A stretch of DNA of 64,000 nt from Chlorokybus atmophyticus (GCA_009103225.1 RHPI01001737.1:802091-866090); one strand, 5' to 3'. Shown: positions 1 through 64,000, numbered from the stretch's first letter. Notes: generated from the letters alone by a model not told the origin. Numbers and translations are program-made.

Positions 1-24
1 CCCCCAAGTATTTGCCTGTTGCAG

Positions 25-1734
25 GGTACCAGCCCTGGATCAGCCTACTCTAATTTGGATCAAGGAGTAGTAGCACAAGGCAGCTCTGGAGGAGCCGATT
101 CTAGGGAAGCAGGGGTAGCGCAAGGCAAAGATAATGCGAAGAGCGGCAACGTGTTCAGCGCCCTCAAGGAGCGTGTGGGGGATGTGGCGTCGAACACTAA
201 GAATCCCAGGGAAGCTGTTGGCAAGGTTGCTAGCGGTGACATTGGCGGTGCTGCCGGCAAGGTTAAGAGTGATATGGAGGCTGCCCCTGGCAGAATAGGC
301 AACGACTTTGGCTTTGGACAGGGCATTTTTGGTGCAGTTGGTGACAAGATCAAGGACTTGGTTTCTCCTGGAAACAATTCTGTGAGTGCTGAACTGTATG
401 TGCAAGCCATGCGGTTGTGGCTGCAACATCATCTGGTTCTAGGTTCGGATGAGGCTGTGTCTGTATTGAAATATATGCCATATACACACGCGGCATATGT
501 TGGGTGCTCTATGATGTCTGGTCTTACGCACTCGCAAGGCACTGACCTTCTTGTGTCCTTGCCTTAGCAGCTGCGTAACACTTCATTCACCCCCGGAAAG
601 GACATGTCCTACTCTGATGCTGCTGATGGCGGCGTGTACAACAAGCTGCTGGGCGCCCAGGATGAGGTCTCAGCGCAGGGCAAGTCCGACAGCTCCATTG
701 GCAACATGCAGAGCACTTTCAGAGAGAAGTCTCGCGAGAACATGGCATCCAGCAGCGGCCCAACTGGGGTGAGGGAGCTGATATGCCTGACTGAAGATAG
801 TGTGTGCGCATGTGGGTGATAATGACGGCACCAACTGCCAGTGACTGTGGCAACATTCACGATGATTCAGCTGTCTACCGCATACGCTTGCGTCGCTGTC
901 AGCTCCTTTTATTCCGTGGAGTAGTGCAAGAGTATAAATACTCACGTTGGAGTGTTTACATCATGACACTGCAGTGCACACCGCATCCCTTTGACTGTGA
1001 CCCTGCCCATTGCAGGGAGGCAGTGATGCTCGGGAAGCAGGCGTTGCACAGGGCAAGGAGGATGCGAAGAGTGGCAATGTGTTCAGCGCCCTTAAGGAGC
1101 GTGTCGGCGATGTGGTCTCTAACCTAGAAAACCCCAAGGAAGCCGTTGGCAAGGCTGCGCAGGGTGATATCGGTGGCGCTGTTGGCAAGGTGAAGAGCGA
1201 TGCTGAGGCTGCACCGGGCAAAGTGGGCAATGATCTCGGCTTCGGGCAAGGCGTCGTTGGTGCACTTGGTGACAAGGTCAAGGACTTGGCCTCTGGCAAC
1301 AACCCGGTAAGTGCCGTGTTCGTGTTGCTGCTGCATGCTACGTGGCAGCTGGCGTAATGCTGTCTCTCCTTGTGTTGTGTCTATGAAGTCCGCCTGTTGT
1401 GTATGCTTTATACTGATAGATCATTGCATGCGCACACTGATATCTTTTGTACTTGCAGCTGCGCAACATGTCTTTCACTCCCGGTAAGGACATCTCCTAT
1501 TCTGATGCTGCCGATGGCGGTGTGTACAACAAGCTGATGGGTGCTAAGGATGAGGTTGCGGCCCAGGGTAAGTCTGACAGCTCCGTTGGTAACATGCAGA
1601 GCACTTTCCGCGAACGCTCTCGCAGTGAGTTTGCATCCAATGTCAGCCCAAAGGAGGTTGTAGGCAACACGTGCAAGTGTGGCGCTGACTGCAACTGCAA
1701 TGACTGCAACTGTGCTGGTTGTGGTTGCAACTAG
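25..1734 (+). CDS. Internally duplicated glycine/lysine-rich hydrophilic (LEA/CsbD-like) protein with a C-terminal metallothionein-like Cys cluster; 5' end lies upstream of the window
   Basis: Four exons joined by phase-0 GT-AG introns: 25-381, about 568/571-768, 1016-1306 and 1459-1734. Exons 1 and 3 are paralogous (KSGNVFSALKERVGDV...EAVGK..GDIGGA.GKVKSD) and exons 2 and 4 are paralogous (SYSDAADGGVYNKL.GA.DEV.AQGKSDSS.GNMQSTFRE). The final codons read TCKCGADCNCNDCNCAGCGCN-stop. Confidence 0.75.
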
Positions 1735-3553
1735 ACAGTTTGCAACTCTACACCAGGCAATTTTGTGTAAGCATAACGGATACATACCTCATGTAGCGCG
1801 AACTGAAGTCCTGTGTTTCTTGTATAGCGCGTTGTAGAGGATATCGTGTGATTGTCAAGTGCTACATTGTGACAGACAATAGGTGAACTGCTTGTCAATA
1901 TTGCTTCAGTGCCAATGTTCGGTGCGGAGGTATTATCGAGAAACTTGCAAAAATAAGTGAAAAGTGGAACATGCGAGAAGTGGGACACTTGCAAGCACTG
2001 TGCCATTAAAATCCCCTTGCAGTAGAGATCCTCACGTTGACAGGTAATGCTTGCGACTTCAAACATGCTGTGTTGTGCGATGGATAATTGTGCTGCAATA
2101 TGCTGACTATATCATTTTGAAGATGACAGCAGTCATGGCATACTGGTCATGCTTGCCTAGCACCCATATTGCCACGCCTGTGGACAAAACCCCCTGTGTT
2201 GTGGTTAGAAGCAAGTTGAATGCTAACTAGCATGACATTAGGTACACATGCTTGCTACTGCTGCATATGCAAATCTATGCAAATCTCCACCTGGTTAATG
2301 ACAATTGTGCAGCAAAGCATGTATATGACAGTACGCCACATGCAGCAGATATTCTCACATCAGAGCCTGCGCATCTAACGCTACAACATTACGTACTTTT
2401 ATTATTACTGTGCAAACGTTGGATAAATGTTGACACGTCTTTTTAAAAAATGCCGTTTGTAATTGCTCGTTTATTGATCCTCTACTATTATTGAACGATG
2501 CTGTAGTGATTCCATCATTGGGGGTGTTTGTTCCACCTAAATAAGTGTTTTACTCATGTGTCTTTATCAATGATGCGGCTACAATGTAAGCTAGCAAAGG
2601 CAGATAACTGTGTACCCCTTACGTTCACCCATAATCCAATCATGTGGTATGCATGTGGCCATCATGAGTCTTCTTCTGTACCACGCACGGCAGAAGTAGT
2701 TAATGTGCTCCACAACTGTCCAGTTTAGAGCTGTTGAGTAGCTGGTGACCTCCAAGTAAACTTAACGGCATCATGTCTGCTTCGGAACATTGCAAACGCG
2801 TGCCATGGTGGTAACAGTGTACTCAGCAGGGCTAACGGATAACCAGCGCAACATGACTTGAGCTGCAAGAAAGTTGTGGAGTGTCGTCCTAGGTAATGTG
2901 TCATGTTTCCAGCAAGGTTCCAGCATCGCGATGCACGCAAGAGCACCACTAAGCACACGCCCACGAGAAATGCAATGTGCATAAGCCACAGCCAAAGCAG
3001 CATGACCCTCGCAGCAACCAGACGCATTACATAAAATACTGGGGAAGAAGGTTAGACTGATACAGTCAACTCAAGACGCTACTGCCACCTGACTCAGGTG
3101 ATCTAGGCATACTCCCAAGGTCTCACACAGTTGTGTCAAACATGTTTGCATAACTGACCATCCAACCACCAGCGAACTTGACGCCTGCTACAAGGTACAT
3201 GTCTCCGCCGCCGCGACTGCCGGTTCCAGTTGCTCAACCACGCACGCTCTGCTTGGACTTGCGTAGCCACTAACTTGCACACCCTCAGCAAGCTCAGACA
3301 GCACTACCCCAAAGCCGCCGCCGCTACAGCAGCAGCGGTTGCAACTACAAATTTTGAACCAAGAAGCGGCGTTTAGAGCTTTGGGTTTTGCTTTCAGCCA
3401 TTAAAGCAGCGAGTTTACACGTTTGATAAGACAGGCTACATTTAGAAGTTTAGGTCTGCGCCTGGGCGGCGGCGGCGGCGGCGTGGTTGTTTACTGTCGT
3501 GTACAGGCAGTGAGGTGGTGTATGTGGTGTTGAGGACTAAAAGGTCGCCTGAA

Positions 3554-6500
3554 ATGGGTAAGAAGCCGAAGAAGAGCCTCAAGAAGTTTGCTGCCAAGGG
3601 GCTGGCCAAGGAGATAGAGGCGCGCAAGCGGCATCAGCTCATCGCTCGCAAGCGCCGGAATCCCCGTGCTGGCAAAGGCGGCGGCGACGAGGATGACGAG
3701 GTGGAGGTGGTCAAGCAGGACAGAGGCAATGCACAAGCGCCCTCCCGAAGTATGTACACATATTCACATTCTCACCAATGCAGTCTCTATTTGCATGCAT
3801 AGCAGCAAATATGTATGCATATTCAGGTTTCGCCAGTCCAGCAGCAGTATCTTGTATGCATGGTAGCAAGCAAGCTGACGCCATTAACTACCTATGATCT
3901 ACATACAGCACAGTGGTTGGGTTGCATTTGCCTCAATCATCTGGCTTTGCTCGTCAGCGTTCAATGCCCATGCATGCAATTCACAAGGAGTCCCTGTTGC
4001 GTTGTAGACAATGCCGGCAAGGCATCGGCAAATGGCGCAGCCACAGGGACAGGAAGGTACGTTTGTCTCCTGCATGCACTATGTATACTTACGTATATTC
4101 TTCATACTAGAAGCCGTAGTTTTGCAAGCTGCATACCACTACCGCTGCCATGCTATGTACAGGCTGGCTGCTCTCGTAAGCCGTTGTTGTTTCTGGCAGA
4201 AAGATTGAGGACTTGAGCATTGACGAGTTTCTGGAGGGGGACTTTTTGGAGGACTTGGGGAGCGATGATGAGGATGAAGCGGCTGCTAGCTCCAGCGACG
4301 AAGAGGTGCATGGACTTAAAGTATTAGTCATTCATGGCTGACCACAGCACAGGGTTGTCTGCATGCACGTATGCCAACCTTGGTCACACACATAAATCCT
4401 TGGAGCAGGGTGCAGAATTACGGACCGGCTCAGGCGATGATGATGAAGGCATGCCGGATGCTCAGCGAGCTGCAGCATCTTCTTCAGGTGCTCATGAGAC
4501 TTGACGCTGGCAACATCATGTGATATGTGGTGTTGCCAGTCTATACAATAACCTGGAAAAGGGATCTATCCAGAGGTTTGCCAGCGTTCTCTTAGCCCGG
4601 TTTGCTGCAGACTCTGAAGACGAGGAGGAGGGTGGCCTGTCGCAGCAGAACAAGCGACTCAAGACGGAAGTAGCACAGCACAAGCAAGAGCTTGAAGCAC
4701 TTCGGAAAAAGGTGCGCACTGACTGTTGACCAAACTTAAGAGGTTATCTGAGCTGAGGCTCGTTACACCTTGTTATGCATAGCGTCATATTGGCGGTTTG
4801 CATGCTGTGTTTGCATGCCGACACTGTTGCTCAAGCTTTCATGCGCAGGATCCTGAGTTTTTCAAGTATTTGGAAGAGCATGATAAGGAGTTGCTCGATT
4901 TTGCCAACGACTCTGATGAAGAGGTACAACGATTGCCACGAATGCAGCCCTGTCCCGCGTGCTTGTATGGTTCGGATGCATCAACATGCGTTCTGTTTGC
5001 AGCCAGAAGCTGCAACTACAGAGGAAGCGGGACCCTCCGCCGATGTCAAGAAGGCTGTGGTGACTACTGCTATGGTGGAGGCATGGGGCAAAGCGGCCAA
5101 GGAGGTCAGTTGGCAGGCTTGGTCGCAGATATGAGCTTCTCGCGTTACTCGCGTCACGGTTCTGAGGTTGCTTGTGTGCGACGCAGACACATGCATTTGG
5201 CGCAACAAAAAACCTGTTGCGGGCCTTTAGAGCAGCGTGCCATTACGGTGAAACATCAAATGACAATGCGGACATAGATTTGACCATCGCTGGCAGCAAT
5301 GTCTTCAACAAAATCAGTAAGCTGTCTTGCTCGCTTACCTACTCATTGCCGCGCACGGTTCGGTGTCGTTATAGATGGCATACATGCCTCCCTTTCTATG
5401 AGTCCTCCTCTGCGTCCGTCCTTGCACGCACAGGGTGGATGGAGACACTCCGCATCCACCCTTTCCCCTTTTCCCTCATCATCTAACAAAGCTGGTTTGC
5501 AGTGTTTTGGACTGAGTGCTCACTGCTTGTTGTTTGTCATGCAGTGTGGCTGGTTTTTGGGGACATTGACAACATATTTAGAGGCATGCTGAGCGATGCG
5601 CAGCAGCAAGGCAATGACAAAAAGAGCAAGAAGCAAGCTTCAGTTGGTCCATTGTCGTTCCGACCACAGGACAGCTCCAGATGGAAGAAAATTGAGCCTC
5701 TTGTGAAATCTTACTTGGGCAACGCCTTGCACTTGCTGGGGCAGGTGAGTTTTGTTCCGTGCTGAGTGGAAGATGCCATCTGCACCAATTCTTGGCACCC
5801 GAGTTTAAGCCCACTGTAACGCGGGCGCAGATGTCTGATAGTAAGATGATTGGCTTTGCGGTGATGAAGCTCAAGCAGTCCATCCCTTTCCTCGGACCAC
5901 TGCCTAAGTTTGCTCGCAAGTACCTGAAGGTAGGCATGCGGCGTGGCCTTATTTGCCCTTGCATCATCTTGTCATTTCCCTGCATGTCGCTGACCATGGT
6001 TTGTAACAGGCCATTCTGCGCTTGTGGAGCACAGACAACACCATGCTGCGGTATCAGGCTTGTTACTTCATCGAACAAATGGCGACTCAGCTGCCAGACT
6101 CTCTGGACACCTGCTTAAAAGGCGTGTATCGCGCATTTTCCTCCAATGCTAAGTTTGTCAACGCAACGTCGCGGCCTGCAATCGACCTCTTGTCGTTGTT
6201 CACCGTGCGCTTGTACATGGTCGACCTCGCTGTCTCGTATCAGCACGCCTTCTCGTTTATTCGCCAACTGGCCATCATGCTGCGCAACGCATTGACACAG
6301 AAGACCAAAGACGCTTACAAGAATGTGTACTGCTGGCAATACATCAACTGTTGCGAGCTTTGGGTCAAGGTAAGGAGTGGACCTGATTTGGGAATGGCTG
6401 ATTGTCATGTTGAGTCATGTAAAATAATTGCTGAGTGCATGTTCAAGTGCAACCCACTGCCTGATTAATGATATGAGTTCTCTATGCAGGTACTGGAGGC

Positions 6501-7962
6501 TGCTGCACCAAGGCAGGTTCTGCAGCCCCTCGTGTACCCGCTGGCGCAGATTATCACCGGTGTGATACGATTGGTGCCCACGCCTCGCTACTTCCCGTTG
6601 CGCTTGAGATGCGTTTCTTTGCTCAACAAACTGTCTGCCTTCTCCCACCAGTTCATCCCAGTTGCACCGCACCTTCTGGAGGTTAGCAGGATGTGCGCCT
6701 GTTGTGCATTATTATGTTGCAAGTGCCGTTGAAGGTGGCTGTGATACAGTGAACTATTGTCGTGTCATCATCAGGTGTTGCAAAGCAGTGACCTCAGCAA
6801 GCCTCCGACGGGAACAGCTTCGCCGTCGCTGGACTTGCAGATGACACTGAAGGTCACAAAGCAAGCAGTTCGGGCGAAGTCGTTCCAAGACCTTTGTGTA
6901 GCAGAAGCGCTGCTGCTGTCAGCAGAGCATTTCTCGCAATGGGCGCTGCATATATCCTTTCCTGAGCTGGCACTGGCTCCACTTGTGCAGGTGTGTTACT
7001 GGTCAAATTTTCATCAAGCGTATCTCGTGTATGCATGCATTGCGTAAACCTCTAATGGGCAGCCTGTCCACCTGGATTTGAGGTTGCTGTGCTTCCAGTG
7101 TAGCACAACTTTCAAACAGTAGTTTCTTGTTGCACTCAATGTGCTTTTTACAAGCTCACATACGGTGTACATGCAGTTGAGGAAGCTTGCCAAGGACTTG
7201 CCAGTGGAGCGGTTCAGGAAGCAGGTGAAGCAACTGGTTGACGGCATGGAAGCCAACATCGTCTTTGTTGGCCAGCGAAGAGATGCTGTGGACTTCAGCC
7301 CGAAGGACGCTGCGGCCATTGCAAACTTCATGTCCGACAAGGCTCCCGCCGACAGCCCTCTCGTGCGATACACAAACACACTGCTTGAGAAAGCCGTCCA
7401 GCTGAGGCAGCAGGCGCGCGCGGGTGAAGTGGTCTTGCGTGAAGGGAAGAGAAAACCACACGCTGACAGCGAAGAAGATGGCGACGATGAACCTACGGCT
7501 GAGGCTGCGTTTAGTGGCAACTGGCTGCCATCAGGCAAACCGGCTGCAAGGCCTGAAGCGCGTGGTGAGGATGACGAAGATGAGTCCAGTGAGGAGGAGA
7601 AGCAACAGAAGCAGCAGAAGAAGAAGGGGACAGAGGGCAAGGATGCTATGCGGGCGGAGTTGCCAGCTGAGACGGACGAAATGCTTCCTGACGATGAGTT
7701 GGAAGAACTCGTGCTTTCTGATGATGAAGATCTCGTGCAAAGCTTGGATGGAGGTGATGATGACGTAGGTGATGACGATGATGGCGATGATGGTGAGGAC
7801 AATCGCCCGAGGCCCAGCCCTGTCAAGGGTGGCAGGGGTAAGGCTGCACGTGGTAAACATGCCAACAAAGCACAGAACAACCTGCACAAGGTGAAAGGGG
7901 GCATCCAGAAGAAGACAAGAAAGCAGTCTTTTGCCAAGAACAAGCAGAGGACTAAGCACTGA
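3554..7962 (+). CDS. NOC2: Nucleolar complex protein 2 homolog (multi-exon)
   Basis: Basic N-terminus MGKKPKKSLKKF; motifs DPEFFKYLEEHDKELLDF, LLRAFRAACHYG, RQLAIMLRNA...YKNVYCWQYINC.ELW and LQPLVYPLAQIITGVIRLVPTPRYFPLRLRC; acidic/basic C-terminal exon 7177-7962. Confidence 0.93.
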
Positions 7963-8980
7963 TGCACATTGCTTGCTGCATATCAACCTGGTGCATAGTT
8001 CTTGCCAACATGTTGCGGTGTGCAGCACTGCGTTTGTGTTAGGCGCCTGGCTATTTGGGGCATGGCATGAACGCCACACATTACAAGTGTGCGCCCGCTG
8101 CTGAGCAGCCATGCAGCACAGTGCGGGGAGCAGTACTTGTTGTAGCTGCTGCTGTGTTGACATCAATGCCTGCTGCACCCCGGCATTGTGCCGCGACAAG
8201 AACCGCTTCCCGCGTCATGCAGTGCCTGATGCTTGCTGCTTGCCGTTGGTTGGACCTCCTTTGCGATACGAGGATTTGTGTCCGCGTCAACTTTGTGCAT
8301 TTTTTGCCTGCCTTTGTTGTCGCTGGCTCGACAACAAAGCCAGCGCCTCTTGCGCTGTTGGTGCTTGCCAACTGCCTTCAATGGAACTGCTACTGCAACC
8401 GCTAGCGGCCTTTTAGGGGGAAAGCGGCGCATCCTGCACTGGCATTATGTCCTGCACTGGCATAATGTCATCCACCGCATAAGAGCGGCGGCAGACAGTT
8501 TGGGGCCCCAAGTTTCTCTCGCTGTTGCACCCAGCATGGTGCAAGATAGATTGTTGTCTGACTGTTTTGCACTGGGCAAGCTCATAGGCATCCGTGACAG
8601 ACTCCATAGCTTTTGCCGATTGGGTCTCATAATAGTCTCAAGTGGTACAAGGTGGTATGTGAGTTACTGGATGGTGACTTCACTTGACATAACTGCTGCG
8701 TCATAACCAGTGCATGTGCACACAACCTACTACCTCTCAGCAATCATTGCAACAAGCTCTAGCGTGTGCACCACATTTCGAGTGTGGGCACTAGGTCCAC
8801 AAAGTGGTACAGCTGGGAGGCGGACGTGTCAAGCACCACACAAGTATATACAGCTACCATGACTGTGGCGCATGAGCATGCAAGCGTATATGCCTTGCAA
8901 GCTAAGGTTTACTGTTGCGTTGCATGTACAGCAGTGTTCGGGCGTTTTCTTAATAACTCTGCATGTGATTTGTCGGCTGT

Positions 8981-11159
8981 TCACTGGAACGGGTCAATGC
9001 GCTGGTCGTGTTCCGTAGCCATTTGCAGCCCGGTGCACAAACATGTCGGGCACATCACCTGCGCACATCATGTTAGCCCAATTGCCAGCCACCCCCAAAA
9101 AGGGGACACATTCACAAGGCAACTTGCCTTGCCAACCCCGCTGCAGTTTGAGCAGCGCTTAGATGCAATCAGCTTCAGGCCAGGCCTTGTGCGCACTGCT
9201 GTGTTTGAACCCACCAATGCCTCCACATCTTCCACATCTGCTGGCACTGTGCCAGCACCAGCGCAAGGCGCGCAAGTCAAGTAACCTGCCAGGAATACAT
9301 CAGTCAAGCTGGAAAACCAAAGACGCTCAACTCTGAAGCCAGTCGGCCACAACTTAATGACCACATTGCGTACCAGTCCCTTCGCAGTAGTGACACCTCT
9401 TGCTTTCATTTGTCTTCACGTTGTTAACTTCGACAACAAGCAGCGTTGAGATAACTCCAACTGCGCCGCCACAGAACGACGCCACAATTGGGTCAACTTG
9501 GCTGGAAGGCACAGTGAAACCAAGGCGTCAGTGTTGGGATGGTGTCAATTGCGTATGCAGCCATGGCAGCAAATTGAAGCTGGACTTCTCCTAATCCACT
9601 GTAGCATCAAAATCACCTTAGCTGTGCAGGCATATGTATGCTGCTAATGAACTCGGCATATGACTGTCCTCCAAGCCCTAGTTTCACTTCCAACTGCCAA
9701 TGCCACATGTGACTGTCACACAATAATGCATTCTTCCTGCAGGTGCCTACGAGTGCACGCGCGTGCGCATATGTGATAGTCTATGGGGCAGTGGCTGTGC
9801 GCGTGAGTAGGCAAGTATGGGCGAGTGTGCAGGTGCATGTGTATGTTGTGCGCGCATGGCGAGGGCAGCACAAGAATCCTTACCATGGGCGCCAGGTAAC
9901 CGCCAAATGCAATGACACAGGTTACAAACGCGAGATAAACCAGATAGTAATCTTTCAGAGTGTTCTCCCGCTGCAGACATACAATAAATTGAGCTCCCAG
10001 CGACAATATCACACTTACTGGCATTGAGTCAGATTGTAGTGCTTGTGGATTATCTTGTGCAAGGTTTATAGCGAAATAAACCGCTGGACGTGGTATAAAG
10101 CTTCCCCGGTAACATGGCTAAGCTTGGCTAAGCTCAGCTTACCAGTGGAGGCAAATATGGCACAACGGAGGGGATCTGTGGCTTGTCCAGCAACTCGGCG
10201 AGGCCTTTGGACTTCAGCTTGATCTGGATTCGCAGTCTCCGAACCTGTGACCACATCACAAGTGTTGCACGCAGCACACAACCCGCATCACACCCTCGCA
10301 TGATGCCCATGCGGATAGACGGGGAGCAACTAGTTATAAGACGCATAATGACCATAAGAAAACTATGTACCTCTTCCATCAGCAAGAAGATCTTGTTGCG
10401 GCGTGCGGCAACATTCAACCGCAAGTCTTCTAGTTCCATCTTTGCGAAATCCTGCACAGTTTCGCGACTTTCTATAATGCAGAAGTTGTCCGCCAGGGCA
10501 ACTGAGTCCAGCGAAGGCCTGAAAAGTGGCGAGCATTGGTCCCCGTCACAATAAATCTGGAGACATATCTGTCATGAAGTCAAGAAGCTAGATGATGCGC
10601 CTGTGAACCCTACATGCCTGTGGCACGACTTGCCATGAGTGGTCACCACCGCAAGAAGTCCATGTCTATACAAGTCGTACAAATGCAAGCAGATGCAGGG
10701 ATCATAACCACTCCACGCGCCACGATGCAGAATGACTGCTGTGCATGCGACACGTGCACTGGCGTTCAGCACGTGTAACCACCTTGCGCATATCCGGTAT
10801 GTACCAGACAGGTAATGCAAGCCAGTACAAACCTGCCTACAAGTACTACCATCACAATGCAAGGCTTACACGCTGCCATTGATGCTGCCAGCGGCGTCAG
10901 TGCCGTTCTCCGCACTCCCGTTTTCCGAGCTGCCAGATGGGCCGACGATGCCATTGCCCCCATTGTTATCCTGCGCAGCACGGCAACCCAGCAACACCCG
11001 CCGCCTGCGCCCAGCGCTAACATGCCGCACCACAAAGCTGGCGCTCCTCCTCCGGCAACCCGCCCCTCCCCGCACCGACCACACTGGCGATGACGGAAAC
11101 GACGTAGAGGCGCAGCATGCAGGCATCACGGACGCCATGCAAGCCATCCTCCCAGCCAT
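8981..11159 (-). CDS. OR: ORANGE protein (plastid DnaJ-type zinc-finger chaperone, phytoene synthase regulator family)
   Basis: Transit-peptide-like first exon (MAGRMACMASV...). Later exons give FCIIESRETVQDFAKMELEDLRLNVAARRNKIFLLMEEVRRLRIQ, LEVKLGLGGQSYAEF, SQVDPIVASFCGGAVGVIS, RCHYCEGTGYLTCAPC, RCSNCSGVGKVMCPTCLCTG..ATEHDQRIDPF-stop (TGA at 8981-8983). Confidence 0.93.
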
Positions 11160-12470
11160 TGCAACGACCACCACCACCACCACAACGACCACCTCCGCCG
11201 CTGCCGCCCACAGCCACCACAGGCTTAATCCTGGGCTTAATTCTACCCGCAAGAAACGAAACCCTAATTCCATCGCCACTGTGCCGACACTCGCTGTCGA
11301 CGCGCGCTGCCAAGCGATTGTCAGCCGTTCCTTCTCGCATACGCCGACGCTACCCGCGGCTGTTGTCCAGTCCGAGTCAGCACTGACGCTGACACACGGG
11401 GGAAAAAGGTGTGACATATTGCCACATAAGCAATGCATTTGCTTGAGAGGCACAACAATGGAGTGGGTGAAAAGGCAGGCAGGCGGGCCGCGGTTGGCGG
11501 ATGCTTCTGTGTGTTTTTAGCACTGTGCTTGTTGGAGCAAGCGACTTGCTGCTGCTGCTGCTAGTTGGTGCGCATTGTGCACTGTGTGTGTGTGATTTGG
11601 TTTTGCATGCCAGTGTGAAAGGTTGTGTTTGGTAGGATTGTGCTGCCTAGGCCTAGCCACACAGCAGCTTACTACTACCTGGTGGTGGTGAGCAACTGCT
11701 TGGTGTCAAGTGTGGGTGAAGTTTTCTTGCTGGTGACGGCTGCAGTTGATGGTCGCCCATCAGTTGAACGACAACTTGAAGTTGTGTGCTGGGTGGTGTT
11801 GAAGATAGAAATCACAGGGTGGACTACAGGACAGCAGCAGGTTGGTGGCTGCTAAGCTCTCCGCAGTCCTTATAACCACCATAACCACCATGCAGCTTGC
11901 TAGTTGGTGTGCCTTGGGTGCGGTTGTCTGTGCGCTGGTGGTAAAGGGATGGTATGCCAGCTGTCAACATGCTGCAGTAACTTGCCACCAGTTTGGGAAG
12001 GATTTTTTGCTTGCTGTGCAAGCCACTTTGCTGCACATGCGTCAGGCAAGCAGCGTCCTTCACTTGTTTACTCAACTTGCAGTTTGGTCTACTGACCCTC
12101 ACAGCGGTTATGGTAAGCTTCTCGCCCTCGTTGTGGCCTGGTTGTACTGTAGACTTTGGGTGGTGTGCTTGCACGCACGTTATGTTGCATGCGTGTTGTA
12201 TCCGTTTTCATACGCAGCTGCAGATCAACGAGGGTCAGGTTGTTGCTCCTTTATGTAATCCTTGTTATGCACTCTTTGCCTGCCCTTCCATTTCTGCTAA
12301 CCTTGTCCGTTGACTCTCTCATTTGTGGACTCTGTCAAGTATCTGCAACTACTGGGTGTTAACTCTTCCCATTTTTTGGTGCGCAGGGTGACGTAGATGC
12401 CAGGTTGTTTAACCCGCAACGACACAACACTGACGACAACACCAATTCCAACATCAGCAGTAGAGGCAGG

Positions 12471-14433
12471 ATGACCGTTTCTTGTTGGGGTCTCATCACC
12501 GAGCTATGTCGGAAGCTGTGCTCTTCAGGCCAAGCCAAAGGCACGGATGTGATCAACAGCGCCGTGACCGACGAGTGCCTCGCCTTCACAATGGGTCAGC
12601 TTTCCACGCAAGACCGCAACAGCTGCTCTCTGGTCTGCAAGAGGTGGCACAGACTCAACAATGTGTCGCGCAAGAGGCTGCGGCTCATATCTCCCACGCA
12701 CAATGAGGCTCCCGTGCCAGTGCCCACCACGTTGTTTGCAAGATTTCCCAACCTCGAGCATATAGACCTCTCCCTCGCTTACGCCCACATTGACGATGAT
12801 ATTCTCTTCAAGATTGCCGCCTCCTGCCACAAGCTCCAACACCTTGACGTGCGCTTCTGCGAGCGTGTCACGGACAATGGGATTGCTGCCATTGCACGAG
12901 GCTGCCCTGACCTGAGGGCTGTGCTGCTCAACAACTCGTCTGGTGAGTGTGACTGTTGTGCATCGCGCACTTACGAGTGCATATGTTCACGCATGTTCCT
13001 GAGTATATGCACGTTTGTGTTGTATGCACAACGCATACGTATGGACACATGTGTGTCCATATGCATAGGACACGTTCACATGCAGTTATGTACCATTGTA
13101 TATGTGTAAGAGTTTTGGTCCAAACCAGTGCTGATTGTGGTATGGCATGTTTATGCATGTAAGCAGTCAGTTTTCCGGATTGACAGTCATCAATGTCACA
13201 GCGGTGTGGTAACTCATTGACTGACTATGCATGGCACGGTTGCAGGAGTCGGGTTTGAGGGCGTGAGCGCGCTGGTGCGTTGCTGCAAGAAGCTCCGGTC
13301 GCTAGAGGTGGCGCGCTGCAAAGGAATGGACAACAAGACGCTGTCGTTTGTGGGGAGTGGGTGCAGGACGCTGGAATCCCTAGCGCTCATGCGCTGCGAG
13401 GCTGTGACGGACGCGGGCTTGTCGGGCATCGGGCTTGGCTGCATCGGGCTCAAGCAGCTTAGCCTGTCGGGCTGCGAGGGCGTCACTGCGCGCGGCATAT
13501 CCGTCATAGTCCGTGGATGCAAAGTCCTTCAGAAACTGGACCTCAGCAACTGCAGGTACATGATGGGATGTTGCAAACTCAATGGACTACTACTGTAGCA
13601 ACAATGCAACTTGTGCAAATCGGGCTATCATCCAACGTATACTTCATCCCAAATGTGACATGCAGAGTATATAGTTGTACATCATAGTAGCTTTCTCTGC
13701 TGCAGGCGTTTTGTGGGTCCATGTCGAGTTTGTGTAATAGTATCTCAACATGTACCACTCATCAACTGTGACAAACAACTCACAGTTGTGTGCCAATACT
13801 CATATTTATACCAAGCTTCTCTCATTCAGGCAACTCGGTGACGATGCGTTGAGGGCTATTGCGTCTCAATGCGGGTGGCTTGAGGAGCTCAAGCTCGTGG
13901 GTTGCGCTGCGGGCGACGCGGGTCTTCAGGCCCTCTCAACGTGCCGTCGCCTTCGCCACCTCGACATATCCTACTGCGAGGGTCTTACGAGCGCAGGTCT
14001 CTCTCAGTTTGTGGCGGCCTGCAAGACACTTCGTTCTCTGACCGCGCGGGGTCTCTCCCATGCAATGGACGACAGCGCCCTCACAGCCATAGGAGAGAAC
14101 GGCAAGCGCATCGAGAGTTTGGACCTGAGCTACTGCCAGGAGCTCTCTGACTTAGGCTTGAAGGATGTCGCTAATGGCTGCGGGTCCCTCAAGACTCTGA
14201 AGTTGTTTAATTGTTCTGGTGCGGCTTCGGCGGGAGTCGTTGCTGTGGCCCACGGGTGTGGCATCCTCGCTCACCTTGATGTCGCGTACACCAACGTCGG
14301 CGACCACGCCCTCGCATCCGTCGTGCGACATTGCAAGTTCCTAGAGAAGGTCGTTGTCACGGGGTGCCCGAGGGTCACCGCCAAGGGCGTGCAGGAGGCC
14401 GCGACCTTTGCGGATGTGCAGATCGTCAGGTAG
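12471..14433 (+). CDS. F-box/leucine-rich-repeat (FBXL-type) protein; start codon uncertain
   Basis: F-box-like INSAVTDECLAFTMGQLSTQDRNSCSLVCKRWHRL followed by many cysteine-containing LRR units (L..LDV..CERVTD.G). Three coding exons at about 12471-12943, 13246-13556 and 13830-14433. The frame is also open from the acceptor at 12387, so an upstream coding exon is possible. Confidence 0.88.
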
Positions 14434-15292
14434 TTGTACAGAGAGAGCGAGAGAGGTACGTGCAGAGCTGTAGATATGTAGATATGTAGATACGCCGCGG
14501 TTTTTCTCCCCTTCCAACAACGAGCTTGGTGATTCTTTTCAATGTTTGGCGGATATATTTCTTTTCACTCCTCCTCAACAAGCACCTCTGGACTTAACTT
14601 CTACTGCGTTATGACTGCACAGCGGACTGGCACAGAAGCATGGTGTGGTTGCTAGAACTTGCTACTAGGCTGTGCATGGTGTGTGAGCGCTGCATTGACT
14701 AACGGCTGGCAACTTGAATGAACCTGAATTTGATTATGACTGTTGTGTTAAAAAATAACAGTGTTGGTGAATAGAGAGTTCATGAACTGGATCAGTTGAT
14801 AATGGGCATGCATTGTCATTGTAGGTAGGCATGTATGCATGCACACGCGGACGCAGAGCTGTTGACAGTCAGTTCATGCACAACGCATGCGAGCTTTTGG
14901 ACAATGTTGCCTAAAGTGATAAACCTTCTCAGTGAAGTCACACATGCATGGTGCAATCACTACCATGTTTTTTGGTTTTGGTACATTCTTTTGCACACAA
15001 CAAGCCCAGTCAGTATCGGGACCAGTCTGCATGTTCCTGCCTACCTGCAGCAGTCATGGCTAATGCACGCCCAACACATGCACTTTATGAAACTGGCTGG
15101 AGCCCACAGCACGTTCACACAAGTAATCACTTGTCTGCTGTGCATGCCATAGCATCACTGCACATTGACAATGCAAGCTGCGCAACACGTGTTGCCCAGC
15201 TGCAGGGTTGTTATGAATACTCACAGAGCGAATGGACCTGTCAGTTTACACATGTTGAAACCCTTTCACCACTACCCGCACAGCATCACTTC

Positions 15293-18200
15293 CTACACCA
15301 GGTGTCGGGGGTTTTGTGGGCACCCGGTGGCAGTCAGCAAGTGCGTGCGCCACCCTGACTCATCAGGGGGGATATTCGTGTGACACAACGGACACCTGTT
15401 GGACACCTCACGCGGCTGCGCGGGCAAGCACTCCAACCGCTGCTCGTGCTCGATATACTCTGCCACCGGCACGGCCTCCTTGCATCTGGGACACTCCCTG
15501 GGGTAAACACACACAATGCCATGAGCAGAAATGGTACACTCTGCTCTGCGCGCGCTTGCTTGTCCAACGCACCACACATCCATAGCAATGGTGATCTCAA
15601 ATAAATAGTACCAAGTGAATATCAAGTAGTGGCATACACCCAAGTTGAACCATGCAACAATGGTCAACCTGTATTTGTTCATCTCCTCGCACTCCTCCAG
15701 GAGATGCTCATTGACGGAGGCGATCTCAATGATTTGGCCGCATTCCGCGCACGAGCAGAGCATCGGGCAGTCATGGTAGAAATGGAGATCCATATGGTCA
15801 CCTGCCCACAACAAGCAAGCAAACATTCCTCAGATATGCAACTTGCACAAAAAGAACATTGAAGTCGTATGCACGAGCGTTGCGCACGCACGCGCAAACA
15901 CGCAGCGGCCCATCACAGAGCCACGCATGCACGAACAGGCACACACAGGCACATGTACATGCATGCACGCACGCAAGCAAGCGTACCTTCGAGAAAAGAG
16001 GCATCTGTCCGCCCGCAGAACTGGCACGTGTCCGCTGCATGGTCGTCCTCAGTGTGGTAGCCATCGGACTCAGCCTAAGCAGCGGAGCATAGTCAACATA
16101 CTGGAGAGCGTGAACACACCACATGATTCCAACACATGCGCTGCGCTCACCTGTGTCGGAGTCGGCACGGCAGCTGCGGGCTTCTCAACCTGCTTCGGAG
16201 GCGTGCTCTGCAAGTGTGACGAGGAATGTGATCCACGTTCCTCATCACAAAATAAGCACTGTGATCAACATGACTGAGCACCAACCTGAGCCGGTCTTCC
16301 TGGGGCGATGGCAGGCGGAGCGGACTCAACAGCAGACCCTGCACGCGAGCGTGCGCTGGCCTGTTGAGTGGTGGTGGTTGCTGTTGTCGTTGCCGTTGTT
16401 GCTGGCTTTGCTTGAGTTGTTGGTTGTGGTGCAGCATTGACTGCTGTGGTCTGGTCCGTCCCTGCCGCCGCAGCTCGTCCTTGTCCCGACCAATCGATCC
16501 ATGGCCTGCTCACCCCTCCAGCAGCAGCAGTGCCCGCATCCACGTCCTCCCCCGCGGCGGCCTTCTCGAACGCCTGCGTCATGACGTCCTTGATCTGAGG
16601 CTTCAGACTCTTGATGTACTTGTCGACGCCGGGACCGAGGAGCTTGTAGACCTCCACGGTCACGCGAACGGCGGCCGTACGAACCTGCGTACAAGGGCGT
16701 GGGTGATAAGTGGGTGATTGGTGGGTGCGCATGTGCATGCATGTGGGCGTGTGCGCACGCGCGCGTGGGCATGGGCATGGGCGTGTCAGATTATGTCCAT
16801 ATGAGCGTACGCTTGCGCTTGCGCACGTGTGGCGTGCACGCGCGTGTGTACATGTGCGTGTGTGCGTGTGTGTGTCCCTGTGCATGTCTATGCGAGTATT
16901 GACTTATGCGTGCACATGTGTGTCAGCGTGGGTGCGTGTTTGACTGCGACGAGGATGCTTGTGCAAGCACTACTACTCACATCTCCGTTGGGGCTGCTGC
17001 AGGCGGCTTTGACGAATGTCATGACGCTCTCTGTCGAGAGACCTCCATTGGCAGGCACAACGCCGAACCTCGGCACCAACTGCTGCAGGAGGCACAATCT
17101 TCCAAGCACAGGCTTCCATTGCGCCTGTTTGATGTTGGACGTTCAGATGCGTACACGCACACGCACATGCGGACAACTTCACACGCGCATATGCACATGC
17201 AGGAAAGCACTCGCACACACACGCTCACGCACGCACGCACATGCGCACAAGTGCAGGTACACGTGTATACGCGGACACATGTGGCTACATACGAGTGACA
17301 CATGTAGACAGACTGTGGCAAACAGTGCATCATAGACACAGAGCTTCTAAAAACATTGGTCTGATGACCAGAATGCCGACAATCAGGCCACCTTACCTGG
17401 TTCTTCACCGGCTTGAATATCTGTCCTATCATGACCCCGATTCCGATCTCCCTGCACGCCGCGATCTGCAGCAGCACGACGGCGGCCGCGTCGCGCATGC
17501 GGGCGTTGGAGTCGCCCGTCCGCTCCACCAGCGCGGGGATGATCTCCGACACCGAGAGCGGCAGGTCGCGGGGGCCGACGTCGGAGGCGAACGTCGTGAC
17601 GAGGGAGCTGAGGACCTGCGCGTTGCGCGTGTCATCTTGCAAACTGTTGCACGCGCACACGCACATGCTCACATATATCCGCATGTGCGTGTGCGTGTGC
17701 ACGCGCGGGTCTGTGCATTGGGGCGCATGCGCGGGCGTGTGTGTGTGCGCGTCACAGCGCGCACATCAGACTGATCATATGATGCTAGTCATAAAGAGGA
17801 TCGTGTGCTTCACATGATGCATCACGTGTAACCACACATTCGCTGGTTTCTACCTCATGTTGCAATGCAGGCTAACTTGCCAAGTCAACACACGCGCATG
17901 CACGCACACACAAGTCAGCCTCACAGTAATGTGGTAATACCTGTAAGGCATCGTGGAATATGTTGGCCACCTTGTCGTTCATTGCACGCATGATTACTTG
18001 GCATATCAGCCTGCATTGCAACAACGAGGCGTGAAGCCAATACTGATATGTGGTTAGGCGTGATGCATAGTGCGAAGCTTGTGATAAGCCTGATGCATTC
18101 AGCAAGAGACCAACCTGGCTATTGACACTGGTGAGGCAGAGTATTGTCTCGCGGTGATCTCGCGGTCAATTTTCTGCAGTGCAGCTTCGCGAAGCAGCCA

Positions 18201-21200
18201 ATTGCGACTGCCAAAACAGTTGTGTGTGTCATCAATTTTCGCCAAAAAGTACATTTTGCCCTTTGACATGAGCGCTCGTACACCACAACACGTATGAGCG
18301 CTCCAATTATGTGAGTGCGTGAGCGTGAGGATGAGTCTGATTGTGCGTGTGAGTGTGGGTGTCAGTGTCAGTACACGCGTGCTTATATACGTGTACGAGT
18401 GCATACACTCATACTCACCTGTACAGGCACATGACGGTGTACTGCCCGACAAGCTCTACGAGAAGTGCGTTCTCCTTGAGTGCAGCCTCAGACATCTGCT
18501 CGGGCGCAGGCAAGTCCGCTGCATAGCCCTCACCGCTGGGCATCGCAACCTCCTTGTTATCATCGTCAACATCGTCCACCGGGGCCTTAAAGCTCGCGGG
18601 CGCGTTGGGCGTGCGGTCCCACTTGGCTCTCTCGCGCGTGTTGGTGGTGTTGCCGCTGCCACCCTGCTGCTGTTGTTGTTGCTGTTTGTTGCTGGCGATG
18701 AGCGCCTGCTCTGCTATCCTCTCGGCGTCCTGCGATTGAAGAGTTGGTATATGCACGAATTGTGCGAGCGTATAGGTCTGATATTGCAAGCATGCATGCA
18801 CTCATCCATGACATTTGCACTTGCGCACGCAAATCGTTTATGCAATCATGCGCGCATGCATGCATACATGTGTGTATAAAGGAGTGTCTGGGTATGCCCT
18901 ACCACAGATCAAACAGCACACTGCAGCTTTTGCCATTGCATATACGCATGCGTGAACCCTGCGTGTTACTGCGCAGTTGTGCAAGTGGAGCAGGGAGTCT
19001 CAGTCCATAATTCACTCAACAGTACAGTGCACCTCAGCTTCTTGGCATGCATAGATATGCTGGAATACATGCCTAGAATGCAAGTTTGCTTCAAACATTG
19101 TACCTCAGGTTCTTCCTTCGGCGGTGGCAGGGGTCGATCATCGTACGCAGCGTAGTCTCGGCGCCGATCCATAGACTGGCGCATGGCAAGCATCTGCGCG
19201 GATGCGGACGGGTTGTCACGTGAGATTGGGCTGGAGGGCGAGATGATGATGGGCTGCGATGATAGTTGCTGCTTTGCCACGCCGACCGCTGTGTTGTCAC
19301 TGTGCACACGCAACAAGGAGTCAGAAGCACTTGAGGGAGAGAGAACGAGTGTGCGTGCGCGCGTGCGTGTGTATGCGTGCATGCGAGCATGTGCATGCAC
19401 TATGTGACACTGTGTATGTGTCACACTGTCGATTGTTAAACAGTGTGATACATACACAGCCACTGTCAAATACAGCGAGTGTTAAACACATTGAACACAT
19501 TTGCTCTGTTTCCTCACTTGAAGGATGCGCGCTTGCTGATGGGTGCATCCACATGTTGTTGGTGAAGGTAGCTGTTGCTGTCCTGTTGTTGGCCCGTCCG
19601 CACCCTGTCTATCTCCGCCTTGATGGCTTTGGCCAGGTCGTAGTCTTCATTTTCCACAGCCGCGCGCTTCTTGGCTTCCAGCTTCGCGACGTTCAGGCCG
19701 AGGGCGCGCAGCTTGTCGATGGTCATCTGCGTGAGACACGCGTGTGTTGGCTTGTGTGTGTGAGCAGCATGACGTTGGTGTTGGGTGTGTTGGGTGAGGC
19801 TCAACCAAACCTTGAGTCGCTTGGCTTCGTCGTAGTCTTCGGCGCGGACTGCCTCCTCCTTCTGGCGCAGAACCTGCGTGCACATGGATGCTGAGAGACG
19901 TGTACTCCGCAAGAAAGACACGGGTGATGAGTGGTAGGTGAACTACAGATATAAAGTATTGTGATCTTATGACAACCTGCATATGAACATGTAAATTTAT
20001 GAACCTTCGTCTGCATGCATGCATCATTGTGCGCAGCTGTATCTCACAGACATGCAAACAAATGAACTGAGACTGTTTCTGCGTGTAAGGTGGTGTGCAT
20101 ACGCACACATGTTGGTCGGCAGCTCACCTCCTTGATCTTCTGCGCAGTCACAGCGTCAACATCAAGCACGGCAGCGTCCTCCTCAGCCGAAGAGTGCCGC
20201 CCTCCGCCATTGCTGGCATGTCTGGAAAAACGCAGGCCCACCAATCAGCAGTGCTTGCATGGGCTTGAAGAGCGACTTGCAACACTTTGCATAGCATTAG
20301 GTTACCTTGTGGTTTCAACTCCATTTGAGAAGGCGCTTGCGAGCTGAGGAGAGGATGAGTCCAAACGCTCCCCAATAATGTTCAAGGCTACAATGCCAAC
20401 CTGAGCATGGACGGCAGTCAGCACTGATGTGCGTTTTTGGCATGCGTGGGCTGTTGCTGTGTACACGGTGACTCTGCACACGTGCGCACACACTGCCTGC
20501 GAGCACACGCACTCATGGATGTGTGCATGCGCATCTGTGAGTATGTACACGCGTGCATGGGTGTGCACGATTGTGCCTGGGTGCGTGCACGCATATGTGT
20601 GTACGGGTACGCGTGTGTGCGTGAATGTATCTGCATGTGCATGCCTACGTATATGTCTGCCTGTGCGCGCACACGCCAGCGTGTATGCGTGTGGGCGCGT
20701 GTTGGAATTTAGAGGCCATGTCAACCTGTGAGTGCATGTTGAGGGAATTGGGATGGCATTTGTGCAGCACCAGGCGGACAAGTAGTGCCGACACGTCCAC
20801 ATGTATAGACTTGAGCTCTCGAGCTTGGTGGCCGCTGCGCTCGTTGTTATCAAATGACACATGCCTGCAGCATACGCAGCGCGCTCAAATAAAGCAAATA
20901 CCATCCCCNNNNNNNNNNNNNNNNNNNNNNNNNNNNNNNNNNNNNNNNNNNNNNNNNNNNNNNNNNNNNNNNNNNNNNNNNNNNNNNNNNNNNNNNNNNN
21001 NNNCACATATCTTCTAGACATGCGCACGCACGCACGCCCACCCACCCACCCACCCACCCACACAGGCATTCTCGCCATGGCGAGCCATTTATCGCACGCA
21101 CTCACCCCAAGCGCTTCATCGCGCATTGCGTGTAGTCATTGGATCCGGCGGGTGGCGCGCCAACATACAGCTCCACCTTGCTCGCAATCTGCGCCAACAA

Positions 21201-22260
21201 GCGAAAAAACCATAGTGGATAAGTTATGATCTAGCAAAGGCACGTTGACATGCACAAGCGAGGGCGTGTGTAGTTGAGTTCACGCACATGCAGTTGCAAA
21301 ACCCCGCCGCATGCACACACACAGTGCAGCAATATGCACTCGGTTTGTTGTGTTAAGCACGCACACGAACACGCGCATGCACATGCACTCGCACATGCAC
21401 TCGCACATGCACACGCGCGCGCAGACGCGCACACACGCCCCGCCACCTATGCTCCCGGCGCGTCTTTATTGAGCCAAGCATGCATGCAATGCATGAACAT
21501 ACACAGCAGTAGCAGTGGGCCGGCTACTACCTTGTATTCATGGGAGAGCAGCTGTATCTGCTGAATGTGCGACGTGGACTCGAGCCTCAGCACAATATCT
21601 TGCGGGAACCTGCAACTCCTGCAAGTGTACCTCGCACCCTTAATCAACATTGCCAATATAGTGCAAGTCGTGTGTGCTGTCCCTGTTTGCATGCCTGTCA
21701 GTGTGTCTCTCGTAGCGAAGGCATACCTTTCTGACTGCCAGCCCCTCGTATGTGGACTGTGAACATGCAACTCCCTTGCTGGATAGCTTGCATCCTGCAC
21801 GCACGACATACTTTGAGCAATGCACAAGTGCATACAAGTGTACATGGTGTCAAAGTAAGACTATGCTTGTGCGTGGTGTGCAGGCGCACAACATACGCAT
21901 GCCAGCTCATAGTCAAGATGGGTGGCAGGCTCATATAACGATCGACATGCATGCACAGCGTGTCAAGCATGCTTAAGGACTGCTTAAGGACTGTACAAAA
22001 CCAGCTGTCTAAAAAAACTGTTGTTTGGCTGCTGTTTGGCTTGTACTGTTGCTTGTCCTCACGCACTGGGTGGTACATTAATAACAACAGCATGACGCTT
22101 GGCATAGAAACAGTTCAGCTATTCTTGAGTAGCTGAGCTGCAATTGCTGATACTGGCAGACAATACCACACCAAAGCAAAAAGAAAGCCGACGGCTGCTG
22201 AATTGCAACGCCCACCTCCGAAGAGCAGGCGTGCACCACGAATTTCAGCTTCTGCCCCAT
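15293..22260 (-). CDS. CEP104: Centrosomal/ciliary-tip protein CEP104 (FAP256-like)
   Basis: N-terminal jelly-roll exons MGQKLKFVVHACSSE / DASYPARELHVHSPHTRGWQSER / CRFPQDIVLRLE / IASKVELYVG / DNNERSGHQARELKSIHVD; UVR-like AEDYDEAKRLK and ENEDYDLAKAIK; TOG-like NWLLREAAL and ERTGDSNARMRDAA; C-terminal Zn fingers HFYHDCPML..C.ECGQIIEI..VNEHLLEEC, CPRC and RCPLCH...W..HL. Confidence 0.93.
20909..21003. other. Assembly gap (95 N) in a CEP104 intron
   Basis: N run; the flanking exons still join in frame. Confidence 0.99.
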
Positions 22261-23842
22261 GCCCCAGGCCAGTGCCTTAGGCAGTTGCTCCACAGCAGCT
22301 CCACTGCACCAACCCCCCCTTCGCTTTTCCAATTCAGCAGTCAACACTCGCTAGCATTTGGCTAACATCCTCACTGCATGACGGCTCTTCCAGCTAACAG
22401 TACAACTGAACCAGTGCAACTGTGGCTTGCAGATTGAGGCAGGACAAGCAGGTCAACCACGCCTAGCCCATAGACTCCAGCCAAGCCACGCATCCAGCCC
22501 GCCCGTCAGCCAAAACCGAGCTGAAGAGATGTCTGTTCCAGTGTGCGATCTATGAACTGCGAGATAGTTAATCAGACTTCAACTGACAAAACGAGAAGAC
22601 AGTCACAACACAGCCAAAGCTCTCGCCAGCAGCACACACTCGACCACGACACGCTTGTCACCGCCACCGCCTCCGCCTGGTCGTTATGCACTGCGAAAGC
22701 AGCGGGAAGCAGGGACCCTCAGACCGTAACTCAGCCAGACGTGATTCATCTCGCTTGTGAAGTCATTGAAGCCGCGATTCACACGAGACTGAATCACGTG
22801 ACGCGCGCAGGGGCATGGTGTTGACTGTACATACAAACAAACGCGGTGTGCATGCTGCTGCACTGTACACTGCCCGCTTGGCTGTGCAGCACCACGTTGA
22901 AGGTCTGGCTGTCGTTGGTTGTAATGAACGGAACAACCGGCATGTACTATCGAGCCTGATGTTGCATTTGTCGTTCGCCGGCTCTCGGTCAGATTTGATG
23001 TTGCTGGTGCACTCCCAACGACCGTCGCTTGCAACGCCTTGCCTCCTGCTTAGCCTATCAACCTCTGCATTGGTTATGTTGTAGTCCTGCATTGACTTGT
23101 AGTTTTCTGGCTATGCCCTTTGACCTGTGTGGTACGGCATGATTCAGGCCTACATCCGGACTATTGGACAGCTCATACCTTGCCTGCGTTGGATACTCAT
23201 AAGTAAGGATTCTCGTTGTGGAGATGGCGTGCGTGCGTGCGTGCGTGTGTGTGTGTCCACACGGGAGAAAAGGTTGGGAGGGTTGTCAAAGTAGTCCGCT
23301 GCAACAGATGGTTATGTGACCAGCAGGATTGTGCTTCCCAAAAGGGGTATGCTGCTGCGCCAGCATGCGTGTTGTTGCTGGTTGCGCACATCGTCTCACA
23401 ATGTCATCAGACGCTACAAATAATCACAAGCTGCATAGGCTTTGATTTCCCCATGCCACAGTGAAAGTGTCACTCTGTGTATGTCATTCACCAGCATGGC
23501 ATAATGCAGCAAAATCATGTCGCTAGGTGCGCGTACACAATACTTAGCACATCATCAAATTGGCATGGTTTGCCAAAGCAGCACTGATTGCAAAATTTGA
23601 AGTGTTCCATGCTTGTCACTGCAATCTAGGTCTCCGGCACCGCCCGGCGTCTGTTGCATGTGATGTTGCATGCATGGTAACGGCTTGTTTCACCAACATT
23701 GGCAATCTGGGAGGTGCCAGCGTTTTCCGCCCGAGTGCCACAGCACAATGGCGTAGCTGGTTGTCTTGCTAAGAAGGCATCAAGTGTAAACAAAGCAGAC
23801 TGCACAGTAAGAGTGAAGCAACCACACTCTTACACATGTGCG

Positions 23843-26800
23843 TTACACAGCATGGGTCTGTTGGTCGTGCGCAGCCTGCATTTCAAAGAGAACAGCCTGG
23901 CGCTCCAGCTGCAGCAACAATTTGAGCTGCGATTGGGTGAACAGCTGATGCAGGTTGCCAGGCCCATTGGCCACAAGCTCAACAGCCTGCAAAGGTACAA
24001 CGCAGGTGTGAATTGACCTTTCAACACAGACGGAAACTATGGATAGACATACAAAACACACTGACCTTGCCAGCGAGCTCAGGATTCACTGATCGTGATC
24101 CCGTCAGCGCAGCAATGGCCACTTCCATTTCCAAACAACGCAGCGCGAGCTCTGGTGCAAGACAGCGCCGGCATAGCCCGACGGCAAGCTGTGACTCCTG
24201 TTGCTGTTCTGCATCTGTGCTGCTGTCGCCTTGGGCACCAACTTCCACCACCACCTCCAGCGAGCACGGACGTATGGTGATGGACGCATCTGGCAGCTCT
24301 CCTTTCACAGCCAGCGATAGCACTCGTGCGAGGACCCCACCTGCTGGCGCTAATAGCGCTTCATCACCTTTACCTGAGAGGACACGAACATGTCGCACAC
24401 AAGGTCTTCGGATACTGCATGCGGGATATGGCATGCTAAATCGCACATACCGAACTTTTGCGCCAGGTGTATGCTCACTAAGTCTCCATCAGAGACCGGT
24501 TCAACCACACAAGTAACTCGAGCTGCATCGCCTGCAGCTTTCACCATAGCATCCTGCACAAATTGGTATTGCATTTGGCTAATCACAAGCTCAAGGGAAA
24601 CCAGTCTGGCTAAACGCAGTACTGTAGCCGGCCGCCCTACCTGTATCGTGAAGTAGTCTTGAGACTGCCCACCAGTCACGGAAGCGACAACGTTTATCAC
24701 CTCCGTACCACTGCAGCTCAACAGCTCATCATCAAGACGTGCGTCGCGAGGCAACTCAAGCCAGGCTTCCTCGCCAGCAAGCAGCTCAACCAGCTGCTCG
24801 AGTGCGCTTTGCGCTGCAGCAACAGCTGCTTCCTTCAAGACAACAGTTGGTACAACACCCTGCCAGTTACAGATATGGTTGAATACGCTTGCCATGCAGA
24901 CAACGCTATGCTTGCTGTCTCCGCGATGCAAACCTGCTTGATTGCCGATGCTGCCTGCCTGCACAACTCCACAGCGTCGCGGTACTCCGCATCACATTCA
25001 AAGTACTGCAACCAGCATCCCAGCTCCCGAATGGCTGCGCTGCCAGAAAGCGCCTCGGCAATGTCTTGAGGAAGTTTGCTCATCAGCAAGGCTGCACCCT
25101 CAGAGCGCGCAGAGACATCCGGAAGCGCCTGCAGCTCTGTGTTCAGGTACTGCAAGTCAACTTGTTCACGCTGTGGCAGCGACGCCAATGCAAACTCCCG
25201 GAAAAGGAGGTTGCTGGCAGACAAACAGAGACATGGTTAGTGCTTGCAGTGTTGTTACAGTGGCGGCAGCGCCAAGCAATACCGTACCTTTGAAAAACGG
25301 CTTTCTGATGCATCTCAACCTGCTTGGTGTTGTTGCCTGCAATTGGGAAGCAGAGCCACTCAATCAAGCGTGCTTTCCTAATCTCAGCCGTTGGTCCAGC
25401 CGAGAAGTCTGCAGGGTACTCTGGCTTGTGCTCTCTTGACTCAGCAATAACCCTGCGAAGCTCATCACATGTTCAGGCGAAAGGCACTAGTCACTGCTTA
25501 TGTACTGCTCCATCTTGCAACGAAGCATTTCTACGACTACATTGCTCTCTATAAGCTGCTCACCTATCGATGATTGCGAAAATGGAGCCAGGGCCTTCTT
25601 GATCAAAGTATTGCAGTGCAGTTTCAAACACTTGCTTCTTGACTTCTTCTTCCGCACCTCGTATGGTGTCCATCAGGATGGTGAAATCATACCGCCGCTT
25701 CTCAAGTCGCAAGAAAGACGCGTATAACGCCACCAAGTTGTACCGGCCGGCACTTATGAGGTGCACAATGTATCTGCACAAATGACATGAGTTCATGCCA
25801 ATAAGCAGCTGTTGACTACTTATAGATACCATGAGTGGCAACACAACCGCTTACGCGTGGACAATCTCATTGAGGTCAAAGTCGAATCCCTCTGATAGCT
25901 CTGTTTCAGGAAGTAGCCTTTGTAGTGCAAGCATAACATGCGCAGCGCAACGAAGCAGCTGTGGAGGACACAACGGCCTGAATACAAAGTGATCAAGTCA
26001 TGTCAGTTACTGTGTGGCGTGTTGAGTTTTGACAAAGTTCTGACCAACATGTGACGATGTTGTGCTGTAGCATGCTGCCCTACCTGCCAGTGTTGGGGTC
26101 TTCTCTAAGCCAGTCATTTAGCACATGCACCAGCTCAGTCCACTGGCAAAGGATGACATGCATCTGCACTTGCCGCTGTGGCTCACGGCATGCCTGTCGG
26201 ACTGCTTCATAAGGACTGGGGAAGAAATGCATGTGTGAGCACAGCTACTTGACAATGAGCGTCAAGGCTACCAAGGTGCATGACGAGTGCCAGCTGATTA
26301 CCTGGACGCAAGCTGGCGGAAAATCTCCTCAGCTTCAGCTGGCTGCTGCGCGCAAACCTGTGCAAGCGGCCAGTCGCCAACCCGACCAGTGTCTATCGTA
26401 CCCAGTGAGTAAACGGTGAGGACCATTGCCAGACACTTGACCCAACACATATGCACAAACAATGGTACAACACATAATGCGCAGTAGTTGCACTGCAAGG
26501 TCGTACTCTTGGGTGCATCGCGTTCGTCATCATCCTTGGAGACACTCTGTGCGAGATGTTGATCCACTCGGACGTCCAACCACGATCGAAACATCGCCCA
26601 GCACGCTGACTCCCAGTCACGGGAAGCTGCAAGCATGCGCATCGTATTGCTGCAGAGCGACCCATAGATGGCTGACTCCAGCTCTCCTGTTGACTGCTCC
26701 TCGGCCAGCATCTGATGATCCACATGACTGTTGAGCATATTAGACTGCCCCCAAAGCAAAAGGAACACACCCGGCTGCATGTGACCTACCTCTGATGCTT

Positions 26801-28829
26801 TGAAGCATGACCACTTCCACAGAAAACGTTGGCGCAGTGTGCCATTTTCAAGCTCAATGGCGATATCCTCATTGGTATCATTGATCTCTGCCTGCATGAG
26901 AGGAGTGGGACCAGAGTCACCACAACCACCCAAGCTTGCGGCACGCCAGTCCTGAAGCCAGCAGAGTCAGTATACATCTCAACCTGCACTATCAGGCATG
27001 TGATGGCCAACTTACCTGCCCAACATGTCTGCACAAAGCGCGTGCTTGGCCAAGCTGACCAGCCCGAATCCTCCGCCAGACAGCAGACAGGAGGCGGACT
27101 TCACTAGACTGATTGTCTGGGTGCAAGGTTTTACCCTCGCGTGTTGGAGCATCAGGATCCAGCTCTGATACGAGGTCACTGGTTGCTTGCTTCAACTCCA
27201 GCGCTGTTCGCGTCTCTCGCCAGACAGCAGATCCGTCTGTGTACTGATCAGCCTGGCAAGACAGTCAAGAGCAATCTTAAAGTGCACATGTCTCAATGAT
27301 GACTAATGCACAGGCTATACACAAAGTGCAACAGTACAGTACAACACATCTTGGGTAAATCCAAACTGTGTTGTACTGAACCAGTAATCAACCTGATCTG
27401 CACGCAGTTGCTCAGCCGCCATTGCCTCCAGCCAGGACACGGTGCATGCACACTGCCAGGTGAGAGGGTCTTTACTTGGATGGATGGCGGCGGCAGCTTT
27501 GGCTGTTGACGTCATGAACTCGTTGTCATCGTATCTCTGTGGGGTATACCATAGCCGATGCCACAGTAGACGCCATGTTGCTGCTTCCGCATCCAGCAGC
27601 TGTGCCAAACGCTCAAGCAGGAGCTCCCGGGTTGTGCTGTGCAGTGCCTGGGTGCTTTGCTGCCTACCATCGTAATGGATGAACAATGCTATGTGTGAGA
27701 GCGAGGTAGCAGTGGTTGACATCCGCTGAGACACACTAGGCTGTGCTGCAGGCAGCCACAACATACCGTGGGGATGTGGTTAGCAATCTACGAGTCATTC
27801 TTACCGGAGCTCTCGGCTTCGTCGCCTGCAAACTGTTTCAAACTCTAGTAAGGCTGCTCCAACTTCCATGTCACCGGAAGCAACCTCATCCCAAATCTCC
27901 TTGAACTCCACCTCCTCTGCGCGCAACTCATTGTCGTCTTCCGCCATTTGCAGAGACGTAACAGCTGCGTCGTGCATCGGCTGCAGCCTCCCCTCCGAAA
28001 AGCCGTGACGAGCAGAGCTTGGCGGAGCATCCGCTAACACCATCTGCCTCTCTTGCATTGGAGTCTGGCGATAGGCGGGCATTGGCGTGGATTGCCTATA
28101 GTCAGCAAACCCTGGAGTCTGCATGGATTGGCGGACAGACCTGCACAATTGTTGTGATTGAACCTCTTTAGTGAGCTAAGCGGTGGTGACGCTGTAAGAT
28201 GCAATGCAGAAGTATTGTGTGCAAACAAACCTGCGGTCAGGACGCGGGCGATACCAGTTGTTTGACGGTGAATACATGTCTGCGAGGTCGTCATCCTCCT
28301 CTTCATCTGCTTCAGCCATCTCAGGACTGCCCGGAGTTGCGCCGTAAGCTTGTCGCACCGGCGACCAGTTTGCAGGCGCTCCCATGCTGGCATCCTCGTC
28401 ATAGTCATCCTCTCCCATCAACTCATCTATGGTGCCTATTGGTGGAGCCGGAAGCTGCGACCTGCGAAATAAACAAAAGCGATGCCCTCAGTGTTACGCG
28501 CTCCACTCATCTCATCTGCATACGTCTGCCTTCTTACACGCATGCATTCACTGTCCAAACGTGTTCTCGTTAACGTGGTAAACCAAAACGCCCTTGACTG
28601 AAAGAAAAACATCTACACGCAATCCTGAGCGCGGCCAAGGCAGGCAATGCACCCTAGCAGCTCGGTGCACGGCATTGAACGGCAATGCTTCCTGTTTTTG
28701 TCTCACGAGGGTGTGCAGTATGCCGGCATGCAAAACAAACGACGTGCTGCTTAGTTTGCAACCAAATGAGCCTTGTGGTTACCTGTCTTGGTCAGCAGCA
28801 GCCCACCGCATGTACCGGGAAGCAGCCAT
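23843..28829 (-). CDS. NUP107: Nuclear pore complex protein Nup107/Nup84
   Basis: Motifs ELDPDAPTREGKTLHPDNQ...VWRRIRAGQLGQARALCRHVGQ.WRAASLGG, RFLWKWSC, ESAIYGSLCSN...DWESACWAMFRSW. First exon MAASRYMRWAAADQDR (ATG at 28829); last exon ends QAAHDQQTHAV-stop at 23843. Confidence 0.9.
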
Positions 28830-29027
28830 GACGGTGAACGGCCGCAGGCACAAGCCGCGAGCAAAACACCGCTGAGCGTCGCGGCAGATACTACAATCAA
28901 CGACACTGCAAAACGAATGTCACATTGATTATGGCAACCGCCCGCCGCATGCCGACCACGCCCTCGACCCCAGCAATGCCGCCGCCGCCGCTGTGCCTTG
29001 GCGCAAATTTCGCAAAGCAGGGCTGCA

Positions 29028-29196
29028 TTCAGTGCCTTAACGCTTGCGTTCTGCCTTAACCAAACAAAGCCAGGTTCAATGCCTGAATCTCAACGCCGTT
29101 CATCATTACGGCACCAAGAAGGCACTGAACTAGAGACAAGCGGGTAATTCAGTGCCTTAATCAATCACGTATTCAGACTGGCGTTCAGTGTCTTAA
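29028..29196. promoter_or_regulatory. Cluster of six TTCAGTGCCTTAA-like motifs in the 434-bp divergent intergenic region between NUP107 and ACAD8
   Basis: Exact copies at 29028-29040 and 29148-29160; variants at 29049-29059, 29075-29087 and 29184-29196; a reverse copy at 29119-29129. Regulatory function is inferred from position only. Confidence 0.45.
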
Positions 29197-29263
29197 TGAG
29201 CGCCACGTAGGAATGCTGTTGGCAGCAGTAGTGTGGTTGTTTGCCACGTGGGAGTGTGGCGGG

Positions 29264-32998
<3,735 letters not shown>

Positions 32999-33516
32999 AG
33001 TTGCACTTGTTTAGGATGTGACCACCATATTGCCATGCTGTTATATCAGCAAGGTTAACAGCCTGTTAGACTTGGCAATAACACAGGAGTTAAACATGCA
33101 GAGATGATGCACGCCCACCATGCCCACAAGAACAGGAGATAGCGTGGCAGGCTGGTATGAGTCAAGATGCAAACCAATAAATCTAAGCTGCCACAACACA
33201 CCCACATGTACATTGTTCAAAGCACTGTTGTATGCGAGGTGATCATTGTGATGTGTTTGCACCCAAACATGGTGTCATGAAAGCGTGCGGTAAACGGCAT
33301 CAACTTGTCTGTTAAACACAGCAAATTGGTACTCACGACACACAATGTAATTGCCTGTCCAGAATTGGCCAACACTACATCAAACCGCTGTACTTATTGT
33401 TGTGTTACTGAAGCCAGCTTTCAAACGAATGAGCAGCAATGACCATGGCTGATGGTGTACTGCATGCTGGGACCGGCAGAAAAAGTATATATCATAGCAG
33501 CTGCTGCCTGGCGGAG

Positions 33517-34963
33517 TTACTGTTGCAGGAGCAGCTGGTGGACTTGGTAGACGGAAGCTGGGCCGCCAACAAGGGGGCGGTACTTCAGGATGTTCTGAAA
33601 CAACATGACACAACTGAGCACATACTTGGATGTGACCTTGCATGTATGCAATGCCCACTGCATTTTTGTACATAACCACAGCCGCACACCAATCAAACAG
33701 CCCGAGACAACTGGACTACAAGTTGGTGAAGCAATGTGACCAGTGTGACGCAAAACATTACACCATACCTGAAGGCCGGCGGCGTAGTCGGGGCGCTGGT
33801 TGGCAGTAACGTAAGCCTCTTTTGACTCCCACTGCGCGTAGTTGAAGGCACGTGTGCGGTCGTTGGAGACGTGGAAATTGGCCGACACGAAGCCAGGAGA
33901 TGAGGCCACGGTGTCAATGAACTTGCCGATGTCGATCAGCAGCTCATCTATCTGCGAAGAGGAGTCCACCTGCCCCAGGCACAACAGGGTGAGTAAGTGA
34001 GTGGGTGGGCGCGCGCATGCACGCACGCGTATGCATGTTTGTGTAGGCTGTACAATCAGTATATTGGATACTGCCGTTGAACATTCACAGACACGGCCCA
34101 CTCACCTGAAACATCACCAGGACCACAATGCTGTTGTGCGATGCGGTGATGGAGGTGGGCTGATCACCACGGGTGGCACTGCACACAACAAAAAGTCAAT
34201 GTCACACGTCTTAATATTGCAACTGTTTTCAACGCATCACTGTTGCGTACTGCACTGTGAAGGCGCTCTTGAGGTCCCACACTGGCGGGTCGGGCACGAG
34301 GTTGTTCTTCAGCAGCAGCGACGCCGCTTGGGCAATGTCAGGCACTTGGCTTGCAGTCACAAACGCCTGCCAAAGACACAAACACATAAACACAAACACA
34401 AGTTGCGGTCACAACGATGTGTCCATGTGGTCACGTGCATGCAGAAATACAACACCTACCTCTTGGTTGGCCCACTGGACATAGTTGAAGAACATGGAGC
34501 CGTCCAAGCTCTCATGCATGACGGCGGAGACGAAGCCAGGCTGCTTCACGAGCATCTGGTTGAGGTGCTCCAAGCCCCTGTACAACCATAGTTATGTTGG
34601 GCATCACACTCACAAGAGCTTGGCTTAGCAGTTCAGTGTCTCAGCTAACAAGAAACTTTACGTACTTGGCGAGCACAGGCTGCTCCTCCTTGACAGCAGT
34701 CTTGAGTACGTTGAGGTTGATGGTGTAGCCGGCATCCTTGGTGATGGTCGCTGCATAGCCGCTGCAACACACAGAGCAGGAAGCAGTGACAACACTTGCA
34801 CACCAGCATTGCATGCAAGCACACACGTCAAATGTACTATGAAGCCCTATTAACCTACCTCCAAAGCTTTCAAGCTTATCGTCTTCATGCACAATGCGAG
34901 CAAAGAGCGACAGAGAGTCCAAGCAACTTTCAGAGATGGATGGAAAATGTACCTGTCTGCCAT
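33517..34963 (-). CDS. Tandem two-domain antibiotic biosynthesis monooxygenase (ABM, dimeric alpha/beta barrel)-like protein; possible N-terminal extension to ATG 35176
   Basis: Spliced product: MADSGYAATITKDAGYTINLNVLKT...QPGFVSAVMHESLDGSMFFNYVQWANQE (domain 1) and ...SITASHNSIVVLVMFQV...SPGFVSANFHVSNDRTRAFNYAQWESKE (domain 2). All intron phases join in frame; stop at 33517. Confidence 0.82.
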
Positions 34964-35331
34964 GGTGGAGGCGGCGGAGGAGGCGGCTCGTGTGACGCGG
35001 ACGACCGTGCGACGCTGAGAGGCGGCGCTACCAGCAGCAACCTGCTGCTGCTGCTGCTGGAGGAAGCGGCGGCGGCGCTGCTGCTCCTGCTGGACCTGAC
35101 GCTGCTTGGCAGCCTGGTGCTCCTGCTCCTCCCTCCGCCGCTGCTTCAGCAGCCTGTCGGTGACCAGGTGTATCATGCGACAACCCTACCCTTCAGGACA
35201 GTGACGACAATAACAACAAGGATAACGACGCCGCCGCTGCTGCTGACAACACACTTGCCGACAGTGGCGACAATGACGACAATAATGGCGACGTCACAGC
35301 TGAGGTAACGGCCACCTGCCACGTGGCTGGC

Positions 35332-37255
35332 ATGCAGGGGTACCTGGCGGGGGCGGCGGCGGCGGCGGGGCTGGATCGGAGGAGGAGCATGGCGGGCGGG
35401 GTGGTCATCGTGCAGGGGGCCGATGCGGCGGTGGAGGAGCTGAGCACCCTGGGCGGCATGGCCATGGTGTCCGTCCTGCACTCCCTCATGCCCACGCACT
35501 GGCTGCCCTTCGTCGCCGTTGGCAGAGCCCAGCAGTGGAAGCTACCCACTACCCTCGCCGTCACCGCCGCCGGTGCCATAGGTAAGCCCTCTTAGCCCTC
35601 GTCGTTGTCCTCCTCCTACTACTACTCGTCAAGCACACTCGCAGTGACGTTGCTTGGATTAGCCTAGACTTTATACCCTTTGTGAACGGTGACTCAGCCG
35701 CTAGGCTACTGATGATTTTTGTAGGTACCAATCCTAGGGTTGGTACCTACAAGGTCAGCCACATGCCCAGGCATGCGGCCGACGTTTTGCAGTGGAAGCC
35801 TGTGGCAGCATGTGTAAGCAGTAAGCAGCAGTGTACCTAGATTTTAACTGAGCGAGCCTTTTCACAGTCACATTGCAAGTCCGAGCCGCATTAGTTAACA
35901 ACAGCGGACGTTGGCTTCGTACGTACTTCAGCGCAGTTGTTATTGTTACTTACATCAACAGCTACGACATTAGGTAGAGCAGCGTCACCTTAGCAGTGCA
36001 AGGTTGTGGTTGCATTGCATTACCATCGGTTACGATGTAAGAGATCTGGTACTAAGCTCTGCCAAAACGTCTAAGTGACACGCAGTTGCTGCTTGGATTT
36101 GGTGGTGTATGTACAGCATGCTGAGCTGACTTGACGTCCAGACGTCTTTCGTGTCGCGGTTGTTGGCAATACACAAAGCAGCGTTTTGATATGTTAACTT
36201 CAACGCTTAGTTGCTCCTAACAGCTGTTATTGCCACTCGCAGGCCACACAGTCTCAACGTCCGTGCTGGGGCTGGTGGCCGCGGGTGCAGCGCAAAGCCT
36301 CTTTCCGGAGCAGATTGTGCACGGTTTTGCGTCCGCACTGCTCGTCTTGATGGGCCTCTCTTACGTTTACCAGTGGGCAACAGGGCGACACTCGTCGCAT
36401 TGCGGGCACACTCATCTACCAACCTCGATGTGAGAGCCACGCACGTGCCATACCTCTGCAACCTTGTGTGTGTTTACGTTCAGGCCAGTGCATGTGTGCG
36501 TGCGTGCCATGTGTTGTCTACTACTGATCCGTTTATTTGCCGCTGCATATGTGCAACCATTGCATGGCTGATGCTCACCCTGAAATGTTGGTTGTGGTTT
36601 TTCCGTTTGCCTCTCGCAGCCTAGCGAATGGGAAACTGTCAACACCTCAAAATGACAACGGCAAAGGAGACGGGAAGGACGGCAAGGAGAGCGATCAACC
36701 ACAGATGAGCAGGATGGCCGTCTTGGGTTTGGTGAGTGATCCTAAGTACACGTAATCAGCCAATACTGCGATCTCATTACTGGTTGTTGAGCTTTCTTTC
36801 AGTAGTAGCACACTCCAAGAGTTGCTTTGAGTGCATGTACTGTCGTGGGCGTGCCACTAGGTAAATGCACAGTGACCTGATTTGTGTTGGCAGTTTAGTG
36901 TTAATAGTGGTTGATACTCGCCCAGGTGATGGTGCCCACATTGACGCCGTGCGCGACGACGTTACCCATGTTCCTCGCGGTCTCCGACAACCCGGACGGC
37001 AGCCTCATACTCCTGTGCCTGGTTCTCCTGGTGTGCACTCTGAGCGTGATGACGACGCTCGTGGCGCTGTCGAGTCTGGGCGCCTCGAGGCTGAAGCTGG
37101 ACTTCATGAGCCGGGGCGCCGACAAACTGCTCGTCGGGGTGTGCCTCATCCTGGTGGGCTTCGCTACCGTGCTGCTGCACGATCACTCGCACCATCATCG
37201 GGCTGATGATGGTCATCAGCATGGGATGGAGGGTGAGCATCACCATGATGCGTGA
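35332..37255 (+). CDS. RcnA/NiCoT/UreH-like multi-pass membrane protein with His-rich segments (putative Ni/Co transporter family)
   Basis: Four exons (about 35332-35581, 36243-36430, 36621-36731, 36926-37255). Motifs VSVLHSLMPTHWLPF..VGRAQQW and VPTLTPCATTLPMFLAV; several hydrophobic helices; His loop HSSHCGHTH and tail HDHSHHHRADDGHQHGMEGEHHHDA. The start could also be ATG 35389 or lie further upstream. Confidence 0.8.
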
Positions 37256-37840
37256 GGTAGGGCGCGGAGATGCACGCACGACGTACTGTAATAATGCACT
37301 TGTACATTTGGTCACATCTATTAAGGTTGAGTTCTTTTCAGCCGCACGGTATTTGTAACAGTATGCAGAGTAGATACGCTTTGATAACCTTAGCTCAGCT
37401 TGCTTGCTTGCGTGTTTGGAGCTTTCTACAAGCATGTACAACCATTTGACATTACAGGGAGTATTGTCCATACATCTTGTAAATTGCTGCAAGCTTTGCT
37501 GAGGTTGTGAAAAACTCTTTGAGCATTTAGTTAGGGCTCATCAACATTGGTTAGCATCGCAACTCACACAACTTACAACTATGTCAATCTAATCACCTCG
37601 CTGCCGCCTGCGAGGGCGCCGCTTAAGCAGCGACTGTTCTTCGGGCTCAGGGGGCTGTATCGCAATCTGAGCATCAGACAGAAACAATGAAGACTCACTT
37701 AGCATCCCCTCAATGCCACAACGCAACAACACTCTTGTGCATGCGAGCGTGCCTGTTGTTCAACGGGCGCGTGCGGTGGTTGCGAGCTTGTGCTGTGCGT
37801 GGACGTTGGCCTGCTTTGTGATGTTGCGTCATGCGCACTC

Positions 37841-44635
<6,795 letters not shown>

Positions 44636-45408
44636 CGCGGCCACTCGCGGTGTTGAAGCAGCAGAGATATGTCAGACGTCTCAGATATCTGCTTCTGAAG
44701 AGTGCACATCCTCAGATACTGAGCAGGGAGAGCAGCAGATATCGTCGCATCACGTGAGGCAATGGGGCCGATCAACAACGCTGCCATCCGATCCAACCCA
44801 ATCGTACGGTTTGGGGAAAGGTAGCGCGACGGGACTATAATAAGCACGCTTCTGATTGATGCAAGGGACTGGCTGACGAGCACAACGCCGACACGGCGGC
44901 GGCGGAGGAGGAGGAGAAGGAGAAGGACGAGGACAAGGACAAGGAGGAGCGTCAAGGTGAAAAGGATTTCTAAGTCAGTAGAGGGAAAGGGAAGGAATAT
45001 CACAATGCGAGAGAGACTTAGTGTGAGCTGTTGCTCCTCAGCTCTGTCTTAGTTAGTAGAGGTGGGGAGCTCACCTGCTTGACCACCTGAGCCCCAGAGA
45101 AAAGAACGGTTAGGCCTGCCGGTTGTTCTCCCCACTGAACATCCAGCTGCAAGTGTTTAGCAAAACGAACACAACAACCCAGAACAGGATCTCAGTCAGC
45201 GGCAAAGCAGGACGTCAGCCCCCACGCTTGTTGTAGGTCAAGTCCGTCAGCAGCTTGAACTCCTCAGATGCCAAACAGAGAGTCCAGCGCCAGTTACAGA
45301 GCAGCATCGAGATCAGTAAAGCAGTAATAGTCCCCCCAATACTAGTGTTATGCCTTAGCCCATTCCAGAGAGGTTGTCCGAGATTCTTAACCCTATCCCT
45401 CCTCCACG

Positions 45409-47928
45409 ATGCCTGCTGCGGGCTCACCATCAACAACAACATCCGGCAAGATCCGCGTTGTTGCGAGGGTTCGTCCATTACTTCCACGCGAACTTCTCGA
45501 CGAGGAGTGCGTTTCCGTCCGCGAGGACGGCCGCACCGTCGCGGTCGCCAGCACCGTCTCCAGAAACAACAAGGAGAACGTCAACGTGGTCACGAGCGGG
45601 TTCGATGCGGTGCTGGGGACAAATGCTGGACAGGTGGGTGGGGAAGAGGGTGGGTGCATGTGATGAGGGGAGAGGGATTGGGAGGGAGTTGGGTTGGGTC
45701 TAATGTTGGGTGGTGGTGGTGGTGGTGACAGGAGGATGCGTATGAGACGGTCAGGGGACATGTTCAGGGGGTACTTAAGGGGCTCAACGCGTGCATCCTG
45801 GCTTACGGACAGACAGGCAAGTGGTGATGTTAACAAGTGTTGGTGATGATGATCGTCCAACAACACTTGGAGACGAGGGTTTCTTTTCGCATCCAGGTAC
45901 GGGTAAGACGTACACGATGCTTGGAGCAGAGCCCTCCGCCGCCGCGTACGCCGACCCTCGCCTCGCCCACCTCCACGGCATCACGCCCCGTGCCGCCCAG
46001 GAGCTGTTTGCCGCGGGACCACCCGGCCTCGCCGTCAAATGCAGCTACGTAGAGGCAAGTGTGACACCCACACCCACACCCACACCCACACCCACACCCA
46101 CACCCACACCCATCCCCATCCCACCCACCCNNNNNNNNNNNNNNNNNNNNNNNNNNNNNNNNNNNNNNNNNNNNNNNNNNNNNNNNNNNNNNNNNNNNNN
46201 NNNNNNNNNNNNNNNNNNNNNNNNNNNNNNNNNNNNNNNNNNNNNNNNNNNNNNNNNNNNNNNNNNNNNNNNNNNNNNNNNNNNNNNNNNNNNNNNNNNN
46301 NNNNNNAAGTAACTAAGCCAATCTCGCATGCTTATTGAGTGGTTGTGACTAGTGAACCCACCCACCCACTCACCCACCCAGGTCTACAACGAGAAGCTCT
46401 ACGACCTCCTCGCCGGCGTGGAGGGCGGCGTTCCCACCAAACCCATGCGTGGCTCTGACCCGTTAGATGTTGGGCGTGTGCGCGCGGGCTTGGAGTTGCG
46501 TGAGGAGGGAGGTGGTGTGTATGTGGAGGGTCTGACGGAGATCGAGGTCGGGAGCGCGGGGGCGGTGATGGCGTTGGTTGGAAGGGGCCAGAGGACGAGA
46601 GCCACGAGACATACGGAGATGAACCAGGTGGGGAAGGAGATGAGAGGGATGGCTTTGTGTGTTACTTGGTGATGCGTCAGTAGTACATACACACTGGCAA
46701 TGGACATGCGTCGCCAGCAGTGGCTGAATACGCATAGCATTATCACATATGTAACCAGCCTGCGCCAGTGTAGACTTTCGTACGGAGTGTGCTGCATGAG
46801 CCACCATCACAGTCGCAGGCGTGTTACCGTGCTTGTGTGACGATGAGCCAACATTGTCGTGCCCATGCAGATGAGTTCGCGGTCGCACGCGGTGTTGACG
46901 CTGGAACTGTCTTCCAACGCGGGCGAAATCTGCGGGACGAAGCTGAGGCTGGTGGACTTGGCGGGCAGCGAGCGGTGGGACACGGGCATACAGGTAGGAG
47001 TTGTGTGCGTGTACGTGTGTGCATGTGTGCGCAAGTTTGTGGTGATGTGTGCGCACGCGTGATTCACAATCACATTGGGACAGGGTTATGCAGGTGAGTT
47101 GTGTGCGTGTGCATGTGTGTGTGTGTGTATGCACGCACGCGCGCGCACACGTGTGTATGTACAGGATACGTAAAGTGCTGTTGTGCACACGCATTGCCGT
47201 GCGTGCATGCGTGTGTCCGTGCGTGCGTGCGTGTGTTTGTGCGTGCGTGAGTTGCAATTGCACCGTAACCCATTGCCACATACACACCCACACGCTCACA
47301 TGCAGATGGGTGCGGGTCGCGAGCGCGAGTTGACTGCGATCAACACGTCTCTGAGCGCATTGACGAGCGTGATCGCGTCCCTGACGGAGAGCGGTCGCAG
47401 CCACGTGCCGTTCAGGGACTCCGCGCTCACGTTCTTGCTACAAGACTCGCTGGCGGGGAACTGCCGCACAGCGCTCATCGCCACGCTATCGCCAGCCAAG
47501 GTAAAACAATGGGTAGACAAGGATGAATACACAAAAATCATGATAGTGGGTAGCAGCTTTGCAGCCCATGCAAACTATCCCAACGAGCATGGCTTGCAAC
47601 AAAAAGACAAGCAGTAACCATACCAGACGCACACACACAACACAAGGAGAGCAGTGGCGTCCTTTGTTTGAGCAGCTTGAGACGACATCAGTGTTTTGTG
47701 GTATCGCCAAGCGCTGCGTATGCTGCCAAAGCAGACTCACTACAACTCCATGCACCTGTGCGATTGGCGAGACTGACTGACCATGTGATACTGATGTTGA
47801 GAATATCCGTGCAGAGCTCACTCGAAGAAACGGTCTCAACGCTCAAGTTCGCAGACAGAGCTCGCCGAATAGTGACAGGTATGTACAAGCTACCCTGCGT
47901 CATGAATATCACATACACGTGCACACAG

Positions 47929-47960
<32 letters not shown>

Positions 47961-49831
47961 TACTCCCCCGCAGCCGTCGTTGCCCACAAGTCCGGTCCCC
48001 CCGACCCCGCCTCCCACCGAAAGGAGATCGACCGTCTCAAGGGCCTCCTCGCCCTGTTCGTCCAACGCAGCGACGATGGCTCCGACCCTCTGTCGCAGAT
48101 GGAGGCCAGGCTCAGATCAGCTGAGGCGGACAACCAGAGACTGAAGGCCGCACTCGCTGAAGAACAGATGAAGGTGGGTGGGTGGGTGGGTAAGGGTTCG
48201 CAGGGGACTTACTTGTTGTTGTTGCGTAGATGAATGAGCTGTTGGTTGCGCTGCAAACCAAGCCTGTCGGGGAGCGGCGGAACAACACGCAAGCTGAGAC
48301 TGCGGGGGTGCGCTCGACACCACACGTGCGGTTGAGTACTCAGGTACGTGCCCGTCAGCTTGACCAGTTGCTTGTATAGTCAGCACAACATGTACTGGCA
48401 TGCTGTTAAAAGCAACCAACCAAAAGCCAGTGGTAGAAGTGCTTTTGATAGAGATGCTTTGGATTCACACGCACTGAGCCGAGCATGTGCAGGCCAGTAA
48501 GGCAGCTGCTCCAGTGCAACAACGCCAAGCGCGCCAGTCAGCGCAAGCATCATCAGACCTTCCCAGCATGCCATACACATACGCGCAGCCATCACACACT
48601 CAACCAATACAGTACTCTCAGCCAAGCCCAGCAGTCGCACAATCGCAGCCCAACTTTGCGCAAGCTTTCCTCGTCGCATCGCAGCAGCCGCAGCCAACCC
48701 AAAGCATGTACAAGCCTCCTGTAACAATGCCACAGCAACAGCAGCAATTACAGCAGCAGCAGCAGCAGCAGCGAAGGCAATCACAAGTGTATGCAAAAAC
48801 CCCGCTCGATACTGGCCAACAACAACAACAAGGCATGCTCGGGACGTCCAGCTTCGCCGCACACTACGCCGCTTCCATGCGCATGCAGCCACAACCTGTG
48901 AGTGACGCATCCAGCTAGAAACTGACAACTTCTATCACACGTGTTGAAAGTTGTCTAACATCTCTTTGTCATGCAGGCGATGCAGCCGTTGGCGAGCACG
49001 TCCGGGGGGTTTGATTTGGGTCCCACAGCTTTAGGGACGGCAGCCGGCACGTGGTCAGCGCGGGAGCGGGTACGTGTGCATGAAGACTGCAAGGGATCCA
49101 AGCACAGGATTGACCGCTTGTTGATGTGTGCTTATTTCACAGGCGCTTGAGCGGTATCGTGCGATTATCTACAATGGGGAGGCACCGCAGCCAGCCGTTC
49201 CAGACACCTCTTACAGGCAAGGAGTGACAAACAAGTGAACCTTATGAAGGGTGATGTTGTTGCCAACTGGTGATGTTGTTGCAGGGACCCGCAGCATGTG
49301 CCCAAGTGGTATGCATCAGGAGGCATCACGTCAACAAGCCTTGAGTCACCACTGCCAAGCCTAAGTCCCAAAGCTCCAGGGCGCAGCCGCCTTGGCGGCA
49401 ACAACGGCAGTGCAGGCAAGACACATCCGCTTGTTGTCACAATAAGATGAGTGCAATTGTACAAAATACCACATGTTTACCTGTGCTCTACCTGTCTTGC
49501 AGCTGCATCCCCATACACGGTGCCATTGAAGACGCCTACGGCCACACGCACGCTCAAGTCACCATTGAAAGCCGCCAACGGCGTGATGCGCAGCGCGCAT
49601 GCGGACAGCATGTGGGTTGCGGATGATCACGTGGGCATCGCCAACAACAACAATAACAACTTCGCCTCTGCCGCTTCCGCCCCGGTGGTGCAGCTCTCCG
49701 CAGGATGGGGCAGGTCGTCTTTGCGTGGAGGGAATGCCACTGGTGGGAACAACTCGGAACCGGCTGTCGTGGGCGCTGGATGGGGACGCTCCTCGGTCAA
49801 CGTGTCGCGCGGACAGGACCAGTATGCATGA
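45409..49831 (+). CDS. Kinesin-like protein with N-terminal motor domain, short coiled coil and disordered Q-rich tail
   Basis: [10 protein letters not shown]-loop [27 protein letters not shown], switch I MSSRSHAV, switch [45 protein letters not shown] and [13 protein letters not shown]. Tail exons are joined by frame continuity to the stop at 49831. Confidence 0.92.
46066..46130. repeat. (CCCACA)n-type C-rich simple repeat running into an N gap, in a kinesin intron
   Basis: Directly visible. Confidence 0.85.
46131..46306. other. Assembly gap (176 N) in a kinesin intron
   Basis: N run. Confidence 0.99.
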
Positions 49832-50146
49832 ATGTGACATTGTGTGCAGCGAGCATCAAGCCATTGCCAGCCAACATGGCGATAGCACCGAGCTCAATTG
49901 TCCAACTGCGCTACGAGCAACACACATGACGGTGAGCAAGCAGATACTGCCTGTTTTGTAAACATTTGTGTGAGCGCGCGCGTGCATGTGTGTGCGCAAG
50001 GGTGCGTCCAAGGGCATGTGCTTCATCTTTGCTAGCTATAGGTGCCCGAGTGCCTTTCGACATGTATCCATTCAGCAGCACAGCGTCTCTCATTGTCCAC
50101 AGTGTACAGGCACAGAAGCAACCAGCTCAAAAATGCCACCAAGCTC

Positions 50147-52993
50147 TCATCTAGCCGCAACACTTGAAGGCTTGCCGTCTCTCCTATTCACAGCCTTCAG
50201 AGACGGATCCAGCAGTGTGTGCCACAGAGCTTCGGCAATGCGCGCCGCGGACCCCGGCTCCCCCATGCGCCGCTTCCCATTGCGTGCGATTGCTTCAAGA
50301 CGCTCAGGGTTGTCCATTGTTGACGCCAATGTCTTCGCCAAGTCGGTAGGGTTAGCACAGAGAAGGACCTGATGGGGACGCAAGTTAGAGCATTCACAAG
50401 ATGTTGGCATTAGTGTTGAGCGAGATTATGCGCCAATGGGAACTTACAGATTCACCAAGTAGCCGTGTCTGGGCTTCAGCAAACTTGTATGTGAACTGAG
50501 GGCCCTTGCCAGCCAATGTGAATGCGGGCTTGCCCAGGCCAACCTGCATTGCGTGCAGGTTGCTAAGGTGGACAAGTCGGTTGTGCTTGGCTGTGCACAA
50601 AGTGCCACAGTACAGACTTGATTCAAGGAATGCAAAATCTGATAAGGCGAATGCTTGAGCAAAACTTGCGCCGTGTGGCTGAGACAACAAACATCTCAAC
50701 AACATGGCCAACTCGCTTTGAATGAGCAAGCAACTTACGCTCACCATCTGCTCAGTGGCAGTCCCAGCCATGGCTATAGCCGCCTGGCCAGCGTGAGCAC
50801 AATCGTTGAACAGGCCATTGCACAGCGCCAGCACCGCAGTTGAGGACCTCCCCGGCATGTCCAACACGTACTCAGTGACATTGGCAGTGTGATCTCGATC
50901 CTGCAGCTGCCGCCAACCTTGCTGCAGCAACTCCTTTGCAAACGGCTCCATTGGCAATGATGGCACGATTGGCGCCACAAACGCTGTCCGATGAGGCGAC
51001 AATGCTCCCACCGTCTCTCGTGCCGCTGACACTGTGAGTCTCCAGTTGTCATAAACCTGAGTGTGGTCAGATGTCAAGCAAGTGTTGTCACGAGTACAAC
51101 AAAAAAAATGCCCGGTCCTGACCTCGGGTGCGCGCGAGCCAGGTAGTAGCGTGAAGCAGCGGTGTGGAGTGTGTGCGTGCATGAAGCTATCCAGAGCACC
51201 GGTGGGGTGCAGGCCGTCCATCATGGGGTTGCCCAGATCAACTACCTGCAACCAGCGACATCACCTTCAACACGTGAACACGAGTGATGAGCCCTTGAGC
51301 CGAGTCAAATGTAACCTTGCTTTGAGCATGTGCTTGCAGGTGCGACTTAAGTACTTGCGCTGTCAAACTGTCCCGCGGAGCCGAAATCCTGACAACAACA
51401 CATCCTCAGTGCTTTGCTGGACATATAGCCAATGTGGCTTGAGAAAAGCAGCCTTGGTATTTACTATGTGTGCAAGACAAGAGTTCCATGCGTACAAACA
51501 GGTGCACCTACAGCGTGAAGAGGCAATCAACGCGCGCTCCCAAGGCAAGTACACGCACGTAGGCGATATCCTAGTCTCCACTGCGCTTGCAAGCACAATC
51601 GGACAACATGCTGCACACCCAATGGCAACCTGCTGATGGCCAAAGCACACTCACATGGGTCACGCGCATCTGCAAACATGTTCTCATTGCCATCCTGCAA
51701 GTAGAACTCGCTCTTGGCTGTGCCGATGAAACCGTAAGACTGGTTGCTGGACGACTTTGATACAGCCCAAGCGAGCGCAAGGGGAAAGACGTCTCCAACT
51801 GCGAGCAGTGACCCACTTGGGTTTGCAGCCACCCACTCGCGCAAAGCTCGCCACTGTTCAGATGACAAATACTCGTTTGACTGCTGCAATACAACAACTT
51901 GTAATATAGTACAATAACAACCAAAGCACACAGTGTGCCCTGGCTACCTGCTTGAGAGTTAAGTCAACGAGGCCAGCTTGCACGTCGCGCATGAGCTGTT
52001 TTCTATCCATGTACAGGAAGCTGGATTCAAGACAAACCTCCATCAGAACAGAACATGCGATAGCAAAAACCAGGCTCACACATTACCATGAGCTGCATGC
52101 TCACCCCCCGCTGGGCATGTTCTGCGCGGGTCCAATGCGTGGGATCCCGCAGCGCCCGTACACGCCTCCGAGGCCAACGAGCGGCAGCGCTTCTATGGCA
52201 ACGCTGCGACCACAGTTCTCTGCATGCTCCCGCACGGCTGCTGCCACGGCGGCACCAATGGCGTCCTCGCCGTGGCCGTTGCTGCATTGCAACCAGAAAT
52301 TGGGAGCACTATGCGTTGGTATGACGCAACAGTAAGTACTTGGTGCAAGCGAGCCTGAAAATGCAACTGCTGCCCGGGTGGTGGTTCGAGAGCCGAATAT
52401 TGCTTGCCAAAGTCATCAAGTAACTAAGCCAATCTCGCATGCTTATTGAGTGGTTGTGACTAGTGAAGGCTGGGTGGTTTACTGCTTGGCCTTACGGCAG
52501 GTCAGTACGACAATTGCTTCTACGGGTTGGCTTGCTCTGCAAGTGTTACGCTACGCTTTGGCTAAGTCCATCCTTGCTGGTCAATGTCCATGCATGGACA
52601 TTTGAGCAAGATTTAAGAACTCAATGCTTGGTACACTCACACACGATTACCTGGCAAGCAGTTCGGTGGAAGTCTAGCAAGCTGTGTGCATGGCAATGCG
52701 ATGAAGGTGCAAAGCACACACCTGAGCACCAGCAAGCGTGCAGTGTCGCCCGTCAATGCTTGCGCTGCTGCAGCCTGGCCTGTTGCCACAGCAGCCGCGA
52801 CTACTGCGCAGCCGGCCAGGCCTGCCCTGCGGCGCCCGCTTGTTAAGCACGGCCCGCGTCGTCTGGCTGTGCTAAGACGCCGCCTGCACAGCAACGGGCA
52901 TGCAGGCGACTGAGCAGTCCTCCTCGGCTGCGGCACTGCCGCCAGCGACGACGACGACGAGGCGGACGACGCCGCCAGCAAGCTTCCCGCCAT
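50147..52993 (-). CDS. Lipid-A-disaccharide synthase (LpxB)-related glycosyltransferase of the cyanobacterial TIGR03492 type, with a plastid-like transit peptide
   Basis: Ser/Ala/Arg-rich presequence MAGSLLAASSASSSS..., then RLLVLSNGHGEDAIG, LPLVGLGG.Y, MPSGGFLYMD, AVGDVFPL, FIGTAKSEFY, LGNPMMDGL, LLPGSRAPE, AMAGTATEQ.VGLGKP...GKGPQFTYKFAEAQTRLLGES and NGKRRMGEPGSAARIA. Confidence 0.85.
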
Positions 52994-54322
52994 TTCTGCG
53001 AGCAGCAGTGCGTTGAGATTGATGCATGTGAGCAGCCTTGTGTTCCATTTCTTTGGTTTCTGTTCTTTTTTGTGCTTTGATTTTGTGGCGGGGGAGGGGA
53101 AACTTGTTGTTGTCTTGACAGGCAGAACGGACACACTTGGTAAATATGTGACGCAAGGCAAGAGGCCAACTAACAAGTGCCAGGAAGGCAAGGCATGCAA
53201 GGAGTTTAAAACTTCGACAAGTGGAGCAGCGGTGGTGGAATGCAATGTTATACCTGAAGTAGTGAGTTCACGAAGGCTGATGGTGTATGCCACATGTGTA
53301 TGCAAGCCCATGCACACAGGCCAGGACAGAGTCACGGCGCACTGCTGCTGCTCACTTCGCATTAGCGAAAGCAAATGTTTTGCGTGAACCATGCGCAGAT
53401 GGCACAGTTGAGCACCAACGCATCTCCATGCATGCGGCAAACGGCCACTTTTCTCCGTGCCACACACCCACTCACAACACACGACATATGCAAGGACAAT
53501 ATGCTTCTGCCATGCATTGGCTCAGCACCGCCTATGCATAGGCTTTCCAACAATTGCAACACAATGTAAGGCACCAGCAAGCACACCAGCCAGCACACCA
53601 ACAGGCATGCATGGCAGATGCATATTTATGCAATGCAGACGGAATAACGTCGGATGCATAGTGTCACACATGTGTCAACCATGCACAGGATCTTGCATGC
53701 AATACATCGTCCCAACTGCTCAGTCTATGTTGGACACAGTAAGAGCAAGTAAAATGGGACTGGCTGCCAGCGGAACCTTCCAATAGGCCCAGCCAGAGTT
53801 GCATGTACAGAGTGTCGTGGTCAATGTAGTAACCTACTGGCTCCTCACTGATCATACAAATGTGCAACGTGCGAGTATGATCAACAACGCTGTTTGTTTG
53901 TATATGAAGAGATTGTAGACTACGTGGGCCCGCCGGCATGCGCGACCTCTAAGACAGACACAACACTAACCTCGTGCAGAGCCACAAGCTTGCACAGGCC
54001 ACAAGCTAACACTGTCAATAAATAACCGTGGTTGGATGAACAATTTGCTGTGCATGGAACCATCATACTGCGCATACCAAAGCACCCAGCGAGTTAATTA
54101 ATGTGACAGTTGTTGATGTGGCGCAGCAGCCAACACCGGCGTCAGACAAGCATCACGAGATCGTGCGCTGCAATGCGCCCCAGCAAGATGTTGCACTTGA
54201 CAACGCCCATGCATACCATTGGCACAGACTGTCAGATGCAGCCCATGCAAGCTGCAGTAACAGCTGAATTCTTGGAAAACAATGCACTGTCCAACGCCTC
54301 TATACAATCAGTGCATGCCTTC

Positions 54323-57300
54323 TCAATCCTTGAACGTTGCTGTCCTGTTACCTGACCTTGGAAACACTTGGCTGCGCTTCCCAGGCTTCAAGTCCACCTG
54401 CAAATGGAGGTACGCATGCGGGTCGAATACTTTAGCCGCTCTTCCATTGGCTTTGCTCTTCACGCTTGGATCATAGCTTTTGCCCGCTGCCGCCGCATCC
54501 CTCTCAACCCTTGGCTCGGCAGGTTGGACTCCCATAGTGGCGCGCGCAGCAGCATAATCAAAGGGTTGAACTGTCTCTCGGTTGTGCGCAGCCTTTGCCG
54601 AGTCAATCGCCGAGTCAGTCTCACCTTCCTCGTCACTGCCATCACTCAACAGGCCAGCTGCCAGCGCTGCGGAACGCCCTCGCTTTGAGGGAGTCAGCTT
54701 GGAAGAGCGTGCTGCTCCATCATGAGCATCAACAGTATCATGAGGGGCTCGCTTGGCGGGTGCATACTTTTCTTTCACAGACTTCGGCAACTCGAGACCA
54801 GCTGCTCCACTGGTTGTGGCAGCACCAGATTGCGAGACAGCTGTTGCGGGCCGCAACTCTCTCCATGACGGCGCGGCAGCAGTGGTCTCTGGCAACGTGA
54901 TCACGTCTTCCATTGCCGCCTCAGCCTCAACCGCAACAGGCTCAGAGACTTCCTGCGCCAGCCCCAACGACGTCCTTTGCGGTTCTCTCTGCGCCTGAGG
55001 GGGAGAAGAACGCATACCACTCGGTGCTGGGACAGCATGAAATGACAGCTGCAGCGACGCGCGGATGCTTTCAGCTTTGCGCCGTGCTTCCTCCTGCAGC
55101 AATGTAATGCACACATCAGCTATAAGGACCAAAACCATTGAAGCCGGAGACCTTAACAACATGACAAATTTACTAACCTCCTCAGGGGTAACTGCTGTAG
55201 CTGCAGCTGCCAGAACAGCCGACATACTGCTTGAGGGTGCAGCCAGCATAGGTGCCCCTGCCCTGGTGGCCTGAGTTGCAAACATAGATGGTGATCCTGC
55301 CACTGCTCGTATGACCACAGCGCGCCTGGCCTTTATTACTGGCGCTGGTGCTGGCGCCGCTGCGGACGCTGCGGAAGCCACGGCCGTCAAAGCCTGTGGC
55401 CGGAGAAGTAGTTGTGGCTGCTGTGGCAATGCAGCTGGTGCAGGTGCATCCTGATCAGGCGGCTCTGCATCGTCTCGAACAGGTGGAGTTGATCTGCCAT
55501 CTGCAACAGCAGTGAATCCATCTTCTATTGCTGCTGCTGGTTGAACGACCACTCCTTCCTCTGCAATGACTGCTGCTGTGGCTGCAGCCTCCGACTTTGA
55601 ACGACCAGAAGGGGTGGCTTTAGCTTGTGATGTGGCCTCCCGCGCATCACATTCATCTTCACTAGGTGTTGAGCTGCTTGGGGAAGAAGCACTGCGCACC
55701 GGAATGTCCCGCACACGCGAAACAGGCCCTGCTCCTGCTGCATCAGCTTGCAGCCCTGGTGGAGGATGAGCCGCCTGCAAAACAAGCACATGTGGATTTT
55801 GAAACCAATACAGACGTGACGCGACATGGCATGAGTACGAGCTCGGCGTCTTACACACCTGCTCTTTGGCTTGTTTGATGACATCAACAAGCTCCTTTGC
55901 ATGCTGAGCAGAGAAAGGTGCTGATCCCCTTATCAACGAGTGCAGCGCGCGCAGGCTCACTGGCATGAGCTCCGCTGCAAAGATGGGACATCGTTAACAC
56001 CAAAGCACAACTGAGCGGCATGTGTTGAGCGTGTTGTCCACTGGGCACTGTTGTCAAGAACATGAACGTGTGATAATGCCAGTTGCTGCATACCGAGCTT
56101 GAACAGCAAATGGTTTGGCAAGACATAGCCGCAACCCTCGTCTTTCAAGCGCGCAATCCTGTCCCGCCAGGCGTAAAGACCCTGCAGGCACAACCCATGC
56201 AACAATTAACTTGCATGTTGCACACCCTACTTGGCAACCACTGACCAAAAGTAATACTTGCATGGCACTATTAACTATGCCATGCAACAAGCACAAATTA
56301 ATAACCTGCACGAACTTACCGCAAACACAGACAGCTGTTCGGGAGACAGCGGTCTCTCGGACTTCCTGATATGGCACGTAGCATGTGTCACACGAGACAT
56401 CAAGTTTAAACCATCTGACAGTGGAGGTAACGGGACTGACCGGTAAAGCTTCAAGTAAGACGTCTCTGTGAACAATTCCTTTTGGTACAACTTTGCAGCC
56501 AGATCATTGCTTCTTTGTAATACCTGAAGGACAACTTATGAGACAACACGATATGCATGTATGTTGTGCAGCTCGAACAAGCAACCACGATTGCACAATA
56601 ACCTTGCATGATGCCATACCTGCACGTATTTGCTAGGCTCTCCATCTTTTGTAGGCAAGTCGTGCAAGGACATGCGCAAGCGATCGTAGATGTACAAGAG
56701 GTAGTGAGTGTCCTCCCTCGCATATTTCAACATGGCTGGGGGTAGAGGCCGCAACCGCCAATCAGCCAGCTGGTACCTGAAACAGAACACCGGTCACTCA
56801 AGAGTGACGTTAAAGCTGTACATCAGACTTCAATGCAGCATGCGGTTGATAAGCTTCGTGCAGCATCTTACCGCTTGTCAGCTGTAACACCGCAGAAGTG
56901 CTCCAGCAGATACTTCAGCCCAAACGATGGCAGCTGAAGCATGCGTGCTGCCTGCATGCGCACAGGGTGAGTGCTTAAAGCTTGCTATGTGCCTGTATGC
57001 AATGGCAGAGCCCGATCTACATGCAGTGAACAACAACAGGTTCAGAAACGTACCTGTCCCGTATCAAACACGTTGACTAGGTATATACCAAAATCACGCT
57101 GCAGCCACTGTACATCCTTATCACAGCCGTGTAGAACCTGCAAGACAAGGTGATCAACCTCCATGCTCATCACCACAAATTGTAGCCGTAACGCACAAAA
57201 GATCGACAACCACTACTTCCTGATAACAACCAACCAATCCACTGCCTGTTACCTTAACTTTGGAGGCATCAACAAAGATGCTCTGCAAACAACCTCGTAT

Positions 57301-59025
57301 ATGGCTTCGCAGCACTAGAGTATCAACAATGAAGTCTTCTGCACGGGTGGAGACCTGCGTATGCTGTGCGTAAGTCGTGTGCACAAACATGCACAACCCA
57401 CAGCTTACAAACGCCGTTCAACCGCTCCAAACACCCACGCAGACGCTGTGCACATCAGCAAAGCTATACCTGCATCAAGCAGGTGAACCCTTGGAAGCTC
57501 CTGTAACTGTGGTTTTCCAAGTCAATCTGCGATAAATGTCATTATCATTTATGATTAGCAGCTGGAAATACATGACATTTGTGGGAAGAGCGCATGCACA
57601 AACTCAACATACCGCAATCTCCCGTGCTGCTTGCAGTTTTTTAACAAGCGATTGCAGTGCCGCAGGGGTGTCAACCAGCGTGAACGGTGTGGCGTCCAAA
57701 GGCGCAGCTAGCTGTGCATGGGTGGGCACCTGCAGCTGCCAAGAAGCGTATTGCAGGGATCGCAACTCTGCCTGCATAGAATGCCAATTAAACACATGTC
57801 AATATCGGGGGCTTGAGTAACATGATTTTTGTTTAAGTAAGGGGACATGCAGAGCAAGCCATTTGCCTAGTGACTAACCTCAAGTGGGTGACCATATGGT
57901 GAACCTGTGCCACCAGCTATGCCCAGTAACCGGGCATGTGCTTGCAACTTGTCTCTGCAAGAATCCTCCTCCTGCTGCAGCTGGAAACTTAACTAAGTCA
58001 GTGCCGTTAGCCAACATCACTTGCAAGCTGAACTGCTGATCAGGGCCAACCAGTGAACAGTGAATGACATCATTACAAGCATTGAGCATACGTTGGAGTA
58101 GTCCTCCACAGGGGGAGGCACAAACGGAGTGTTGCTGTTGTCAAGTGTGTCTCGAAATTGCAACTGAGGCCGTGGCAATGACGCAACATGAAACGGCACT
58201 GCCTGCTTCGCCCCCACAGCAGCTTTCTTCGCCTGCACCCACGAGCTCTCTTGACGTTGATCACTCGTTTTCAGCAATGATTAATCCACGTCACTATGCT
58301 AAGTTCAGCTTTGATTGCTTGTGTGACATGCATTACTCGGAACCGCCTCACCCCACTGCACCTCACCTTGGCAGGAACTGCAACTGCCACAAGCTTCGTC
58401 TGCTGCTCGGCCACAAAGCTCAAGCGCTGCTTGTCTAAGGCAGTGTCAACTCGCTCAAATGCGTCGTCCAGTACACTACCAAGCCACTCATGCGCGTCCA
58501 ACACGTCTTCTGGCAACACCTCGTCAGTTGGGATTCGCTGCAGCAACCCTCTCGCACGGCCCTTCAAGCCAGTAACTGCACTGGCAAAAGTCCTGCCGGC
58601 CACAAGACGTTGATCAGCATGCAAACTGACGAATCGCGCTAGCTAGACTATAGATAGTTCATGCAGACAATGTGTGTTACTTGTTAAAGATCTTGTTGAA
58701 GATCAGTCATACTTATTGATGAAGATCAGTGACATGCGCTGCTAGTACATTGACAATCCTTGATTAAGCCATCAAGTTGCAGCTGCAAGCACACTTCCAC
58801 CTGCATGACATGCGCGACGGCGTGCTAAACGACAGAACCACGCAGCACACATGCAAAGAACCATAACCAACGCTTGCAGCACCGACGCTGACGCACGCAC
58901 TTAAAATTGGAGTGGTAGTGGAAGTCCTTGCCAGCAGGCAACGCTGCCGCCGCTCTGTGCACGCCAGAAGCTGCGGAAGCAACCTGGGTAGCCCAGCTGT
59001 CAGGCGGCGCAGCAGGCGGTCCCAT
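54323..59025 (-). CDS. RRP6: Exosome-associated 3'-5' exonuclease RRP6 (plant RRP6L2-like)
   Basis: PMC2NT-like [13 protein letters not shown]; [17 protein letters not shown]; DEDDy exonuclease motifs (EIAV.., [63 protein letters not shown]); [24 protein letters not shown]; C-terminal [17 protein letters not shown]. Confidence 0.93.
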
Positions 59026-60640
59026 ACTGCTATACAGCTGTCGATGTCTGTGACCCCCACCCTGCCCCCGCCAACGCCTACACCAACGTACCGCCGCAGC
59101 CGCTGCCGTCGCCGCCGCCGCCCAAACTTGGTTAGCTTCTGTGCTAACTGCGATAGACCCGTTACGCCGGGTGTTTGCCGGATATAGCGAACAGTTACGC
59201 CATGTAGCCGTTTGTCTCCGGCACACATTGCACCGTTGTGAGGTGAGTGCGTTACGACGACAAGCGATGACGCCATGCGCTGTGTAATTCGTTGCAGGTT
59301 ACCCTGTTTAACGCAACAGAGTACATAACCGGCTGACACTACCCGCCCTGTATGCCGCTGCTCAGGTGGTAATCCCGCAGTCTCATCGTGCTGATTGATG
59401 ATTTATGACAACGTTAGCTGTATGCTCACGTTGTCATAAAGATCATGGAGCAATTCACCTCATGATAGGTCAGTGTGTAATGCAGGCAAACTGAAACTGC
59501 TTCACAGCATTTTGTTGTACATATTATTTACTTCATCAGATTTTGATTGATCGTGTTATTTTATTTGCAAACATGTTTAGCATATTATATAACCCCGTGA
59601 ATGGTTGTGTATACAATAGACCATCAAAATGTGGGTGTCTATGCACTTTTCTCAGCTTGCATGTTAGAGTTGCTTTTCTCTTGCCGTTGCAGGCGAACCA
59701 TTCGTCTTTGACGCGATTTATCAGCACTTCTATGAAATGGCATAAAAATACTTTAAAGCGTCCAGCTAGTCCGGTAAAATTACACCTTGCCCGATGTTTA
59801 CGGCAAAGCCGGCTTGTTGCTTTTCACCGTGTGTATGGCGAACAAGGCCTTGTATAAACCACTCAGCCAATCTTATACCGATAATCACAAGATCAGTTGC
59901 AACAATCAACAAGCAGAGTCACAGGTGGTACAATGCTTACGCTTCGATAAGACGCTCGACTTCATCCTCTTGCTTGCCCTTTTTGGCCGAACCCGTTTTC
60001 CTGAGTAGGGAAAGCCTTGAAACCGCATCATGTGGGTGATTAAGGTATGCTATGAGTAGTTTATTACGAGTCGACTTTGTCTTTAAATCAAAACACTCTT
60101 TTAGGTAAACCTGATTATACTTTACACATGCAGAAGTTATCCACTTGTCGCATGCAACATGCAAAGCGGTGCAAACAACTCAACCATGCCATATCTTAAA
60201 GGCCTCTCGTATTCAATAGCCCTCGCGTCCTCAATACGCAATCGTACATAGATGCAATTGATGTTGGAGTAACCTGTTTTAAGCAGATGACTGCCCTACA
60301 ACCTCATGCAGAGTTTCTTATCAAGTCAATATGTTAGTTAAAGTGGTGAGACTGATGGACTGCTAACTGTGTTATTGCTATTGTGGCATCACAAATGCTT
60401 GTAATAGGAAGATTGTATGACAGATTTTGACACAATCAACGTTGGATGAGGTGAACTTGATAGTAAAGGCCGGTTTAACTTAACATGTTGTGCAGCTTTA
60501 ATGCTATAACCGCCGGTGTGTTTTGGGGTAGTGGTTGTTATTGCAATGCTTGCTTTATACGACTGCTGCTGCTGTTGCTGATGCTGCTCCTGCTGACTGT
60601 TACTGCTATAGCAGCAGCACCACCATTAGTAGCACTACTC

Positions 60641-60900
60641 CTTTGTAGTTGATTGCTGCACAGCAACTTGTGTGCGCAGCAACCAACTAGTTGCTAAATT
60701 GCTGTGTCCCAGTTGCTATTGTTACTACTTGTAGTTGATGACTACGCACAGCAACTTGTGTGCGCGGCAATTGACTGGTTGCTGTATTAAAGTTGCTGCG
60801 CTGTTACTCAATTGCTGTGTTGAAGTCGCTGCTATTTACGAATTGTGTTTGATTGCTGCGTACAGCAACTTATGCGTGCAGCAATCAACTCGTTGCTGTT
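60641..60900. repeat. Three degenerate ~55-bp direct repeats, each an internal inverted repeat
   Basis: Units at about 60641-60695, 60728-60785 and 60848-60900 share the core GTTGATTGCTGC-ACAGCAACTT-GTGTGC-GCAGCAA. Confidence 0.75.
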
Positions 60901-61292
60901 GTGCAGCTCTCCGCGCAGTAACTTGGTTACTTATTGTACATAATCGTTGCGCAGAAGTTGCTATGTGCTGCGCTGTTACTGAAGTGATGTGTTTAAGCTG
61001 CTAGTCACTATTTGTGGTTGCTATACCTTGCTTGTTGTTGTACATTGCTGCTAGCTGTACCTTGCTGTCGGCACAGCTACCAACAACACCTTGTCGTTAA
61101 CTGATGTTGCCGTTGTAGATATGGAATGGAATCCAATAGTGTACCGCTATGCACTGCAAACAAGAACACTCTAGAGTGGGAGAAAGCACAGGAGCACACT
61201 ACTCCGCGCAAATTGAAGCATTTACGTCTGCCCCCACCATTTCAGTATGCCTCATGCTGCTCCTTGTCCTGCTACTGAGATCTTGGAGTTTT

Positions 61293-61690
61293 AAGATCTT
61301 GGATTTCTCTTCATTGCCTGATCTTAAAGATCTAAGATCTTGGACCTCTCGTAACTGCAAGTTTGTAAAGGTTTAAGATCTTGAACCCTCCCTTAACTCA
61401 CGGTTATGAGAGCTCCAAGATCTTGGACCTCCCTTAGCTGCCTGCTCTTAAAGGTTTGAAATCTTAAACCTCCCTTAGCTGCATGTTCTTGGAGGAAGAT
61501 CTTGGACCTCCCTTCACTCCAAGTCAAGAGAGGTTAAAAATCTAGGACCTTCTTTAGCTGCCTACTGATAGAGGTTTTAAGATCTTGGCCTCCCTTCACT
61601 TCAAGTTAATAGAGGTTAAAAATTTAAGATTTTTCTTAGCTGCCTGCTCCTGGAGGTGTAAGAACTTCAACCTCCCTTTAAAGTTAGCTG
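61293..61690. repeat. Degenerate minisatellite, about 10 copies of a 41-42-bp unit
   Basis: AAGATCTTGGACCTCCCTTAGCTGCC-like anchors at about 61293, 61334, 61375, 61417, 61459, 61496, 61537, 61579, 61619 and 61660. Confidence 0.8.
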
Positions 61691-62649
61691 CCTGCGCTTG
61701 CACTTCTCAAGTAAACCACAGATGCTTCGCGCGTATCAACTTACGACTTTATAAACTGCAGACAATCCTTGGCAAATGTTAGCTGTAATCAGGGATTGCA
61801 ATGAAAGCCTGCAGGCACGCAGCCGAAATAAAGTGCCATTAAGAAAAAGCAAGATAAGACTGCTCCGCGTGAAACATTTGAAATTCTAAAATATTCTCTT
61901 CCGATGACAAGCACAGCAAAAAGAAAGCAGAAAGCAGTGACGATCAGCCTAGAGAGTACAAAAAGCAACACAAAGAAAATTGCAGCGTTAGCAGTGATGC
62001 AGAGAAACCCGTCATTTACTCATGTGAGTAACTAAGGGTGTGCAGCAGGTGTCTCCAAAATGAACTGCGTGTGGTGTATACAAGTCAATGACCAGCTTGT
62101 GTTGACAGATAGCGATCTGGAGTTTGCTGAACACTGAGCTAGCGCTGGTCAACTAAAACATACACATGCACCACAACATACACACAAGACGTGCATACAA
62201 GGCTTGCAAAGGGGTTTCACCCGAACCAACAACTTGTTAAATCCGCTGGCCTCTATACCAGCCAGACTACACATGTCTACTTTAGCAAGCACCGTGTGAA
62301 CTATACTCACCTGATTGCCAATATGTAAGCTTAGCTGTCTAGCTTACAGCCAAAGCTTTTTAACAAGCTAAGCCACGCCTCGTAAGGCTTGGTATACGCG
62401 GAGTTCTCGCCGTTCTCCCAAGGCGTTGGCTGCGGCAGGCTGCGCCAGCCTCATGAGCAAGTCCAGAGTCTCCTGCTTGGTCATACTCGACGTAGTGGAC
62501 TCAATATCTGCTACAAACTCATCAGACTAATCAATATCAGCTCATACTAGTAGCAGTATCTCTACGGCACATGCCTTTGTCAATTCACAAGCTGACTGGA
62601 GTGAGCGATGTGAAAGACATGCTTATGCTCACAGACCCACGCAGGCAAC

Positions 62650-64000
62650 TTAGTAGACTCCAAGTCCTCCAGTGCAGTCATAAAACTTCTTCGTCACCAA
62701 AGGCTTCGCCATATAATCAGCCAGCATCTCCTCGGTGTTGCAATACTTGAACACCACCTCCTTTCTTGCCACACGCTCGCGCACAAAGTGGTGAACCACG
62801 TCAATGTGCTTTGACCGGAGACCGGTTAAAGCAATCAGATGCTTTATAAGGTTGATTGCGCCTTGGTTGTCGCAGTTGATGCTGATACAGCTTGCAGGGT
62901 AGCCTAAGTCTACCATTAGCTTCTTCAACCACAATGCCTCCTTTACTGCCGATGAGGCAGCCATGTACTCTGCCTCTGCTGTCAAGGCAGCCACAGTAGG
63001 TTGCAGTTTACTGTTCCAATCAACAACGCCACCATTAATCCGGAACGCATAGCCAATAATTGACCTCCTCGTGTCGACGTCACCAGCGTAGTCAGCGTCA
63101 TAGTAGCCCTCAAACTCCTTGTCTCCAGCACAAGCTCCCTCGCCAAAGTGAATGCCCACGCTTGTGCTCCACATCACGTAACGCAGCAGCTCCTTTGCAG
63201 CTCTTCAATGCTTCATAGTGGGTGCTGACATGTAACATGCAAGCACTCCCACAGCATGTGCAGTGTCTGGCCTAGTGCTCACGGACATGTAAAGCATGCT
63301 CCCAACCAACTCACTGTCGAGGGAAGGGAACTTGCTCCTGTTGAGGTGCTCTGTCTCACTCACTTCCCGCTGCAGCTTGGCTCTCACGGACATGGGTATC
63401 ACCTTGCCTTTGACGTCTCCCGTTCCAAACTTCTCCACAATCCTTCGCGCCATCAATTCTTGGCTGATCTTGGCTGTCTTACTGTCCATGTCCCTCTCAA
63501 TCATCATGCTTGGAAAGCTTTGCCTCTCCCAAGTCCTCATATCAAAGGCAGACTTCAGGGATGTCTTCACCTCCTCAAAGTCCTTCAGCTTTTTCGCAGC
63601 AGCCATCCATGTCGTCGATGTAGACCAACATCCATATCTTCTTCTCCTTGTGCGTGAACACTTCAGGATCAGCTTCTGAAGGTGTGAAGCTAATCTTCTC
63701 CAACTCCTTGATGAGCCGGATGTGCCATACTCTTGGCGCTTGCTTGAGCCCGTATAATGCCTTTACAAGTTCACAAGCAGTGCGTGGTCCTCCCTCCTCA
63801 TAGCCCTTAAGTTGCTGCATGTAGATCTCCTCCTGCAACTCTCCGTAGAGGAATGTTGTCTTCACAACCAAGTGGTGTAGCTCCTAATCCTCGGCTGCCA
63901 CGAGTGCAAACATAGTGGAGAGGGCACAAGCTTACTGGCATGGCAAACACCTTATTGAAGTCGATGCCCTCTTGCTGCAAGAACCCCTTTACCATCAACC
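62650..64000 (-). mobile_element. Degenerate Ty1/copia LTR retrotransposon pol (reverse transcriptase + RNase H); continues beyond the window
   Basis: KGFLQQEGIDFNKVFA, FLYGELQEEIYM, KALYGLKQAPRVW, catalytic LVYIDD, ELVGSMLYMSVSTRPD, GYYDADYAGDVDTRRS, AEAEYMA, CDNQGAI and RSKHIDV.HHFVRE. Split over several frames by frameshifts and stops. Confidence 0.95.

Follow-up and report, generated by a model that had tools for sequence, protein, structure and literature searches.

A repeat protein of the streptophyte alga Chlorokybus atmophyticus with a predicted metallothionein-like cysteine tail

Introduction

Plant type 1 and type 2 metallothioneins carry the Cys pattern CxCxxxCxCxxCxC in their C-terminal domain (PMC5430376, PMC3677015). 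A Cys cluster can also be part of a large protein, as in Drosophila MTF-1, in which the cluster CNCTNCKCDQTKSCHGGDC is a tetranuclear Cu(I) sensor (PMC2396432). Among proteins of low sequence complexity, the hydrophilins are defined by a Gly content of >6% together with a hydrophilicity index of >1.0 (PMC7448490).

In this work we analyzed a gene at the left end of a 64,000-nt stretch of Chlorokybus atmophyticus DNA (GCA_009103225.1, RHPI01001737.1:802091-866090; referred to here as the window). The original prediction, made from the DNA of the window, read this gene as a LEA/CsbD-like repeat protein fused to a metallothionein-like tail, a fusion that it did not recognize as described. We likewise found no protein that joins a LEA-like repeat to a metallothionein tail, in protein searches or in a literature search, and the supplements of the Chlorokybus genome paper (PMC7027972) mention neither this gene nor metallothioneins. 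The repeat part and the tail fared differently on comparison with known families, and the tail is absent from the public gene model.

Results and Discussion

Gene structure and the public gene model

The 3' part of a eukaryotic gene with introns occupies window positions 1-1734 (plus strand). The 5' part lies to the left of the window, since positions 1-24 end in a splice acceptor (TTGCAG). By sequence reading, three canonical phase-0 introns join four exons (Table 1). None of the three introns can be read through: each contains an in-frame stop or has a frame-breaking length. The gene is represented in public data as the C. atmophyticus model JGI Chlat1/7455 (Chrsp6S07498; EukProt EP00898 P007171), a protein of 623 aa. 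Residues 325-614 of Chlat1/7455 agree exactly with the translation of exons 1-3 and of the beginning of exon 4 (8 residues); the exon chain of the original prediction is therefore confirmed up to that point by an independent model. As read here, the predicted product would have ~697 aa, i.e., 606 residues of the public model followed by the 91-aa last exon.

Table 1. Features of the repeat-protein gene in the window (positions counted from the first nucleotide of the window)
Feature	Position	Strand	Remarks
3' end of preceding intron, ends ...TTGCAG	1..24	+	acceptor; Chlat1/7455 continues ...NPL/GTSPGSAY across the junction
Exon 1: B-like linker remnant and A module copy 3/4	25..381	+	Chlat1/7455 residues 325-443; donor tct/GTGAGT
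Module A, two copies	88..381; 1016..1306	+	
Intron 1, 189 nt, phase 0, GTGAGT..CAG	382..570	+	unalignable with counterpart intron 1307-1458
Exon 2: B module copy 1	571..768	+	Chlat1/7455 residues 444-509
Module B, two copies	571..768; 1459..1656	+	
Intron 2, 247 nt, phase 0, GTGAGG..CAG	769..1015	+	read-through gives 16 residues, then 3 stops
Exon 3: A module copy 4	1016..1306	+	Chlat1/7455 residues 510-606; dN/dS 0.12 vs. copy 3
Intron 3, 152 nt, phase 0, GTAAGT..CAG	1307..1458	+	splice-site reading
Terminal coding exon 4, 91 aa	1459..1734	+	B copy 2, linker, Cys tail, stop
Parts of exon 4	1459-1656 (B module copy 2); to 1671 (A-start-paralogous linker); Cys tail; 1732-1734 (TAG)	+	
Extra 116-nt intron of public model Chlat1/7455	1484..1599	+	shifts the frame to TGA 1626-1628; tail removed
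Cys tail T-CKCGADCNCNDCNCAGCGCN	1669..1731	+	8 Cys, spacing CxCx3CxCx2CxCx2CxC
TGTAA, 32 nt past the stop	1766..1770	+	possible poly(A) signal

The exons in the window are a tandem duplication of a two-exon unit that consists of module A (~97 aa) and module B (66 aa). In DNA alignments, 88-366 plus 567-770 (copy 1) are matched by 1016-1294 plus 1455-1658 (copy 2). The two A copies are 77% identical in DNA and 78% in protein, and the two B copies 79% and 77%, respectively; the corresponding introns of the two copies are unalignable. Nei-Gojobori estimates gave dS 1.10 and dN 0.13 (ratio 0.12) for A, and dS 0.68 and dN 0.13 (ratio 0.19) for B. From these ratios it follows that both copies of each module are coding and under purifying selection, and the identities, the dS and dN values and the unalignable introns indicate that the A/B duplication is old and that both copies have been retained as protein. 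The two module copies and the terminal 8 Cys in four CxC pairs, both noted in the original prediction, are thus borne out by the exon reading, the copy alignments and the dN/dS ratios. The duplication is, however, only a part of the repeat array, because the window cuts off the 5' part of the gene: Chlat1/7455 has four A modules (residues 125-224, 225-~320, 346-443, and 510-606), a short B-like linker at 325-345, and B1 at 444-509.

The A modules are rich in Gly, Ala, Val, Lys, and Asp. A common ~40-aa motif with an amphipathic helix underlies both A and B, the best amphipathic segment being GNVFSALKERVGDVVSNL with a hydrophobic moment of 0.43. The second half of B is paralogous to the first half of A (...AQGKSDSSVGNMQSTFRERSRSEFASNV-SPKEVVGNT in B2 vs. 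...AQGKEDAKSGNVFSALKERVG-DVVSNLENPKEAVGKA in A). AlphaFold modeling of A3 plus B1 from a five-row alignment gave a pLDDT of 45 and a pTM of 0.13, with helices over ~40% of residues; such low confidence would be compatible with disorder or simply with the shallow alignment, and the model is uninformative.

Relatives and families of the repeat modules

Single exons were used as queries in the sequence searches, and Chlat1/7455 was used for full-length context. When 1.84 billion representative proteins were searched exhaustively with a profile of the A module, one true match was obtained, Chlat1/7455 (E 2e-182); two further matches turned out to be spurious repeat proteins. In word-index protein searches exon 3, exon 4 and Chlat1/7455 found only Chlat1/7455 itself, proteins of ~160-342 aa being covered by the exhaustive profile search and not by the word-index searches. 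We concluded that the gene is single-copy and lineage-restricted; on these searches, the family appears so far confined to C. atmophyticus.

The "LEA/CsbD-like" label of the original prediction was examined in the same way. Like LEA proteins and hydrophilins, the Chlorokybus protein is Gly-rich and of low complexity, is built of tandem repeats, has a tendency to form amphipathic helices, and belongs to a subaerial organism. Short helical motifs rich in Lys, Gly, Ala, and Asp are also alike, by eye only, in CsbD-like proteins (PF05532). If the modules were true LEA or CsbD homologues, the protein would be a desiccation protectant joined to a metallothionein. The Gly content of 17%, the moderate hydrophilicity and the helix-prone segments agree with this, as do the subaerial habit (PMC7027972), a local resemblance (...PKEAVGKA..GD...) and a weak lead to the small actinobacterial Rv1893 family (score 0.80). 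We nevertheless consider such homology very improbable. Searched at E<=10 with each exon and with the whole Chlat1/7455, Pfam and NCBIfam yielded no LEA, dehydrin, SMP, or CsbD match, and the modules have zero relatives among the 1.84 billion representatives. In Pfam the whole Chlat1/7455 gave only four sub-threshold and unrelated matches (LPP, DUF4358, MlaA, and Phasin), nothing was found in NCBIfam, and a PDB profile search with module A gave nothing meaningful. The comparison with CsbD also differs in architecture. CsbD proteins are single small bacterial proteins, whereas the modules of the Chlorokybus protein are 97 aa long and repeated four times.

Nor does the composition agree with a Gly-rich hydrophilin. 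Residues 115-606 have a GRAVY of -0.50 (-0.36 to -0.88 per module); the 17% Gly is above the hydrophilin limit, but the hydrophilicity index of ~0.5 falls short of the value of >1 in the definition. By charge and hydropathy the A modules are placed on the "folded" side of the boundary, and the net charge of the protein is near zero. Judged by these comparisons, "LEA/CsbD-like" would describe a compositional resemblance only. The lead to the Rv1893 family (PF23706) came from a language-model search with module A in the Protein Atlas, where its score was below the lead level of 0.9; membership in that family was rejected, as Pfam gave no such match to the exons or to Chlat1/7455.

Composition of the Cys tail

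The eight Cys of the tail form four CxC pairs in the order C-K-C-GAD-C-N-C-ND-C-N-C followed by AG-C-G-C. They are encoded by mixed codons (TGC five times and TGT three times), and the residues between them are K, G, A, D, and N, which are small and polar, with no aromatic residue. Exons 1-3 are free of Cys, and the other Cys of Chlat1/7455 are confined to its N-terminal presequence.

Simple sequence of the (TG)n type, read as CVCVCV on translation, abounds in the window, and Cys-rich open frames are common there for that reason. Tandem Repeats Finder reported no tandem repeat in the tail DNA, even at score 30, so the tail is not simple-sequence DNA. Every other occurrence of its Cys pattern in the window can be traced to simple sequence, either of the (TG)n/(GC)n type or in the form of Cys runs. 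In 30 whole-window shuffles the pattern occurred once.

A 15-nt internal near-duplication (DCNCN/DCNC) is present in the tail, and dropping either copy keeps the canonical spacing.

We also considered whether intron 2 holds a relic of the Cys tail, as its read-through ends in ...VRELICLTEDSVCACG followed by three stops. The local alignment score was 20 compared with a shuffle mean of 14 (p ~0.03), but the control intron 1 scored higher (30), and the idea was dropped as unsupported. A neutral relic would be undetectable anyway, because dS between the copies is ~0.7-1.1.

Comparison of the tail with metallothioneins and other CxC clusters

The metallothionein-like character of the tail in the original prediction agrees well with the published Cys spacing. 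In its CxCx3CxCx2CxC spacing the tail is identical to the C-terminal domain of plant type 1/2 metallothioneins, and it has an extra x2CxC. Among solved structures, the only Cys-based match was wheat Ec-1 (PDB 2kak), which has CxCGxxCxCxxCxC segments: TCKCGADCNCNDCNCAG of the tail aligns with TCGCGEHCGCNPCACGR, and 6 of 6 Cys, together with Thr, Gly, and Asn, are in register with Ec-1 residues 5-21. A second segment, CSCGAACNCASC, can also be aligned. The match to Ec-1 is non-significant (E 0.25) and has a high bias. The top PDB matches of the tail were designed ankyrin repeat proteins, which we regard as spurious since they match "K.GAD.N..D" without any Cys.

At E<=10 no Pfam metallothionein family was matched by exon 4 or by 25- and 30-residue pieces of the tail, a result to be read with the short, biased query and the HMMER filters in mind; the Protein Atlas gave nothing for the tail. 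Separate HMM searches of module and tail, proposed earlier as a check for metallothionein, CsbD, and LEA, therefore ended with no family matched. The architecture differs too, as plant metallothioneins have two or three Cys domains and a Cys-free spacer within 60-85 aa, whereas the Chlorokybus protein would carry one terminal cluster on ~697 aa. Because there is no profile match, a single cluster and a protein of ~700 aa, we concluded from the sequence that the tail resembles a metallothionein domain on paper and that the protein itself is probably not a member of the family. Drosophila MTF-1 offers a parallel in layout, as there, too, a large protein that is no metallothionein carries a short CxC-rich cluster as an appendage; the spacing is different, the context is that of an animal transcription factor, and no homology is claimed.

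Splicing of the last exon and coding status of the tail

Chlat1/7455 is without most of B2 and without the entire Cys tail. Its C-terminus reads ...LRNMSFTP-EHFPRTLSQ, and removal of 1484-1599 from our exon 4 by script reproduces the last 17 residues. The extra intron has the ends ccg/GTAAGG ... TGCAG/ag and leaves a last exon of 29 nt. Its donor is strong, and its acceptor has the poorest pyrimidine tract among the acceptors of the gene. The GT of the donor hinges on one synonymous base, GGA in copy 1 vs. GGT in copy 2. A consensus GTGAGT is also found at 1625-1630.

One interpretation is that the public model is right: the mRNA would lack 1484-1599, the protein would end in ...LRNMSFTPEHFPRTLSQ at 1626-1628, and the CxC run would be a functionless frame in the 3' UTR, either decaying or accidentally open. 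Chlat1/7455 does end in this way, with a strong donor (ccg/GTAAGG). The models of the Chlorokybus genome paper combine ab initio, homology, and transcript evidence, with transcript assemblies among the sources, and most of them are transcript-supported (PMC7027972). Because the models drew on transcript evidence, the 1484-1599 intron might occur in real transcripts. For an ab initio gene finder that had no intron hint, a last exon of 29 nt would be an unlikely choice, and Cys-rich open frames are frequent in the simple-sequence DNA of the window.

The sequence of the supposed intron argues against this interpretation. No other stretch is as well conserved between the copies as 1484-1599 (85% nt identity, dN/dS 0.09), and when its codons are compared with copy 1, 22 are identical, 10 differ by synonymous changes and 5 by non-synonymous changes; the true introns, by contrast, are unalignable. 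The tail is not simple sequence and all 8 of its 8 Cys are specified by mixed codons, and the weak acceptor of the extra intron points in the same direction.

The paralogy between B and A provides a further argument on the frame downstream of the supposed intron. It was detected by tblastn (E 1e-4), in which it extends to nt 1677, by MAFFT, which placed B2 on A, and by hhalign (E 2e-5, 43% identity), which aligned A 7-47 with B2 31-71. Residue 71 of B2 is the Thr immediately before the first Cys. Homology to coding sequence thus passes the stop of the public model (1626-1628) and the cryptic donor (1625), and since A-type paralogy in our frame reaches the residue before the first Cys, this frame is coding as far as the tail. 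The last unit resembles an A-like module that was cut after ...PKEVVGN and whose remainder was replaced by a 20-residue, 8-Cys cluster.

Taking both lines together, we consider the public model unlikely to be right for this exon. Because 1484-1599 is conserved (dN/dS 0.09) and the B-to-A paralogy reaches the first Cys, the tail is probably translated in a substantial share of transcripts. The tail itself is short, with only 20 codons before the stop, and over the 24 codons between 1658, where the copy alignment in DNA ends, and the stop a frame would remain open by chance ~1 time in 3. No orthologues that could show conservation of the tail were found in the exhaustive profile search and the word-index search.

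On the sequence evidence, we regard the extra intron 1484-1599 as most probably a mistake of annotation or else a minor isoform. Chlat1/7455 appears to mis-splice the last exon, with a loss of 83 residues. Alternative splicing of the last exon is possible in view of the strong donor, the transcript-informed models and the last exon of 29 nt. Errors of the kind suspected in Chlat1/7455 keep short Cys-rich domains out of sight in surveys based on proteomes.

Predicted targeting and possible role of the protein

The N-terminal features were read from the public model alone, the corresponding DNA being outside the window. Residues 1-32 of Chlat1/7455 are a doubtful extension, and Met33 begins a Ser/Arg/Ala-rich stretch (Ser 9, Arg 7, Ala 6, and a single acidic residue in residues 33-75). 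This is followed by KK, a moderately hydrophobic segment of 19 residues at 93-111 (mean Kyte-Doolittle 1.63) and AAPQAAKD. Inspection of the Chlat1/7455 N-terminus found no clean AxA cleavage site after the hydrophobic segment. The N-terminus looks as if it were laid out as a plastid transit peptide plus a lumen-targeting or anchoring segment, from which we infer that the repeat protein is probably targeted to the plastid.

The reading that we prefer is that of a lineage-restricted repeat protein with a plastid-targeting-like N-terminus and an appended, translated thiolate cluster of the plant type; we put its probability at about 0.5. The Ser/Arg/Ala-rich presequence and the one 19-residue hydrophobic segment would direct the protein to the plastid, where it may be located in the thylakoid lumen or be membrane-anchored. 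The four A modules interleaved with two B modules would form a flexible scaffold, largely helical or disordered. The predicted tail could fold around metal ions as a thiolate cluster of ~2-3 Zn/Cd or ~4 Cu(I), an estimate based on the cluster stoichiometries M2Cys6, M3Cys9, and Cu4S6. The protein would then present a small metal store or a metal-dependent switch, tethered to the scaffold in or on the plastid. The gene structure, the duplication, the purifying selection, the lack of relatives in the searches and the Cys spacing are observations, whereas translation of the tail, its metal binding, the targeting and any role in stress are inferences. One cluster per 700 residues would make a poor bulk buffer, and we therefore rate a role in delivery, sensing, or redox switching no lower than one in buffering. 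Protection against desiccation is conceivable in a subaerial alga (PMC7027972), but none of the present comparisons favors it.

A related interpretation keeps the translated tail but has it serve, in place of a metal buffer, as an end for redox or disulfide cross-linking or as a switch that senses Cu(I) and alters the assembly of the scaffold. This would apply especially if the protein resides in the oxidizing thylakoid lumen, as the bipartite-looking presequence with its hydrophobic segment could suggest. A single 8-Cys cluster on a ~700-aa protein is a poor stoichiometric buffer, and the CxC cluster of Drosophila MTF-1, a Cu4 sensor, provides a precedent (PMC2396432). The Cys spacing of the tail, however, is that of metal-storing plant metallothioneins, and the hydrophobic segment, with its putative role in lumen targeting, is not followed by an AxA site. 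On balance such an exclusive redox or sensor function seems improbable to us.

Should the tail be translated and bind metal as in the preferred reading, the Cys module of plant metallothioneins would work as an appended domain on a large and probably plastid-targeted protein. The setting would be the lineage that is sister to all other streptophytes, with a bearing on the age and modularity of the motif and on the handling of metal or redox stress in the plastid of a subaerial alga. A stronger proposal, which the sequence data leave doubtful, sees in this gene a native fusion, in the earliest-diverging streptophyte lineage, of a metallothionein Cys module of the plant type with a repeat scaffold that is targeted to the plastid and restricted to the species. 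If that were true, the CxCx3CxCx2CxC unit would predate land plants as a portable module, and Cu/Zn delivery or buffering, or redox sensing, would take place inside the chloroplast, perhaps in the thylakoid lumen. No metallothionein-type protein is known to us from that compartment, nor did one emerge from the literature search. Downstream of the last exon, the TGTAA listed in Table 1 may be a poly(A) signal of the green-algal type.

Public model of the repeat-protein gene

The public model of the repeat-protein gene (JGI Chlat1/7455; P0001, 623 aa) has an intron set within a conserved coding stretch, and the GT donor of this intron arises from a single position at which the two repeat copies differ synonymously. 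Because the intron is placed there, the model is without most of B2, the second copy of the 66-aa B module, and the eight-Cys C-terminal tail. We concluded that the intron probably reflects either a mistake in the annotation or a minor isoform.

Residues 1-124 of P0001 are encoded left of the window. The first 32 look like a spurious 5' extension; from Met33, a Ser/Arg/Ala-rich stretch is followed by KK and a 19-residue hydrophobic segment. Judged from sequence, this putative N-terminus is organized in the manner of a bipartite signal for the plastid or lumen, or else of a membrane anchor.

Neighboring genes and simple-sequence tracts

The Noc2p-family ORF is the next recognizable gene 3' of the repeat-protein gene, on the same strand. 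The two ORFs with F-box and leucine-rich repeat matches are probably exons of a single F-box/LRR gene.

In several frames the (TG)n tract can be read without a stop as "CVCVCV" over 380-625 aa; these ORFs are artefacts. The tract lies within the "ciliary scaffold" finding of the original prediction (37841-44635), and an exon model there should steer clear of it. Five frames of the pyrimidine tract are open over 360-476 aa; these ORFs reflect simple sequence rather than genes.

Features of the window
Feature	Position	Strand	Details
Chlat1/7455 intron	1484-1599	+	116 nt
Noc2p-family ORF	7141-7959	+	exon-sized; C-terminal part of PF03715 matched, E 3.5e-13
Two F-box/leucine-rich repeat ORFs	12405-14430	+	PF18511, PF00646 (F-box)
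N runs (assembly gaps)	20909-21003; 46131-46306		
Pyrimidine tract	29900-31000	+	~1.1 kb; C 44%, T 45%
Single Ns	30919; 39258; 43497		
(TG)n tract	42400-43560		~1.1 kb; pure; G 50%, T 49%
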